From IMG/VR virus record IMGVR_UViG_3300031933_000117, positions 2,688 through 66,687 of that record: a stretch of 64,000 nt of DNA; one strand, written 5' to 3'. The notes beneath the pieces are model-generated. The model did not search any database, had not been told where the DNA came from, and worked only from the letters and a program-made list of their open reading frames with translations. This DNA comes from a virus. The position numbers and the translations under genes are program-made. The first letter of the stretch is position 1, and the number at the start of each line of letters is the position of its first letter. Positions 1 through 64,000 of the stretch are shown here, one piece after another.

Positions 1-479
1 AGTGGATAAGTATTTCCTTCTTTGATAAAGGACATTCCGGTAATATAATTACCTCTTCCCACATAAAACAAATCAGCATCATTTATTGGAGTTACAGTCA
101 CTTCTCTTAGACTGTCTCCAACAACACTAACTTGAGGAGGTAATTTTATTGGATTATCTTCTACATAGGTTCCGGCAGTTACACGAATAACTGTTCCGTC
201 TTTAGAATCCGCAACTGCCGCTTTAATGGTTGCTTTCGCATCTCCCGCTCTTAATCCACTATTGCTGTCATTTCCGTCTGGTGTAACCCAAATCAGATTA
301 GATATAGTCGCTCCTGCACCAATACGAATAATGTCCGTTCCAATTCCGGCACGATCTCTTCTAGCGGTTAATTCACCATCATAGGTGTTATATGCTAGTT
401 CGCCAGTTAATAATTGATCGATTGTTGGTCTTTTGCCGGGAACAGCAGACCTTCTAATTCTAATCGGAGTTCCGTCCAT
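1..479 (-). CDS. Virion structural/tail-fibre-like protein, N-terminal part (runs off window start)
   Basis: Read by hand from ATG at 479: MDGTPIRIRRSAVPGKRPTIDQLLTGELAYNTYDG...WVTPDGNDSNSG...TIKAAV...VIRVTAGTYVEDNPI; open to window edge; resembles cyanophage tail/beta-helix proteins. Confidence 0.65.
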   Translation of the reverse strand, partial: MDGTPIRIRRSAVPGKRPTIDQLLTGELAYNTYDGELTARRDRAGIGTDIIRIGAGATISNLIWVTPDGNDSNSGLRAGDAKATIKAAVADSKDGTVIRVTAGTYVEDNPIKLPPQVSVVGDSLREVTVTPINDADLFYVGRGNYITGMSFIKEGNTYP

Positions 480-543
480 CTATTACATTCGGTATTTACC
501 AGAAGAAGACAGTATATACTGCTCGATAGTTATTTATAAACTT

Positions 544-915
544 TTAAGACGCATTATTTTTTCTTGGACGATAAGAATAAAGATTAGTTGGTAATGGAGG
601 TTTTATCCAATTTTCTATTTTATCAAATCTTTTTTCACTATAAAAATCTTGCTGTACATACCATAGTTTCCAGTGCTCGTGCCCCTTGGATTGATTACAA
701 GAATGGCAAGAGCATACTACATTCGTGGTAGTATCCAATCCACCTTTTGATTGAGGAACTATGTGATCTATTGTAAGATTATCCTCAGACTCACAATAGG
801 CACACTTATGATTCCAACTCTCTTTGATATCTTTTCTCCATATTCGTTTAGCATCCCCAGAACTTGTTACACAAAGATTAAACAGGTACTCTTTAGGCGA
901 ATGGAGAGGTCCCAT
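544..915 (-). CDS. HNH endonuclease
   Basis: CAYC...LTIDHIVPQSKGG...NVVCSCHSCNQSKG motif. Confidence 0.85.
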   Translation of the reverse strand: MGPLHSPKEYLFNLCVTSSGDAKRIWRKDIKESWNHKCAYCESEDNLTIDHIVPQSKGGLDTTTNVVCSCHSCNQSKGHEHWKLWYVQQDFYSEKRFDKIENWIKPPLPTNLYSYRPRKNNAS

Positions 916-1160
916 AAGTTACTGCGACTTATGATTATTTAGAGTTATTGAGATGGTTTCTTTTAGACAAATCCAAATATAATGAAGTTGCTCTTGTAGT
1001 GTGGTATTATATTTCATTCTTCTTTATTTCTTCCAAAATTATAACCCCAATATATGATATAGAGGTCTATGAGAACATTAAACCAATTGATGTTTTGTAT
1101 CATTCGTTATTTCCTTTTTATTATTATAGGTCATTTATGAGGTTTTGTAAAGACCTTCTA

Positions 1161-1862
1161 TCAGTACTTTTCCAAACAATATACACCATTCTTTTCAGTA
1201 ATGGCAGAGCAAGTATCCACAAAATCTCCACAGCACATATAAGTGATTTTACCAAAGTTGCGAATATTTCCAGAATGTATGTGCCCACAAATTACACCAG
1301 AATATTTCTTATCTCTTTGAGCACAATAAGAAGCAATATCGGTCTCATATTGATTGATATAATTCTTTCCTCTTACCGTATTCTTGAGGAAATATACCAA
1401 AGAGAACCGAAAGAACCTTTCCAACCAAATACTCAAAGGTGTGATAAACTCATAACCTTTATTAAAGATGAGTTGCTTCCAAGAACCAGAAGAATACTCC
1501 GAATACTTATCTCCGTGAATACAAAGAAACTTATTTCCCTTTGAGTCCTTATGAACATATGCATCAACCATCTTAAAGTTCTTGTGCTCAAAGTCACAAT
1601 ACCTTCGTAGCATACCTTCGTGATTTCCAAGAATATAAACAATCTCGGTTCCTTTCTTTGCGAGATTGAGTATTTGATGAACGCATTCGGTATGTTCTTT
1701 GGTCCAACGAGTGTTATATCTTTCCATACAATGAATATCAATAACATCACCAACTAAAACTAATTTCTTGGTCTTAAGTTCTTTTAGAAATTTAAGAAAC
1801 TTTTCAGTATTACATCGTGGGGTTCCTAGGTGAATATCACTGATAAAAGTTGCGTCGTACAT
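1161..1862 (-). CDS. Calcineurin-like metallophosphoesterase (LpxH/UDP-2,3-diacylglucosamine hydrolase-like)
   Basis: DIHLG, GDVID, GNHE, HGD and GHIH metallophosphoesterase motifs. Confidence 0.85.
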   Translation of the reverse strand: MYDATFISDIHLGTPRCNTEKFLKFLKELKTKKLVLVGDVIDIHCMERYNTRWTKEHTECVHQILNLAKKGTEIVYILGNHEGMLRRYCDFEHKNFKMVDAYVHKDSKGNKFLCIHGDKYSEYSSGSWKQLIFNKGYEFITPLSIWLERFFRFSLVYFLKNTVRGKNYINQYETDIASYCAQRDKKYSGVICGHIHSGNIRNFGKITYMCCGDFVDTCSAITEKNGVYCLEKY

Positions 1863-1888
1863 AAAAAGTTGTGGTTTTATCTTATATA

Positions 1889-1954
1889 TTATAGCAGAGA
1901 CATTAGAAAGAGGAACACTCCGAATGCTATGAAGGCTGCGAGGATTGTTAGCAT
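1889..1954 (-). CDS. 21-aa hydrophobic microprotein (MLTILAAFIAFGVFLFLMSLL)
   Basis: Read by hand; ATG at 1954, TAA at 1889-1891, abuts upstream ORF; single TM helix. Confidence 0.45.
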   Translation of the reverse strand: MLTILAAFIAFGVFLFLMSLL

Positions 1955-1955
1955 T

Positions 1956-2165
1956 TTAGTTCTTATAAAGGTCTTCTAGTCTTTCTTTGGTGAGGTCAAC
2001 ATATAAGAGTTCATCACCTTCTTTTGGTGCTTCTGGATGTTGAGGTTTTCTTGGAGTTCTCATTTCCTCATTGATGGATTGGATGTTTCCCCACATCATC
2101 GCAAAGGCACCTCCTGCGATGACTGCGAAGAATGTGAAGTATAGGAGAGGGAGTAGGGGGTTCAT
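1956..2165 (-). CDS. Small membrane protein, DUF2973-like
   Basis: N-terminal TM helix followed by HPEAP motif, as in cyanobacterial/cyanophage DUF2973-type proteins. Confidence 0.55.
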   Translation of the reverse strand: MNPLLPLLYFTFFAVIAGGAFAMMWGNIQSINEEMRTPRKPQHPEAPKEGDELLYVDLTKERLEDLYKN

Positions 2166-2542
2166 GGGGTTTTATGTGTTTGTAGGTATTTAATCATAGT
2201 CTCAAGGATTTGTATATTATCACCAACAAGACCAAGTGCAGTATTGCAGTTGTTACAAAGAACACCACGAACTTTATTTGAAGAATGGCAGTGGTCTATA
2301 CACTTCTTATCCAAAACCTTATCACATATCTGGCAGTTCTCATTTTTCATCAAGTCATTATATTGGTCTTCTGTAAATTTAAACTTTCTACGCATAAACT
2401 CGTGTGGTTTATAATATTGTTTTCTATTTTTTGTTGCACATTTTTTACATCTTGGTTGCAATCCAACATTACCAGAATTAAAAGTTCTTTTATGAAATGC
2501 ACTATCTGGCAATTCAAGTTTACAATCGTTGCACGTTTTCAT
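2162..2542 (-). CDS. Free-standing Endonuclease VII-family homing endonuclease (F-CphI-like) downstream of psbA
   Basis: CQIC...CIDHCH...VRGVLCNNCNTALG EndoVII motif; N-terminal CxxC pairs; own late promoter TATAAATA (2568-2575); position directly 3' of psbA. Confidence 0.8.
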   Translation of the reverse strand: MKTCNDCKLELPDSAFHKRTFNSGNVGLQPRCKKCATKNRKQYYKPHEFMRRKFKFTEDQYNDLMKNENCQICDKVLDKKCIDHCHSSNKVRGVLCNNCNTALGLVGDNIQILETMIKYLQTHKTP

Positions 2543-2576
2543 ATTTGTAATGCGTATTTTCTATACTTATTTATAC

Positions 2577-2602
2577 AAAAAAAAGGAACTCCGAAGAGTT
2601 CC
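2577..2602 (-). terminator. Intrinsic terminator of psbA
   Basis: GGAACUC-UUCG-GAGUUCC hairpin followed by U8 on minus strand. Confidence 0.85.
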
Positions 2603-2612
2603 CCTTATTATA

Positions 2613-5131
2613 TCAACCGATAGAAGGAGCAGTTAGAGCAACCGAAGTTGTTTCTGCTGCTGCCAGATCTAAAGGAAAGTTCGCTTAACCCGTAAATTTA
2701 CCATCCTTACGGAGCAGACTATATCATCAACCTATTTCATTAGGTTGTCGGACGCTAATGGTGTATTACATAGGGCGCTCCCTAAACCACCTAGTCGTTG
2801 AACCTTCCTCAAAAGTTCGTTTGAGGCTTGGCTGCTGATTGCCCTTATATTTTGGAGGGGTTCCAGCAATTCATCCGATTTACATCTATCAATTACTTGA
2901 TAGAGCCACCACTTTCTAATGGGCGTTACGTTCATGCCGTTTTTGTTATCGTAAGAACTCTTTATTTCTTACTTCTTACTGTCGCCAGTAAGACCAGACT
3001 ATCTCTTCATCCGTTCTGGATGCTGGGCATTCGTGGGTAGATTATTGTTGGAACTCACTACCTAGTCGTTAGACCTGCCGAAGAACCTATGTCCTCTTCG
3101 GATTGGTACGGGATTGTCTACTTGAGAGTTTCCCCGTTTAACCCAGTTTCGTCAAGGAATATTCCTATTCCAGGGTGACTACATTTCAGAAATCACTTCC
3201 ATACCAAGTCCAGCACGATTTAAAATGTCAGCCCAAGTAGGAATTACTCGGTTTTGACTATCAATAAGAGACTGGTTAAAATTAAAACCGTTGCACTAGA
3301 TCCATAAGTTTACCATACTTGTGGAGTGGACTATATCTTCATCCCAGTAGGATGTCGGACGCTTATTCCTGTTATTAAGGGAACTATATCCCTCAGGTAG
3401 TCTCTGAACCTTTCTTGAGTGTACTCAAGACTTGGATGCTGATTGCCCTTTTATTTTGGAGGGTTTCCAGCAATTCATCCGATGTTTGCCGTTAAATTGC
3501 TTTAACGGAACCCCAATTGAGGTTAAATGCCATCGTGGATACACCAAGAGCGGTGAACCAGATGCCCACAACGGGCCAGGCAGCCAGGAAGAAGTGTAAC
3601 GAACGGGAGTTATTAAAGGAAGCATATTGGAAAATAAGGCGACCAAAATACCCGTGAGCAGCAACGATGTTGTATGTCTCTTCTTCTTGTCCGAACTTAT
3701 ATCCATAATTCTGTGACTCGGTTTCAGTGGTCTCACGAACTAGTGAAGAAGTCACTAGCGAACCGTGCATAGCACTGAAGAGTGAACCACCGAAGACACC
3801 AGCAACTCCAAGCATATGGAATGGGTGCATAAGGATATTATGTTCTGCCTGGAAGACTAGCATGTAATTAAACGTACCAGAAATACCAAGGGGCATAGCG
3901 TCAGAGAAAGAACCTTGACCGAAAGGATACACAAGGAATACAGCACTCGCAGCAGCAACAGGTGCAGAGTAAGCAACCATAATCCAGGGACGCATACCTA
4001 AACGATAGGAGAGTTCCCATTCACGACCCATGTAGCAATAGATGCCGATAAGGAAGTGAAATACAACAAGTTGAAATGGACCTCCATTATACAACCATTC
4101 GTCAAGACTCGCTGCTTCCCAGATAGGATAGAAGTGAAGTCCGATAGCATTTGAACTTGGAACAACAGCACCAGAGATGATGTTGTTTCCGTACATAAGA
4201 GAACCAGCAACTGGTTCACGAATCCCGTCGCTACATCTAACAAACAACCATATCTTTTGACTTAGGTTGCTTCTGTTGACGAATTTGATTTGCTCGTTTT
4301 GCGTTTTCTACTCTTCCACCGTTTTCTACCCACTCTTTCCAAGTTTGTAGGTAAGAAATAGATTCGGTTATTCTCTCTGCTCTTCTTACTCCCATATAAG
4401 GAAGTATTTTTTGTAGAATGAATAATACCTTTTCTTTTTCTCCGATGTGAAGTGTATAAACTTGTTTTCCTGTTACGGTCTTTCTTGATGGTGAAAAATA
4501 AGATTTATCTAAAAGTTTACTCAACCTTTGGATAATATCTTCATCCACCATAGAAATTTTGATAAAAGGTGCTGGTGGAGTATTAGAAACTTCATAACGG
4601 TCTTTGGAACGATTATCTATTCCAAAGTATCCTTCACCTTCTAATAATCCAGCAATCCAAGCAATATCAGTCTCGGTTATGTTTAACATTTTGTTTTTGC
4701 TTCTACTGTACTATTTATACAGCATTAGCAAGAAAAAGTCAACAGTAGATGTGTGGACTATATCTTCACCCTTCATTTTTATTGAAGGGGCTGGGCACTT
4801 AAACCTGTTATTAAGGGAACTATATCCCTCAGGTAGTCTCTGAACCTTTCTTGAGTGTACTCAAGACTTGGCTGCTGATTGCCTTTCGGTTTCCAGCAAT
4901 TCACCCAGTTTCGTCAATACTCTTACGAGTAAGGGACACCGATTAGTTAATGTCTACGGGAGGCGCTCCAACAAACGCAATAATGAAGCAAGTAGTTGCA
5001 GCGAGCAACGTTGGAATCATAAGAACGCCGAACCAACCAACATAAAGGCGGTTGTTCGTGGAAGTAACCCAGGAACAGAAATCGTTCCAGAGATTATTAG
5101 TATTAGAACGTGTAGCAATTGTAGCAGTCAT
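2613..5131 (-). CDS. psbA: Photosystem II D1 protein, 5 exons: 5131-4950, 4230-3520, 3293-3192, 2937-2919, 2681-2613
   Basis: Exon lengths 182+711+102+19+69=1083 nt = 360 aa + stop. Junctions restore PPVD(AT|C)DGIREP, AFN(CT|C)NGFNFNQ, GMEV(AT|G)HERNAH and H|NFPLDLA. Confidence 0.97.
2682..2918 (-). mobile_element. Group I intron 4 of psbA (237 nt, no ORF)
   Basis: 5' exon ends in U (CCAU pairs IGS GUGG with U-G); P10 GAAAGU pairs exon ACUUUC; core AAUUGCUGGAA, AAUCAGCAG, GGUUCAACGACUA, AUAUAGUCU; terminal G. Confidence 0.93.
2938..3191 (-). mobile_element. Group I intron 3 of psbA (254 nt, no ORF)
   Basis: Exon end GUGAU pairs IGS GUCAC (U-G at splice site); core AACGGGGAA/AAUCCCGU, GGUCUAACGACUA, AAGAGAUAGUCU; terminal G. 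Confidence 0.93.
3294..3519 (-). mobile_element. Group I intron 2 of psbA (226 nt, no ORF)
   Basis: Exon end AACCU pairs IGS GGGUU; P10 UUG/CAA; core AAUUGCUGGAAA, AAUCAGCAU, GGUUCAGAGACUA, AAGAUAUAGUCC; terminal G. Confidence 0.95.
4231..4949 (-). mobile_element. Group I intron 1 of psbA (719 nt) carrying a LAGLIDADG ORF near its 3' end
   Basis: Exon end GACAU pairs IGS GUGUC; core AAUUGCUGGAAA, AAUCAGCAG, GGUUCAGAGACUA, AAGAUAUAGUCC; terminal G at 4231. Confidence 0.95.
4237..4689 (-). CDS. Intron-encoded single-motif LAGLIDADG homing endonuclease
   Basis: [23 protein letters not shown]-type helix; inside intron 1 downstream of the S element; late promoter TATAAATA at 4712-4719. Confidence 0.85.
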
Positions 5132-5154
5132 TTGTTAAAAAGGGGGTAAGTATG

Positions 5155-5217
5155 AGTTCGGGGGACGAACTTATTAGTAACTATATTCCACGACACCCTC
5201 AGTCGTGGATATGAGGG
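5155..5217 (-). ncRNA. Structured psbA 5' leader (candidate PhotoRC-II-like cis element)
   Basis: Interleaved complementary pairs CCCUCA/UGAGGG and UCCACGAC/GUCGUGGA plus hairpin AGUUCG/CGAACU; family assignment not verified. Confidence 0.5.
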
Positions 5218-5297
5218 ATGCTTTACTTCTCTTGATCCCGGTTTGAGAAGACACGGTTCTCAGAATTGTCACATTCCTTAACCCCGTGTATGTATAT

Positions 5298-5326
5298 ATC
5301 ATACCATTGTTAGGAAATCCTGTCAA
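5298..5326 (-). promoter_or_regulatory. Sigma70-type (early) promoter of psbA
   Basis: TTGACA-17 nt-TATGAT on minus strand. Confidence 0.8.
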
Positions 5327-5405
5327 TAGGTCCAATTACCTAGGTGGCACATTATAAATAAAGGGTTTTTAATAAATATAAGTGTAATAAAAACATCTCA
5401 TCTCC

Positions 5406-5519
5406 GTGCCAAAATCACCGAATAAAGGTAAGAAAGGTTCTACTGGAGGAAAGCGTCCCAAACAAAATCAGGGAAATGCGGCCGCTAAAAAAGCAAAGAA
5501 TGGCGGCAAGAAGAAGTGA
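5406..5519 (+). CDS. 37-aa Lys/Gly-rich basic microprotein (MPKSPNKGKKG...AKNGGKKK)
   Basis: Read by hand; GTG start; late promoter TATAAATA at 5353-5360; stop abuts next ORF. Confidence 0.55.
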   Translation: MPKSPNKGKKGSTGGKRPKQNQGNAAAKKAKNGGKKK

Positions 5520-5525
5520 GGAATT

Positions 5526-5723
5526 ATGCCACGCGAATTCAACACTCCTCATAGAAAAGATTGGAACGCACCGATACATAACATTCTCAAAGCAATAGAT
5601 AATCATACTCAAGAATACTTTAAAAGTGGCGATACTTGGCATCTACAAAAAGCACAAATACTCCGTGAGTATGTTGCGGAATTAAAAACTTGGATACATA
5701 AAACAGAAAAAGAAAACTTATGA
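5526..5723 (+). CDS. Hypothetical cyanophage protein
   Basis: ORF in a compact plus-strand operon. Confidence 0.6.
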   Translation: MPREFNTPHRKDWNAPIHNILKAIDNHTQEYFKSGDTWHLQKAQILREYVAELKTWIHKTEKENL

Positions 5724-5860
5724 CTGACCCAGTATGGAGCGTAAATATTTTAATCGCACTAGGATTACTTGGTGCTGCCTGGATGATTTACTATATACTC
5801 ACACAAGACGATAGAGAAAATGTACCAATACAAGATCAAAAAGATCAACAGGATCATTGA
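5720..5860 (+). CDS. 46-aa single-TM protein
   Basis: Read by hand: MTDPVWSVNILIALGLLGAAWMIYYILTQDD...; ATGA overlap with upstream stop. Confidence 0.5.
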   Translation: MTDPVWSVNILIALGLLGAAWMIYYILTQDDRENVPIQDQKDQQDH

Positions 5861-6158
5861 TGGTGACACGATAGATGTCGCAATTGATGTAGGTTTTCAT
5901 ATTACAATCAATCAAAGAGTTCGTCTCAAAGGTATTGATGCTGCCGAAACAAGAACCAAAGACCTTACAGAAAAAACAGAAGGTCTCCTGGCAAAAGAGT
6001 GGTTGGAGAAAGAACTTTCCAAACCCGGTGAATGGATTATTGAAACCACCAAGGATGATAAGTATGGAAGAATACTTGGAACCTTATACTTAGTTGGAGA
6101 ACCAGTCACCGTGAATGAGAGAATGATAAATGATGGAATCGCAAGACCTTATATGTAA
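5820..6158 (+). CDS. Staphylococcal nuclease (thermonuclease)-like protein
   Basis: IIDGDTID, VRLKGIDAAE, DKYGRILG motifs. Confidence 0.85.
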   Translation: MYQYKIKKINRIIDGDTIDVAIDVGFHITINQRVRLKGIDAAETRTKDLTEKTEGLLAKEWLEKELSKPGEWIIETTKDDKYGRILGTLYLVGEPVTVNERMINDGIARPYM

Positions 6159-6162
6159 TTAC

Positions 6163-6831
6163 TTAGATAACACTAAGACACCTATTATAATACTTTTTAC
6201 GATCTTCTAATCCGCGATAACCACCATTCACTTTTCTGGTTACATCTTCTACGGATGGATTACGATCACATAAGGCATTCATATTATTATTATGCCACCA
6301 AAAACCGGCGGAAGTAGCAGGATACTTGGAAGAAACATAATCTACTCCATTCATAATCTTTGGATCATTCATATACTTGGAGAATGATGCGTAGTTTGCT
6401 CTGCCCGTAAGTTGAATAAATCCGGCGCCTTTGTACTTTTTCCCATCACCCGGTTGAGTATTTCCTATATCTCTTCTTCCCTCATAAGCATCACCAGAAG
6501 CAAGTTCTTTCATCCATTTTCCGGCACCAGATTCGTGTGAGATTTGAGAGATAAAATGTCTCATTCGGGACTGGGTATTAATCTTAAAAAGATTGAGACA
6601 ACTATTCAAGTCATTAATTACGGCGTCCGTGATTGAGTTTTCGTTTGATCCCCAAATAGAAGCAAGTTGTTTCTTGGTGATGAGTAACTTAACTTCTGGT
6701 TGTTTGCGATATAATTTCTCAAACTCTTCTAAAACATATGGAAGAGTATTTTCTTGTAGATACTCAAATGCTTCTATTTGTTCTTTGGTTCCCTTAAAAT
6801 GTTTGGCAGCGTCTGTGAATTTGATAGACAT
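6163..6831 (-). CDS. Glycoside hydrolase family 19 endolysin-like protein
   Basis: [32 protein letters not shown] motifs. Confidence 0.88.
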
Positions 6832-6882
6832 AATTAACTCTCCTGATAAACAACTTTGAATTTTCTTTTGGTGGACTCTTAC

Positions 6883-7593
6883 TTAGGGTAGAAAGATGCG
6901 ACCCCATCCGGTTCCAACTCCATCAGCAGTCCATCTTTTTTCTAGTTCCATTCTTCTATAAACCACTTGTTTGCCTTCAGTAACAGGACCAGTATACCCC
7001 CGCACCAGACTTCCGTATGGGTCGTGGAAAATATAATCTCCTTTATCAGTCTTACCAATACAGCAAATCATATGACCCGAGTTTCTAGTGGGCATATGAG
7101 TTGGACCACGATGAAGAATACCTAAAACAAGCGGTCTCCCGGCGGCAAGTTCACGATCCAAATCAGAAAAATTAAGATTCTTATGGAATACAGAATTTAG
7201 TCCATATCCTTGTAATACCCTTGTTTGTACTGAGTGATCTGTGGATTTACCAATAGCAAGAACTTTTTTTAAATATGCGTCATCACCTTTTGGTCCAGAA
7301 GGAAGAGAACCTGGTTTCAGGAACTTAAGAACCATCGCACAAGAAGAAGAATTACAAGTGCTATCGGGAAGTGTGTAATTATCTGTTTGTGGATAAAACG
7401 GAACATTCAACAAAATACCAGATGGTGGTGTAGGAGCACTTGGATTTTTATAAAGACGCACCCAATTCGCATTATCTTGAAGAAGTTCAGGTGCCTTCTG
7501 TTCTAATACTCTTACAAGGTCATCAACCGCAGCACGATGTCTTGGAAGTGTATGATCGTAATATCTAAAAAAGTTTTGTAGATCTATTTTCAT
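6883..7593 (-). CDS. C39-like cysteine peptidase (putative cell-wall hydrolase)
   Basis: QTDN...CNSSSCAM catalytic Cys region, GHMICCIG, HDPYG. Confidence 0.75.
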   Translation of the reverse strand: MKIDLQNFFRYYDHTLPRHRAAVDDLVRVLEQKAPELLQDNANWVRLYKNPSAPTPPSGILLNVPFYPQTDNYTLPDSTCNSSSCAMVLKFLKPGSLPSGPKGDDAYLKKVLAIGKSTDHSVQTRVLQGYGLNSVFHKNLNFSDLDRELAAGRPLVLGILHRGPTHMPTRNSGHMICCIGKTDKGDYIFHDPYGSLVRGYTGPVTEGKQVVYRRMELEKRWTADGVGTGWGRIFLP

Positions 7594-7731
7594 TTCAATA
7601 AAAAAACTCCTCCCTATATTTAGGAGGAGTACATTGATGCTTTAATTATAATCGCAGATACGCATAATACGATGAAAATATCCGCAATTAACATTTTAGT
7701 AAGTTTGTAAGGTTGTTAAGAGTATAATATA

Positions 7732-7851
7732 CTAAAAAACTCCTGGAAGTATTTGCCTGGCGGTAAGATAAGTACCAACGGCAATTACAAATCCCAACAT
7801 CGCAAGTCTTCCGTTAAGAATTTCTGCCTCGGGGGTAAATCCAAATTTCAT
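7732..7851 (-). CDS. hli: High-light inducible protein (39 aa)
   Basis: Read by hand: MKFGFTPEAEILNGRLAMLGFVIAVGTYLTARQILPGVF; AExxNGRxAMxGF chlorophyll-binding motif. Confidence 0.9.
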   Translation of the reverse strand: MKFGFTPEAEILNGRLAMLGFVIAVGTYLTARQILPGVF

Positions 7852-7933
7852 AATTTTTTTATTAAGAACTATAACAATATTATATATGAGAAGACGGGTC
7901 TTGTCAAGGGTCTTAAGTCAGCATCCTCTAACT

Positions 7934-8728
7934 TTATGACGGGTTTGTAATTCTTCCAAGATATGGATCATAATTCATCAAGTCATCGATTGTCATATCA
8001 GAACCCTGGGTTTCCCAGAACTGAAAAAGACCATCACGACTTTGACGATGAAAAACATCAATGTGCTCTGGATGTATAGTGGACCCCAACTCTATCTTAT
8101 AAAGAAATAAAGGAATTGAGAAAGTATTTCCAGAATTATAAATCAAATCATCCGCCACTGCTCTGGGTTTGACACCCTGATCGAGTTTATACTTATCACC
8201 ACGACAATGAAGATCAATTAGTTTTTTTGCGTGATGGCGAGTAATGATATATGCCGCTGTTGAAAAATCATTCACAAATCTCTTATGAAGTTTTACATGT
8301 AAATCACCAGTACAAATAATCGCAAGTTGAATTACATCATAGTCATAAGGAACTTTAGCAACAAAATCACTCCAAGTAAAGTTCCAGAATTTTGCTGTCT
8401 GTAAATCTACATCATCCTCCATAATGACCGCATATGGACTTTCGGAGGTTTCCACCCAGTGTTTGAGTGCCCTAAGATGAGAAGTGGTACATCCAATCTC
8501 ACCGGTAGTCATATTATCCGGATACTTTCCCTTGATAATTTCACTCAGGTCATCTTCTCTTCCGTCATAGGCAGAAATACGAGTATAGTTTTCAATCTCC
8601 CAGTACTTAAACTGCTGCTCCATATATTCACTTCTTTCTGGTTGCCCATCAAGATTTAGGTAATATATCGGTCCGATATTTTTAAATTTGTATGCTGCCT
8701 TATTTTTATCCATCAGATTGTAGTCCAC
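7934..8728 (-). CDS. Glycosyltransferase family 25
   Basis: YYLNLD...ERSEYM, GEIGCTTSH, IMEDDV. Confidence 0.8.
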   Translation of the reverse strand: MDYNLMDKNKAAYKFKNIGPIYYLNLDGQPERSEYMEQQFKYWEIENYTRISAYDGREDDLSEIIKGKYPDNMTTGEIGCTTSHLRALKHWVETSESPYAVIMEDDVDLQTAKFWNFTWSDFVAKVPYDYDVIQLAIICTGDLHVKLHKRFVNDFSTAAYIITRHHAKKLIDLHCRGDKYKLDQGVKPRAVADDLIYNSGNTFSIPLFLYKIELGSTIHPEHIDVFHRQSRDGLFQFWETQGSDMTIDDLMNYDPYLGRITNPS

Positions 8729-9519
8729 CTTTCCGGTATTAAGTCTTTTGTATTCTTATCAGAATTATTTACACCGAACCACCTCACAGGAGCCACAACA
8801 TTATCAGAACCAGATAACCATGCACCCCACCAGGAGTATGATGAATTGGCAATAATGTGTTGCTTACAAAGACTCATTAAACACAAATCAACATATTGAT
8901 CTCCAGATTCAGAAATCATAAAACGATCACCAGAAAATAGTTCTTGTTCTTTACACCATTCGGGATCATCAGAGAATACAAAAACTGAAGAAGTATCATA
9001 AAATTTGTTAAGTGCTTGCTCGTAGTAATCCAGACCCAGTATCGTATGATTTGGATTTGTAAGGTAATCAGTTCTACGAACATGAAGAGAAATTACCTCT
9101 CCAATTGAACCAACCATTTCCTTACAAGGTTCTAGGATCTCATCCTTGAATGAAAAATCTGCACGAATTTCATCTTCAATATGTTTGAAATATTTTTCAG
9201 ATTGAAAATATCCTGCAAGACTTATTTCATCGGGACACATATTAAAAAGAATTTCGTCAAAGTGAAAATGCTTTTCTTCTGCTACCGGAGCATATCCACG
9301 GTCAAGGAGTTTGATATTGCGAGGACTTACACCACTCATCTTAAATGGATAGAACAATTCAATCTTCATATCAAATCCATAAGGATCTTTAATTACTTGA
9401 TTGTGATTAGGAATACAATAGTCACATCCACGATTCCTTGCAATTCCTTTCAGGGAAGCATACTGAAACATTTGATTTCCAAGTCTTCCAAGTTGCCCCA
9501 AATAATTAAATGCTAACAT
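8713..9519 (-). CDS. Alpha-1,2-fucosyltransferase-like (GT11)
   Basis: GRLGNQMFQYA, GYFQSEKYF, HVRRTDY, IIANSSYSWWGAWL. Confidence 0.88.
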   Translation of the reverse strand: MLAFNYLGQLGRLGNQMFQYASLKGIARNRGCDYCIPNHNQVIKDPYGFDMKIELFYPFKMSGVSPRNIKLLDRGYAPVAEEKHFHFDEILFNMCPDEISLAGYFQSEKYFKHIEDEIRADFSFKDEILEPCKEMVGSIGEVISLHVRRTDYLTNPNHTILGLDYYEQALNKFYDTSSVFVFSDDPEWCKEQELFSGDRFMISESGDQYVDLCLMSLCKQHIIANSSYSWWGAWLSGSDNVVAPVRWFGVNNSDKNTKDLIPERWTTI

Positions 9520-10330
9520 TTAATTGATTCCTCCGATGTTTTACATAATTTTCTTCTTCGTAATATTTAACAAGAGTTTCTTTATCCCATGTTCTAATTT
9601 CATTCCACATATTCATATTATATTGCCACTTTGGATTATGATAATGAGAATTAAATGTTCTCTCATGATTCAAATGATAGCACATATCGTTGACTCTACC
9701 AACTTTACATCCCATAACTTGAATCCTATAAAGAAATTCACAATCTTCAGGACCCCAAGCCATAAAGTTCTCATTCCACATATAAGAATCAATTTCAGAT
9801 TGTCTCCGAATCATTTGCCCCAGCCCCATAACGGACGGGCAAATATTACATCCGGGTTGAAGAACGTTCAAATCAAATTTAGATTTTAAAAATTTATCAA
9901 ACATTTCAATAGGAAAATCTACTAACCACTGATAAACACCAACTCCATAGCAATAGACAGCATCAAATCCATATTGGGAGATCATATTATATGCAGTATG
10001 ATAACTACTTATTGGTAGAAGATGATCCACATCATAATTATAAACAATTTCAGTTTTTGATTCCAGTAAGAGATCATTTAGTATACGAGTCTTATGAAAG
10101 AAACCATCAGGATCATATTCAAAAATATGAGTTAAATTTTCTGGTTTTTTTCCAAACAACTGTGTAATATAAGGAAGTGCCTTTTCTTTAAAGATTGATT
10201 GAATATCGTGTTCTTTAACTATAATTTTACATTCCGGAAAATGATAAAGTAAATAACTAATTGAAGTTATGACATTTTTGAGTCTATCTTCAGACTCAAT
10301 TCTACAAGGCATTAAAAATGTTAAGTTCAT
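9506..10330 (-). CDS. GT-A glycosyltransferase (GT2/GT7-like)
   Basis: YDVD DxD-like motif, NENFMAWGPED, HLNH. Confidence 0.7.
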   Translation of the reverse strand: MNLTFLMPCRIESEDRLKNVITSISYLLYHFPECKIIVKEHDIQSIFKEKALPYITQLFGKKPENLTHIFEYDPDGFFHKTRILNDLLLESKTEIVYNYDVDHLLPISSYHTAYNMISQYGFDAVYCYGVGVYQWLVDFPIEMFDKFLKSKFDLNVLQPGCNICPSVMGLGQMIRRQSEIDSYMWNENFMAWGPEDCEFLYRIQVMGCKVGRVNDMCYHLNHERTFNSHYHNPKWQYNMNMWNEIRTWDKETLVKYYEEENYVKHRRNQLNVSI

Positions 10331-11175
10331 GATTCAACTTTAATCCAATTTTTTGGTAATAAATCGTCCATAATATAATAGTTATATCCAGGACCAAACC
10401 AGGGGTCGGGTGCAATAATTGGTTGAGTTGGATTTTCGATTAACCAGGCACCCCACCAACTTAAAGTGCTATTTGCAATAATACCACCAGTGCAGAGAGT
10501 CATCATACAGAGATCAAAATAAGGAATTAATGCATTTTGTTTTCCATCATTTGTATCAGACTTTTGGGGATATTTTTCTTGGTATTCAGACAACATAAAT
10601 CTATCAGAAGAGAATAATTCTTGATCTTTACACCATTCAATATCATCAGAAAATACTAATACTGGAGATGATTCATCAAAATGTTTTAGTGCATTTTCAT
10701 AATATTGAAGAGAGCACAGAGGATGATGCACCTGACTACCAATATAATCACTACGCCTTACGTGTAAGAATATTGGATTTTTTAAATCATCAAATATTTC
10801 TTTACATGGAGTTAAAATCTCATCTTTAAATTCAAAATCATTTCTGATTAAATCCTCGATATTTTTAAAATACTTTTCAGTAGTAAAATAATCATGAAGA
10901 TTTATATTGTCAGGACAATTATCAAAAAATTCTTGACTAAAATGAAAACATCCGGATTGAATACTCTGACCCTGAACATATCCAAAATTTTCTTCTTTTA
11001 CGGAAGACATTTTAAAACAATCAAATAATCCATAATTGGAATCACCATATCCCTCAAAAGGTGGAATTACCCAGTCATATCCTTTATGCGCAGCAATACC
11101 AAGAAGTGCTGCATATTGGAACATTTGATTACCAAGTCTCCCATTTGAACCTAAACGATTATAACCTATTGTCAT
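10327..11175 (-). CDS. Second GT11 alpha-1,2-fucosyltransferase-like protein
   Basis: GRLGNQMFQYA, HVRRSDY, IIANSTLSWWGAWL. Confidence 0.88.
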   Translation of the reverse strand: MTIGYNRLGSNGRLGNQMFQYAALLGIAAHKGYDWVIPPFEGYGDSNYGLFDCFKMSSVKEENFGYVQGQSIQSGCFHFSQEFFDNCPDNINLHDYFTTEKYFKNIEDLIRNDFEFKDEILTPCKEIFDDLKNPIFLHVRRSDYIGSQVHHPLCSLQYYENALKHFDESSPVLVFSDDIEWCKDQELFSSDRFMLSEYQEKYPQKSDTNDGKQNALIPYFDLCMMTLCTGGIIANSTLSWWGAWLIENPTQPIIAPDPWFGPGYNYYIMDDLLPKNWIKVES

Positions 11176-11795
11176 TATTTTTTTCTCACATATAGGGCAT
11201 CACCCCAAATACCACCAGACCAATCAGTCTCTACCCTATCCATTTCATATTCAGAAAGAAACTCATCAAGTTCTTCGATATAAGCATTATTCTCATAGAC
11301 TTCATCTCGGTTTACTTCACAGTAAACATAGTCAATATGTTTCAAAGTTTCAGATCCACCCTTCAAAACTTCTAATTCATACCCCTGAACATCCATATTG
11401 ATAAAATTAAATCCTTGAGTTTCTTCAGAAAAACTATCAAGTCTTTTCATTTCAACTTCTTCGGTTCCATCAAATTTTACCGTTGGATGATTAGTTAGAT
11501 GTAATTTTGGTTTAAGAATAGAACTACTCATCTGTTCATTATCACTCAAATACATGGTTACCATTTTTTCTTCATTTCCCAATGCAACTTGATGTCCAGA
11601 AATGTTGGCATTAGAGTTTCCAACGTTTTGTTCCAGAATTTTAAAATTGAGATTTAATGGTTCAAAAAGAATAATGTCTTGCACACCACAACTAATATAA
11701 TCTTCAATCTCTTGTCCCCTATGGGCACCAACATGAATGATACCTTTAACATCCATGCTATACTTGCAAACCATGGTTCTAAAATTTAACAGCAT
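11175..11795 (-). CDS. FkbM-family methyltransferase
   Basis: IIHVGAHRG, FEP, INMDVQGYELEVLKG. Confidence 0.88.
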   Translation of the reverse strand: MLLNFRTMVCKYSMDVKGIIHVGAHRGQEIEDYISCGVQDIILFEPLNLNFKILEQNVGNSNANISGHQVALGNEEKMVTMYLSDNEQMSSSILKPKLHLTNHPTVKFDGTEEVEMKRLDSFSEETQGFNFINMDVQGYELEVLKGGSETLKHIDYVYCEVNRDEVYENNAYIEELDEFLSEYEMDRVETDWSGGIWGDALYVRKK

Positions 11796-11802
11796 TTTTA
11801 AA

Positions 11803-12624
11803 TTACTCCGATTTTAAATAAATTTGGTAAATATAATCTTCATTAATTAAAAGATCTTTTACAATTTCTAGGTTTTCATTTACTGCATCAAGTCTATCAT
11901 AATACATTTCTGAAGTCAATAGTCCAATATCAAAGTCATCATTTAAAGTAATGATTCCTTTTGGATTAAAAAACTTTCCAATATCTGGTGCTCCATAATA
12001 AATTGGAATTGTTCCGGTTGCGAAACAATCTTGAACCTTTTCTGTAAAGTAGGTTTTATAACTTGCATTCTCGATTGCAACCGAGAACATATAGTCTACT
12101 AGACCTTCTTCTTTATTTTCAATCTCATTGAATCCACGACCATAAAAATCAACCTTTTCTTGAAATTTTTGTGCCCAGGTTAATCTATGATTATGCCCAG
12201 CACACATAGATTTATTAGAACAAATCATAGAGACTAACTTACTCTTCTCATAAAGTTTTGGTTCTGGAATCCAACTTCCTTGAAGAGGAGCAAACTTAAA
12301 CTTTGGATGAAGATTTACAAGTTCTTGATTGTGAGTGAAAATTGCATCATATGTTCTAGTATAATGCAAATAATTACGCTTTACATCTTCAATAATTTCT
12401 GGATAGATATTTGCTGATTCTAATAACCAAGCATACTTTTTAAGACTATCTTCATCATCAAATGCTAGACTAATTGCATGATCCACATAAAATGTTTCGT
12501 CTGCACCAGCATCTACCCATTCAATAAACTTAGACTCTTGTTTATAAATTGAGGATGCCTTATTACCATTATCATAATGGTTAAAACCACCACCAACTAA
12601 ATTATACTGTTTTTTATTTTTCAT
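11803..12624 (-). CDS. GT10 alpha-1,3-fucosyltransferase-like protein
   Basis: YMFSVAIEN...YFTEKVQDCF..GTIPIYYG motif. Confidence 0.75.
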   Translation of the reverse strand: MKNKKQYNLVGGGFNHYDNGNKASSIYKQESKFIEWVDAGADETFYVDHAISLAFDDEDSLKKYAWLLESANIYPEIIEDVKRNYLHYTRTYDAIFTHNQELVNLHPKFKFAPLQGSWIPEPKLYEKSKLVSMICSNKSMCAGHNHRLTWAQKFQEKVDFYGRGFNEIENKEEGLVDYMFSVAIENASYKTYFTEKVQDCFATGTIPIYYGAPDIGKFFNPKGIITLNDDFDIGLLTSEMYYDRLDAVNENLEIVKDLLINEDYIYQIYLKSE

Positions 12625-12648
12625 ATATAATAAAGAATTAATGCGAAT

Positions 12649-13329
12649 ATGAAAGTTGTATCTTTTTCTTTATGGGGAAATAATCCAAAATATACAATCG
12701 GAGCAGTAAAAAACTCGTTACTTAAAAAAAGATTTTTTCCAGAATGGGAAATGAGAGTTTATCACGACAACTCTGTCCCTTCTTATATATTAGAAGAATT
12801 AGAAAGCAATAATGCAACTCTTGTAAAAAGAAACAATCAAAATCATTCTAATGCAATGTGGCGATTTAGTCCAGCATCTGAAAAAAATGTAGAGTGTATG
12901 ATATCTAGAGACTGCGATTCTCGTTTGTTTGAACGTGATATTGTTGCGGTAGAAGAATGGTTAGCATCTGGTAAGAATTTTCATATTATTAGAGACCACC
13001 CTGGAGGACACGCTTGGGAAATCAGTGCTGGAATGTGGGGATGTAGAGAAGGTTTTATTGAAAATATTGACAATAAGATAAGTAATTATATCAAAACCAG
13101 TTCTTGGGTAACTGACCGAGCAGTAGATCAAAGATTTCTACAGGAAGTTATCTATCCCCAAGCAATGACAAGTCTTTTTCTTCATGATGAATACTTCAAC
13201 TACGAAAGAATTGGAACTACAATTAAAAGAGATCGTAGATTAGATGATTTTGCTTTTATTGGAGAACCATTTGATGAAGATGATAATCAATTATCAAATC
13301 ATCGAGATATGATCATTCAAAGATACTGA
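12649..13329 (+). CDS. Putative glycosyltransferase-like protein, inverted relative to its cluster
   Basis: VSFSLWG..PKY, MWRF, ISRDCDSR, DQRFL; type of ORF typical of glycan loci. Confidence 0.6.
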   Translation: MKVVSFSLWGNNPKYTIGAVKNSLLKKRFFPEWEMRVYHDNSVPSYILEELESNNATLVKRNNQNHSNAMWRFSPASEKNVECMISRDCDSRLFERDIVAVEEWLASGKNFHIIRDHPGGHAWEISAGMWGCREGFIENIDNKISNYIKTSSWVTDRAVDQRFLQEVIYPQAMTSLFLHDEYFNYERIGTTIKRDRRLDDFAFIGEPFDEDDNQLSNHRDMIIQRY

Positions 13330-14024
13330 ATACTTTCCGGAAGAACCTTTTGCTTATAGAATGAAAGATTTTTTTGGTAAATTGATTGATCTTCAAAATG
13401 AGAGGTTGCTACTTTTCCTACAGGAAGAGAACAAACTTTAACATGCCTGAGATCTTTTACATGATATCCAAATGCCCAAGCACGATAAGCCATATCACCA
13501 TCGGCACAATAGTATTGATAATCAGAACTATACATTCCAATCTCTCTAAAAATTTTCTTGCGATAAAGACCGTAATTCATAACAATTTCACCACCAGAAT
13601 CAGCATTATTGCAAAGACACCAACCCTCCGTATGATCTCTACCCTTTAACCAATTAGGATCTTTAGTATCCTCAAAAGTCCCATACTTCCAATTAAACAA
13701 ATAAAAATCATGATCTGATTCAATTTCAGAAAATACCTCAGACCACTTATTACAAAGAATTACATCGTCATTCCACTGACAGACAATATCATGTTTGGAT
13801 TCTTTAATCGCAAGATTCATAAAATGTGGATATGGACTTCTCCCACCGACTTCAATTAACCTAATTTGTGGGTGATTTAATTTGTTAACATAATCAATAG
13901 TGCCGTCCGTGCTCCCACCATCAACTAATACTAATTCAATCCTTTCATCAGACATAATAGTATTCTCAATTAATCTTGGCAGCATTACAGATCTATTGAG
14001 AGTGCCAGTAATAATGCTAATCAT
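13317..14024 (-). CDS. Glycosyltransferase family 2
   Basis: ISIIT..LNR, LVDGGSTDGT, WNDD, ADGD. Confidence 0.8.
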   Translation of the reverse strand: MISIITGTLNRSVMLPRLIENTIMSDERIELVLVDGGSTDGTIDYVNKLNHPQIRLIEVGGRSPYPHFMNLAIKESKHDIVCQWNDDVILCNKWSEVFSEIESDHDFYLFNWKYGTFEDTKDPNWLKGRDHTEGWCLCNNADSGGEIVMNYGLYRKKIFREIGMYSSDYQYYCADGDMAYRAWAFGYHVKDLRHVKVCSLPVGKVATSHFEDQSIYQKNLSFYKQKVLPESIQYL

Positions 14025-14042
14025 TTTTTTATATAAGTAAAT

Positions 14043-14726
14043 TTAATCAATTCCAATAACATTATTTAGTCCTTTGGAATGAATTGATTCTGGATAATTT
14101 CTAACATACTTATGCAAATGAATCTTTGGTTTATTCATCTTATAAGAGTTAATTAAATCTAAAAATCCTGTTTGCATTGTATGAATTTCTTCAGCATTCT
14201 CCAACAATTTGATATAATCAAACATTAAAAATTGAGAATCATTTCGAATAATTTTATAGTCTTGTCCGACTTTTCTCATATCAATTTCATATCCTCGTTC
14301 AGGAGCATCCATATAAAAAATATATTTTTCATCATTTGGATTCAAAGTTTTACAAACTAAATCCTCTCTCTCTTCATCACGTTGAAAATAATATTCATCA
14401 AATCTTATTTGAAAATCAAGATCAATCATTTCATAAAATGCTTGATCGAAAGTCATTCTATCTAAATAAAAATCCAATCTTTCGAATCCAGTTCGTATTA
14501 AACTATTATGAAGATTGTTTCTTTGAATAAAATTGACTATTTCAGGTTCTGTAGCAAAGTCAAATATTTCGAGATTATCGATATCCCTATACATATACTC
14601 AATATTTTTTCTATAATGAGTATAACAAAATAATACGATATTATTATTTTTTTTACAAAAATGTCTTACCATACCATTACAAATAATATGATCGCCAAGA
14701 CCAAGGTGATGATGAATATATTTCAT
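14043..14726 (-). CDS. Hypothetical glycosyltransferase-like protein
   Basis: HLGLGDHII N-terminal motif reminiscent of GT-B enzymes; cluster context. Confidence 0.5.
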   Translation of the reverse strand: MKYIHHHLGLGDHIICNGMVRHFCKKNNNIVLFCYTHYRKNIEYMYRDIDNLEIFDFATEPEIVNFIQRNNLHNSLIRTGFERLDFYLDRMTFDQAFYEMIDLDFQIRFDEYYFQRDEEREDLVCKTLNPNDEKYIFYMDAPERGYEIDMRKVGQDYKIIRNDSQFLMFDYIKLLENAEEIHTMQTGFLDLINSYKMNKPKIHLHKYVRNYPESIHSKGLNNVIGID

Positions 14727-14745
14727 TTTAATGTTTTTTCAAATT

Positions 14746-15627
14746 CTAAAATTTTAGATTCCAGTAATTAAAATCTATAAGATCACTATCATATTTTTTA
14801 TTTTTTTGATCTTCAATTTGAGATTTTAAATAATCTTCATCGAATAATTGTTTGTAATTATCTAGTATGACTATCGGAAGTTGCGAATAAAGTTTGCTAT
14901 AAATTGCATACTCATCTCTTTGAGGAGGAATATGAAAAGATTCTCCGGGAAATGCTGTACTTATTCTAATGGTTTTTGATGAATTTGCATTAATTGTAAT
15001 TGGAATCCTTTTACAGTACAAAACTTCCCAAATTCTATGAGTATCTAAACCATTACCAATGGGGCAAAAGGTAGATTCATGATCCAAAATTTTAGATATA
15101 TAACTATCATATTGATCAGGATATTCTGATATACTATTTGGAGCACAATCTTCATGATCAATATGTGGAATGGAGATGCAAAGGTTCATTATAAACGACC
15201 TGTATCCTAAGTTACTAGTTGCACTAAAATTGGAATATATGAATTTACTAGGAATTGTATTGTTATTTAAATAGACATCAGTAAGTTTTTTTGAGGAATA
15301 TTTTCCATCTTCATATGATGCATCAGATGATATTGAAAACTGATTTAGTATATGATGCTGAAAAGAATTTCGCAATCCTATTGGTATAGGGATAATATTA
15401 TCACTAACAGTTAGTGCATTTTGAGCAAAGTGATATTTTACATTTTTTGGAAGATCCTTACCAAAATTTGGATGATCGCAACTACCAGTAATTAGTATAA
15501 CTTCGTGATTTAATGAATTAATTTTTGATAATACTTCACTTACATGCTCACTATGAGAATAAAATATGGTCTTCTCATTATGCAAAGTTGCAAACTTAAC
15601 AGAAGATATTGTTTCCATACTATTCAA
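14746..15627 (-). CDS. Exostosin/GT47-like glycosyltransferase
   Basis: FCPIGNGLDTHRIWEVLY..RIPI motif. Confidence 0.6.
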   Translation of the reverse strand: MNSMETISSVKFATLHNEKTIFYSHSEHVSEVLSKINSLNHEVILITGSCDHPNFGKDLPKNVKYHFAQNALTVSDNIIPIPIGLRNSFQHHILNQFSISSDASYEDGKYSSKKLTDVYLNNNTIPSKFIYSNFSATSNLGYRSFIMNLCISIPHIDHEDCAPNSISEYPDQYDSYISKILDHESTFCPIGNGLDTHRIWEVLYCKRIPITINANSSKTIRISTAFPGESFHIPPQRDEYAIYSKLYSQLPIVILDNYKQLFDEDYLKSQIEDQKNKKYDSDLIDFNYWNLKF

Positions 15628-15965
15628 ATTCCTTTATACAACTTTACAGAATCTTCCCTTAGAGATTTATTCTGAGCAATTGCATTATCAACAAGAAAAT
15701 TAATTGCCTGTACCAAACGGGGGCGTTTTACCTTGAAGCAAATATCAATCTTACGCTTTAGGTCAGCAACTTCAGCATCAGTCTTTGCCTCTTGAATTGC
15801 ATCTTCCAACATCCACATACGTGTATGAAGAATTGAAAGTTTTTCAACAACTTCTCCCAGATTGTCAGTTTCAATATACTCTACATCAGGAAGTTCCCTG
15901 CGCGAAAGAACTTCATCTATAGTTTCCTTGATGCACTCGTCAATCAGATTTCCAAACTTATTCAT
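15624..15965 (-). CDS. Hypothetical helical protein (DUF4254-like)
   Basis: ETDNLGEVVEKLSILHTRMW motif; overlaps neighbours. Confidence 0.5.
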   Translation of the reverse strand: MNKFGNLIDECIKETIDEVLSRRELPDVEYIETDNLGEVVEKLSILHTRMWMLEDAIQEAKTDAEVADLKRKIDICFKVKRPRLVQAINFLVDNAIAQNKSLREDSVKLYKGI

Positions 15966-17128
15966 TAGATTTCTCCTACAATTTTTGCAAGTAGTTTCAT
16001 ATCATTATTAGATACAAATTGGTTATTGCCAATATACACACCATTTTCGTGAATTAAATCGGCATTAAAGTTTTTTTGTTTTCCAGTAATGAAATATTCC
16101 TTAAGATAAGGTTGTTTCAACAGATTACCTCCAACAACTGGACGATATTCAATTTTATATTTTTCAAAAAGTTGAATCAGTTTTTCTTTTATCTCCTTAG
16201 TTTTGCAAATAAAGGGGAAACAAAAACAACTGTTACCACTATTATACACTACTGAATAAAAATTGTCATTGGCATTTAAAATTTCAACAAACTTGCCATA
16301 AGTCTTTCTACGATTTTGAATGAACTCATCTAACCTCTTCAACTGAGATAGTCCAAGAACTGCACCAAACTCCGTGTTCCTAAAGTTATACCCATCACTC
16401 ACAAATAAAAATGATTTCTGTATATCAGGATTCTGTTGAACATATTCATCAAATCTATCAGAAACTCTAGCAAGACCATGAGATCTCTTAAGTTTCATTA
16501 GATCATAAAGTTCTTTATTATTGGTACAAACCATTCCACCTTCTACAGTGGACATATGATGTCCAAAGTAAAAACTAAAAGTAGAACCTAAACTATTTTT
16601 ACCAACACGTTCGCCACTAGCACCTAAACATCCATGAGATTCGCAAACATCATCAATAAAAAGAGCATTTGGAAGGATTTTTTTATATTCTTCAACTTTA
16701 GCTGGAATACCTAATAGATGAGTTACAAATACAACTTTAATATCTGGAATATTTTTAGCAATAATCTTTAAGTTTGCAATATCAAAACTATAATCATCCA
16801 AACCAATATCACAAAAAATAGGAGTCAGTCCCAACTGAATGATTGGATTGATATTTGTAACCCACGTACATGCAGGAACTAGAACTTTATCTCCTAGTTG
16901 TAAATTATATTTTTCTATGATTGTAGCAATCAAAAGAAAATTTGCAGTACTGCCAGAAGTTACAAATAATGAGTAGTCACATCCCAACCATTCAGACCAA
17001 GATTTTTCAAATTCTTCTACTTTTCGACCTTGAGTGAATTTATCAGAGGTTAAAACAAACTTTGCTAATTTGATTCTATCCATAAATGAGATAGAATTTT
17101 TCATCAATGGCCACTTAAACTCTGACAT
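15965..17128 (-). CDS. DegT/DnrJ-fold PLP enzyme, ColD-like GDP-4-keto-6-deoxymannose 3-dehydratase
   Basis: SGSTAN, DDVCESHG, and FSFYFGHHMSTVEGG with His at the position of the usual Schiff-base Lys; 387 aa. Confidence 0.75.
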   Translation of the reverse strand: MSEFKWPLMKNSISFMDRIKLAKFVLTSDKFTQGRKVEEFEKSWSEWLGCDYSLFVTSGSTANFLLIATIIEKYNLQLGDKVLVPACTWVTNINPIIQLGLTPIFCDIGLDDYSFDIANLKIIAKNIPDIKVVFVTHLLGIPAKVEEYKKILPNALFIDDVCESHGCLGASGERVGKNSLGSTFSFYFGHHMSTVEGGMVCTNNKELYDLMKLKRSHGLARVSDRFDEYVQQNPDIQKSFLFVSDGYNFRNTEFGAVLGLSQLKRLDEFIQNRRKTYGKFVEILNANDNFYSVVYNSGNSCFCFPFICKTKEIKEKLIQLFEKYKIEYRPVVGGNLLKQPYLKEYFITGKQKNFNADLIHENGVYIGNNQFVSNNDMKLLAKIVGEI

Positions 17129-18074
17129 AATTGCTCCTATTTTTTAAGAACCAACCGATTGTAATTTTAAGACCATCTTCAAGAGAAGTAGATGCTTTCC
17201 ATCCAAGAGAATTCATTTTAGAAGTATCCAATGCTCTTCTAGGAGTTCCATTTGGTTTCGTAATATCCCAAATTAATTCTCCATCATATCCAACTTGTCC
17301 AGAAATCAATTCAGAAAGTTCTTTAATACTCACTTCACGGTTTGGTCCAATATTAATAACCTCCGGATCGGAATAATTATTCATCAAGAAAATTAAACCA
17401 TCGGCAAGATCGTCAGAGAACAAAAATTCCCTAGTAGGACTTCCATCACCAAAGCAAGTAACGTTAGGAAGATTCTTATCCTTTGCGGATACAAACTTAT
17501 TAATGAAACTTGGAATTACGTGACATTGTTCGAGAATAAAATTATCATTTATTCCATAAAGATTATTAGGCATAACTGAAACAGTTGAAAATCCATACTG
17601 TTCCGTATATTTTTTACACATCATATACCCAGCAATCTTTGCCAATGAATATGAGATATTGGTTTCCTCTAAAGGACCTGTCATCAAATATTCTTCTTTA
17701 ATTGGCACAGGTGCTAATTTTGGATAAATGCAGGCAGAACCAAGAAATAGAAGTTTTTTGCAACCATTGCGATAAGCACTATCAATTACATTAGTTTGAA
17801 TCTGCAAATTTTCACGAATAAAATCTGCAGGCACTTGCTTATTATATCCAATACCACCTACTTTAGCAGCTCCCAAAAAGACATACTCAGGTCTTTCTTC
17901 CACAAAAAACTCATCTACATCTTTTTGGATCCGAAGATCTAATTGAATTCTATTTCTAATTACAATATTTTTACAACCTTGTTTTTCTAATTGTCGAATA
18001 ATTGCGGACCCAACTAATCCACGATGTCCGGCCACAAAAATTTTACTATCCTTATCCATAAATGTACTAAACAT
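17115..18074 (-). CDS. fcl: GDP-L-fucose synthase family epimerase/reductase (Fcl/WcaG/ColC-like)
   Basis: GHRGLVGSA, AAKVGGI, LGSACIYP, YSLAK, PNNLYG, GDGSPTREF. Confidence 0.88.
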   Translation of the reverse strand: MFSTFMDKDSKIFVAGHRGLVGSAIIRQLEKQGCKNIVIRNRIQLDLRIQKDVDEFFVEERPEYVFLGAAKVGGIGYNKQVPADFIRENLQIQTNVIDSAYRNGCKKLLFLGSACIYPKLAPVPIKEEYLMTGPLEETNISYSLAKIAGYMMCKKYTEQYGFSTVSVMPNNLYGINDNFILEQCHVIPSFINKFVSAKDKNLPNVTCFGDGSPTREFLFSDDLADGLIFLMNNYSDPEVINIGPNREVSIKELSELISGQVGYDGELIWDITKPNGTPRRALDTSKMNSLGWKASTSLEDGLKITIGWFLKNRSNYVRV

Positions 18075-18891
18075 AACAATTTGTGAAATCTATTTGACCA
18101 TTTCTGGTTGCCCAGATAGGAAACTCACTCCCATAAGTGTTCCATACTCTTGCCTGATCGGGTCCGACAGGCAATCCTTGAAGACCATTTTTTTGCCATA
18201 TTTCTTCATAAGTATCATCCTCATAAAAAGTAAAGTCATATCTTTCGGCAAAGTTTTTAACTAGAAGAGATAGAATTGATTGATCGTGCCTGTTCTCCCT
18301 AAAGATTGGATCATTCTGAAGTTCTGAAGGACTATCATCGAGGTAATGTCCATTTTCTTCTACGCAAATATCTTTCCACTTGCCAACAAGTTCTCTGGTT
18401 ATTGGAGTATTCTTCAAAAGAAAAATACCGGAAATGATTTGCCTAGTCATTAGATACTCATCATTTTCTGCCATAATTCTACGATATGTATCCATCTTAG
18501 TCCACTGACATTCTGGAAGATCCAATGAAAAGAACAGTCCATTTGTATTCAGAGATTCTTGATAATATTGCTCTAGTTTAGAAAGTCCATTCTTATTTAA
18601 TTCGCATCCAGAATCCACAAAAAGAAGAACATCATCTTCTTCAATTTCATTGAGTGCCGTTTCTACAAAGTATGGTTTACAGGCATAGTACCCATAAAAC
18701 TTTCCTGGCACACCAATACGTTCTTGCATCATGTGCTGAACACTATTGTCCCAAAAAGAATTATTCTTTAAATCATCTTCACCATATTCTTTAATGGAAG
18801 AAAATACTTCAAAGTTTTCTGCTTGTTTGCGAATTCGCTTCTTACCTGGAGAAAAATTATTATCTCCAAAATAAGTTAGATGTAAATTCAT
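18067..18891 (-). CDS. Hypothetical protein, glycosyltransferase-like
   Basis: ACKPYF, FVDSGC, ENRHDQSILSL; first gene of glycan cluster. Confidence 0.55.
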   Translation of the reverse strand: MNLHLTYFGDNNFSPGKKRIRKQAENFEVFSSIKEYGEDDLKNNSFWDNSVQHMMQERIGVPGKFYGYYACKPYFVETALNEIEEDDVLLFVDSGCELNKNGLSKLEQYYQESLNTNGLFFSLDLPECQWTKMDTYRRIMAENDEYLMTRQIISGIFLLKNTPITRELVGKWKDICVEENGHYLDDSPSELQNDPIFRENRHDQSILSLLVKNFAERYDFTFYEDDTYEEIWQKNGLQGLPVGPDQARVWNTYGSEFPIWATRNGQIDFTNCYV

Positions 18892-18977
18892 TTAATTAAT
18901 TTCATTTGTTATGTTATACCAAATAAAAGAAGTTTATGCAACTTCTCTTTGAGAGGTCTTCGACTCCACCAGTTCTG

Positions 18978-19244
18978 TTATAGACCTTCCGTGTCTTCAT
19001 CATCGTCCTTAATGTAAGAAGGAACATTATCAGGATCTAACCAGCAGGTGTAAGAAAAATCTTCCATAGCGGTCATAAGTTGCATTTCATTATCCAGAAG
19101 ATACATATCCCGATATCGTCCGGTATAAGAATCTACTTTCTGAATGCGACAATCGGGTTTTCCATTAATTTCAAGAGTTCCGACCTGAACATAACGATAT
19201 GGAAAACGCTCAAGAAGAACTGTGGGTTTCCGGGAAACTTTCAT
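18978..19244 (-). CDS. Conserved-type cyanophage hypothetical protein
   Basis: ORF with operonic overlap. Confidence 0.6.
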   Translation of the reverse strand: MKVSRKPTVLLERFPYRYVQVGTLEINGKPDCRIQKVDSYTGRYRDMYLLDNEMQLMTAMEDFSYTCWLDPDNVPSYIKDDDEDTEGL

Positions 19245-19459
19245 CCGGCAACCTCTACAGATTTGAGATCTTGGTCCAGATAATCCATCAACATTTCATA
19301 ATCATCAAGAGGATCTCCAGAAAAAATCATACCCTCATTTTCATAAAAACGACGAACTTTTTTATAAAGTTTTGGATTTTTTACATCAAGGTAAAAGTCA
19401 CCATTAGAAGCACCACGAAGAGTGCCAACATCTTTCTTGAATTTTTGAATCAGAGACAT
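19241..19459 (-). CDS. Conserved-type cyanophage hypothetical protein
   Basis: ORF directly downstream of a TTGACA-17-TATAAT promoter. Confidence 0.6.
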   Translation of the reverse strand: MSLIQKFKKDVGTLRGASNGDFYLDVKNPKLYKKVRRFYENEGMIFSGDPLDDYEMLMDYLDQDLKSVEVAG

Positions 19460-19482
19460 TGTTCTGTTTTGTTTACCTCACT

Positions 19483-19511
19483 ATTATAGTGTATTTAATT
19501 TTCTGTGTCAA
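19483..19511 (-). promoter_or_regulatory. Sigma70-type early promoter
   Basis: TTGACA-17 nt-TATAAT. Confidence 0.8.
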
Positions 19512-19535
19512 GTGTGCCAGTCATAAAACTGGCAA

Positions 19536-19611
19536 TCGGAGTATTCAGATTTGAACTGAAATTATTCCGCTTCCCAAAAGCGGTGCCATGACCAAGTTAG
19601 GCGATACTCCG
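19536..19611 (-). tRNA. tRNA-Pro(UGG)
   Basis: Acceptor CGGAGUA/UACUCCG; anticodon arm CCGCU-UUUGGGA-AGCGG; GUUCAAAUC T-loop. Confidence 0.88.
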
Positions 19612-19901
19612 GTGTCAATCGTCTTCGTTCTCATCCTCGTATTTAGAAGGTTCCTCAAAGAGTTCTTCCATCTTGAGTTTTTGAATGCGACCATAAAGTT
19701 CATTATAGTCGTCATCTGGCATTTCGTCAAAACTTACAACCATCAGTTAATCTCCTTTCATTTCATAGGACCCAATGTCTTATCAACCATATGGAATGTA
19801 TAATACCAAAAACAAACAAGGAACCAATAATTCCACTAATCCATCCAACACGAATTTCGTGATTTTTTATGGATTCATTTATCATTGACTGAATTTCATT
19901 T

Positions 19902-20102
19902 TTATCCATTCATAAAATCCTCATATGTCCTTAAGATTTCTCTATCAATATCATCTAAACTTTCATAAGAAGATTTCCAATCAGACTTAATTAATCTATC
20001 AATAAATTGATACACTTTAGTTGTTAGAGAAATATTCATACGAACAAAGGAACTTAAAAAAAATTGTCTTTTTTGCCAATTTTTATCCTTGATGTTCTCC
20101 AT
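19902..20102 (-). CDS. Hypothetical protein
   Basis: ORF track; co-oriented. Confidence 0.5.
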   Translation of the reverse strand: MENIKDKNWQKRQFFLSSFVRMNISLTTKVYQFIDRLIKSDWKSSYESLDDIDREILRTYEDFMNG

Positions 20103-20238
20103 TTAGATATTTTGATAATGGATCTTTTTTAGTTTTTATAATTTCACAAGCTCTTTTATAGAACATATTATCAATATTACCAGATTCTTCAAATGTTTGT
20201 TTAATTTTTACCCAATTGTTATAGGTATGATCGTCCAT
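20083..20238 (-). CDS. 51-aa hypothetical protein (MDDHTYNNWVKIK...)
   Basis: Read by hand; fills the gap between neighbouring ORFs. Confidence 0.5.
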   Translation of the reverse strand: MDDHTYNNWVKIKQTFEESGNIDNMFYKRACEIIKTKKDPLSKYLNGEHQG

Positions 20239-20323
20239 TTAAATTTATAATTAATAATAATAATTTATCTTAAAGACAATATTGACTTTAATTTTTATGT
20301 GTGGATTTTATGACATAAAATAT

Positions 20324-20584
20324 TCAACGAATCTCAAAATCTAAACGCCTAACTTTACGCTGGCGTCTTTCTTCTTGCCACATTAAATCCTCATTACGAA
20401 GAACATTACTTGTGGTTTTTTGAGTTTGATTATTCAGCATTACTATCATTGACAAATCAAGAGCAGTAATTTTAGCATTACGAATAATGGTTGCCATATT
20501 AGAGCAACCACAAGAAACTGATTTTGCGGCATTTCCTTCTATCTCTTTTTCACAAGAGCGACATCTAATTCTTAAGTTTTCCAT
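20324..20584 (-). CDS. Hypothetical protein with CxxC...CxC motif
   Basis: CRSC...SCGCSN. Confidence 0.6.
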   Translation of the reverse strand: MENLRIRCRSCEKEIEGNAAKSVSCGCSNMATIIRNAKITALDLSMIVMLNNQTQKTTSNVLRNEDLMWQEERRQRKVRRLDFEIR

Positions 20585-20603
20585 TTGTCATTATAAGTTA
20601 ATT

Positions 20604-21038
20604 TTATTCGGTAAATGAACGCAGCATCCAAACAAACTTACCATGTGCTTCGTTTAAATCATCAGCAAGATTAACAGTTCCTCTTGACTTTTGTGCGTCT
20701 GCTTCTTCGGCAACTTCACCTAACATATCTATAATTTTTTTATGACCCTCAAGTAGATCTTTAATCATTTCCATTTCAGAAATATTAGTTTTTGCTTCCT
20801 CAACACCAGACACTTCTACAACTCTAGACAAAGAACTAATTGGTTTGATTCCCAAAAATCTCATATGTTCTGATATACGATCAACTTCTTCCTGAAGTTC
20901 TTCATACTGTTCTCTAAACAAATCGTGAATTTGTTTAAAGTCGGATCCCACAACGTGCCAATGATAGACCCAGGTTTTTTGAAATAACAAAAAAAGTGAT
21001 GCTTGCGTATCACTTATAAGTTTATACAGTTTTTCCAT
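20604..21038 (-). CDS. dps: Dps/ferritin-like DNA protection protein
   Basis: YHWHVVGSDFKQIHDLF...DRISEHMR, WML ferroxidase motifs. Confidence 0.88.
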   Translation of the reverse strand: MEKLYKLISDTQASLFLLFQKTWVYHWHVVGSDFKQIHDLFREQYEELQEEVDRISEHMRFLGIKPISSLSRVVEVSGVEEAKTNISEMEMIKDLLEGHKKIIDMLGEVAEEADAQKSRGTVNLADDLNEAHGKFVWMLRSFTE

Positions 21039-21146
21039 TATACTAAATGTTTTAAGTATTTATTTAGGAACCACTTATCATATAAAAATAAATCCCCTAT
21101 AAGTATAACTCATAAGGGATGGAAAGTCAAATTAAATATTCAGTAT

Positions 21147-22109
21147 TTACTTACCAATCTGTTTCACAGCAATTCGTGATTTGTTGAGAATGCTTCCAGA
21201 GAGTGGAACATATCCCAAATCATCAGCAAGTAATTGTGCCTTACCAGTCAAGGCATAGTTAAGTGCCTTTTGGATGTCTCCAGTCTTGGCACCATTACCA
21301 TTCTTATAGGCAAGAATCCAAGTCAAAGTAGAAATTGGATAAGCACCAGAGGTAGAAGGATTAGGATTTTCTCCAGCAAGATTGACATCCAATTTAATGG
21401 AGTTGAGAGCAAGAGCACCAGATTTTGCCGTGGGAAGAACAAACTGTCCTGACTTATTTTGAAGAGCAGCGACTTGAAGTTTATTTGTTTTTACAAATCC
21501 AGTATTCACATAACCAATTGTGCCAGGTGCGGTTTTAATAGTTCCGGCAACACCTTCATTTCCTTTTCCGCCGACACCCACAGGCCACTTGACCGACTTA
21601 CCTACACCGGGTTTCCAACCACCGAAAGAATCCAGAGAATTAGTGAATGCAAAGGTAGTTCCAGAACCATCAGAACGATGAACTACTTTAATGGGTCCAG
21701 CAGAACATCCAAGTTCTTTCCAGTCCTTAATAGTTCCGGAGAATATATTTACCGTTTGTTTTTGAGTGAGTTTTAGAACACAACCGGGTTTGTTATAGGC
21801 AATCGCAATTGTTCCACCCACCATAGGAATTTGAACGACACCACGCTTTACTTTAGACGCCTCTTTTGATGAGATAGGTTCATCAGTTGCACCGAAATCA
21901 ACAGTACCGGCGATATATTGGCGCACACCGGCACCTGATCCGACACTTTGATAATTTACTCTTTCTCCAGTAGAAGATGCATAATCAGCAAACCATCGTT
22001 GATAAATTGGCGCCGGGAAGGTGGCACCAGCACCATTTAGAGCAGGTCCGGCAAGTGTTGCGGTAGGAGCAACAATCAGACCAGCAATAATAAGATTTTT
22101 GAGTTTCAT
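21147..22109 (-). CDS. pstS: Phosphate ABC transporter substrate-binding protein
   Basis: GAGATFPAP, YQSVGSGAG, DFGATD, RSDGSGTT, YPIST. Confidence 0.95.
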   Translation of the reverse strand: MKLKNLIIAGLIVAPTATLAGPALNGAGATFPAPIYQRWFADYASSTGERVNYQSVGSGAGVRQYIAGTVDFGATDEPISSKEASKVKRGVVQIPMVGGTIAIAYNKPGCVLKLTQKQTVNIFSGTIKDWKELGCSAGPIKVVHRSDGSGTTFAFTNSLDSFGGWKPGVGKSVKWPVGVGGKGNEGVAGTIKTAPGTIGYVNTGFVKTNKLQVAALQNKSGQFVLPTAKSGALALNSIKLDVNLAGENPNPSTSGAYPISTLTWILAYKNGNGAKTGDIQKALNYALTGKAQLLADDLGYVPLSGSILNKSRIAVKQIGK

Positions 22110-22148
22110 AAAAATTGAATAACTACAAAGTAAGTCTAATAGAATAAA

Positions 22149-22177
22149 AGATAAAAGTCCACTAAGATTTGGTTAAG
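22149..22177 (-). promoter_or_regulatory. Candidate Pho box upstream of pstS
   Basis: CTTAACC / CTTAGTG / TTTATCT with exact 11-bp period; only the first repeat matches the cyanobacterial YTTAAYY consensus well. Confidence 0.45.
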
Positions 22178-22228
22178 AAAAAAGACCACCCAAAAAATGG
22201 ATGGTCTCACTCATTTTATGAGTAGTTA

Positions 22229-23713
22229 TCAGAACGTAAACTTAGTCTGAATTACGCCACCCCACTTGGAGGAGTTTTGATAACGTTGATTGTTATCAAC
22301 ATAGAACAGAGCAGGAGTGATACTGATGTTATCGGTGACTTGATACTTATAGAAGATTTCAATCATCGTAGCATCAGATACTCCGGCGGTTTCTGCCGAA
22401 GGTGCTTGACCCACAGCAACACCAGCAGAGTTGCCAGCGACAAATACATCAGACCACTGAAGACCAACGAACCACGAATCTGAGTTCGTAGCATCAGTTT
22501 TACCAGTAGCACCATTTACAGAGTTATATCCATAACCGGCACTGACTGAAGGAACCCAACCAGATTGTACGGGTTGCCAGTAAGCATTCAGGGCAACCGA
22601 GTTTGATTCCTGACCGTCTAGAAGAGTACCATTGGCACCCAGAAGACCGTTGTAGGTGCGAGGACGGGTGTTTTCACCACCATAGCGGTAACCAACAGCA
22701 ACCCCCCACTGAGGAGCACGATACCCGATTTGAGCGAGCACGTTAAGAGCACCATCAGAATCAAATACACCAGTGTCAGAAAACTCACCCTCCTGGGCGA
22801 CATAGTTTAGCGAAGCAACGAGACCACCTTTACCCTTTTGAGTAGGTTGTTTCCATTGAGCACCGAAACCAGCACCAGTTGCCTTGTTATAGACACCTGG
22901 AGTACCCGCAACAGCGAAGAAGTCAAGGATTTCTGACTTATAGGCAGAAGGAACCCACGACATTTCAGTGTTACGAACCAAAGGACCAGCAGTTAGAGTT
23001 ACACTCTTACTGACTGGGAATTGATAGTACAAGCGGTCAATAGTTACTTGATCAGTAGTAGATTCTGCCTTATCAAGTTTGAACAGAGAAGAGGAAGAAC
23101 CAAAAGGATCAGAACTAAAGTTTCCTGAACGGAGACGAGTACGAAGCAAATCCTTACCCGTAAATGAAGTATCAAAATTCAGACGGAGATCATAGTTGAA
23201 TGCGGTGTTGCCGACGTTTCCACCTTTATTCGTTTCTAGACTAGGAACTCCACCCAACATAAAGTTAACTTCACCTTTGAGTTTGGTTGTGGTAGAAAAT
23301 TGAGTTGCCTCAAGTTGACCTACCTTTGCATCAAGACCATCTACACGAGCAGTAAGAACTACAAGTTCTGCTTTGAACTCATTCAGCAGACGCTGAAGTT
23401 CATCAGTAACCTCTGTTACACGATCCAGGCAAGCATTCAGAAGAGCAGCAGCTTCAAAGCGAGTCATTGACTGACCACCCTTATAGGTTCCGTTAGGATA
23501 CCCCGCTACACAACCATAACGCTCTACAAGATTGCTGAGTGCTTGATACGCCCAATCAGTAGGACGGACATCTGAGAATTGAGTAATGCTAGTAACTTGT
23601 TCTTGAGAAGCATATTGATTTACACCCTCAAGATTCAGTTCAGCAGCAGTTGCGGTAGGAGCGATAAGTCCCAGAGCAACCGGAGCAAGCATTAATTGTT
23701 GAAAAAATTTCAT
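22229..23713 (-). CDS. Cyanobacterial porin (SLH domain + OprB-like barrel)
   Basis: Likely start MKFFQQ; FSDVRPTDWAYQAL..LVERYGCVAGYP SLH-like domain, QFSTTTKLKGEV, C-terminal TKFTF. Confidence 0.9.
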   Translation of the reverse strand: MKFFQQLMLAPVALGLIAPTATAAELNLEGVNQYASQEQVTSITQFSDVRPTDWAYQALSNLVERYGCVAGYPNGTYKGGQSMTRFEAAALLNACLDRVTEVTDELQRLLNEFKAELVVLTARVDGLDAKVGQLEATQFSTTTKLKGEVNFMLGGVPSLETNKGGNVGNTAFNYDLRLNFDTSFTGKDLLRTRLRSGNFSSDPFGSSSSLFKLDKAESTTDQVTIDRLYYQFPVSKSVTLTAGPLVRNTEMSWVPSAYKSEILDFFAVAGTPGVYNKATGAGFGAQWKQPTQKGKGGLVASLNYVAQEGEFSDTGVFDSDGALNVLAQIGYRAPQWGVAVGYRYGGENTRPRTYNGLLGANGTLLDGQESNSVALNAYWQPVQSGWVPSVSAGYGYNSVNGATGKTDATNSDSWFVGLQWSDVFVAGNSAGVAVGQAPSAETAGVSDATMIEIFYKYQVTDNISITPALFYVDNNQRYQNSSKWGGVIQTKFTF

Positions 23714-23772
23714 ATAGTTTGTTAAGAAATACAACTACGATGTTTATTTAGCTCCCCTGATATTTGAGGGGA

Positions 23773-23843
23773 AGCGGATACACGGATTTGAACCGAGGAT
23801 AAAAGTTTGGAAAACTCTTGTGTTACCACTACACCATATCCGC
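23773..23843 (-). tRNA. tRNA-Gly(UCC)
   Basis: GCGGAUA/UAUCCGC acceptor; UUUCCAA loop; GGUUCAAAUCC. Confidence 0.9.
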
Positions 23844-23881
23844 ATTTGAGAGAATTATAAGACATAATGAGTATTATGTCA

Positions 23882-23955
23882 AGCCCCCAGCGAGGATTTG
23901 CACCCGCGACTATCGCTTACAAGGCGATTATTTTAACTACTACAACTATGGGGGC
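23882..23955 (-). tRNA. tRNA-Thr(UGU), atypical D and T loops
   Basis: GCCCCCA/UGGGGGC acceptor; AUCGC-CUUGUAA-GCGAU anticodon arm; T-loop reads UGCAAAU; D-loop lacks GG. Confidence 0.7.
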
Positions 23956-24035
23956 AAATAAAAGCAGGGTCTCTTGGATATACCGCAGTTCTTACTTTTA
24001 AATTTGAAAGACCCGAACATTTCCAGATCTTTCAA

Positions 24036-24108
24036 CTCCCCCTCCTGGGATCGAACCAGGGACATTCTGATTAACAGTCAGACGCAACTACCGCTGTGCT
24101 AAGGAGGA
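24036..24108 (-). tRNA. tRNA-Asn(GUU)
   Basis: UCUGA-CUGUUAA-UCAGA; GGUUCGAUCC. Confidence 0.93.
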
Positions 24109-24130
24109 ATGATGGAGTAAAAACTCCAAG

Positions 24131-24204
24131 CGTCTTGGGAGGGACTCGAACCCCCGACCAACTCATTAGAAGTGAGTGGCTCTATCCATCTGAGCTACCA
24201 AGAC
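24131..24204 (-). tRNA. tRNA-Arg(UCU)
   Basis: GUCUUGG/CCAAGAC; ACUCA-CUUCUAA-UGAGU; GGUUCGAGUCC. Confidence 0.93.
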
Positions 24205-24242
24205 ATAAGACAATCATAACAGACGATGCTAGGATTGTCAAA

Positions 24243-24314
24243 TGGGTCGTAGAGGAGTCGAACCTCTCTCTACCGGTTAAAAGCCGGGTGCAAAAACCGA
24301 TCTGCCAACGACCC
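24243..24314 (-). tRNA. tRNA-Lys(UUU)
   Basis: GGGUCGU/ACGACCC; CUUUUAA loop; GGUUCGACUCC. Confidence 0.88.
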
Positions 24315-24389
24315 ATAAGAAGAGAAGACCCAGACCTTCTCTATGGTCTCTCAACCACCCTCATAGAATAGCACCCAAGACCCGTGCTG

Positions 24390-24578
24390 TCAATCCTTTG
24401 CTTCCTTACGGGCGTTCTTTTCTTCGGTAATCTCGCCTCTGCGGGTCTTTACCAGTTTTGACATTTCTTGTAGTGCCTTGCGAGCACGAGTTCCGGCAGC
24501 ATTATTACCGGCAGCGAACTTTTCGTCTTCTACTTTCCATGCTTCAACAGCGTTCAGTAGTTCTTGTGATGTAGTCAT
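24390..24578 (-). CDS. Small basic protein, Hc1/histone H1-like
   Basis: KF..GNNAAGTRARKALQEM motif. Confidence 0.6.
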   Translation of the reverse strand: MTTSQELLNAVEAWKVEDEKFAAGNNAAGTRARKALQEMSKLVKTRRGEITEEKNARKEAKD

Positions 24579-24622
24579 AATGATCTCTATAAAAAATAAG
24601 ATATGTTTATATAGGTTAAAAA

Positions 24623-25117
24623 TTACTCAAATGGTATTTCACGAGGGTCTGGAGCAACCCAGGCACCACGAATACCCATCGTTCCGTCAGCAAACTCATA
24701 ATAAATTGCGTTCTTCACAATCAATTTTTGTAGATTATCATACTTTGGTTTATTGATTTCTTCCAGAATATTTTGATTTCTCATATTAATCATGCGACTT
24801 CTTTGTTCTTCTATTTCGTAATCTATAATCGCATAATCAACTTCGTTTTCTATTTTTTGCTGTAGAAGTTCTGGGTCTTCATTAATGCGTTGATTGAGTT
24901 GATTATCAAACTCATCAATCATAGTATCAGGCAAATCCCACTTTATAAGTTTTCGCAGTTCGTTATAATACTTTAGAACATCTTTTTCTGAAATGTCACA
25001 CTTTACCGTTAGAAAAGCGAGAAATGATGCTACTGCTACAGCAACTATAGATGCTTTTCTGGATATTTTTAGATTGAATAGAACATTAAAGTTGGGTTTT
25101 TGTTTCATAATCTTCAA
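24623..25117 (-). CDS. Hypothetical protein with N-terminal TM/signal
   Basis: ORF; hydrophobic N-terminus. Confidence 0.5.
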   Translation of the reverse strand: MKIMKQKPNFNVLFNLKISRKASIVAVAVASFLAFLTVKCDISEKDVLKYYNELRKLIKWDLPDTMIDEFDNQLNQRINEDPELLQQKIENEVDYAIIDYEIEEQRSRMINMRNQNILEEINKPKYDNLQKLIVKNAIYYEFADGTMGIRGAWVAPDPREIPFE

Positions 25118-25370
25118 TTAGTTCGTTGACTATTCTCTTAATTCTATAACCTAATAATTCATCATCCTTAATAATATAATCATTCAGGACATCAATTCCA
25201 AGTTTTAATTGAAGAACATCAACCAAATTAAAGAGTTTTTCTTTTTTTACTCCTGGAACGAGAGAAATCAAATCAATTGAACCTTTAAGTAAAAGACCAA
25301 CTTTTACATAGTGAAAAATATCATATCTTTTTTTACCATAACTAAATCTAACTTTATTCTCAGAAGTCAT
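25086..25370 (-). CDS. Hypothetical protein
   Basis: Late promoter TATAAATA immediately upstream. Confidence 0.55.
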   Translation of the reverse strand: MTSENKVRFSYGKKRYDIFHYVKVGLLLKGSIDLISLVPGVKKEKLFNLVDVLQLKLGIDVLNDYIIKDDELLGYRIKRIVNELIEDYETKTQL

Positions 25371-25385
25371 GATAAGGAGTTTTAA

Positions 25386-25669
25386 GTATTTATAAAAAAA
25401 GAGGGTTGGTTAGACCCTCTCTTCATCTAAAAAATCTTCCAAAGCATCATCTAACATTTGTTTGGCATCTATTTTCTTCTGTTCTCTCATTTTTTTAGTA
25501 TCAAGAGTAAGTGTTGGTACGATTTCTCCGTTTTCTTCTATATTAACCTTTGTACCAAATGGAGTTCCTTTGGGTTGAATATCAATTGAAATATTACGAA
25601 TATCTTGTACGTTCATCTTACAAATACTTTTTAGGTATTTATAAAAAAAGAGGGTTGGTTAGACCCTCT
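25386..25669. repeat. 35-nt exact direct repeat (25386-25420, 25635-25669) = terminator hairpin + late promoter
   Basis: GTATTTATAAAAAAAGAGGGTTGGTTAGACCCTCT occurs twice, flanking ORF 25410-25616. Confidence 0.9.
25410..25616 (-). CDS. Hypothetical late protein
   Basis: Starts MNVQDIRN like ORF 31881-33455 (MNAQDIRN). Confidence 0.55.
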   Translation of the reverse strand: MNVQDIRNISIDIQPKGTPFGTKVNIEENGEIVPTLTLDTKKMREQKKIDAKQMLDDALEDFLDEERV

Positions 25670-25688
25670 AAAGATTATCTTATGAATA

Positions 25689-26417
25689 TCAAACTGAAGT
25701 AGCAATCAGTCTCTTTGAGTAATTATAAGCATATTCAGTTCTGGCACCAGTATGCCCCCAGCGTATCCACTTTCTAGCAAGTTTCATATATTGATGAATG
25801 GTCTTGCCGGGAGTTTTCATATGAGGTTCAATCATCTTCCAATCACCTTCATACAACATATAATCAAGTTGTGTATCAAGTGCGGAAGGATTGGCACCAA
25901 TACGAGCAGCATGATACCCTAGTCCTTTATACCTTGGAGCATTCGTCCACTGTATAATTCCAAATCCACCACTTCTACAAGCGTGATAAGGCACTCGGGC
26001 ACCTCCTTCACAAATGTTTGGAGTGAAAGTGGATTCTTGGCGAATATTACCCATAATGGTCGCTAGGGCATTTTTGTCAGTAACTCCACGATCCTGGAGA
26101 AACTCCAGAGTTCGTGATTCATTATGATTACATCCTTTACAAACTAATCGTGTTTTAAGGTTTTCGGGAACAACCTCTTTGGTCTCTGTTTCTTGTGTGG
26201 AATCTTTAGTCATTAAAGGATTTGTGCTGGCACTTGTTCCTTTTGTTTTTTCTCTTTCTGAAAGAACATCAGCAAGTTGAGGATTTGCTTTTTGCCATTC
26301 GGAAAGATTTACAGATACATTTTCTAAAGATTGAGCCATACCTTGTGTTGGCAGTGCTACCGCTGATGTTGCAACCGCACCTAAAAGCACGGCTACATTT
26401 GTTAGGTTTTTAAGCAT
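25689..26417 (-). CDS. Secreted/periplasmic phage-tail-lysozyme-like cell wall hydrolase
   Basis: Signal peptide; ALATIMGNIRQES catalytic Glu region, GFGIIQWT, TQLDYM. Confidence 0.75.
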   Translation of the reverse strand: MLKNLTNVAVLLGAVATSAVALPTQGMAQSLENVSVNLSEWQKANPQLADVLSEREKTKGTSASTNPLMTKDSTQETETKEVVPENLKTRLVCKGCNHNESRTLEFLQDRGVTDKNALATIMGNIRQESTFTPNICEGGARVPYHACRSGGFGIIQWTNAPRYKGLGYHAARIGANPSALDTQLDYMLYEGDWKMIEPHMKTPGKTIHQYMKLARKWIRWGHTGARTEYAYNYSKRLIATSV

Positions 26418-26549
26418 TTAAGTTAATAGAATTCGGCATCCGTATAGAAGGGGGGTATACCAACCCTCTCGGGAGGCACCTTCCACGGCTCTAGTTTCAA
26501 GTCAAAGACTCATTATGAAAAAACCCACCTTTAGAAGCGGGTTTGGGAC

Positions 26550-26578
26550 ATTATATGTGATTATTTAGGGTTTGTCAA
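26550..26578 (-). promoter_or_regulatory. Sigma70-type early promoter upstream of lysozyme-like gene
   Basis: TTGACA-17 nt-TATAAT. Confidence 0.75.
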
Positions 26579-26982
26579 GCCTTAGAACCCAGATGTCCCA
26601 GATTTCTTGCTGTAGCATTATTTCTGGATTGCCCCCTTACCCCACCAGACCTTCCAGAACGACGGTCTCCAAATCTTCCACCAGTAGAAGTATCTTCTCC
26701 TTCACCATCACTTGAAGGAATATTGGCAAGACTACCACCTCTTGCTCTAGTATCTTTTGGTTTTGATGCTTTTCCAGAAACCCAAGTGTTTTCTCTTTCA
26801 TCTTTTTTATCCCTATCACCGGTTAGGGCACCGATTTTTGCTTGAGTTCCTGCCTGTAATTCTCCCGCCTGCATTTCAACTTCCAAAGCACCTTTCATAT
26901 CTCCCTTTTGCCTAAGCATTTTTGCTTTTGCTCTAAGTTCTTGAATTGTTGCTTCTAAAATAAACTCTTGAAACGTCTTCAT
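26575..26982 (-). CDS. Putative internal head protein (CTS-like N-terminus)
   Basis: MKTFQEFILE|A resembles the T4 capsid targeting sequence; late promoter at 26999-27006; Gly/Arg/Lys-rich body. Confidence 0.55.
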   Translation of the reverse strand: MKTFQEFILEATIQELRAKAKMLRQKGDMKGALEVEMQAGELQAGTQAKIGALTGDRDKKDERENTWVSGKASKPKDTRARGGSLANIPSSDGEGEDTSTGGRFGDRRSGRSGGVRGQSRNNATARNLGHLGSKA

Positions 26983-26993
26983 ATGAATAGTTT

Positions 26994-27179
26994 CTAATTA
27001 TTTATAGAATCCATATCCATATAAATGATATCTATTTCTTTTACATTCTCAGGAATATGAATCCACTCATAAAACTCTGCTTCTAATGCTTTTGCATTCT
27101 TGTGACGATCTGCTTCGTGAAGTAAATCAATTTTGCTTACAGCCCAGTCTTTAATGTCACCCAGATACTCATTTTCCAA
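26994..27179 (-). CDS. Hypothetical protein
   Basis: ORF track. Confidence 0.5.
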   Translation of the reverse strand: MENEYLGDIKDWAVSKIDLLHEADRHKNAKALEAEFYEWIHIPENVKEIDIIYMDMDSINN

Positions 27180-27269
27180 AGTTAGTTCCTCATATGTGAA
27201 TATTATATTTTAATCCAATCGCTCTGTCAAGTGCTTTACCTACATACTATGATTAGGAATACTTATCAT

Positions 27270-27731
27270 ATGACTTGGCAGTACAACAAAGAGGACTTTA
27301 CCGATGTACCCAAAGGTATGGAAGGATTTGTTTATGTCATTACAAATCTAACTAATGATAAAAAATATATTGGAAAGAAGAACTTCTGGACTCGTCAAAA
27401 AGATCGTAAGACTGGTCGTAGAAAAACTAAAGAAAGTGATTGGCAATCTTACTTTGGCTCCTGTGATGAACTTAAGGACGATATAAAGTTATTGGGTCAA
27501 GATAAGTTCTTTAGAGAAATCTTGTATTTGTGCCCTCATAAGAAATCTATGAGTTATTATGAGACTATGGAACAATTCAAGCGTGATGTAATCTTAAGAG
27601 AAGATTATTACAACACAAATGTTGAAGGTAAGTATTTTTCCAACGAAATGGATCGAATTTACAATTTGGTAGAACGTTCTGCGATAAATAATGATGTCTC
27701 TAGGAACGGCAATTCTCTACGGGCAGATTAG
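27270..27731 (+). CDS. GIY-YIG-family nuclease (Seg-like)
   Basis: Likely start MTWQY; GFVYVITN...KKYIGKK, YFGS, FFREIL, YYE. Confidence 0.7.
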   Translation: MTWQYNKEDFTDVPKGMEGFVYVITNLTNDKKYIGKKNFWTRQKDRKTGRRKTKESDWQSYFGSCDELKDDIKLLGQDKFFREILYLCPHKKSMSYYETMEQFKRDVILREDYYNTNVEGKYFSNEMDRIYNLVERSAINNDVSRNGNSLRAD

Positions 27732-27794
27732 GTGCTTTCGGGCACCTTTTCTATTATGAACTCTTATAAATAATAATGCCGTTCATAGAGAATA

Positions 27795-28481
27795 ATGATG
27801 ACTTCACAAAGTCCAAGAATATACTTGTATAAAATTACTTTTGAAGAAGTTCCATATTACTATTATGGAGTTCACAAAGAAAAAATATTTGATAAGTATT
27901 ATATGGGTTCTCCGGTATCACATAAATGGTGTTGGAAACTTTATACTCCAAAGAAACAAATATTAGAAATCTTTCCTTATACTGATGAAGGATGGATTGA
28001 AGCGCAAGAAGTTGAAAGTAGAATAATAAAAATATTTTATCAAACGGATAAATGGTGTCTTAATGAAAATTGTGGTGGGAAAATATCGTTGAATTCTCTC
28101 AAAAAAGCAGGAATATATGTATATAAATCTAAAATAGGTTTTTTTAAATTCTCAAAAGAAGAAAGAGTAAAAATTAATAAATTAGCAGGCAAAAAAGGAG
28201 GAAAAAAATCAAAAGAACTTGGTGTTGGTATTTTTGGACTTACTAAAGAAGAAAGAAGAGAACACGGAAGTAAAATGGGAAAACTTAGTTATGAATTTGG
28301 TACTGGTATTCATGGAAGAACAGAACAAAAAGTGGTAGAAGATTGTAAAAAAGGAGCAAAAAAAACCAATTCTCAAAAATGGATGTGTGAAGAAACTGGT
28401 TATATAACAACATCAGGACCACTTACATTATACCAAAAGACAAGAGGTATAGATACTTCCAAAAGAGTTAGAATACTATAA
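27795..28481 (+). CDS. Free-standing GIY-YIG-type homing endonuclease
   Basis: IYLYKITF...YYYGVH...YMGS, KQILE, CLNEN; repeated GIFG/GKKG DNA-binding-like segments; TATAAATA upstream. Confidence 0.75.
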   Translation: MMTSQSPRIYLYKITFEEVPYYYYGVHKEKIFDKYYMGSPVSHKWCWKLYTPKKQILEIFPYTDEGWIEAQEVESRIIKIFYQTDKWCLNENCGGKISLNSLKKAGIYVYKSKIGFFKFSKEERVKINKLAGKKGGKKSKELGVGIFGLTKEERREHGSKMGKLSYEFGTGIHGRTEQKVVEDCKKGAKKTNSQKWMCEETGYITTSGPLTLYQKTRGIDTSKRVRIL

Positions 28482-28554
28482 GGACATATGTCCGTAAGAG
28501 TTCGAACGTGTCTTAAAGTACTTAAAGCTCCCTGTTCTCAAAAGCAACAAACCT

Positions 28555-28583
28555 ATTATAGCGACAAAAAAGCACCTTGTCAA
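28555..28583 (-). promoter_or_regulatory. Sigma70-type promoter facing the plus-strand endonuclease genes
   Basis: TTGACA-17 nt-TATAAT; -35 lies inside hairpin AAAGCACC...GGTGCTTT. Confidence 0.65.
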
Positions 28584-28625
28584 GAGGTGCTTTGAGTTAT
28601 GTTAAGATTTTGTAATAATTAGTCT

Positions 28626-30269
28626 TTATTTCTTTTTGGTTGGGGGGAGTTTGCGTTCATCTACTTCAGGATTATATTCTCTTTTATATTCTCCATGACT
28701 AGGTGGATTGCTACCATCTCCTCCTTTTGTTCCTTTTTTAACAGGTACAATAGGTATAGGAACTGACTGTACTGTCGTCATTACTTCTACAATATCACCA
28801 ATCATCTCAGCGTTCATCTCAAGCATCACATAATTTGCTTCTTCTAAGGTGCCTGCGTGACCCTGTGAGAGGAGATACTCAAGCACGAGGTCATAGGCAT
28901 CATACTCATAAGATTGCCTTAGAGTAGTTCTGGGAGGTGGGGGAGCTGTCTCTTTTTTAGGAGGTAGTGGAGCTGCTTTAGGATCCGCTGTTGGGGTTGG
29001 TGGTGCTGTTGAAGTCGCAGCACTTAATTTAGCAGCAAGTGGAGCAGTAGGAACTCCAAAACCACTAGGACGAGATGTTACTGCTGGTTTTGGAGCAGGT
29101 TTTGATGCCTCTACACCTGCCTTAACCGCTGCTTCTTCAGCACCCTTTGTATTGCCTGCTGTCTTTGCTGCTTCTCTTGCTTCTCTTGCTGCTTTTAATT
29201 CTGCACTAGTTGCCGCTCTTCTTTCAAACTTAGTTCCACCTGCGGTAGTTCCAACAAACTCACGCTTTCCAGTTACAGTAGACATTCTTGTTTCAAGTGG
29301 TTTTGCTGGTGCTGGTCTAGAAGGTGTTGGTGCTGGTGTAGAAGCAGGAGGTTTTGGTGCTGGTGTAGAAGAAGTTGGTGCTGGTGTAGAAGCAGGAGGT
29401 TTTGGTGCCTCAGGTGCTGGTGTAGAAGGAGTTGGTTTTGGTGAAGGTTTTGGTGCCTTGCCTGGAACTGTGATTTCCTTTTCACCTTGAGATTTTAATC
29501 TTTTGTTAATTGTTCCCGGTAATTGATAACTATTAGTCTCCGGATCCCAAAGTTTTGTTACTCCACCTACTGTCAATTTGGACCAGTCACCACCTTTAGG
29601 TTTTTGTGATGGAAATGCAGGATCTTCTGTTATAATATAGTTTTTACCATAACTATATTCTTGCGTCAAATGTGCCGGTGGGAGATTTCTTTTAGGAGGA
29701 CTTGGTTTTGATATATCTGGTGCTGCTATGTAAGGCTTTATAGAATCAGCAGCTTGTTGGGTTTGTCGGGCAGCTTGTCCTGGACTTGGGATACTGTGTC
29801 CCGCTCTTCTTAATGCCTGAATCGCAGATCCAGCATATTCTCTAACCTTTCCACCACTTAAATATTGATCCAATCCAGCAGCAATAGCAGCGGGAACTGC
29901 CAATTTTCCTGCTTTTGTGGCAAGTGCCTTAGCAGGACCTTTTGCTCCCTGAAAAAATGCAGTTGCAGATTTCTTAGCAGCTTCTTTTCCTGGTCCTTTT
30001 ATACCTTTAACAATTGCCGACCCAGCTTTTCCGGCAAGGGCACCTACACCTTTCAATAATGCTCCCCATCCTTCTGTTATATGATATTCATATAACTCTT
30101 CATAAGTATATTCACTTAGATCATATCCATCTTCAATTAAGAAATCAATAACTTCAAGAAACTCTTTAATTTCTTTTTCTTCATTTAATTTATTTCTAAT
30201 ATCGTCATCATATACTGCATAATATGCTTCCATTAAAGAATTATATTGATTTTGCGCTGTCTTATTCAT
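28626..30269 (-). CDS. Large Pro/Ala/Lys-rich late protein, paralog family member 1
   Basis: Acidic modules LMEAYYAVY, LIEDGYDLSEYTYEELYE and YDLVLEYLLSQGHA..LEEA flank low-complexity regions. Confidence 0.7.
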   Translation of the reverse strand: MNKTAQNQYNSLMEAYYAVYDDDIRNKLNEEKEIKEFLEVIDFLIEDGYDLSEYTYEELYEYHITEGWGALLKGVGALAGKAGSAIVKGIKGPGKEAAKKSATAFFQGAKGPAKALATKAGKLAVPAAIAAGLDQYLSGGKVREYAGSAIQALRRAGHSIPSPGQAARQTQQAADSIKPYIAAPDISKPSPPKRNLPPAHLTQEYSYGKNYIITEDPAFPSQKPKGGDWSKLTVGGVTKLWDPETNSYQLPGTINKRLKSQGEKEITVPGKAPKPSPKPTPSTPAPEAPKPPASTPAPTSSTPAPKPPASTPAPTPSRPAPAKPLETRMSTVTGKREFVGTTAGGTKFERRAATSAELKAAREAREAAKTAGNTKGAEEAAVKAGVEASKPAPKPAVTSRPSGFGVPTAPLAAKLSAATSTAPPTPTADPKAAPLPPKKETAPPPPRTTLRQSYEYDAYDLVLEYLLSQGHAGTLEEANYVMLEMNAEMIGDIVEVMTTVQSVPIPIVPVKKGTKGGDGSNPPSHGEYKREYNPEVDERKLPPTKKK

Positions 30270-30331
30270 TCTTTGGATATTTTGATCTTAATTTTATTTA
30301 TAATGATTGCCTTTTTATTTGAGGTTTTAGT

Positions 30332-31816
30332 CTATCTACCACCCCTTTTTCCGCCCATACCTCCTCCTGCTGGTGGTTTAGGTGGAGCTGGTTTTGCTCC
30401 AACAATCTTAGGTCCAACGATCTTAGGACCTACAAGATTTTTAGAACCCTTAACTCCCAAATCTTGCTGACGTTTAATATCACTTTGAGAAGCTTGCTTC
30501 AGTTTTTGTGCCGCAAGTTTCGCATCATTTGCCTTATAAGCATTAGGATTAAATGTTCTACCAATTCTTTCAAGTGCGCTACTTGATCCTTCACCTGGTT
30601 TTGCTGCTCTTTTATATATTGCCTTTCCGCCTTTATAAGCAAGAAAACCAGTTTCCGCTTTACCAGTTTCTGGATTTTTAACTACTGATGTTTTGGCAAG
30701 TTGAACTGTCTTCTTTTGAGAACCAGACCCAGTTGTCATAGTTCCTTTCTTGGTATCAAACGATGTTGGACCACCAATACCTTTTAGTGCTCCGCCTGCC
30801 TGTCTCTTACGATTTGCCTCTCTATCTGCAGCTCTCTGTACCGCATTCTTTCCGGCAGCAACATCAAATGCCTTAGATGCTGCCATAGATCCACCAGTAG
30901 CACCAGCAACTGTTCCAACTGGACCAGCTACAGATCCTGCAGCACCACCAAGAGCACCACCAGCGGCAACCGCCGCACCTTTTGCCAAAGATCTAGCCCA
31001 TCCAGATCCTTTTGATTTTTCGTTAGCAACCTCAAGAGCAGAGGCCGCCGGACCTGCAAGTTTACCAGCAACTCTAAGTGCTTTTCCAGCACCAGAAGGT
31101 AATTTTGGATTAGGAACATTTCTATTTGTTCTAATAACATCCGGATTTGATGGAGATCCCTTTGGAGCGGTTAGTGTTGATTTGGAGGTTGTTGCTAATG
31201 GTCCACCTTTTACGGGTGTTGCGGATGGAGTTTTAGCGGGAGGTAATGCTGGTTTTGCGGATGTACCACCGGCAGGAGCAAGAGTTCTATTTGGCAATCT
31301 ACTGGATGGTCCTTCTTTAGGAATACCTAATTGTGATTGAGGTTTCTTGGGAAACTGTTTCCAAGGATCTCTGGCGGCACCAGTTGCAGGTTTTCTTGCA
31401 GTAGACGCCAATTTACCACCGGTTTGTCCCGCAGCAGGTAATGCTGGTTTTGCGGATGTACCACCGGCAGGAGGAAGAGTTCTATTTGGTAATCTACTGG
31501 ATGGTCCTTCTTTAGGAATACCTAATTGTGGTTGGGGTTTCTTAGGAAATTGGTTCCAAGGATTTCTTGCGGTAACTTTTTTTAATACTGGAGTTACAAC
31601 TTTCGCAACAGCGCCAAGTCTTTCGTCTAATTGAATATAAGACTCATACATCTCTTCCCAAGTACAATCACTTAGGTCATAACCTTCTTCAATAAGGTCA
31701 TTTACCCAGTTCTCAACTTCTTCCCATACCTGTTCTTCGGTAAGTTCTTGAGGGGCATATACTGCCTGATATGCCTCCATCAAACCATATACATCAGTAC
31801 CAGTAAGTCTAGACAT
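30332..31816 (-). CDS. Large low-complexity late protein, paralog family member 2
   Basis: LMEAYQAVYAPQELTEE...LIEEGYDLSDCTWEEMYE; internal 42-aa duplication. Confidence 0.7.
   Translation of the reverse strand: MSRLTGTDVYGLMEAYQAVYAPQELTEEQVWEEVENWVNDLIEEGYDLSDCTWEEMYESYIQLDERLGAVAKVVTPVLKKVTARNPWNQFPKKPQPQLGIPKEGPSSRLPNRTLPPAGGTSAKPALPAAGQTGGKLASTARKPATGAARDPWKQFPKKPQSQLGIPKEGPSSRLPNRTLAPAGGTSAKPALPPAKTPSATPVKGGPLATTSKSTLTAPKGSPSNPDVIRTNRNVPNPKLPSGAGKALRVAGKLAGPAASALEVANEKSKGSGWARSLAKGAAVAAGGALGGAAGSVAGPVGTVAGATGGSMAASKAFDVAAGKNAVQRAADREANRKRQAGGALKGIGGPTSFDTKKGTMTTGSGSQKKTVQLAKTSVVKNPETGKAETGFLAYKGGKAIYKRAAKPGEGSSSALERIGRTFNPNAYKANDAKLAAQKLKQASQSDIKRQQDLGVKGSKNLVGPKIVGPKIVGAKPAPPKPPAGGGMGGKRGGR
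31241..31561 (-). repeat. Intragenic 126-nt duplication (31436-31561 and 31241-31366), period 195 nt
   Basis: PW(N/K)QFPKKPQ(P/S)QLGIPKEGPSSRLPNRTL(P/A)PAGGTSAKPALP occurs twice. Confidence 0.9.
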
Positions 31817-31880
31817 TTTTTATTTTAAGTTCTTTATAGTTTTATTTATAAAAAAAAAGAGTCCCGAAGGACTCTGGTAA

Positions 31881-33455
31881 TTATCCACCAATAGATTTCT
31901 TTCTTGGTTTTGGTCTTAAGGATCCACGTTGGAGATAAGGTCTTCCCCTCTGCATAAGCAACCTTTCATCATCTACAGGATGTCCCTCTAAAATAGTAGA
32001 TATCCATTTTTCACTCATATTTTCAACAATAGTTGTCGCTGCTTCTTCATTATCAGCATATCCTTCATCAAGAACATAAGAAAATAGAGCATCATATTCT
32101 TCCTTTCTCAATAATCTACCAGCAAGTCTTGCTGCACCACTTATACCAGAAGCAACTCCACTAGCAAAAGGAGCAGCAGCTTTTGCTGCTTTTCTAAGGG
32201 TTTTACCAGTTTCGCCAGCAAGACGCTCTGCATCTCGTGTTGCTTTATTATGGCGTTCTATGCCTGCATCAATCGCAGCGAATAATCCTTTTTTGGTTTG
32301 GTTTGGAGTTTCCTCAGTTTCTGGTTGATTTTTTACTGCTGCCTTTGTTGCTCTCTTTCTTGTTTTGGCAGCATCCCTTTCCTCCTGCTTTTTCTTTACT
32401 TCCTCATAGCTAGGACCTCCGGCACGTCTTCTTTTTGCTGACCTTGCCTCATTTAAGGTATAATCTTCAGCAATCTCATTAACCCAATCAACAAACTCTT
32501 CCACTCCAAGTTCTTCAATTAAAATATCAATTCCATATTCATTAAGTCCCATTTCGTAGAAATATTCAGTTGCGATCTCTACTTCTTCGGTAAGTTCTTG
32601 AGGAGAATCATATCCTTCAACTTTATAAGACTTGTTGTTCCAAGTAAAAGTAGAACCCATCCCACTTTTAATTTTTGCTGTTTTATATGCCTTATCAAAA
32701 GACTGAGATTTAGACAAACCTTGATCTGGATTTTTTGGACCCTGTTGTGGTTTATAATCTCCTCTCTTTAATGCGGCAGTAAGTGTTCCGGAAGCAGTAG
32801 GTCTTGGTGCAGACACAGCAGCAGCAACACCAGCAGGAGTTATTCCTCTCAATCCAGCAAGAACACCTGCAACTTGCCCTACTCGATTGGCACCAGGTAA
32901 CTTAGTTGTTGGTTTTGTAGTAGATGTTGGAGTTGGTTTTGTCGTTGTTGGTTTTGGTGCTGGTCCTAATGCAGGTTTTTCCCAAGCAGGTTTTGGTGCT
33001 CTTGAAGGAAGATTTGTTGGGTTTGTTGTTCCCATTAGACCACCACCAGTTGTTCTGTTTAGTCTTTGAGTATCTCTAAATTGTTGAGAACGATTTGTTG
33101 AAGTTGCTGGAGATGGTACTTTAGTGCTTTTAAATTGAAGTTCTGGTCTTGCTGCAGCGCCTGTTGGACCTCTTTGTGCCGCTTTTGCTGCCTTTGCTGC
33201 GTCTTTAGCAGCAATACCTGCGTTCACTTGTGCAACAGAAGGTCCACCAGTTCTTCTATTCGCTGGTCTACCTTGTTCTTCAATATAAGACTCATACATT
33301 TCTTCCCAAGTATAATCACTTAGGTCGTAACCTTCTTCAATAAGATAATTTACCAAGTTCTCAACTTCTTCCCATACCCGTTCTTCGGTGAGTTCTTGAG
33401 GAGCATATACTGCCTGATATGCTTCTTGAAGATTACGAATATCTTGTGCGTTCAT
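31881..33455 (-). CDS. Large low-complexity late protein, paralog family member 3
   Basis: LQEAYQAVYAPQELTEE...LIEEGYDLSDYTWEEMYE; further modules PQELTEEVEIATEYF and YVLDEGYADNEEAA. Confidence 0.7.
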   Translation of the reverse strand: MNAQDIRNLQEAYQAVYAPQELTEERVWEEVENLVNYLIEEGYDLSDYTWEEMYESYIEEQGRPANRRTGGPSVAQVNAGIAAKDAAKAAKAAQRGPTGAAARPELQFKSTKVPSPATSTNRSQQFRDTQRLNRTTGGGLMGTTNPTNLPSRAPKPAWEKPALGPAPKPTTTKPTPTSTTKPTTKLPGANRVGQVAGVLAGLRGITPAGVAAAVSAPRPTASGTLTAALKRGDYKPQQGPKNPDQGLSKSQSFDKAYKTAKIKSGMGSTFTWNNKSYKVEGYDSPQELTEEVEIATEYFYEMGLNEYGIDILIEELGVEEFVDWVNEIAEDYTLNEARSAKRRRAGGPSYEEVKKKQEERDAAKTRKRATKAAVKNQPETEETPNQTKKGLFAAIDAGIERHNKATRDAERLAGETGKTLRKAAKAAAPFASGVASGISGAARLAGRLLRKEEYDALFSYVLDEGYADNEEAATTIVENMSEKWISTILEGHPVDDERLLMQRGRPYLQRGSLRPKPRKKSIGG

Positions 33456-33494
33456 CTTACAAATACTTTTTAGTTATTTATAAAAAAAAGGGTC

Positions 33495-33644
33495 TCAAGG
33501 ACCCTTATCTAACCAAACATAAGAATAGTCGTGATCTCCAAAAAGAACATCATCATATTCGGCAGCATCTTTATAGCATTTTAGAAGTTCTTCTTCACAC
33601 CACTCATCGTAATTTCCATCACTATTGAGTAGTTTTGGTGTCAT
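33495..33644 (-). CDS. 49-aa acidic hypothetical protein
   Basis: Read by hand: MTPKLLNSDGNYDEWCEEELLKCYKDAAEYDD...; overlaps nrdB stop. Confidence 0.5.
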   Translation of the reverse strand: MTPKLLNSDGNYDEWCEEELLKCYKDAAEYDDVLFGDHDYSYVWLDKGP

Positions 33645-34822
33645 AACTTAAATCCGGAGAAAGTATCAGATTTTACATCAGACTTAATACCACCAACCAA
33701 ATATGAAGTTATCTCCGATTCTTGTGGTGCTATTTGTACTTCTCTCGAATTTAACCAGTGTGAGGTCCAAGGAAGTGGATTATTCTTCGCCGGAACATCA
33801 TAAACAGGACGAAGACCGATTGCCTTCATTCTACGATTAGCGATCCATTCCACATACTGCTGAAGAAGTTTATCATTTAAACCAATCATCGAACCATCCT
33901 TAAAGAGATGCTCCGCCCAGTGTTTTTCCTGATTAACTGCGTTCTCAAAGGTCTTATAAACCCACTGCTCTTCTTCCTGTGAGATTTTCTTCATATCAGG
34001 GTCATCACCCTCCTTCCACTTGTTTAGAATGTTCTGGGTGATGACTAAATGCTGACTTTCATCTCTGGCAATCAAACCGATGATTTTTGCACTTCCTTCC
34101 ATAAGTTTGAGTTCGCCAAATGCAAAACTGCAAGCGAAACTAACATAAAAGCGAATACCTTCAAGAATATTAACATTTGCAACTGCTCTGTAGAGTTTGC
34201 GTTTGAGTTCATATCTTTCTACCTGTGCGTAAGGAACTTGTTCTTGAGCGTGTTTCCAAAGTTCAGAAGTTCCATAATGTTGAGCACTATTGATAAAGTC
34301 ATTATATGCCTCAGTTACACTTGCCGCTCTTTCCATAATACGATCATCACAAAGAATTGTATCAAAAACATCAGAAGGATTTGAATATACATTCTTAATG
34401 ATATAGGTATATGAACGAGAATGAATCATCTCCATAAACTCCCATACTTTCATACATGCTTCTAGTTCTGGTAGAGAGCAGTACGGAGCAAATGCCATAC
34501 CGGGACCTCTTCCCTGAACCGAATCAAGCATAATCTGATATTTTAGATTACTTGTGAAAATATGTTTTTGTTCGGGTCGTAGAGTCTGATAGTCCCCACG
34601 ATCTTTTTGTAATGAGATTTCTTCGGGTCTCCAAAAGTATCCAAGTTGTTGTTGAGTCAATTTATCAAAGATTGGATACTTATAAGAATCATATCGTTGT
34701 ATCCCCAGTGGTTGTCCAAAAAACATGGGTTGTTTTTTAGTATCCACTTCTTGGGAATTAAAAACGGTCATAGATTCGACCATTAGGTTCTCCTTCGTAC
34801 TTTTCTTAAAACTAAAAGTCAT
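33641..34822 (-). CDS. nrdB: Class Ia ribonucleotide reductase beta subunit
   Basis: FWRPEEISL, DSVQGRGP, EMIHSRSY, LEGIRFYVSF, IARDESQH, APQESEITSY. Confidence 0.95.
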   Translation of the reverse strand: MTFSFKKSTKENLMVESMTVFNSQEVDTKKQPMFFGQPLGIQRYDSYKYPIFDKLTQQQLGYFWRPEEISLQKDRGDYQTLRPEQKHIFTSNLKYQIMLDSVQGRGPGMAFAPYCSLPELEACMKVWEFMEMIHSRSYTYIIKNVYSNPSDVFDTILCDDRIMERAASVTEAYNDFINSAQHYGTSELWKHAQEQVPYAQVERYELKRKLYRAVANVNILEGIRFYVSFACSFAFGELKLMEGSAKIIGLIARDESQHLVITQNILNKWKEGDDPDMKKISQEEEQWVYKTFENAVNQEKHWAEHLFKDGSMIGLNDKLLQQYVEWIANRRMKAIGLRPVYDVPAKNNPLPWTSHWLNSREVQIAPQESEITSYLVGGIKSDVKSDTFSGFKL

Positions 34823-34867
34823 TTTTTTCCTTTAATAAATTAACTCACCTTCTTATATTTAATCAAA

Positions 34868-37179
34868 TCAAATAGAGCAACTTTCGCAATCTTCTTCTTT
34901 AGAATCAGAAAGTTCTAATAGAAGTGATTGGAGGTCTTCTTTTGATTCTTCAACTACTTCATCGATCTTAATATCATATGTGTTTTGATAGTATGCTGTT
35001 TTATGCCCAACAGAGTAGGCATAAAGCATATCACCCGCCATTACGCTAACAGGAACTTCATTATCGGCATAATTCTGTGGATTATACGACCAGTTTCCAG
35101 AAATCGCTTGATCGAAGAACTTTTGCATAACTGCAACAATATTAATATAACCAGTATTGCCAGGCATATCCCACAGAAGCGTATAATTGTTCTTAAGAGT
35201 ATGATACTGGGGTACAATTTGTTTAAGAGGACCCTTCTTCGATTTTTTAACGGACAGTATCCACGAGGTGGTTCGATTCCATTAGTTGCGTTTGACACAA
35301 CGGAACTGCTCTCCGAAGGCATCTGTGCCGACAATGTTGAGTTCCTGACTCCGTATTGCTTAACTTGCTCCCTAAGGTTATTCCAATCATATTTTAAGTT
35401 GTTGGGGACAATTTCATCGACTTCCTTCTTATAAGTATCTATAGGAAGAATACCACGAGAGTATTTGGTTCGGTGAAAATATTCACAGGCACCCCTTTCT
35501 TTCGCAAGATTTGTAGATGCCAGAATAAGATAATATTGGAATGCTTCCGTCAAGTCATGAACGAGTTTCCAAGCAATAGGATCCTCGTATTTAACGCCGT
35601 TCTTGGCGAGATAATGTGCCAGACCAATATAACCCACCCCAAGAGAACGACGCCTCTTGGTGAAGTTCTCCGCCGCTTTTACGGGGTAATTCTGGTAGTC
35701 AATAATCTCATCCAAAGCACGGACAGAAAGATCGCAAAGTTCTTTCATATCATCAAGGTGCTTTAGTTTTCCCACATTAATCGCAGATAGAATACAAGTC
35801 GCAATTTCTGCATTCTCATCATCAATATGCTGAATTGGAACTGTGGGTTCTGTGATTTCCATACAAAGGTTACTCATATTAACCTTATCCAAATAAGAAC
35901 TGTGAGAGTTACAGTGATCGATATTCATAATGTAAATACGACCGGTCTCCGCTCTTTCCTTTAGAAGGTCCAGAAAAAGTTCTTGTGCTCCAATCGTTTT
36001 TCTTGGAATAGACTCATCTTGTTCCGCATTCACATATATCTCATCGAATAAATCTGTGCCAAAGGCATCATACATTCCGGGAACTGAATGTGGAGAGAAA
36101 AGTGTAATCTCCTCATTCTTGATAAATCGCTCATAGAACAGTTTGGAGATTTGGATTCCATAGTCTAATTTACGAACACGATTATCTTCGGTTCCTTTAT
36201 TATTTTTGAGAACTAAAATATCTTCTATTTCTTGGTGCCAGATAGGAAAGAAAACTGTAGCAGAACCACCTCTGATGCCGTTCTGAGTGCAGCATCGGAC
36301 AGTTGCCTCAAACTTCTTAAGGAAGGGCACCACGCCTGTGTGCTGTACCTCTCCGCCTCTGATTTTGCTATTGATGCCACGGATTCTACCAGCGTTAATG
36401 CCGATACCAGCCCTTTGTGAGACGTATTTACCAATAGCCATATCGCTGCTAAAGATACTATCGAGGGTGTCATCAACATCAACGAGAACACAAGATGCAA
36501 ATTGACGAAGTGGTGTTCTGACCCCTGCCATGATTGGTGTGGGAATGTTGATTCTGTGCCTACTGATTGCGTCATAATATCTCTTAACGTAATCCAAACG
36601 TGTTTCTTTTGGATATTTAGAGAAGATGGTCGCAGCGATCAAAAGGTACATAAACTGCGGAGTTTCATATAGTTCTCCGGTGCTGCGATCCTGTACCAAA
36701 TACTTATCCGCAACCTGACGAAGACCGGCATAAGTGAAGAGATAGTCCCTATCGTGATTTATAAAAGACTCAAGTTTCTCGAAATCCTCATCGGTATAAA
36801 AAGACAGGATCTCATCATCATAAACTCCCATCTCTACGCATCTTAAGGTATGCTCCTTTACGGTTGATGTCTCACGTATTCCCCCGAAGATTTGCTTACG
36901 AATCGCAAACAGAAGAAGACGAGCAGCAACAAACTGATAGTTTGGATGATCCAAATCAATTAAATCAGAAGCGGAGCGAATTAGAATCTCCTGAATCTCT
37001 GCGGTTGTAATGCCATCATAAAACTGAATGCCAGACTGCATTTCGACCTGACTTGCGGAAACTCCGGCAAGATCTTTACATGCTTCCTCCACCATTATAT
37101 GAAGTTTATTTAAATCTAGAGATTCGGTAGAACCGTTTCTTTTAAATACCTGTGTTCCGTTACTCATACTTTTTTCCAT
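34868..37179 (-). CDS. nrdA: Class Ia ribonucleotide reductase alpha subunit with apparent 1-nt frameshift near 35256
   Basis: ATP cone, PTP, SCVL, SNLCMEI, CILSAIN, SNATNGIEP; C-terminus (SVKKSKKGPLKQIVP...KTAYY...CESC) continues in a shifted frame. Confidence 0.9.
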
Positions 37180-38135
37180 TCGTTAAACTTTACTTTTGCT
37201 TCTAAACCTGAATAAGTATTTGATTCTAACATATTTTCCGGATCATAACCGGCAATTACAAGATCATTAATATCTTTTTGTTTAATACTTGTGGGCCATA
37301 TGACTACCTTATCACCTCTGTCGATGGTTTTTGAGATTCTGTTGATGATTTCTCTGTTGCGTGGTTCATTATCAAAAACCCAAATATAATCGCTCCAACC
37401 AAACGACCTAATATCAATATCGGACCCACACATGGCAACAGCATTTTTAATAAATGTGGAGTCGAATGGTCCTTCAACGATGTAAATTGGTTTTTTGGAA
37501 TCAATTTTTTCAAGTCCATAAATTTTTGGAGAATCATTATTAAGCATCACAGTGATATATTTATTGGTAGAAGATTCTATTGCTCTTCCCTGAAATCCAA
37601 TCAAATTATTATCAACATCATACATGGGTATAATGATACGAGATTCATCTTTATCAATATTCTTAAATGTATGTTTTTGTTGATTTACCCATTTTTTAAA
37701 GTTTTCGGCATAATAAAACTTTTCTGGATTGAGTTTTCTTTTCTCAAGATACTCTTTGGCAACAGGAACTTCTGATGCCTTTGGTAGATCTAATTTTTTT
37801 GTGAACTTTGGTTTACTGAACTCAAACTTTGGTTCTTCTACCACAAAGTTTTTTCCGGTGAATCCTTCTTTAAACTTCTCCAAAGTATATTGCTTATGAA
37901 GCATCGGGTCTATCTGTTTAAGAAAGTTATTAAAGGATAAACTTACTCCACAATTATGACACTTATAATTTGTGTTGTTCTTAATCTGGTACAAGTATCC
38001 TCTTGTTTTTGTTTTGTTCTTCTGGGAGTCGCCACAAATAGGGCATCGACAATTATAAAGATCTGCCTTAACTCTCTTGAACTTTTCCAAGCGAACCGAA
38101 ACTAATCCAATATACTTGGAATCAATTAAATCCAT
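37164..38135 (-). CDS. DNA primase (T4 gp61-like)
   Basis: CRCPICGDS zinc finger, FQGR, VEGPFDS TOPRIM, DNEPRN. Confidence 0.92.
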   Translation of the reverse strand: MDLIDSKYIGLVSVRLEKFKRVKADLYNCRCPICGDSQKNKTKTRGYLYQIKNNTNYKCHNCGVSLSFNNFLKQIDPMLHKQYTLEKFKEGFTGKNFVVEEPKFEFSKPKFTKKLDLPKASEVPVAKEYLEKRKLNPEKFYYAENFKKWVNQQKHTFKNIDKDESRIIIPMYDVDNNLIGFQGRAIESSTNKYITVMLNNDSPKIYGLEKIDSKKPIYIVEGPFDSTFIKNAVAMCGSDIDIRSFGWSDYIWVFDNEPRNREIINRISKTIDRGDKVVIWPTSIKQKDINDLVIAGYDPENMLESNTYSGLEAKVKFNEWKKV

Positions 38136-38149
38136 TATAAGAGGTTTTA

Positions 38150-38569
38150 TTACTTCTTGCTCTCTATTCTAACAGGTTGTGGGTCAGGAGTCAAGATGTC
38201 AATTATGACTGGAGACTGGGAAAGGGCAAATGAAATAAAAACAACGGCACCGAGTATCATCCAACGAAACTTTACAACTTCATCAATTTTAGTTTCTAAT
38301 CCATCTATTCTTTTTTCTACTTCTTTATGTTGAGATTTATTTTCACTTCTCATATCTTCAATTGATTTAGATATTGATTCATCCGTCTTCGAGCACTGGT
38401 CTATTTTTTCTTCATGGACCGCAAGCATTTTAGAAATGTTTTGACTGGTTTTACCCATGATCTGAATTGCTTCGTCTATTTTTCTCATCATGACCTCATA
38501 AGAAGATAAACGTTCTTCTAAGACAGCGAGTTTTGTTTCTGAATTTGTAGGTTTGTTATCGAAGATCAT
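38150..38569 (-). CDS. Hypothetical coiled-coil protein with C-terminal TM helix
   Basis: ORF composition. Confidence 0.6.
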   Translation of the reverse strand: MIFDNKPTNSETKLAVLEERLSSYEVMMRKIDEAIQIMGKTSQNISKMLAVHEEKIDQCSKTDESISKSIEDMRSENKSQHKEVEKRIDGLETKIDEVVKFRWMILGAVVFISFALSQSPVIIDILTPDPQPVRIESKK

Positions 38570-38630
38570 TTTTAGGAACCTGAGGATTACTTGACTCTAC
38601 AAAAACTAAAATCTCAAGTAGATTATATGA

Positions 38631-38882
38631 TTATTTATTGGTTTTAGATTTATTTAATTTTCTTTTTTTAGCAAAAAACTTTCTATATCCGGGAGGCAAT
38701 CTTCTCATAAGATTAGTTTTACGCCCTAATGGTTTAGGATACCCGGCAGTGGGAGATGGTGATTTCTCGCTATATCCCGCCACTTCCGGAGTACTACCAG
38801 TATTGTTTGTGGGTGCCCCTACACTCATACCTTCTTCTTTAAGATTTCTAATAATCGAAATAAGTTTATCTATTTTATTCAT
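38631..38882 (-). CDS. Hypothetical protein
   Basis: ORF in operon. Confidence 0.55.
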   Translation of the reverse strand: MNKIDKLISIIRNLKEEGMSVGAPTNNTGSTPEVAGYSEKSPSPTAGYPKPLGRKTNLMRRLPPGYRKFFAKKRKLNKSKTNK

Positions 38883-38883
38883 A

Positions 38884-39255
38884 TTAGATTTTTTGTAAGT
38901 GAGAAAGGCAATTCTGATCTACTTCAATATCATGTATTTGAGTTCTTGGATATTCTGGTAGGCGATTCAAAAATATTAAAAAACTTTTAATCGAAGACCA
39001 AAGATCTTTATCTAAACTATAAAACAATAGAGGAACTGCGGCATCATTAAAAACATTAAAAAGAATAATAAGATGATTCAATATTAAATGTGTTTTTAAT
39101 TCTCCGGTATTCTTATATCTTTTTAATAATCTTTTTACATACCGTATTCTTTTCAAGTCAGCCTCAAAATCCTCCATCGTCACAGATTGAGGATTTTCAT
39201 AATATTTAATTGCAAATAATATATAATTATTCTCATTCAACTCATCAAATCTCAT
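38884..39255 (-). CDS. Conserved T4-like phage hypothetical protein
   Basis: FEADLKRIRYVKRLL...LILNHLIIL motif. Confidence 0.65.
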   Translation of the reverse strand: MRFDELNENNYILFAIKYYENPQSVTMEDFEADLKRIRYVKRLLKRYKNTGELKTHLILNHLIILFNVFNDAAVPLLFYSLDKDLWSSIKSFLIFLNRLPEYPRTQIHDIEVDQNCLSHLQKI

Positions 39256-39261
39256 ATATTA

Positions 39262-40137
39262 TTATGTGTAATCAAGAGTTGCGGCGCTAGAAGTTGCTGT
39301 TGCTCCACCAGTTGAAGTAACCACGGCACGATACTGGAATCCATCAGGAATATCAGCACCAACCGTTGTTGAACCAATTCCGACTGTTGAGGTGGTTACG
39401 TTGCTATAGATTCCAGTATTGGTGAGGTTAGTGAACCCGGCACCGACATAGGAAGCATACTGCCATTGGAATGTAAGAGCATCAGTTGGTGTTGCGGTTG
39501 CGACAACACTAAACAATTGTGCCGCAGTTGTAGAAACTCCACTCAGACTTACTGGTTGAGTAGTAATCGTAATGTAACGGTCTGGGAATACTACATCATC
39601 AAGAGCATCACCAGTTGTACCATAAGTTGCGGGAACATTAGAACTGATGCCAGACATAGCAACAAGAACTTCTGACTTAACTCTCAGATTTCCATGCATA
39701 TCAGTATAAGTATGTATTCCAACCCAACCAGCGTGTGCTACTTTATACTTAGAACCGGTTGCAGCATTGGCGGCGGCTTCATATTCGTCTACACCGTAAA
39801 CCGCATTAGTTGAAGAAGAATTACCAATACCAGGTATTGTTGAATAATTCTTATCTTCAAGAGTATAAACCGGTTTTTGAGTTAGAGTATAACCAACTCC
39901 AGAAATTGCCGCTCCACTCAGATATTGAGTTGTTGCGATTGAAATAACTCGGTCAGAAGTAATTCCAGAAATTACTGCTTGCCCGTATGTGCCCCCTACA
40001 CCAATAACAATTACAGTTCCTGTTGAAATGCCAGCAGCTGTGAATGAAGTTCCTGCTCCCGTAATAGTTTCATTTGCGTAATTTACTTCAACTGTACCAG
40101 GAGAAAATAGATTGTCTGCCTTGCCCCAAAGAGCCAT
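39262..40137 (-). CDS. Virion structural protein with C-terminal Ig-like domain
   Basis: Gly/Thr/Ser-rich; ITITTQP...LTFQWQ...QYRAVVT; late promoter upstream. Confidence 0.65.
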   Translation of the reverse strand: MALWGKADNLFSPGTVEVNYANETITGAGTSFTAAGISTGTVIVIGVGGTYGQAVISGITSDRVISIATTQYLSGAAISGVGYTLTQKPVYTLEDKNYSTIPGIGNSSSTNAVYGVDEYEAAANAATGSKYKVAHAGWVGIHTYTDMHGNLRVKSEVLVAMSGISSNVPATYGTTGDALDDVVFPDRYITITTQPVSLSGVSTTAAQLFSVVATATPTDALTFQWQYASYVGAGFTNLTNTGIYSNVTTSTVGIGSTTVGADIPDGFQYRAVVTSTGGATATSSAATLDYT

Positions 40138-40223
40138 GTTTCTTACCCTTAATTCTTTTATACTGATATTTATAAAAAAAGGAGACCTTATATTTGGTCT
40201 CCTTTATATTGATTTGTTTATAC

Positions 40224-40409
40224 TCAGGGTGTTGGGTCTTTGGCACCCTTATTTTCTAGAACTTTTCTTACTTGAAGAATAACAAATGATGCAAGTCCGT
40301 TTGATTTGACTTGTGGAACCGCTCCTAAAAGTTCAGAAACGATCAAAAGAATTGTTGCTACGGCTGCCTCGTTTGCGAGTACCCAAGCCCAGATTACTGC
40401 TACTGACAT
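40224..40409 (-). CDS. Small membrane protein
   Basis: Hydrophobic helices. Confidence 0.5.
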   Translation of the reverse strand: MSVAVIWAWVLANEAAVATILLIVSELLGAVPQVKSNGLASFVILQVRKVLENKGAKDPTP

Positions 40410-40453
40410 AATTTACCTCGTGTGGGGAGTATCCTGTATTATTTAGAATTAAT

Positions 40454-41962
40454 TTATCTTAATCTTGGATTTTTTTGACTGGGAGTTAATGCTGGATTAT
40501 CTCTATCATCACCATCGTCTCCGGAATTATTTTTATTACGTTTTAATTCAGGATATTTTTCCACAGGTTCACCTTTAAGCATTTTTTTCTTTTCTTTTTT
40601 TGTTCTTCCTGGATATACTCCAATATTTGTAGGATCATAAGTACCGCGAGGATTGGCAGATTGTCTTGGTTGTCTTATTCTTTGTTCTGCTTCATCAATC
40701 ACATCGCCTTCTGGTTCATAAGACATCTTAAGACCCATCGCCCTTAAATAATTTCTTCTAAGGTTATCTCGTGTCTTATTGGAACGGGGGTCATCTTCGC
40801 AAGTTTCTTCCTCACTTTTCTTTTTTTTATCATCATAATCCATTTCTTCCTCTACTTTTACTTTTTCAGGAAGACCTTTGTGAGAAGTTCTGGCAAACTT
40901 TTTGAGTTCTTTTCTTCCCATTTTTGCCATTTGTTTTACGGCATCACTCGCATCAGGCATATTTCCATCAAGATATTCAAGAGCCATAGCAGCAAGTTGT
41001 TGTTGATTTTGACTTACTGCTTTTTCCTGAAGAGAATGGACCTTTTTAAGAAACTTGGAATATCCGGTTTCTGCGATCATCTCACCCTCAAGTTCTTGAT
41101 GCATCGTCAAGTCATCTTTCGTTGAGGGACCATGAACTTTATAGTTATTTTTTCCTTTCATCGGTTTAATTTGTTTATTTTCATCTCCATTATCCTTTTC
41201 GCCTATAAACTCCTCTTTAACTTTTTTTTTACCGCCCATTTGATCTTTTCCGGTAGCACCAGCGATAACATCACCCCGAGTTACTTTATTATAAGGAGGA
41301 TAATTATTAGCAAGATTCCCATCATTATTTTTTAGACCCTTACCTGCCGCCACACTTGCGGTTTGAGCGCCCCTTGTTCTTTCGCTTTCATTTGGTTCTG
41401 GACTTCCGTAGAGGTCAAGCATTTCTACGGAAACAATATTTGGATTTGCGCGAAGTTCGTTAATTTTTGAACGATTTGCCATCCGAATATAAGAGTTTCC
41501 AGTATCCTTATCAGTTACTCGTACCTTATATTTTCTCTCTTCTGGACCTTGATCCGCCTCACTTAATTCCCTTTTAAGTTTCTCAATATATTCTTCATCA
41601 ATAACTCTAGAAGGTTGTTCCACAAAAACGGAATAAAGTGCCTTGGCAACATTCTGTGAGGCAAACTCCTTCATTTCTCTTACTTGAGTATCTCCCATCA
41701 CAATTTTCCTTGCTCTTGCTTTAATTGGTTGCGAATACTCAGAAGAATCTATTTTTTCCAAGACTGCCTTTGTGACCGAAGCAGGATCCATTCTGCTATC
41801 TGGACCCATTTCTTTGCGAACTTTATACCTCGCATCATATACACACTGTTTTGCTTTTTTCTCCATATCTCCACCACCACCATCTACTGCTGGTCCTCCA
41901 CCTGTACTTGCGGCAGGAGCAAACTTTCTTGCTGGCAAATCTTCAGAAATATTCCTTTTCAT
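40454..41962 (-). CDS. Hypothetical protein (possible head-associated protein)
   Basis: Long ORF rich in xxE motifs and charged stretches. Confidence 0.6.
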   Translation of the reverse strand: MKRNISEDLPARKFAPAASTGGGPAVDGGGGDMEKKAKQCVYDARYKVRKEMGPDSRMDPASVTKAVLEKIDSSEYSQPIKARARKIVMGDTQVREMKEFASQNVAKALYSVFVEQPSRVIDEEYIEKLKRELSEADQGPEERKYKVRVTDKDTGNSYIRMANRSKINELRANPNIVSVEMLDLYGSPEPNESERTRGAQTASVAAGKGLKNNDGNLANNYPPYNKVTRGDVIAGATGKDQMGGKKKVKEEFIGEKDNGDENKQIKPMKGKNNYKVHGPSTKDDLTMHQELEGEMIAETGYSKFLKKVHSLQEKAVSQNQQQLAAMALEYLDGNMPDASDAVKQMAKMGRKELKKFARTSHKGLPEKVKVEEEMDYDDKKKKSEEETCEDDPRSNKTRDNLRRNYLRAMGLKMSYEPEGDVIDEAEQRIRQPRQSANPRGTYDPTNIGVYPGRTKKEKKKMLKGEPVEKYPELKRNKNNSGDDGDDRDNPALTPSQKNPRLR

Positions 41963-41971
41963 TTGATTAGA

Positions 41972-43183
41972 TTACTGATACGCTTTTCTATGCTTATTTA
42001 TGAAGTTTTTAATCTCTTCTATTTTTTGTTCTCTTAAACTTTTATTTCTATTTCTTGGAGCATGATACTCCGAAACATCTCTAATCCAAGACTTAAACAT
42101 CATTTCAGATTCTGTTACACAGATTAGATAATTTGTTCCTCTACGAATAATTTTTCCAACCAGACCGGTATTTAGATTTTCAACCAATTGCCCGATTTGG
42201 AATATTTTTTCATTTACATAATTTTCACGAAGAGACTTGAAATCTAACTTTGGAGCAATATCCCAGATATCCCAACTTTCTTTGATTCTCATCGAACCAC
42301 GAAGAATATCAAATAGTTCTTTTGCTTCTGATCTCTTTACATCAGGAGGAAGACCGGATCTAAATGTCTTAAAATCATTTTCCGCAGCGGCAAGTCTCAT
42401 TCTTGATGCCGACATTCCTTCTACACCTTTCGCATCAGGATCTCTGTCCCCAGAAGAAATAATCTCAATATTATCAAATTGATATAGTTCCCCGTTATAA
42501 TTATTGGATAATTTCTCAAACTCCTTTACTCTATCGGCACCACCCACAATTCTTACACCAGCATATCCATCATTATGTGCCATCCTTAACACATCAAAGA
42601 TTGTTTTGGTATTAGGATCATTTACGATGTTTCCAGCGTGAGTTGGATAAAATCGCTGCATATAATCAATCTTTGTATCAGGATCTAATGGATTTTTCTT
42701 TTTATCCTGACTGCGTGATGGGAAAATTAGATATTGACCGTCTTCATCCCCTGCAGCAGCATTTGCGGCAACATCCATAAGTTGCTGATGCCCTATTGTA
42801 GGAGGATTAAATCTTCCAAAAGCAACGGTTAAAGTTCCCTTTGTTTTTTCTACCGGAGGTGGTCCAACTTGCTCTGGTGCTACTGCTTGCTGTTGTAGTG
42901 CTGGTTCTTGTTGAGGTACTGGTTGTGCCGCTGGTTGTGGTTTGTTATGGTCGTTATAACTTGGAGAAGGAATACTTTTTTCGTGTTCTGTTTGATTAGG
43001 ATCTTTTGCTCCTATTCTCTGTCTCTTGTTATAAAATACTAATTCATCTCCTTTCGTTTTCGCAACAAACTCCCCGGTTCTTGGATCTACCCATCCTCCG
43101 TGCCCGTCAGTTCCCAGATTAAGTTTTTTAGCGTGTTCTTTCGCTGAGATTGCTTCGTATATAAACTGACGAAAAGATTTCAT
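41972..43183 (-). CDS. Cytidylyltransferase-like nucleotidyltransferase
   Basis: FGRFNPPTIGH HxGH-type motif, VGGADR, SASRMR; CTS-like N-terminus MKSFRQFIYE. Confidence 0.8.
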   Translation of the reverse strand: MKSFRQFIYEAISAKEHAKKLNLGTDGHGGWVDPRTGEFVAKTKGDELVFYNKRQRIGAKDPNQTEHEKSIPSPSYNDHNKPQPAAQPVPQQEPALQQQAVAPEQVGPPPVEKTKGTLTVAFGRFNPPTIGHQQLMDVAANAAAGDEDGQYLIFPSRSQDKKKNPLDPDTKIDYMQRFYPTHAGNIVNDPNTKTIFDVLRMAHNDGYAGVRIVGGADRVKEFEKLSNNYNGELYQFDNIEIISSGDRDPDAKGVEGMSASRMRLAAAENDFKTFRSGLPPDVKRSEAKELFDILRGSMRIKESWDIWDIAPKLDFKSLRENYVNEKIFQIGQLVENLNTGLVGKIIRRGTNYLICVTESEMMFKSWIRDVSEYHAPRNRNKSLREQKIEEIKNFINKHRKAYQ

Positions 43184-43416
43184 TTTTTACTGGTAATTTT
43201 TTTCTTAATTATATTGTTTATGAGAATCTTATTGGATAGAATATACTGAAGAATACTCTTTCTCATTTTAATATATTTATTCTTTATGATTTCTTTTTTT
43301 TCTTTTTTGATTTTTTCATCAAATGAGAAGTAAAAATATTTCAGAAAATCACCAAATGTTAATTTCTTTTCGTTTTTTATAAACTCAGCAATATAATCAT
43401 TTACAAGTTGTTTCAT
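43180..43416 (-). CDS. Hypothetical basic protein
   Basis: ORF in operon. Confidence 0.45.
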   Translation of the reverse strand: MKQLVNDYIAEFIKNEKKLTFGDFLKYFYFSFDEKIKKEKKEIIKNKYIKMRKSILQYILSNKILINNIIKKKITSKK

Positions 43417-43461
43417 AGAAACAGCACATTATACATTATTTATTCTTACAAAAAATACAAT

Positions 43462-43872
43462 CTAAATGTCTCCTTCTTCACGATGTTCGCTATAATACAC
43501 ATCGAAAAATCCGGCTGGATAACGCTTCATCAGTTTATCAATATTAGTCTCAATTACTTCGTCAAAAGAAACATCAAGGGCAATACACGCTTGTGCCACA
43601 TACCACATCGTATCACCGAGTTCTTTAATTAGGTGAGTTCGGGTCTCATCATTCCAAGATTTACCCTGAAAGACCATTTTCTTTACAATCTCCAAGAACT
43701 CGCCACCTTCGGCATTAATACCAACAGAAGCGGTTAAAAGACGCTCAATATTAGCACCCTTTTCATCCAACTGAACCATACGATCTGATAGAGCAAGAAA
43801 ATCTTTGGACGCATCAGATGTTACTGCGTCTACAAAGTTCTGATACTTATTAAAATCTACTTTTTGTGCCAT
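43462..43872 (-). CDS. mazG: MazG-like nucleotide pyrophosphohydrolase
   Basis: Likely start MAQKVDF; AEGGEFLEIVKK, KELGDTMWY, NIDKL..RYP. Confidence 0.88.
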   Translation of the reverse strand: MAQKVDFNKYQNFVDAVTSDASKDFLALSDRMVQLDEKGANIERLLTASVGINAEGGEFLEIVKKMVFQGKSWNDETRTHLIKELGDTMWYVAQACIALDVSFDEVIETNIDKLMKRYPAGFFDVYYSEHREEGDI

Positions 43873-43873
43873 A

Positions 43874-45250
43874 CTAAAACTTAAATCCCTCGAATGATTT
43901 TTTTGGTTTGGTTTCTTCGTAATTATACTCTGGTTCCTGCCCGCTGTCAAGTATGTCTTTTTGTGCTGACTGTTCTACATCATAAAGTCTCATTTTAGCG
44001 CGGTCAATACCAACAACAAAACGCTTGAAGATTGATTTATCACCGTAACGATTTTTTAACTGCTTTATCATAATTTGATTCAGTCCTTCTAATTCTTCGG
44101 TGCTGATAAGAGCAACAAGAAAGTCGGCAGTCGCAGGAAGTCCAAAAGATTCTGAAGTATCCGTGATTTCAACATCTGATGAACTAAAACCGCTACGTGT
44201 CGTCTGTGTGGCGCTGAAAATTGGAACATCGTGCTCCACAGCGAGACCACGAAGTTCTTCGGCAATTGATTTAATTATGCTATAAGAATTGATATTACTT
44301 CCGGCACGAAATCTAGATGACGCACAGATATTAATATAATCAATAAAAATAACATCAGGTCTGAAAGATTTCTTAAGAGAAAGTTCATTTAGAAGTGCCT
44401 TAAAGTGCCCGGAGTGTGCGGAGGCAGTTGGATACTCCTTGATAATTAAGGTTCCTTTTGTTTTTTCTGCGAGTTTAGATGCCTTATTAGTGAAAGTGGA
44501 TTTTGGTAAATCTTCCAATTGATTAATAGCAACGTTTAGCATATTAGCGTCCATTCTTTTGGCAATTTCTTCTTCTGCCATCTCCATAGTAATGTAGAGA
44601 ACATTTTTCGATTGAAGCAAAAAAGAAGATGCCATATGACACATCGCCAGAGTTTTGCCAACGTTTGTTCCGGCAAGAAAAATATTTAGAGTTTTATTTG
44701 GAACACCACCATTCGTAATTTTATTGAAGAAATCTAAATCAAACTCAAGACGATTTTCTTTCTTATGATAATACTCATAGCGTTCTTCATAATTAAGAAG
44801 ATAATCGTGACCGATATTATTATCAAAAGATACCGCTAGAGCATCAGAAAGAATACTGGGAATAGCATCTCTACCTTTTTTCTCATTATTTCCATCGGCA
44901 ATATGAATCGATTCCATAAGTGCCAGATAAATTGCCCGGTCACGACACCACCTCTCGGTAGTATCCAGTATCCACTGACTATCTACCGGACTATCATTAA
45001 GTTTAGAAAGTAGTTCTACAATTTCCTTACTTTCGGTTTCAGTTAAATCCTTACGATTATCAATCTCAATATTGAGTGCTTCTATCGTAATAGAAGACCC
45101 ATACTTAACAATAAACTTAACAATTTCCTCAAAAACTATTTTTTCTACTCTTTGTTCGTAATATTCCGGTTGAATAAATGGAATAACTTTTCTGGCATAG
45201 TCTTCATTAAATATTAAGTTTTTAAGAATTGTAATCTCAAGTCGTTCCAT
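43874..45250 (-). CDS. Replicative helicase (T4 gp41-like)
   Basis: AGTNVGKT Walker A, IFIDYINIC, ATQTTR, SESFGLPATAD, KNRYGD; uninterrupted. Confidence 0.93.
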   Translation of the reverse strand: MERLEITILKNLIFNEDYARKVIPFIQPEYYEQRVEKIVFEEIVKFIVKYGSSITIEALNIEIDNRKDLTETESKEIVELLSKLNDSPVDSQWILDTTERWCRDRAIYLALMESIHIADGNNEKKGRDAIPSILSDALAVSFDNNIGHDYLLNYEERYEYYHKKENRLEFDLDFFNKITNGGVPNKTLNIFLAGTNVGKTLAMCHMASSFLLQSKNVLYITMEMAEEEIAKRMDANMLNVAINQLEDLPKSTFTNKASKLAEKTKGTLIIKEYPTASAHSGHFKALLNELSLKKSFRPDVIFIDYINICASSRFRAGSNINSYSIIKSIAEELRGLAVEHDVPIFSATQTTRSGFSSSDVEITDTSESFGLPATADFLVALISTEELEGLNQIMIKQLKNRYGDKSIFKRFVVGIDRAKMRLYDVEQSAQKDILDSGQEPEYNYEETKPKKSFEGFKF

Positions 45251-45258
45251 TATTTTAT

Positions 45259-45804
45259 TCAAAGATTGCTTTTATGATGCGGAACGTCAAATACAAAAGT
45301 AATTCTAACGTTGTCGCCAATATTAACTGCCTTATGAGGTAGTTTATTATTAAACCAGAAGAGTGTTCCGGGTTCGACAATTATGGTTTCGTCCCCAACA
45401 GTATATTCGTATTTGCCCTGAATGGAAAGATGATATCTGTCTTTTGTAAGATAATAAGTTCCTTCGTCAATATGAGAACCCACAATTTCACCAACTGGAA
45501 GCGCCAGAAACGCACAACGTCGAAGTTTCTTAAAATACTTACTTAAGTAATTAAGAATCTCTGTATGTTTTTCATATGCCGGGGTTTTAATACATATTTC
45601 AGTATTTCCAACATATTGACCTTCAGTCTCAACTCCACCCACAATAAGTTGTAGAACATCCACAGTAACTGTATATTTTGTGGGGTCTAATTGTTCCACA
45701 TCTTTAATATTTTTTTGAGAACCCCAATCTTCTGGATGTTCCTTAAGTTGTTCTAATATTTTAGAGACATTTACATTAGTTTTTATAATGCGAATATTTT
45801 TCAT
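45259..45804 (-). CDS. Aspartyl/asparaginyl beta-hydroxylase-like 2OG-Fe(II) oxygenase
   Basis: SHIDEG, RYHL, FWFNNKLPHKAVN...RITFVFD. Confidence 0.75.
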   Translation of the reverse strand: MKNIRIIKTNVNVSKILEQLKEHPEDWGSQKNIKDVEQLDPTKYTVTVDVLQLIVGGVETEGQYVGNTEICIKTPAYEKHTEILNYLSKYFKKLRRCAFLALPVGEIVGSHIDEGTYYLTKDRYHLSIQGKYEYTVGDETIIVEPGTLFWFNNKLPHKAVNIGDNVRITFVFDVPHHKSNL

Positions 45805-46274
45805 GCTCCATAACTGAAATTACCCTTGGCGATTACATCAAGTTTTTCCATTACTTCTGGCGGAAAATATTTTTCAATATTTTTCAGGATGTCTTTGGCA
45901 TAAAGTTTTTTACCATCAATTTCATATCGTCCGGCAACATTCTTCCACATTCCACCCAATTCACCAAGTTCAAGAAGACCATAATAACGATCAAGACCTC
46001 GTTCATCATAGAACAACCGAATTTGAACCTCTTGATTTTCTTTACTTAAACGAGACTTTTGAGTTTTAGCACGAATGATATTTCCAATTATTTCTGTTCC
46101 ATCTTTTTCTTTTGATTTGGAAAGATAGATGATTGTAGAGGCAGCATATTGTAATCCACTATTATGAGTTACTACACCATTTTCTAAAATATAATTTTCA
46201 TATTTTTCCACGGAGATATCATAAACATCTCCAACGCCAACACTTGTGATGGATTTTATTTTTTTAGTTTTCAT
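45801..46274 (-). CDS. uvsX: UvsX C-terminal part fused to split-intein C fragment (38 aa)
   Basis: MKTKKIKSI...VYDISVEKYENYILENGVVTHN|SGLQYAASTIIYL...KSRL; intein F/G blocks ending HN, Ser+1. Confidence 0.92.
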   Translation of the reverse strand: MKTKKIKSITSVGVGDVYDISVEKYENYILENGVVTHNSGLQYAASTIIYLSKSKEKDGTEIIGNIIRAKTQKSRLSKENQEVQIRLFYDERGLDRYYGLLELGELGGMWKNVAGRYEIDGKKLYAKDILKNIEKYFPPEVMEKLDVIAKGNFSYGA

Positions 46275-46933
46275 AATCTTTCTATCCTTATAATATTGTA
46301 GTTTTTTAATAAATGCTGAAATTGAGATTTAACTAACTTACACCCAAGATGTCCGGATTTCCCCAAATATATCCCCAAATACTTATACTGACTAAAAATA
46401 ATAAATGTACCATCATCGAAATAAACTTTTATGGGATTACTTTTCTTTATTGATAGTATTTTTTTAGTTTCTTCTGTGTGTTTTTTTCCGTAAAATGAAT
46501 TATTATTTAATAAGTTATATTCCTTATTTTTTATACTAATTAATTTTCTAGTTTCTTCAGTATGAGTTTTTCCATAAAATGAATTATTTTTTCCCATACT
46601 ATGAAGTCTATTATTTTCTATTATAGATTGATATATTTTTGAGTTTATTTTAATACAACTTCTACCAGAGTTTTTTCCCATAAATCTAACTAAAGCGCAA
46701 TACATTTTTTTCACATATTGAGACTCTACAGATTTAGAAAGTAACAGATGCGCTATAAAATGTTCTCTGGGGGTTAATAAGACTTTATTAGATGGGTTAT
46801 TACTACCACCCATACATTTTGGAACTATATGGTGAGAGTCATATATTCCACCATCTCCTTTACTCCTATTCATTTGTTTTCTTGTATTTACAAGATTCAT
46901 ATAAGTTTTAGTGTATTTGTTACAATTAAACAC
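46271..46933 (-). CDS. Free-standing HNH homing endonuclease (MobE-like, NUMOD3 repeats) splitting uvsX
   Basis: HHIVPKCMGGSN..SNKVLLTPREHFIAH; two SFYGK.HTEET repeats; late promoter upstream. Confidence 0.88.
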   Translation of the reverse strand: MFNCNKYTKTYMNLVNTRKQMNRSKGDGGIYDSHHIVPKCMGGSNNPSNKVLLTPREHFIAHLLLSKSVESQYVKKMYCALVRFMGKNSGRSCIKINSKIYQSIIENNRLHSMGKNNSFYGKTHTEETRKLISIKNKEYNLLNNNSFYGKKHTEETKKILSIKKSNPIKVYFDDGTFIIFSQYKYLGIYLGKSGHLGCKLVKSQFQHLLKNYNIIRIERL

Positions 46934-46997
46934 AACATAAAATACGAACCTAATACTATTTATAATATTCGTATTTTACACCGATACCGATTATAAG

Positions 46998-47918
46998 TCA
47001 AATACAACAAACTTCATTATCAACAACTAAATCTTTTGCCTCAATCCACATACCATCAATAAAAAATTTATGTTCTGGCGTACAGGTAACTTTATATCCA
47101 TCATCAAATTCTATCTGTAAAAGTTCTTTGTCCTTAAAATTGTGAGTTTCTAAAACTTTCATAAACTCACCTTCTTTTGTATATACAAAATCATTTTCAG
47201 TTATATCTTCGATATTTTTATACCCACCACGAGTAAAAATTTTAGTTCCGGGAGATAAGCACCCCCCGCTCATTTGTTTTCCACCATAAAGAGACATACT
47301 ATCATAGGTGTGATTTGTCACCAGCATAGGAATCTTTGCTTGACCCAGTTTGAGAGTAAGCATACGGAAAGCACCCTTAATCAATTGTGCCTTCGTCATA
47401 TCACGAGTATCCTTCTCCGCAAGAGCATCATTAATCTCTTTATTTGTAGAAAGCATTCCCAAGGAATCCAACACAAAGATACAAGGTTTTCTTTCTTCCT
47501 CCTTTTTCTTAAGGTAAATATCAACTGCCTTAAGTGTCTTGGTGCGAAACTCTTCAACCGTGACTACATTAACGACCACCAAACGATTTATATCAACTCC
47601 ACGAGACTCTAATAGTGATTTAGTAATTGCGGATTCAGTATCAAAGTATAGACAATACCCATCAGGATGAGTATCAAGAAAGTTCTTAACAACAGCGAGA
47701 CTGAAGAAAGTTTTTCCCGTAGAAGTTTCACCCGCGATAGCAGTAATCTTATTGCCAGATACACCACCAAATATACTACCGGATACAAGAGCATTAAAAA
47801 TGTATGAACCCGTATCCACATAAGTTTCAGTTTCATCAATCTCTGATGCGAGTTGCGTATATTCTCCCCCAATCTCCTTTACAATATCTTTAAGAAAACT
47901 TAATCCAGAATCAGTCAT
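46998..47918 (-). CDS. uvsX: UvsX N-terminal part fused to split-intein N fragment (87 aa, 47261-47001)
   Basis: Likely start MTDSG; AGETSTGKT, FDTES, DSLG, TNHTY..MSGG|CLSPGT...CTPEHKF; intein A and B blocks. Confidence 0.92.
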   Translation of the reverse strand: MTDSGLSFLKDIVKEIGGEYTQLASEIDETETYVDTGSYIFNALVSGSIFGGVSGNKITAIAGETSTGKTFFSLAVVKNFLDTHPDGYCLYFDTESAITKSLLESRGVDINRLVVVNVVTVEEFRTKTLKAVDIYLKKKEEERKPCIFVLDSLGMLSTNKEINDALAEKDTRDMTKAQLIKGAFRMLTLKLGQAKIPMLVTNHTYDSMSLYGGKQMSGGCLSPGTKIFTRGGYKNIEDITENDFVYTKEGEFMKVLETHNFKDKELLQIEFDDGYKVTCTPEHKFFIDGMWIEAKDLVVDNEVCCI

Positions 47919-47919
47919 T

Positions 47920-48057
47920 TCATTCCTCCTTTTGTTTTTGTTTGTTGTCATAATTCATCTTATATCGCCAAAGTTTTTGATACAGGGCAACATCTCCACC
48001 TAATCTCATAGCACTAACAATCGTATCAAGTTCTTTTTCGTTAATTGGCAAGTTCAT
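47920..48057 (-). CDS. 45-aa hypothetical protein
   Basis: Read by hand: MNLPINEKELDTIVSAMRLGGDVALYQKLW...; overlaps gp43B stop. Confidence 0.55.
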   Translation of the reverse strand: MNLPINEKELDTIVSAMRLGGDVALYQKLWRYKMNYDNKQKQKEE

Positions 48058-49145
48058 TAGATAAAAAATGAATCAAGGTTTGCTGTATGTTCTGTTTTCC
48101 ATCCAATCGAATCTAAAATAGACTTAAGTGGGTCCAAGAAGCTCTTCTCAAATTGTAGTTCATAATCAATATATTTGTCAAGTCCCAATTCTTTAGGAAA
48201 ATCAGAAATAAAGGAAATGACATTCTCTCGTATGATATTCGGTTTTTTTAAGAAAATATACTTCACTTTCTCTCCATTATTAATAAGTGAATATTTATGA
48301 GTAAGTTTTTTCTCCTTTATATAATGATTAAACAAAAGAGAACCACGAATATGAATTGGAGTTCCTTTTGAGTATATTTCATTACGAGAACTATACTTCC
48401 TTATATCTGACGCTGTTCTGGGAAAGGCAATTTGCTCCGGAGAAAAAGTTCTAAACTCTTGCCGACATTCATTAATAAACTTGATTACCTCATCTTCGGT
48501 TCCACTCATCATAATCTTTAACCCATCCTTAATCATTTTACGACAAGGTGCTGGAGTTGAGGATTTGACCGCCTCAATTCCCATCATCTTGAGTTTTGGT
48601 TCGGCATAACGAACACCTTCACTATCCCAGACATTTAGAATATAACGCTTCTTCGCAGTCCAGATTCCTCGGTCGGCAATATTCTCCCGCTTCATAATCA
48701 TCTTCTGGTCGTAGGCATTCATATACTCCGCTAGTTCCTCATAGCAACCCTGAATATATTTTTCAATTTCGGTCTTACAGATTTTATCAAGAAACGAAAC
48801 AACAGATTCGGTAGTTTTTTTCTTTTCCTTATATACGGCATTTACCAGAGGTCCCATATTCAGGTAAATGGAGTCGGTGTCGGACGCAATCACATAATCA
48901 TAATCCTCAGTTTTAAGTATTTTATTGAAATATCTATTCATCTTATTTTCAATCCAACGAATCGCAACCTGCCCCGAAAGAGTAATCGCTTCGGCATTCT
49001 CAAGTTTATAATACCTGAAGTATTGATTTCCACAAGCACCGTAGGCAGAATTGAGAGATATTTTTTTAGACATCTGAATATTATTACATCTTGAAATCTC
49101 CTTTATAGTTTTTTCCCTCAAAGATTTTAATTGAGAATCGGACAT
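48057..49145 (-). CDS. DNA polymerase gp43, C-terminal subunit (gp43B)
   Basis: Likely start MSDSQL; KISLNSAYG (region III), YVIASDTDSIY (motif C), KKRY, KMMGIEAVKSSTP, C-terminal clamp-binding LDSFF. Confidence 0.9.
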   Translation of the reverse strand: MSDSQLKSLREKTIKEISRCNNIQMSKKISLNSAYGACGNQYFRYYKLENAEAITLSGQVAIRWIENKMNRYFNKILKTEDYDYVIASDTDSIYLNMGPLVNAVYKEKKKTTESVVSFLDKICKTEIEKYIQGCYEELAEYMNAYDQKMIMKRENIADRGIWTAKKRYILNVWDSEGVRYAEPKLKMMGIEAVKSSTPAPCRKMIKDGLKIMMSGTEDEVIKFINECRQEFRTFSPEQIAFPRTASDIRKYSSRNEIYSKGTPIHIRGSLLFNHYIKEKKLTHKYSLINNGEKVKYIFLKKPNIIRENVISFISDFPKELGLDKYIDYELQFEKSFLDPLKSILDSIGWKTEHTANLDSFFI

Positions 49146-49146
49146 T

Positions 49147-49851
49147 TCAGATAAGTTCACATTTCCATCCCTTTGCTTTACCTTTTGTAATAACTTTACC
49201 ATTTTTACTACTACTAACCCAAAGAGTAGAATGAGGTAAATTATTTTCTTTACACCAGTCTTCTAATCTATTGGTAATAATTTCTTCACCAATTGGAGAC
49301 GTTATTTTAAATGTTGAAGATAAACAATCTCTCATATGATCTTTATTTTCTTTCCAGTGGTTAGTAGACCAATCTCTCATAAATTCAGAATGTTCTGGTC
49401 TTTTTTTACCAGTATTAACTTCAAGTGCTTTTTTTAAGTTTTCTTTTGCTATACTAACATATTTTGGATTTCCAGTTTTAAGTTTTTTTTGAGATTCTGA
49501 AACTTTATTTCTAACTTCTAATGATTTTTTCATAGGATTATTATCTCCCTTACATAAACCATTAGCATTTACATAGTTCCAACCACCTTTTCCACCAACA
49601 TTCATATTATAGCATTTATCTTTTTTATAATGCTCCTCAACTATTTTTTCTTCTTTTAAATACATTTCATTTTCCTCATTACAAAATTCAACTATTTCTC
49701 TATAAAAATTTTCTTTACCATGTTTTTCTATTGCCTTTTTTAAAGCAACACCAGAACCTAAATATTCATCATTTATGTTTTTAGTGGAGTGTGCTCCATA
49801 ATAGTACTTACCATTTTTCATATTTGTTGTTTTGTATATGAAATAATACAT
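49147..49851 (-). CDS. Free-standing GIY-YIG (Seg-like) homing endonuclease splitting gp43
   Basis: FIYKTTN..NGKYYYGAH...YLGSG, ENFYREI, YNM..GG; late promoter upstream. Confidence 0.88.
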   Translation of the reverse strand: MYYFIYKTTNMKNGKYYYGAHSTKNINDEYLGSGVALKKAIEKHGKENFYREIVEFCNEENEMYLKEEKIVEEHYKKDKCYNMNVGGKGGWNYVNANGLCKGDNNPMKKSLEVRNKVSESQKKLKTGNPKYVSIAKENLKKALEVNTGKKRPEHSEFMRDWSTNHWKENKDHMRDCLSSTFKITSPIGEEIITNRLEDWCKENNLPHSTLWVSSSKNGKVITKGKAKGWKCELI

Positions 49852-49879
49852 CTAAAATACCTGTTTCCTACAGCACTAT

Positions 49880-51349
49880 TTATAATAGTTTCCTTTTTTT
49901 CATTTCCGATTCAATTTGCTCCAATTCTTTTTTTTCCTTAATCATCAGGTCCTTATACACAACGCGGTCGTTATACATTTTCTCCATGAGTTCGGGAAGG
50001 AATCCCCTCACATCTTTACGATACATCGCACCATTAGGACATACCGCATAGTCCTTATACTTCTCAAAAGTTAGTTCTTGGTTGAGAATCTTATCTACAG
50101 TTACGGTGGGGTGCCTTTTATCAACAAGAGTTTCTGGACTCACGTTAAATTCCATAATTAAATGCGGATAAAGTGAATTCAAATCGAAATTAACGACCCA
50201 ATCATAAACTCCGGGTACGGGTTCTTTTACATAGGCACCAGCATACTTTTCACTTTTTTCTGATTTAGTTTTAGGAGGAATTACAATATTCCTATCCTTA
50301 AGATAATTGTAAATGATAGTATCCCACATAGAAACTTGAGAGAATACATCATTATAATTAACCTTGGCATCATATGCCATCGTAAGTGCCAGTTCAATTA
50401 GTTTCATCTTGTCTTCCAATCGGTCAACAAGTTCTACGTCCTTTATGTTATACTCACAAAATTTCTGCCAACCTTTGGTATAAAAATCCTTAAAGGTATC
50501 AAACTCGGAGTGGTCCAGTTTTTTCTGCCCGAGTTCCACTTCGGCAATATAATCCAGACGATATGATTCCTGTGCCTTATAGGTAAACTTTTTATAAAGA
50601 TCCAAATAATCTAATTGTGATATGCCACCAATATTATAATAGATTTGATTTCTTCCCAAAACAAATGTCTCCTTTTCGGATACTATTCCCCACGGAGAAA
50701 TACGCTTCATTAACTTTTCGCCAAGTATTTTTTCGAGACGACGAACCAAATAAGGAATATCGTAAAACATACTATTCCATCCAGTAATAACCTCTGGTGT
50801 ATTTTCCTCAATCATCCACCAGCAAATAAAATCATTTAACAGATCATACTCGGAAGAAAATTGCCGGTAAGTAACATTTTTTTGATTATTTTGATAAGGT
50901 CCAAGTCCCCAAGTTCGGATTTGTTTTGTATTGTAATCCTGTAAAGTAATCAAAAGAACCTCTTCTGCTGCGGATTCTACATCAGGAAATCCATTCTCCG
51001 ATGCGACCTCAATATCAATAGTGGTTAGTTTAATTTTACCAATATCAAACTTAATTTCAGTTTCTGGATATTTGTCAGAAATGTATTGATAAATGTACCG
51101 GTCATTCCCATAGATTTTAAAGTTTTCTACATTATCATACTTTTTAAGAAACTCTCTACATTCTTTTACCGAACCCGGTTGAATAGATTCTACATATTCT
51201 CCCTGAAGTGTTTTATATTTGGTTGGTTTTTTAGACGAAACAAAAAGAGTTGGAGAAAACTTTTCACGAGTCATAAAGTGGTTTCCGTCTTTATAACCTC
51301 TAACTAAAAAGTAATCTCCAATCATAAGTACATTTGTATAAAAATTCAT
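49880..51349 (-). CDS. DNA polymerase gp43, N-terminal subunit (gp43A: exonuclease + motif A)
   Basis: DIEV, TGWN..FYDIPY, YNIKDV exonuclease motifs; FDLNSLYP; stops after helical tail in fingers domain. Confidence 0.9.
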   Translation of the reverse strand: MNFYTNVLMIGDYFLVRGYKDGNHFMTREKFSPTLFVSSKKPTKYKTLQGEYVESIQPGSVKECREFLKKYDNVENFKIYGNDRYIYQYISDKYPETEIKFDIGKIKLTTIDIEVASENGFPDVESAAEEVLLITLQDYNTKQIRTWGLGPYQNNQKNVTYRQFSSEYDLLNDFICWWMIEENTPEVITGWNSMFYDIPYLVRRLEKILGEKLMKRISPWGIVSEKETFVLGRNQIYYNIGGISQLDYLDLYKKFTYKAQESYRLDYIAEVELGQKKLDHSEFDTFKDFYTKGWQKFCEYNIKDVELVDRLEDKMKLIELALTMAYDAKVNYNDVFSQVSMWDTIIYNYLKDRNIVIPPKTKSEKSEKYAGAYVKEPVPGVYDWVVNFDLNSLYPHLIMEFNVSPETLVDKRHPTVTVDKILNQELTFEKYKDYAVCPNGAMYRKDVRGFLPELMEKMYNDRVVYKDLMIKEKKELEQIESEMKKRKLL

Positions 51350-51603
51350 CAGGTAGTTAGTTCAAGATACTTTTCAGTAATTTCTTTTTTTGGATCAACA
51401 ATCGTTAAAATACTATCAGAATGAATCAACATTTCATTTTGATCTGTAACATCAGGCCAAGGAGTTAGATTCCCTTCCTTATCAATTTGATGTGGATTGA
51501 TAAGTTTACAATCTGGTTCACCAAGTTGAGATCCCAATTCAGCAATTTCGGTAATTAATACCGTATTAATCTTCAAAAGAAGACACTTCACATTCCGTTC
51601 CAT
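51349..51603 (-). CDS. Conserved-type hypothetical protein
   Basis: ORF in replication operon; similar short beta-rich type to neighbour. Confidence 0.6.
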   Translation of the reverse strand: MERNVKCLLLKINTVLITEIAELGSQLGEPDCKLINPHQIDKEGNLTPWPDVTDQNEMLIHSDSILTIVDPKKEITEKYLELTT

Positions 51604-51901
51604 TTACTTTTTCCTCGTACATTTTTTTAATATCGTTGACTGGTTCAACAATTGTTACAATCCAATCCGGTCGAACTGGAATCTCACTATCACTCGTAAA
51701 CATAATCCAAGAAGAGAATGTTACACTAACGGTGCCGTCTTCAGGTTCTGCTGGTTCTTCGGTTAAGAAAATTGAATTGCTGATTTGCATTTTATGCGGA
51801 TTTTTAAATAAGTATCCACATACCTTCTCATCAGAAATTAATTCCTTAATATCAGCGATTACGGATTCTCCAGATTTTAATAGAGCAATTTTTACAGACA
51901 T
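51566..51901 (-). CDS. Conserved-type hypothetical protein
   Basis: Likely start MSVKIALLKSGESVIAD. Confidence 0.6.
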   Translation of the reverse strand: MSVKIALLKSGESVIADIKELISDEKVCGYLFKNPHKMQISNSIFLTEEPAEPEDGTVSVTFSSWIMFTSDSEIPVRPDWIVTIVEPVNDIKKMYEEKVNGTECEVSSFED

Positions 51902-52006
51902 TTTTAGTTTTCCTCTCAATTCATTATAGCACAAAAAAAGGGGAGGTGCAACTGGTTTTTGCCAGTCACCTCCCTGTAGCAACGATATTTGGGTGGACCT
52001 CTGTAT

Positions 52007-52441
52007 TTAGATGTAATCTTTCCTCTTATGATGATCCGGGACAACTCTTCCGAGAGTAATTGATAAGAGTCCGTCCTCAAAATCAACAGATCTAACTTCT
52101 GTATCATCAGAAAGCGTCCAAGATCTGGTGAAGGATCTTTGAGCCAATCCTTTATGGAGGTAATTAGATTCTGTCTCTTTATCTTCTTTTTGACCTTCAA
52201 CGAAAAGTTTTCCATCTTGAGTATAAACAAAGACTTCTTTTTTTCTAAATCCGGCAAGAGCCAATTCGAGTCTTGATTCTAAATTATTGATTTGAACCAA
52301 GTTGTATGGAGGATAATTTGAAGTTGTTTCATGAAGATTAAACAAACGATCAAAATATTCATCCAGTCCAATACTGTTTCTTGTGATCTTATCCATTAGA
52401 TTGGGAAGATCCGCAGCAGTATACCTTGTAAGATTAGTCAT
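52007..52441 (-). CDS. Small heat shock protein Hsp20
   Basis: YPPYNL, ELALAGF, HKGLAQRSFTRSW, FEDGLL. Confidence 0.92.
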   Translation of the reverse strand: MTNLTRYTAADLPNLMDKITRNSIGLDEYFDRLFNLHETTSNYPPYNLVQINNLESRLELALAGFRKKEVFVYTQDGKLFVEGQKEDKETESNYLHKGLAQRSFTRSWTLSDDTEVRSVDFEDGLLSITLGRVVPDHHKRKDYI

Positions 52442-52548
52442 TTTAGTATCTCCTTAAAAAGCGAGGTTTGATTGTGTGGATCCTTTCGGCATCCGTATAT
52501 AATTATAAGACTTTCATAAAAAAAGCGGGATAGTATTTCCCGCACCTT

Positions 52549-52797
52549 TTATTCGGTTTTTTCTACTTCCTCAAGATGTTCCTTTAGAGCATTTTTCCAC
52601 TGCTTTTCAGTATAACCACAAGCAATAAAAAATCTCCTTACCATTTCTAAAAATTGATTTTCATTTAGATATGGATCATCGCATATAATATCCACATCCT
52701 CTTTGGGCAAAATAAACTTGGCATCCGGATTTGTGTGCCAAGCAGCGTTTTCATTACTATGATTATAACGAAATTGAAAACTTCCAGAAGCCATCAC
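52549..52797 (-). CDS. Hypothetical protein
   Basis: ORF track. Confidence 0.5.
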   Translation of the reverse strand: MMASGSFQFRYNHSNENAAWHTNPDAKFILPKEDVDIICDDPYLNENQFLEMVRRFFIACGYTEKQWKNALKEHLEEVEKTE

Positions 52798-53246
52798 TCA
52801 GCATCCTCAACAATTTTCTTTTTAGAACCAATATTATACTTAGTTTCCAAAACCCAATCTTCCTTATCCTTATAAGCAAGAACTTTGATTTGATTTAGTG
52901 GAGCAATATCCTGAATCTTGGCAACATCCACAATCTCAATCAAACCCCAATCCGCAAGAAGTTGAGCGATTCGATTACGACGCTGAACGTCATTCACAGT
53001 AAGATTTGCGTGTTTGCCATCAAGTGCGAAAAGCTCTTTAAAATGCGTAATATAATAACGACCTTGCTTATGAAGAATATGACAAGATTGATAAAGTTTT
53101 TTCTCTTTTCTTGATGCTACACCGATTCTCGTAAGAGTTTCACGAACCTTTAAAAAATCATCCGGTTCATTAAGAATTACTTCCACCATTTGATCTGGAG
53201 TCCATTTCACAATAGGTTCATTTACGACTGACATAATTTTCCTCAA
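52794..53246 (-). CDS. regA: Translational repressor RegA
   Basis: DDFLKVRETLTRIG, LYQSCHILHKQGRYYITHFKELF. Confidence 0.93.
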   Translation of the reverse strand: MRKIMSVVNEPIVKWTPDQMVEVILNEPDDFLKVRETLTRIGVASRKEKKLYQSCHILHKQGRYYITHFKELFALDGKHANLTVNDVQRRNRIAQLLADWGLIEIVDVAKIQDIAPLNQIKVLAYKDKEDWVLETKYNIGSKKKIVEDAE

Positions 53247-53299
53247 AATTATTTACATATCTTTTATTTAGGTTTTGTATCCTTTGGGTCATTTATAAA

Positions 53300-53686
53300 T
53301 TATTTTGTTCCTCCGGTTTCAATTTTTGACTTTATAAAATTAAGTTGCTCTTTGGTGAGAACTCTCAACGCTTGTTTTGCCTTCTCATTACTATATCCAT
53401 AATAACTTTTAACACAATCAAGATCTTTGATTTTATCTTTATAAATCCAAGGAGAATATCTTTTCCTTTTTCTCAAACTATTTAAGTAAAATGAATATTG
53501 AATATCTTTGTCAAGATGATGATTGATATTCATTTCGTTCACATACATAATTGTATCTATCTCACCGGATAAGCATTTGTTAATCACAAACGGAACATAT
53601 TCCTTGATAAGAGATGGATCTTCCTCCAACAGATTTTTCTTGGAGAAATTGATCGAGTTTAACCAGTCTTTTAATTCAGTCACCAA
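53300..53686 (-). CDS. Clamp loader small subunit (gp62-like)
   Basis: YVPFVINKCLS, QYSFYLN, YYGYSNEKAKQAL. Confidence 0.88.
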   Translation of the reverse strand: MVTELKDWLNSINFSKKNLLEEDPSLIKEYVPFVINKCLSGEIDTIMYVNEMNINHHLDKDIQYSFYLNSLRKRKRYSPWIYKDKIKDLDCVKSYYGYSNEKAKQALRVLTKEQLNFIKSKIETGGTK

Positions 53687-54578
53687 TCAATCCCTCACTT
53701 TTTAATCTATTGTAATTATAACATCCATCAAAATTAAATTGGATTTTTGGAGTTTTATTATAATTAAATAACAATAGTTCCTTTCTTTGCTTTTGATCTC
53801 GCATATATTCACCAACCGAACGCATCGTATAAGTTAAATCAAACTCTGCGGCAGTCCAGTTCTTAAATCTATCTTTTACTAACTGATCTGAATTGTAACT
53901 AATCAACTGATCCATAGTATTAGCATCACAATCAGCAGCAAACTTATCGTGATCGAATCCTTTGTGCATTGCTCCCTTGCGCCCATAGAGATTATCCTTA
54001 ATATCATAAGGAGGATCAAGATACATAAAGGCACCCATATTTCCATCCATCAAATAATCATAGGAATAATTGGTTATTCTCCATTTAGAGATAAGTTTAG
54101 AATACTCGGGCAGTTTCTCAATTCCACGAAAACTAAAATTAGATTTGGATGCCTGTGCCGAAAATGAAGAACTTTCAGTAAGACCACTAAAAGAACACTT
54201 ATTCACAATATAAAATGCTATGGCACGATCTACTGAAGTTTCTGCCGGATCATTAATCATATCCTTTGCGGCAAGAAAAAGTTCCTTTGCTGCCTCTGGA
54301 TTATAGTGATTGGATTTTTCACGAGAAAGAGTATCTCGTAAATCATCCGGAAATGTCTGTAGTACCTGCCAGAAGTTTACAAGAGGTTCATAAAGGTCAT
54401 TTACCCAAATCTTAATGTTTGGATATTTTTTTGTAATATGAATGGCAACACTTCCACCACCAACGAATGGTTCCCGAAACTCATCATAGTTTCGTAGGTC
54501 GGGAAAATGTGGATCCATCTTGACGCAAGCACGAGACTTACCGCCTGGATATCTTAAAGGAGTTTTAAGAGATTTCAT
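53676..54578 (-). CDS. dam: DNA adenine methyltransferase (Dam/D12 class)
   Basis: LRYPGGKS, EPFVGGGSV, YLDPPY. Confidence 0.88.
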   Translation of the reverse strand: MKSLKTPLRYPGGKSRACVKMDPHFPDLRNYDEFREPFVGGGSVAIHITKKYPNIKIWVNDLYEPLVNFWQVLQTFPDDLRDTLSREKSNHYNPEAAKELFLAAKDMINDPAETSVDRAIAFYIVNKCSFSGLTESSSFSAQASKSNFSFRGIEKLPEYSKLISKWRITNYSYDYLMDGNMGAFMYLDPPYDIKDNLYGRKGAMHKGFDHDKFAADCDANTMDQLISYNSDQLVKDRFKNWTAAEFDLTYTMRSVGEYMRDQKQRKELLLFNYNKTPKIQFNFDGCYNYNRLKSEGLIGD

Positions 54579-54579
54579 A

Positions 54580-55149
54580 CTACCACTCATAGGTTTCATC
54601 CTCCCATTTATAAAGTTCATCTACAATTTGATGATAAAGTTCCTTGACTTGTTTTTTGGGAGCAAGAGAAATATCTTTGGCGAGGTATTCTACATCTCCC
54701 TTATCAATAACAATCTTAAGTCCAGATTTAGAAATATTTTTTTCAGGATCAAATTTCTTAAGAGCATTCTCAAAAGATACCACTCCAATATGTCGTTGTG
54801 TTTGATCGATCAAAATCATTTCATCAAACTTTTTTTCTGGGAAATTATTATTTACAGTTCCCTGAAAGTTTTTAAGAGTTATTTCTTTCGTGTTGATGGT
54901 TTTATTAGTTTGAAATAATTTATCCAAACCCTTCGCCTCATATCTCCACAATTCCTCATTTACTTTAGTAGTAAAATCATGACCCAGAGTATCATTCAAT
55001 CCAACATAAACCAAGTTTTTACTTGTCTTTTCAATTGCCTTTTCGATAAATACTGCTCGACTAAACTTTTGACCACCAAATCTTAAACGACGAGTGTATT
55101 CAACTACTCCCATCACCATTTCAAAATCAAAATCAATTTTAGTTTTCAT
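54580..55149 (-). CDS. Hypothetical protein, possible PD-(D/E)XK nuclease
   Basis: GHDF...RYEAKG spacing resembles the D...ExK core; directly upstream of dam. Confidence 0.45.
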   Translation of the reverse strand: MKTKIDFDFEMVMGVVEYTRRLRFGGQKFSRAVFIEKAIEKTSKNLVYVGLNDTLGHDFTTKVNEELWRYEAKGLDKLFQTNKTINTKEITLKNFQGTVNNNFPEKKFDEMILIDQTQRHIGVVSFENALKKFDPEKNISKSGLKIVIDKGDVEYLAKDISLAPKKQVKELYHQIVDELYKWEDETYEW

Positions 55150-55345
55150 AATCTGCTGGGTGATACTTCAAATATTCTCTAAAGGTTAATTTCATTTCCT
55201 TGTGCGTCATACCACAATGTTTTGCGGCAGCGGGAACAGTCATTTTAGCGCGAAACAAACCTTCGTTTGCTTCTTTTACATTTTCCGGAGTTGTCTTGAC
55301 CGGAACCTCACATAATGATGCCTTGTCAATCTTATATGAGTTCAT
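55139..55345 (-). CDS. Hypothetical protein
   Basis: ORF in operon. Confidence 0.55.
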   Translation of the reverse strand: MNSYKIDKASLCEVPVKTTPENVKEANEGLFRAKMTVPAAAKHCGMTHKEMKLTFREYLKYHPADYEN

Positions 55346-56301
55346 TTAAACTCAACCTCACACATAATTTCCGTTAGTGCCGCCAAAAGATTTATCTCTT
55401 GGTCCATTACAAAACAACACTGATATTGATATTTAGATATAATAAGAATAGCAGAAGGAATGGTAGATGGCACTAGACATTCATAAAGAGCATCATAAAT
55501 CTTACGAAGAATAGCGGAGGCATCATTATCCAAGTTCTTTACCACCCAGTTTCTAACCTCCGTAAAGTTCTTATCTTTAAGATGTTTCATAAGGTCATTT
55601 ATGGCAATATCAGAAAAGGAAGCAAGAATACCGGAGTCAATTGTTCCGCCGGCAGAATATCGCTGAAGAACATTTAGTAGTTGTCGCGTATCCGGGAAAT
55701 AATTCTTTACGAGTTCGAGTATAACTTTTTTATCATAATCGATTTTTTCCTGTTCGAGTATGTGCGTCATCCTCTTAAAGATGTCGGACATCATCTGTGG
55801 TTTTTCTTCTTTTTGGATGGGCGTATATTTGAGAACAACACATCTTGATTGAATTGGTTCAATAATTTTATTCAGGTTGTTACAGGTAAAAATAAAGCAC
55901 ACATTATTATGAAGTTGCTCTATCACCCCACGAAGACACAGCATTACATCATTTGTGGTCCCATCAAACTCGTCAAAAAACACCACCTTCTTCTTGTCAT
56001 TAAACATCGAAACTGTGGTTCCAAAATTAATGACTTGATTGCGAACCGTATCCAAGTATCTTCCTTCTGAAGACCCATTTAGAAACAAAACATCTTGCTT
56101 TGTGATTTTACATAGTGTTTTGATTGTTTGAGTTTTACCACACCCCTGCGAACCCTGAAGAATAAGATTTTGATTTAATTGACCTTCCTTAGCGACATTA
56201 AGAAAGAACTCCTTAACATTTTTAGTGAGAATCAAATCTTCGACAGATTGTGGTGCCCAACGCTCAACCCAGAGAAATGGTTTATTATCAGTTAATTCCA
56301 T
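55342..56301 (-). CDS. Clamp loader large subunit (gp44-like)
   Basis: WVERWAP, GSQGCGKT, DEFD, SRC. Confidence 0.92.
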   Translation of the reverse strand: MELTDNKPFLWVERWAPQSVEDLILTKNVKEFFLNVAKEGQLNQNLILQGSQGCGKTQTIKTLCKITKQDVLFLNGSSEGRYLDTVRNQVINFGTTVSMFNDKKKVVFFDEFDGTTNDVMLCLRGVIEQLHNNVCFIFTCNNLNKIIEPIQSRCVVLKYTPIQKEEKPQMMSDIFKRMTHILEQEKIDYDKKVILELVKNYFPDTRQLLNVLQRYSAGGTIDSGILASFSDIAINDLMKHLKDKNFTEVRNWVVKNLDNDASAILRKIYDALYECLVPSTIPSAILIISKYQYQCCFVMDQEINLLAALTEIMCEVEFK

Positions 56302-56304
56302 AAT

Positions 56305-56817
56305 TTAATTTATCCACGAAGGTTTTCTTGACGGCATACGAAGATAATTATCTCTAACCCAAGTCTTGGTGTTAATGTAATTCTTGTAAGCAGTAAAAGT
56401 GTCAATAGTTGTATCCAGTTTAATCTCATCTGGCATCGCACGAGCAAAGGGAGTTACTTTATCAATTTTACCTTTTGGGAATAGATAGTATGCCCCCAAA
56501 AGAGTATTATAGCACGAATGAGGTTTTCCGTACCTCAAATGAAACTCATCACACAGGTTCATTCCATGCTTGATTAACCAATAGGCATTATCAATTGATT
56601 TTGCCGCCCACTGGGTACAGGGATGATTGCGAAATGCTCCTTTTTCTGTAGCATATGGTTCTCCATTTTTTTTAGCGAGAGTTCCATAGTTATGATACCA
56701 TTTGGACGCTACGATAGAAAGCATTTGACAGGTTTCTAACGCCATTTTAGTTACGTGGCGGTCAGGAAGTACAATAGCACTCTCCGCTGGATACGGAGAA
56801 GTTACAAAAATATTCAA
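56305..56817 (-). CDS. Pyrimidine-dimer DNA glycosylase (DenV)-like protein
   Basis: MNIF...DRHVTKMALETCQMLS, NHPCTQW, AMPDE. Confidence 0.65.
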   Translation of the reverse strand: MNIFVTSPYPAESAIVLPDRHVTKMALETCQMLSIVASKWYHNYGTLAKKNGEPYATEKGAFRNHPCTQWAAKSIDNAYWLIKHGMNLCDEFHLRYGKPHSCYNTLLGAYYLFPKGKIDKVTPFARAMPDEIKLDTTIDTFTAYKNYINTKTWVRDNYLRMPSRKPSWIN

Positions 56818-56827
56818 AGTTAGTTCC

Positions 56828-57253
56828 TCAAAAACAATACTTTTTGACTACATATTTTACTTCATTTGGTTTATCTTCCATCCAAAATGCTTCCATTTCA
56901 ATTTGCCGAATACTAGGACCAACCAATCTTACAGCAGATTCCACATCTTGCCTTCTTCTGTCAGAAAGATTCATATTAGAAGATGAGATTCCTAATGGAG
57001 TCATAGATTTATTCTTACAGTATTGTGCCAAATGAACTGACTCGTGTAGTAATGTTTCGTTGATGTAATATTTTACATTATCTCTCGAAACAATACGATT
57101 AGTACAAATATTCATAGTTTTTTCGGTTGGACTGAACCACCCATAGATGTCGTGTTTTCTACAAATTGGAGCATTTTCAACTACTCGAATCTTGCGAGAA
57201 ACCATTTGATAGATTTCCATAGATTGAGGAGAAAGATAAAATAAGAAATCCAT
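56828..57253 (-). CDS. Putative zinc metallopeptidase-like protein
   Basis: LLHESVHLAQ HExxH and later EMEA. Confidence 0.55.
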   Translation of the reverse strand: MDFLFYLSPQSMEIYQMVSRKIRVVENAPICRKHDIYGWFSPTEKTMNICTNRIVSRDNVKYYINETLLHESVHLAQYCKNKSMTPLGISSSNMNLSDRRRQDVESAVRLVGPSIRQIEMEAFWMEDKPNEVKYVVKKYCF

Positions 57254-57948
57254 TACTCAAAGGTAGAATCGGGTTCCATCGCAATCCAATAAGAAAGATT
57301 GTATTTGGTGTTTGTAAATTGAGAAAGAAGTTTTTCTGACAGAACTACATCATAAGCACCAGAAATAATCTTACTGAGATTCTCTACTTTGAAATTAAAA
57401 GTAAAGACATTATCAGTCTCTCCCACAACGATAGAATACTCATTAGAGGTATTATTCTTTTTATCACGAACCACCAGACGAATTACTCCTGCTTCACCAA
57501 TCGCAGAAATATCGGGAAGTTGATAGACAGATGCTGCCTTAACAAGTCTTTCGGTAATTCCACTTTCGAGTTGAAAAGAAACATCTTTGGAAGGAAGATT
57601 GATTTGCTTTTCTGGTGGAGAGACGATTACATTTGGATCTGAATAGAAATACTTGACCCTCCGCTTTCCATCACGAATTGTAATGTAACTATCTTCAGAA
57701 AAGTCCAAATCAGGATCCTGATGAAGACTCAATCCATTCAGAAACTGATTTAGGTCATAAATCGCAAAATCACGGGGAAAGTTTTCGGCAATTTCTGCTT
57801 CGGAAAGAATATTTTTGGCGATTGAGATTGTTCTCAATACATTACCTTTCTTAACCAAAATAGATTGATTAATACCAGAGAAGTTTTTGAGAATAGTAAT
57901 CGTGTTTTCAGAGAGTTTCATAGTGTTAGGTTTAAGTTTCATAATCAA
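57253..57948 (-). CDS. Sliding clamp (gp45-like)
   Basis: KLSENTITILKNFSGINQSI, FAIYDLNQFL, YWIAMEPDS. Confidence 0.92.
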   Translation of the reverse strand: MIMKLKPNTMKLSENTITILKNFSGINQSILVKKGNVLRTISIAKNILSEAEIAENFPRDFAIYDLNQFLNGLSLHQDPDLDFSEDSYITIRDGKRRVKYFYSDPNVIVSPPEKQINLPSKDVSFQLESGITERLVKAASVYQLPDISAIGEAGVIRLVVRDKKNNTSNEYSIVVGETDNVFTFNFKVENLSKIISGAYDVVLSEKLLSQFTNTKYNLSYWIAMEPDSTFE

Positions 57949-58370
57949 CGGAATTCGGAGAGACCATTATCCTTACGAGAATAATGCTTATCAAAGTGAA
58001 GTAGTAGCATAGCATAGTGAATGACCTTCAGCAAATCTCGTTTGTTGCGTCCGTCCTTATTCCCATAGCGACTACCATACTTGAGAATATTTGATTGACA
58101 AAATCCGGCGGCAAGTTTTTTGGCTGCCATCAGGTCAATAGTTTGAATGTCTGCGTAATCTTCTTCATCTCCACAGTAATGCCCGCTGTATGTGCTGCTG
58201 ACATAATTTTCAACATCCTTAAGGATTTTATCTTCATTATATTTCCAAAGATGATTTTTTGGTTCGTTCATAGCAGGAGTTTTTGTCAAATCAACATATC
58301 CAGAGTGTTCGTTCATAGTCATTTTATACTCAAGTGATTGCCTTTCATTTTCGGCATTAGAGAAAGCCAT
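57945..58370 (-). CDS. Conserved hypothetical protein (DUF3310-like)
   Basis: HY...FCQSNILKYGSRYGNKDG..DLLKVIHY. Confidence 0.6.
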   Translation of the reverse strand: MAFSNAENERQSLEYKMTMNEHSGYVDLTKTPAMNEPKNHLWKYNEDKILKDVENYVSSTYSGHYCGDEEDYADIQTIDLMAAKKLAAGFCQSNILKYGSRYGNKDGRNKRDLLKVIHYAMLLLHFDKHYSRKDNGLSEFR

Positions 58371-58413
58371 AATTAAGAAAAGTCATAATTAACCTCTCTC
58401 AATTATAGCAGAT

Positions 58414-58917
58414 TTAAGGTTGTTGGTCAAGTTGTTTCTGAATGAGTTTTTGTCGCTCGTCAAAAGAAAGATTTATCCAATAACTATGTTTTACTGCCAT
58501 TTCAGCATCACTATGTTTTTTGTGACAAGTTCTACAAAGGAGACGACACTTCTCAACTTCTTTCCACCACAAGTCTAAAGAACAACCAATTTTTCCAATA
58601 GTTAGGATTTTATGTGCTGGGTCAATATGGTCAAACTCAAGATTTTCAGTTTTTCCACACCAAACACATTTTCCTCCAAGTTTTTCTTTTGCTTGTTCTT
58701 TTAATTGTTTTCTTCGGTTGTTATTATTTTTAGTGTTTTGTTCTTTTAATTTTTCTTTGTTTTTTTCATAATACTTTAAATGCCTATCATTACATTTTTC
58801 TTTATTTTTGGAATAATATTCTCTATCAGCAAGGCGTTTTGCTTCTTTTTGCTCCTCCGTCATTTTTTGACGATATTTTTTATTGTATTCTGATTTTTCT
58901 TCTTTTGTAAGTGCCAT
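58414..58917 (-). CDS. Free-standing HNH endonuclease
   Basis: CVWCG..ENLEFDHIDP...KCRLLCRTCH; basic helical N-terminus; late promoter upstream. Confidence 0.85.
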   Translation of the reverse strand: MALTKEEKSEYNKKYRQKMTEEQKEAKRLADREYYSKNKEKCNDRHLKYYEKNKEKLKEQNTKNNNNRRKQLKEQAKEKLGGKCVWCGKTENLEFDHIDPAHKILTIGKIGCSLDLWWKEVEKCRLLCRTCHKKHSDAEMAVKHSYWINLSFDERQKLIQKQLDQQP

Positions 58918-58977
58918 AATTACCGAAAAGTGCTATTAATATTTATACGAATAACACTTTTCAGTAAAAAAGTTTTA

Positions 58978-60108
58978 TTAGAAAAGAACTTCGTGACCAC
59001 CCTCAATAGTCAGTTCAAGTTCGGTGGGCATCTTAAAATCGGCATCTACTTTATCATACAGTTCAAGAAAAGCAGTTTTAGTTTCATCATCAAAACGATT
59101 AGTACAAACCTGAATTGCCTTTGCCTTATCGCCAAAAATAGCATAAGCACGAATGATATGAACCAAACGACGAGTGCTGATGATTTCTTCAATACCGCCA
59201 TCATAGAAGGTTTTACGAATAATATCCCCCCAATCGCACAATTTCTTACAGAAATCATCAATCTCAGTCAGACCCAGAGTGGCAGCAATACCCTGAAGAA
59301 TACGGATTTCCACAGAACTGGCGGGATAAGGTTGCTCGAAAGTGACCGGGAAGCGTTCCAAGAATGCCTCATTAAGCACGTTGGTGCCGATAAAGCGACC
59401 ATCATCAGAACCCTTACCCTTGGTGTTTGCGGTCGCAATCACATTAAATCCGGCAGCGGGTTTGACGAAGCGACCAATCTTCTTCAGGAAGACACCTTTA
59501 CCTTCCAGAACAGACTGAAGACACAGGATTTTATTGGAAGCAAGGTCAATCTCATCGAGAAGCAATATGGCACCACGCTCAAGTGCTTCGATGACTGGAC
59601 CATTATGCCACGCAGTTTCACCATTCACAAGGCGAAATCCCCCAATCAAATCGTCCTCATCTGTTTCGATAGTCACATTCACCCTAATCATTTCACGTTT
59701 CAACTGAGCACACGCCTGCTCCACCGAGAACGTTTTGCCATTACCCGAAAGACCCGTAATGAATGTAGGGTAAAAGAGACGGGACTGAATAATGCGTTTA
59801 ATGTCAGCAAAATTACCAAACTTGACGAAGGTATCATCTTTATCGGGAATAAGGTCTTGTTGATGGTCGGGAAGAACGGCAACACTCTGAAAAGAACGCT
59901 CGATTTCTTCTACTTTATCTTGTGTGATTTCGAGGTTCCACTTACCACGACCAATCTTATGATGAGAAAGTTTGTTGCTTACGGTTTGGTAGTTAAGACC
60001 ACGAGAGGCACAAAACCCTTTGAGGTCTCCAGAAGTGATTTCTGGACCATAAAGTTCTTGAATGCTTTCAATAAGTTGCTGGTCGTTCACGGATGATTTA
60101 CGAGGCAT
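58978..60108 (-). CDS. MoxR/CobS-like AAA+ ATPase
   Basis: GLSGNGKT, LLLDEID, TANTKG, LNEAFLERF. Confidence 0.88.
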   Translation of the reverse strand: MPRKSSVNDQQLIESIQELYGPEITSGDLKGFCASRGLNYQTVSNKLSHHKIGRGKWNLEITQDKVEEIERSFQSVAVLPDHQQDLIPDKDDTFVKFGNFADIKRIIQSRLFYPTFITGLSGNGKTFSVEQACAQLKREMIRVNVTIETDEDDLIGGFRLVNGETAWHNGPVIEALERGAILLLDEIDLASNKILCLQSVLEGKGVFLKKIGRFVKPAAGFNVIATANTKGKGSDDGRFIGTNVLNEAFLERFPVTFEQPYPASSVEIRILQGIAATLGLTEIDDFCKKLCDWGDIIRKTFYDGGIEEIISTRRLVHIIRAYAIFGDKAKAIQVCTNRFDDETKTAFLELYDKVDADFKMPTELELTIEGGHEVLF

Positions 60109-60180
60109 AATGTAGTTAGGTCGTTTTGTTTAACTGAAGTTATTATACGACAAAAAAGGGGGTCGTGGGACCCCCAGTGG

Positions 60181-60399
60181 TCAGTTTGCCAACTGGTTCT
60201 TCAGGGTTTCAAGGTGCTCCCGACTTACAATTTTCCCAGTATATCCGGGATAAAACTTTTTCACAATCGCAGAAACACCCATCGCAGTAATCGCACTATC
60301 ACAAATTACACACACCTCTTTGGTGGTGTAATTTACAACGTGTTCGAGAGGAAACTTATATTTCATAGTATCAAGCGACCAAAGAAACGAACTCACCAA
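60181..60399 (-). CDS. Hypothetical protein
   Basis: ORF track; likely start MKYKFP. Confidence 0.5.
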   Translation of the reverse strand: MVSSFLWSLDTMKYKFPLEHVVNYTTKEVCVICDSAITAMGVSAIVKKFYPGYTGKIVSREHLETLKNQLAN

Positions 60400-62515
60400 G
60401 AATACGCCTATTCATTTTCTTGGATTTCAGACTTTTCACAAAAGCGGTCTTAATCTGTGATTTAGAGGCATCTTCAGAAACAGAAAACTCCGTGTCCTGT
60501 GATATGGAGGTAGAAGAAATACCAAAATAAGCGTGATATCCAGAAGTCTTAAGAGTAAAACTCTTTTCTTTCTTCCAGGAGTTCATCACATCATCATAAT
60601 CAGACCCAGAGTATCCACAATACCTGCGAATAAAGTTTCCGGCATCACGAGATTCGATTACACGAATACCAATAAAGTTCGTATTCACAAAAGTATCTCT
60701 TAAATTGTGAAGAATGACATCCGTAAATTTCCACCAGGCACTACCCAAAGAATAAGTATTTCCGGTTTTTCGGTCTCTCAAAAAGGAATTTGGTCCAATA
60801 GAACACGTTCCCATATAGGGACTTTCTTCCCATTTGCGTATAAACTCGTGATGATATTTTGGAGCATTTGCCTCACCATCAGTCAAGATTACACACTGGA
60901 CTTTCTGTAGTTTATTTTGTTTCTGAAATTGTGGAAGAATTTGATGAAGAGAAATTAGTGCCTCGTTTAGAGGTGTTCCAGAAAGACTCAATCCCATAGG
61001 AATATTATATTTACAAGAATATGATTCTTGAAAATGATTAGCAAGACGAAAGATATTTTTCATCTGTTCGTCAAGAGTCTTATTATTTACTTTACTTGTA
61101 AAAAGATTCATCATAGAAAAATGTTCTTCTACTCGAATCAAATTATCTTTCTTTTGATATGAAAGTTGCCTAATATTTGACTTACCTTCGGCATCATAAG
61201 AGATCAAAGGATAGTCGTGAGTGAAGGCATAAACCTCAAATGGAATAGCAACTTTTTTACAGAACCAAATCAGATTAAAGAGTTGTTTCACAGTATCTGA
61301 CATTACACTTGCCATCGAACCGGACCAGTCCAAAACAAATACAAGACCATGATTCTTGCCGTCAGCGAGGGTTGTAATCTTCTTAAAGAGGTCCTCACTA
61401 TACTTATATGAATGTATGCGAGAGCAATCAAGAACCCCTGTGCGGGCGGTTGTGGCACGGGCATAGGAGTCTGCTGCCTTGCGACACTCAAACTCTTTCA
61501 CCAGATAATTGACCTCTTTTTGTGCCGACCGCTTAAAATCAACAAACTTACGATCAACCTCGCCAAAAATATCAGAATACTGATATTCATAATGCTCAAG
61601 ATAAGAGGACCAGTGTTCTTTACATTTAGAATGAATCTCGGCATTTGGAACAATAACCCGTTTAAGATCAAGTTGAGGCAATTCCAGATATACACTTTCT
61701 GCCCCAGAACCACCAATCAAGTCTTTAAGGGACTCCTCAAGTGAATCCATCGTTTTGACTTCGGGTTCTGCTTTTTCCGAACCTTGCTGACCGCCTTGTG
61801 ATTGAGTGGATTGGTCCTGCTGTGCGGTTCCACCATAAGAATCAGTTTCACCGGGTTCCTCATTTTCAGATTCCTCACCGCCACCTTCCTCCTGATTCAT
61901 AGCATCAGAAGCACCACTTTGAGAGGTTTCTTTACTATCGGGACTTGATTCGATTTCTTCGTTCTGCTTCTGCTTACAATACTCATAGAGTACCTTTGCG
62001 GCGATTAGAACATCATCGAAAGTTTCGGCATTCGCAATCAAATTGGAGATTTCTGTTTCTTCACCAACCTGAATTGGCACATCAACATAATTACCAATCT
62101 TAAAATAAAGATTTACCCGGTCGGCAAGATTATAAGTTTCGAGATCAGTATCATCGATTAGGAAAAAATCTTGCTCTGCCAGTTCTTTATAACCAGCATA
62201 GAAACTTTTGGGAGAACCAGGATACTTCCTTTTACAAAGTTTTTCGACCCTTACATCCTCACATACATTTATAAATTGTTGAGGAATCTTATGATTCTTG
62301 CTCCAGTCAATATTGGGAGTCCAGAGTGAATGGGAGATTTCGTGAAGAACGAGCATATTATAAACACTATCAGTTGCTTTCTCCCAGAGAGGCAGAGTAA
62401 GACACCGAGTATGGACGTTAAAGCAGGCAGTATCTACTTTTTTGTGCTCCACTATGAGGTCCTCTGTTGCCAGAAGACGGGCAAGTGTTCCTCGTATCTC
62501 AAACTTATCAGACAT
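60371..62515 (-). CDS. CobT-like protein: N-terminal HExxH domain + VWA domain (partner of AAA ATPase)
   Basis: LHEISHSL; LDWSGSM MIDAS, GTPL, LTDGE. Confidence 0.82.
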   Translation of the reverse strand: MSDKFEIRGTLARLLATEDLIVEHKKVDTACFNVHTRCLTLPLWEKATDSVYNMLVLHEISHSLWTPNIDWSKNHKIPQQFINVCEDVRVEKLCKRKYPGSPKSFYAGYKELAEQDFFLIDDTDLETYNLADRVNLYFKIGNYVDVPIQVGEETEISNLIANAETFDDVLIAAKVLYEYCKQKQNEEIESSPDSKETSQSGASDAMNQEEGGGEESENEEPGETDSYGGTAQQDQSTQSQGGQQGSEKAEPEVKTMDSLEESLKDLIGGSGAESVYLELPQLDLKRVIVPNAEIHSKCKEHWSSYLEHYEYQYSDIFGEVDRKFVDFKRSAQKEVNYLVKEFECRKAADSYARATTARTGVLDCSRIHSYKYSEDLFKKITTLADGKNHGLVFVLDWSGSMASVMSDTVKQLFNLIWFCKKVAIPFEVYAFTHDYPLISYDAEGKSNIRQLSYQKKDNLIRVEEHFSMMNLFTSKVNNKTLDEQMKNIFRLANHFQESYSCKYNIPMGLSLSGTPLNEALISLHQILPQFQKQNKLQKVQCVILTDGEANAPKYHHEFIRKWEESPYMGTCSIGPNSFLRDRKTGNTYSLGSAWWKFTDVILHNLRDTFVNTNFIGIRVIESRDAGNFIRRYCGYSGSDYDDVMNSWKKEKSFTLKTSGYHAYFGISSTSISQDTEFSVSEDASKSQIKTAFVKSLKSKKMNRRILGEFVSLVA

Positions 62516-62597
62516 TTAGGTTAGGTGCGTTATGGACCTATTATACGAAAAAAGGGTCCTTATGAGGGACCCCGTGTGCCAGTTTTGGAAGTGGTCT

Positions 62598-63383
62598 TTA
62601 TCTACCTCTTGCTCTGCGGTTACGGGCCCGATAATCTGTAGGAACCTCCATATAACCAGATTTACCTTTACCATAAGGTTTAGAATGATCAATAGAATTT
62701 TCGTAATCACCATCTGCCTGTTTAACTTCTATATTTTTTGCAGCATTCATTCTGTTAATGGATTTTTTATTTGCTTCAATTCTTTCGCGATCTCTTCTAT
62801 CATTCATATTTTCAGTTTCTCCTTGTCTCCTTAACGCATATCCACGATATTCACGATCTACTTTATTTTCTACATCATCTTTCCATTTTGGCTTTTTATA
62901 TACAGTTTTTCCTTTTCTAGTAACTCCACGAATATCATTCCCAGTAATTCTGTCCGCAATAGACCTTCCAGAACCTCTAACTGCCTCGTCAAGAATCTCT
63001 TCTCTCCACTCTTCACTCATATTTGTCATAATCGCAAGTGCCGCTTCTTCGGTGTCGGCAAATCCTTCATCAAGTAGGTGACCTTTAATGATGTCAAAGA
63101 GGTCGGTTTCTTCACCTACAGTTGATTTTACAACTGGACGATATCCACCACTTGCTTTTGTTGGTGTTTTTCTTCCAGGACCAGCAGAAAGAACTGCACC
63201 AATTGCCCGTCCAACTGGATTTGTTTTTATAAACTTATCAGTTGCCTTAGCACCTGCAGCAAGAGTACGTTCTACGGCACCTTGAAAATCTTCATCAAGT
63301 TGCTCTACTTCTTCTTTAGGTTGATGAACCTGCAAATATGCTTCCCATAAACCTACAATTTCTTTGTCTCTCATTTTTTCCAA
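62598..63383 (-). CDS. Late protein, paralog family member 4
   Basis: GLWEAYLQVH, LFDIIKGHLLDEGFADTEEAALAIMTNMSEEW; late promoter upstream. Confidence 0.7.
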   Translation of the reverse strand: MEKMRDKEIVGLWEAYLQVHQPKEEVEQLDEDFQGAVERTLAAGAKATDKFIKTNPVGRAIGAVLSAGPGRKTPTKASGGYRPVVKSTVGEETDLFDIIKGHLLDEGFADTEEAALAIMTNMSEEWREEILDEAVRGSGRSIADRITGNDIRGVTRKGKTVYKKPKWKDDVENKVDREYRGYALRRQGETENMNDRRDRERIEANKKSINRMNAAKNIEVKQADGDYENSIDHSKPYGKGKSGYMEVPTDYRARNRRARGR

Positions 63384-63397
63384 AACTTTTTAATTAT

Positions 63398-63532
63398 TTA
63401 TAAAAAAAAACACTCCGGAGAGTGTTTCTTCTTAAAGGATTTCAATCGTGCCTTTGCTTGACGGAGTGCCTGCGGTTTCAGTTTCCGCTTTTGCTCCTTC
63501 TTGGAATGGTGGAATCGGTTTGGAACTTTCAT
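63398..63532 (-). CDS. 44-aa basic hypothetical protein
   Basis: Read by hand: MKVPNRFHHSKKEQKRKLKPQALRQAKARL... Confidence 0.5.
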   Translation of the reverse strand: MKVPNRFHHSKKEQKRKLKPQALRQAKARLKSFKKKHSPECFFL

Positions 63533-63604
63533 CGGTCTTGTGCTTATGAGAACACAATAATATCTATAATCGCAGTTGTCAAGAGGTCCAGTTGAGAAAG
63601 TGTC

Positions 63605-64000
63605 CTATGCCTCTGTCTTATAGGAAAATCCATTTTTTTTCTCAAACTTAATGATACGATCAAACTTATCCTGTATTCCGTCCTTATGAGAAATGACAAA
63701 AATATTCGCACCCTTAATTACATAACGAATAATCTTAAGAAAACTATCGGTTCCAAACTCATCCAGAGAGGAATCAAAAATCTCATCAAAAATTAATAAG
63801 TTCGTATTGCTTGAGTTTTTTAATCTGGCGACCTCACGCCAGGCAAAAACAATCGCAAGATTAATTTTTGCCTTTTCTCCTTCACTAAAAGAACTATAAG
63901 AAAAATCTTCGTGAATGGGAGACTTTACGGACTCATTAAACTCACTATCAAGATGGAAATTAATATAAAAATCCATCATCTGTAAGTATCGATTTACCTG
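63605..64000 (-). CDS. Recombination endonuclease subunit (gp46-like), C-terminal part
   Basis: FSEGEK signature, LLIFDEIFDSSLD Walker B, VISHK; runs off window end. Confidence 0.9.
   Translation of the reverse strand, partial: QVNRYLQMMDFYINFHLDSEFNESVKSPIHEDFSYSSFSEGEKAKINLAIVFAWREVARLKNSSNTNLLIFDEIFDSSLDEFGTDSFLKIIRYVIKGANIFVISHKDGIQDKFDRIIKFEKKNGFSYKTEA

Follow-up and report, generated by a model that had tools for sequence, protein, structure and literature searches.

A replicative DNA polymerase gene that carries a homing endonuclease gene in its middle may be a broken gene, a gene whose halves are rejoined during expression, or the source of an enzyme made of two chains, and which of these applies is the question raised by the locus described here. 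It lies on the minus strand of a 64,000-nucleotide stretch of DNA (hereafter the window) from an uncultured T4-like cyanophage, known from a record that is a 70.7-kb fragment, 34% complete. Gene 43A (49880..51349, 489 aa; defined by the ORF list, Pfam and alignment to unsplit gp43) ends in ...KKELEQIESEMKKRKLL before its stop codon and is followed, after a spacer of 28 nt (49852..49879), by a free-standing Seg-type GIY-YIG homing endonuclease gene (49147..49851, 234 aa; identified through PHROG and seg43(25) homology) whose product begins with MYYFIYKTTNMKNGKYYYG. Gene 43B (48057..49160; ORF list, Pfam and start-codon comparison) comes last and encodes 367 aa when read from a conserved GTG. 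The initial annotation had described this succession of gp43A stop, short gap, GIY-YIG ORF and gp43B, and all of it is present in the sequence. The replicative DNA polymerase gene is two separately translated genes, broken at the tip of the fingers domain. A fingertip break with a GIY-YIG nuclease occurs on 18 IMG/VR contigs and, since the junction between nuclease end and gp43B start is identical on them, the split is neither a chance event nor an assembly artefact.

Across the two ORFs lie Exo I-III and motifs A (DxxSLYPS), B (KxxxNSxYG) and C (DTDS) of a family B polymerase of the T4 gp43 type. gp43A contains the N-terminal domain, the 3'-5' exonuclease (residues D112/E114, N192/D197 and Y300/D304), the opening portion of the palm, which bears motif A (D389 LNSLYP), and the first of the two fingers helices; gp43B supplies the second one with motif B (K33..N37 S38 Y40 G41), the remaining palm, which includes motif C (D94 T95 D96), KKRY (170-173) and the thumb. 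The Pfam matches of both halves exceed the cut-off (for gp43A, DNA_pol_B_exo1 at 3e-20 and DNA_pol_B at 1e-18 over profile positions 19-147; for gp43B, DNA_pol_B profile positions 145-452). Unsplit relatives with a single gp43 of ~830 aa (S-SRM01, P-SSM2) align end to end with both halves, and an unsplit relative matches RB69 gp43 at 3e-138. Residues 374-480 of gp43A align with RB69 gp43 396-500, residues 3-100 of gp43B with 527-624 of an 898-aa gp43-type chain, and its residues 27-100 with RB69 554-627. Stop and restart fall between both fingers helices, gp43A ending at about RB69 residue 509 and gp43B beginning at about 528, which bears out the earlier placement of the break in the fingertip, in the interval between motifs A and B. 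The exact restart had been assigned to the ATG at 49145, 1 nt past the TGA of the nuclease gene, from which the ORF opens with MSDSQLKSLREK...KKISLNSAYG and runs to 48057, giving 362 aa. This ATG exists, but its position is occupied by TTG, TTA or CTG in ten related loci, while the GTG that lies five codons upstream does not vary among them, is ATG in some database homologues and is preceded by AAGGGG. From this comparison, the start of gp43B is most likely GTG 49160 (VNLSEMSDSQL...), which would place the first 14 nt of gp43B inside the end of the nuclease gene.

That the gene is simply broken, as a pseudogene or an assembly chimera, in a phage that is defective or has a second polymerase, is very improbable. 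So incomplete a metagenome contig does leave room for another polymerase elsewhere in the genome, but the same layout recurs on the 18 contigs mentioned above, GenBank records of Synechococcus phage ACG-2014f share the break, the catalytic motifs are all invariant across 9-16 diverged sequences (alignments A2 and A3), and pN/pS is well under 1 (0.45 for the A tail, 0.22 for the B head and 0.26 for the nuclease, whose nine orthologues align without indels). We give just as little credence to the halves being rejoined as one chain or message by RNA splicing, protein splicing or ribosomal bypass. T4 gene 60 exemplifies a phage able to bypass a gap, and the window does contain group I introns and a split intein elsewhere, in psbA and uvsX. 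However, the noncoding sequence amounts to only 28 nt and has no stable fold, a permissive Rfam scan across 45000-52500 returned no family, and hence no group I intron core, at E up to 1, and Hint or intein Pfam families are absent from gp43A and gp43B in the same scan that detects Hint-type matches in the uvsX halves. The proposal of a two-polypeptide polymerase made with neither intron nor intein therefore stands. Moreover, purifying selection acts on the insert, whose ORF is intact, and alleles with an empty gap retain the stop and the restart (TAATG). Among the contigs of four metatranscriptome runs over 48057-51349 no joint skipping the nuclease gene was present, which is a weak argument: contigs X15 (713 nt), covering the nuclease gene, and X16 (349 nt, 91% alike), spanning it into gp43B, are contigs of relatives and possibly carried-over DNA, and show neither transcription nor absence of splicing. 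The runs in which the region occurs are mostly labelled as lake, freshwater or drinking water, plus some odd ones.

The gp43A stop is overlapped by TATAAATA, a T4-type late-promoter-like octamer (49877..49884, minus strand) located 25 nt before the nuclease ATG. The window holds 16 copies of it versus 6.8 +/- 2.6 expected, 14 of them on the coding strand, and the copy at the stop is kept in the window and in eight of the nine related loci that reach this position (L011 has TATAGATA). Judged by its sequence, the octamer may function as a promoter, and expression may be late. No regulatory hairpin of the phage 25 or T4 I-TevI type was found before the nuclease gene (RNA fold z-score 0.03), nor was there a terminator-like site on the coding (-) strand between the three genes.

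The best explanation, to which we assign a probability of about 0.8, is a split-fingertip bicistronic gene 43 that encodes a two-chain polymerase and carries the nuclease as selfish cargo in its intercistronic gap. gp43A and gp43B would be translated separately from one transcript and would assemble without a covalent link into one active family B polymerase, with a composite active site to which one chain contributes the motif A aspartate and the other the motif C aspartates. The layout probably works as a two-chain enzyme, for which purifying selection, the empty split alleles, the complex model and the precedents in PMC2988022 and PMC3061061 are indirect support. The modelled complex of gp43A and gp43B reaches an ipSAE of 0.86, with 0.00 for the best control (the ipSAE mark is reached by 58 of 80 solved complexes versus 2 of 110 mismatched pairs), a pass that is expected from the likeness to solved single-chain gp43 structures and, because the model may draw on memory of the single-chain RB69 and T4 enzymes, one that indicates compatibility rather than binding. 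At least 96% of the contacts recur between runs, and the pLDDT of the partner is 88. The ~380 modelled contacts involve gp43A 369-405 (the palm strands of motif A), 431-488 and parts of the exonuclease on one side, and gp43B 3-72, 88-106 (motif C) and 146-175 on the other. The most confident pairs are palm-palm (A385-388 with B98-102 and B156-162), and tail-tail contacts (A472-488 with B3-19) make up a small share. The predicted interface is mainly the shared palm together with the full fingers helices, not a zipper at the tip. Of the earlier expectation that structure prediction would pair the halves through a helical hairpin at the fingers tip, the pairing was recovered, but the hairpin is unlikely to be the main hold, as palm contacts dominate.

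Whether the nuclease made the split or found it is addressed by related loci in which the same break has other contents. In L014 and L015, gp43A (489 aa) and gp43B (388 aa) are joined by an overlapping TAATG with no insert; in L016 the gap is occupied by an HNH-like gene; and in the ACG-2014f records a pair of small ORFs separates the two gp43 CDSs. Homology of the gp43A tails extends over the GIY-YIG, empty, HNH-like and small-ORF states, which share the motif [EK]L..IE.E[ML][KR].R. A GIY-YIG insertion could nonetheless have broken the gene by itself, the tail and the head being new sequences that now serve as assembly domains, as with mobE in Aeh1 nrdA. This would fit the ~23 additional residues that the split form has at the break compared with unsplit cyanophage gp43, the fact that the tails travel with the nuclease in an exchanged module (see below), the essential role of the Aeh1 NrdA tails in activity (PMC3045599) and, with regard to a tip hairpin, the modelled tail contacts. 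It is unlikely, however, in view of the same tails being present where the nuclease is absent or where an unrelated HNH-like gene or small ORFs stand in its place, of the most confident model contacts lying in the palm, and of the alignment (HMMER) of gp43B 3-26 to a native long fingertip of T4-type gp43, residues 527-550 of the 898-aa chain. This last match also speaks against the view that the charged terminal helices are special add-ons, and to call the gene split by a GIY-YIG gene, as was done at first, was to overstate the case. Since the break is the same whether it holds a nuclease, an HNH-like gene, two small ORFs or no insert at all, this comparative evidence marks the split as a stable two-gene state and the nuclease as a replaceable cargo. 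Of the 120 best database proteins of gp43B length, 47 begin at this break, their contigs reaching 232 kb, and in a gp43B tree the split types are scattered among unsplit ones, well-supported branches forcing at least 10 changes.

A gp43 split at the fingertip is an already known arrangement, first described in Aeromonas phages. Such splits are reported for phages 133, 44RR, 31, 25 and 65 (Petrov et al., summarised in PMC3061061), and the same summary gives intercistronic distances of 2 bp to 3 kb and describes the fingers domain as a hotspot for insertion elements. In Aeromonas salmonicida phage 25 the order is 43A, IC-UTS, seg43(25) and 43B with an intron (Petrov, Ratnayaka and Karam, 2010, as given in PMC2988022 and PMC2993671), and the halves are described as co-purifying and polymerase-active (PMC2988022). 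Gene order and strand are the same in the window, and the nuclease ends within a few nucleotides of the start of 43B. In RB69 numbering, gp43A of phage 25 extends to about 511-512 and the gp43B of that phage sets in at about 515, a fingertip break at ~512/515 compared with ~509/528 in the cyanophage, where the tip is shorter. Between the halves of both lies a GIY-YIG Seg-type nuclease of the same PHROG (PHROG 314 'homing endonuclease', 7e-39 for the window), and the two proteins are 36% identical over 174 residues (E 1e-27), a homology to a characterised member of the Seg type. Phage 25 differs in having a hairpin (GACGGGGTTAT...ATAACCCCG), whereas the cyanophage is without a stable intercistronic hairpin; its tails are an ordinary RB69-like fingertip, whereas the A tail of the cyanophage has a conserved motif of its own; and the lineage here is Kyanoviridae-like, not Straboviridae. 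The 43B of the window also has no group I intron, so the self-protection route of phage 25 is not available to this phage. Phages 44RR, 31, 65 and 133 share the two cistrons with a fingertip break, the empty TAATG form of L014 being of the 2-bp type, but they infect Aeromonas and Acinetobacter, and in the cyanophages even very close alleles differ in this state, with direct evidence of module exchange.

Three other systems bear comparison. Engineered Pfu PolB, a family B enzyme cut near the fingertip, is fully active from two cistrons or fragments, and when rebuilt from separately purified fragments it is wild-type-like (PMC3061061), although this is a laboratory-made archaeal enzyme with a short tip and no mobile element. 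In Aeh1 nrdA/mobE (PMC3045599) a free-standing homing endonuclease likewise resides in an essential gene whose polypeptides reassemble and bear extra terminal tails; there, however, the nuclease is of the HNH type, the enzyme is ribonucleotide reductase and the tails are required for assembly of a dimer of heterodimers, unlike the cyanophage tails, which resemble a native fingertip. Fractured split-intein genes (PMC2677866; uvsX in the window) have the same succession of host half, nuclease gene and host half in aquatic phage DNA, but depend on Hint halves and trans-splicing ligation, and gp43A and gp43B carry no Hint. Known from phages of Aeromonas and Acinetobacter, the split-fingertip gp43 is extended by the present locus to aquatic cyanophages, where it is common and polymorphic among near-identical alleles. 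The resulting natural series of five states (unsplit, split and empty, split with GIY-YIG, split with HNH-like gene, split with small ORFs) lets one ask how an essential replicase tolerates cutting, and bears on how a free-standing nuclease spreads when no intron protects its own genome. For annotation and for surveys that use gene 43 as a marker, it matters that a half-length gp43 ORF on a cyanophage contig need be neither a fragment nor an error.

The nuclease begins with FIYKTTN...GKYYYG, and no intron or intein surrounds its gene according to Pfam, Rfam and RNA fold. Its matches to SegE_GIY-YIG (Pfam, 8e-4, in all nine orthologues) and TIGR01453 (9e-8) score 20 bits against a cut-off of 25 and 32 bits against one of 56, respectively, and an AlphaFold2 model based on the nine orthologues averages a pLDDT of 51, which is insufficient for a fold search. 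In a tblastn search of 50,697 phage records no cultured phage with this nuclease in gene 43 was found, the matches being at most 35% identical and in other contexts, and in blastn no record reached 80% coverage of the region. Footprints consistent with its mobility are an exchanged module, a mosaic nuclease gene and a patchy distribution. The window is 93-100% identical to the fingertip-unsplit allele L020 outside 49103..50126 and 48-61% inside (sliding window), and the blastn segments end at the same two positions, 50126 and 49103. Given that the identity fails only over ~1 kb between motifs A and B, a fingers module is exchanged between alleles, as the alignments indicate, whether by gain in the window or by loss in L020; on the minus strand it runs from the end of motif A to the start of motif B and includes both tails and the nuclease gene. 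L020 appeared to have an extra split of its own (225 + 603 aa), which is a run of N in the scaffold and no real break. The 5' half of the nuclease gene is nearest to L008 (91-96%) and the 3' half to L003 (97-99%). In the two-chain explanation the nuclease would be selfish cargo in a pre-existing intercistronic gap that probably cuts nuclease-free gene 43 alleles, and we infer that it homes in this way, repair then copying the nuclease gene with the flanking fingers module between the conserved codons of motifs A and B.

A broader reading, which we hold tentatively and at slightly less than even odds, is that the fingertip break is long-lived, that the fingers module moves between alleles while its cargo turns over, and that gene 43 is a hotspot of fragmentation at several sites. 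Stop, promoter, cargo and restart may all belong to the moving unit, which would stretch between motifs A and B; recombination within the conserved sequences that encode these two motifs may turn unsplit alleles into split ones or the reverse, and GIY-YIG, HNH-like gene, small ORFs and nothing may succeed one another in the gap. If so, variants with a long split tip and a short fused tip might differ in nucleotide selectivity. Related contigs contain two further break points in gene 43, at each of which a separate nuclease gene and additional terminal tails are present.

Gene 43 occupies three consecutive genes on the minus strand of the window, as read from the ORF list and the sequence: gp43A (49880-51349), an ORF of 489 aa; a 234-aa Seg-type GIY-YIG homing endonuclease gene (49147-49851), separated from gp43A by a 28-nt spacer (49852-49879); and gp43B (48057-49160), of 367 aa when read from a GTG and with an alternative ATG at 49145. 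In Pfam, the gp43A ORF matches the family B exonuclease domain together with the polymerase profile from position 19 to 147, and the gp43B ORF matches positions 145-452 of that profile. Aligned together, the two products match end to end the unsplit gp43 of about 830 aa, which is a single unbroken protein in each of the closest GenBank phages (S-SRM01, S-SKS1 and P-SSM2). ORFs and alignment thus confirm the gene order and 28-nt spacing described in the initial annotation. Its proposal that no intron or intein is involved is also borne out, as a permissive Rfam scan of both strands from 45000 to 52500 returned zero intron RNA matches and neither gp43A nor gp43B matched a Hint or intein family in Pfam. 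The source record is a 70.7-kb fragment with an estimated completeness of 34%.

The polymerase of phage RB69, a single-chain gp43, allows the break to be positioned. Residues 374-480 of gp43A align with RB69 396-500, which places the gp43A C-terminus near RB69 509, and residues 27-100 of gp43B align with RB69 554-627, which places its first residue near RB69 528; gp43B 3-100 also aligns with residues 527-624 of an 898-aa gp43-type chain. The fingers of RB69 gp43 span roughly residues 469-572, and the break lies in the loop that joins the two long fingers helices. The full set of catalytic motifs is divided over the two chains, with Exo I-III and motif A (D389) on gp43A and motif B (K33..NS.YG), motif C (D94, D96) and KKRY on gp43B, in agreement with the earlier placement of the break in the fingers between motif A and region III. 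Judged by these motifs, neither half would be a polymerase on its own. The gp43B head can be aligned with the long fingertip native to T4-type gp43, so that the split form resembles a long T4-like tip severed in its loop; the fingertip of unsplit cyanophage gp43 is about 23 residues shorter than that of the split form.

A search restricted to database proteins of the size of gp43B gave thousands of matches; among the best 120, 47 start exactly at the fingertip break, the longest of their contigs reaching 232 kb, and they comprise four N-terminal types. The type of the window, with the GIY-YIG gene, was found in 18 IMG/VR contigs in an exact-junction search. A pseudogene or an assembly error is excluded by this recurrence and by the conservation of the arrangement. 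The gap between the halves varies in content. In two related loci (L014, 3032-5667, and L015) gp43A and gp43B abut as an overlapping TAATG, the gap is empty and the nuclease is absent; in another (L016) the gap holds a 224-aa ORF that shares an HNH-like N-terminus with the uvsX-associated nuclease of the window; and GenBank records of Synechococcus phage ACG-2014f list two 'gp43 DNA polymerase' CDSs, separated by a pair of small ORFs of 52 and 71 aa. The gp43A tails are homologous over the empty, HNH-like, small-ORF and GIY-YIG types (...[EK]L..IE.E[ML][KR].R...stop). The nuclease-free split type (L014, L015 and L022, 1085-4101) has a gp43B head extended by about 21 aa, in which GYLIGG is conserved.

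These comparisons point to a single ancestral break that has since received different cargo, the split being older and wider than the nuclease of the window. The initial annotation had the polymerase split by the GIY-YIG gene, and such a nuclease does lie in the gap; however, a scenario in which it broke the gene and contributed the tails, as for Aeh1 nrdA (PMC3045599), loses weight because the same tails are found with other cargo or with an empty gap. As empty split alleles leave nothing to splice out, the polymerase must, on this comparative evidence, function as two chains. Rejoining of the halves through splicing or bypass is very unlikely, given that intron and Hint signals were both missing from the scans, that only 28 nt are non-coding, that the insert is intact as an ORF and under constraint, and that stop and restart are retained in the empty alleles. 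The nine loci compared gave pN/pS values of 0.45 in the final 24 codons of gp43A and 0.22 in gp43B codons 6-24; the nuclease gene, free of indels over its 234 codons, had a value of 0.26.

The restart of gp43B had been placed 1 nt after the nuclease stop. An ATG from which the ORF could be read is indeed present there (49145, 1 nt past the TGA), but in ten IMG/VR loci with the same arrangement this position is TTG, TTA or CTG, whereas a GTG five codons upstream, 7 nt 3' of AAGGGG, is invariant. For this reason gp43B most likely starts at GTG 49160 (367 aa), overlapping the final 14 nt of the nuclease gene. In some database homologues the conserved GTG is replaced by ATG (MNLSELSD...). The T4-type late-promoter-like octamer TATAAATA overlaps the gp43A stop (49877-49884) and is kept in eight of the nine related loci that reach the site; it is enriched in the window, which holds 16 copies where 6.8 are expected, most of them on the coding strand. 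By analogy with T4, this points to a nuclease gene that is transcribed late. The 28-nt spacer has no stable hairpin (RNA fold z 0.03) and no terminator-like sites occur on the coding strand between the three genes, which fits a single early gp43A and gp43B message that reads through the nuclease gene. A second copy of TATAAATA (46957-46964) lies 24 nt upstream of the uvsX-associated nuclease gene, as one does before the GIY-YIG gene.

The arrangement is of an already known kind, since gp43 of Aeromonas salmonicida phage 25 is split in the same fingertip loop (gp43A ending at about RB69 511-512 and gp43B starting at about 515), its gene 43 is accompanied by a homologous nuclease (36% identity, E 1e-27; both in PHROG 314) and further fingertip splits have been published. 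In the phage 25 record a 267-aa homing endonuclease is annotated along with 43A (498 aa) and 43B, and a group IA2 intron interrupts 43B. According to a review (PMC2988022), the two phage 25 halves purify together and are active as a polymerase, and the nuclease may have entered an already split gene, because phage 44RR is split without a nuclease. A summary passage in PMC3061061 lists fingertip splits in phages 133, 44RR, 31, 25 and 65, and Pfu PolB cut at the fingertip recovers full activity when rebuilt from separate fragments (PMC3061061). The window is a clean cyanophage example of a split-fingertip gp43 with a Seg-type nuclease, which scores under threshold in curated profiles.

The closest allele unsplit at the fingertip (L020) is 93-100% identical in DNA to the window gene except over 49103-50126, where identity drops to 48-61% and the nuclease gene is missing from L020. 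An apparent 225 + 603 aa split of this allele (L020:1930-1990) is no real break and reflects an N run in the scaffold. The exchanged block extends from just past the motif A codons to just short of the motif B codons, the two most conserved stretches, which would lend themselves to anchoring recombination. The nuclease gene itself is mosaic: its 5' half (codons 1 to about 120) is nearest to one related locus (L008, 91-96% identity), and the following 180 nt or so (49370-49549) are 97-99% identical to another (L003), which stays nearest to the 3' end (90-91%). This recombinant make-up suggests that the catalytic half was shuffled against the presumed DNA-binding half. The related locus L004 shares 93% of amino acids with the window in gp43A and 69% in gp43B, and split types lie among unsplit ones in a tree built on the gp43B body, where well-supported branches force at least 10 state changes for the window type. 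The sites cut by free-standing nucleases lie hundreds to thousands of bp from the nuclease gene itself (PMC2988022), and the exchange and mosaic footprints are those expected of homing with flank co-conversion; ordinary recombination could also have produced them, and the exchange could have run in either direction.

A model of the gp43A and gp43B complex, built with alignments for both chains, reached an ipSAE of 0.86 (best control 0.00; in the benchmark this mark was attained for 58 of 80 solved complexes, against 2 of 110 mismatched pairs), with at least 96% of contacts shared by three runs and a partner pLDDT of 88. As single-chain RB69 and T4 gp43 structures have been solved, this score would reflect likeness to them and not binding of the window chains. 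The modeled interface has about 380 contacts, the most confident between palm strands, namely A379-388, by motif A, and B98-102 and B156-167, by motif C and the following palm, and the fingers helices pack over their full length (A431-488 against B3-72). Contacts at the fingertip, where a helical hairpin had been proposed to hold the halves together, do exist in the model but form just the far end of this palm and fingers interface.

Gene 43 is also broken elsewhere in related contigs. In a 72-kb contig (L017:2603-5847), a 427-aa gp43A ends just past motif A (...SPETLIEKHQLNNRIAELEKML*); TATAAATA comes next, then an HNH gene of 188 aa, then a gp43B of 448 aa with the start MWKDVRKMSREEIVEELEALKQVREL. 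This 448-aa form is common to at least 12 proteins in the database. Extra tails of helical appearance, missing from unsplit gp43, are present at both ends. A third break, in the exonuclease domain upstream of Exo III (L018:2847-6258, also L019), separates a 325-aa gp43A from a 585-aa gp43B, with extra tails of about 35 and 50 aa at the break and an opposite-strand 195-aa ORF akin to the uvsX-associated nuclease of the window (55% identity over 38 aa). In the window, uvsX is itself broken (45801-47951, minus strand) into two genes with Hint-type halves and an HNH/NUMOD3 gene between them (Pfam). On the plus strand, opposite to most genes, the N-terminal GIY-YIG part of the nuclease has two weak tblastn matches, at 27327-27632 and 27822-28115 (about 30% identity; E 3e-5 and 4e-6), and TATAAATA occurs at 27765-27772 on that strand; this region (27327-28115) may be a further nuclease gene, duplicated or broken.
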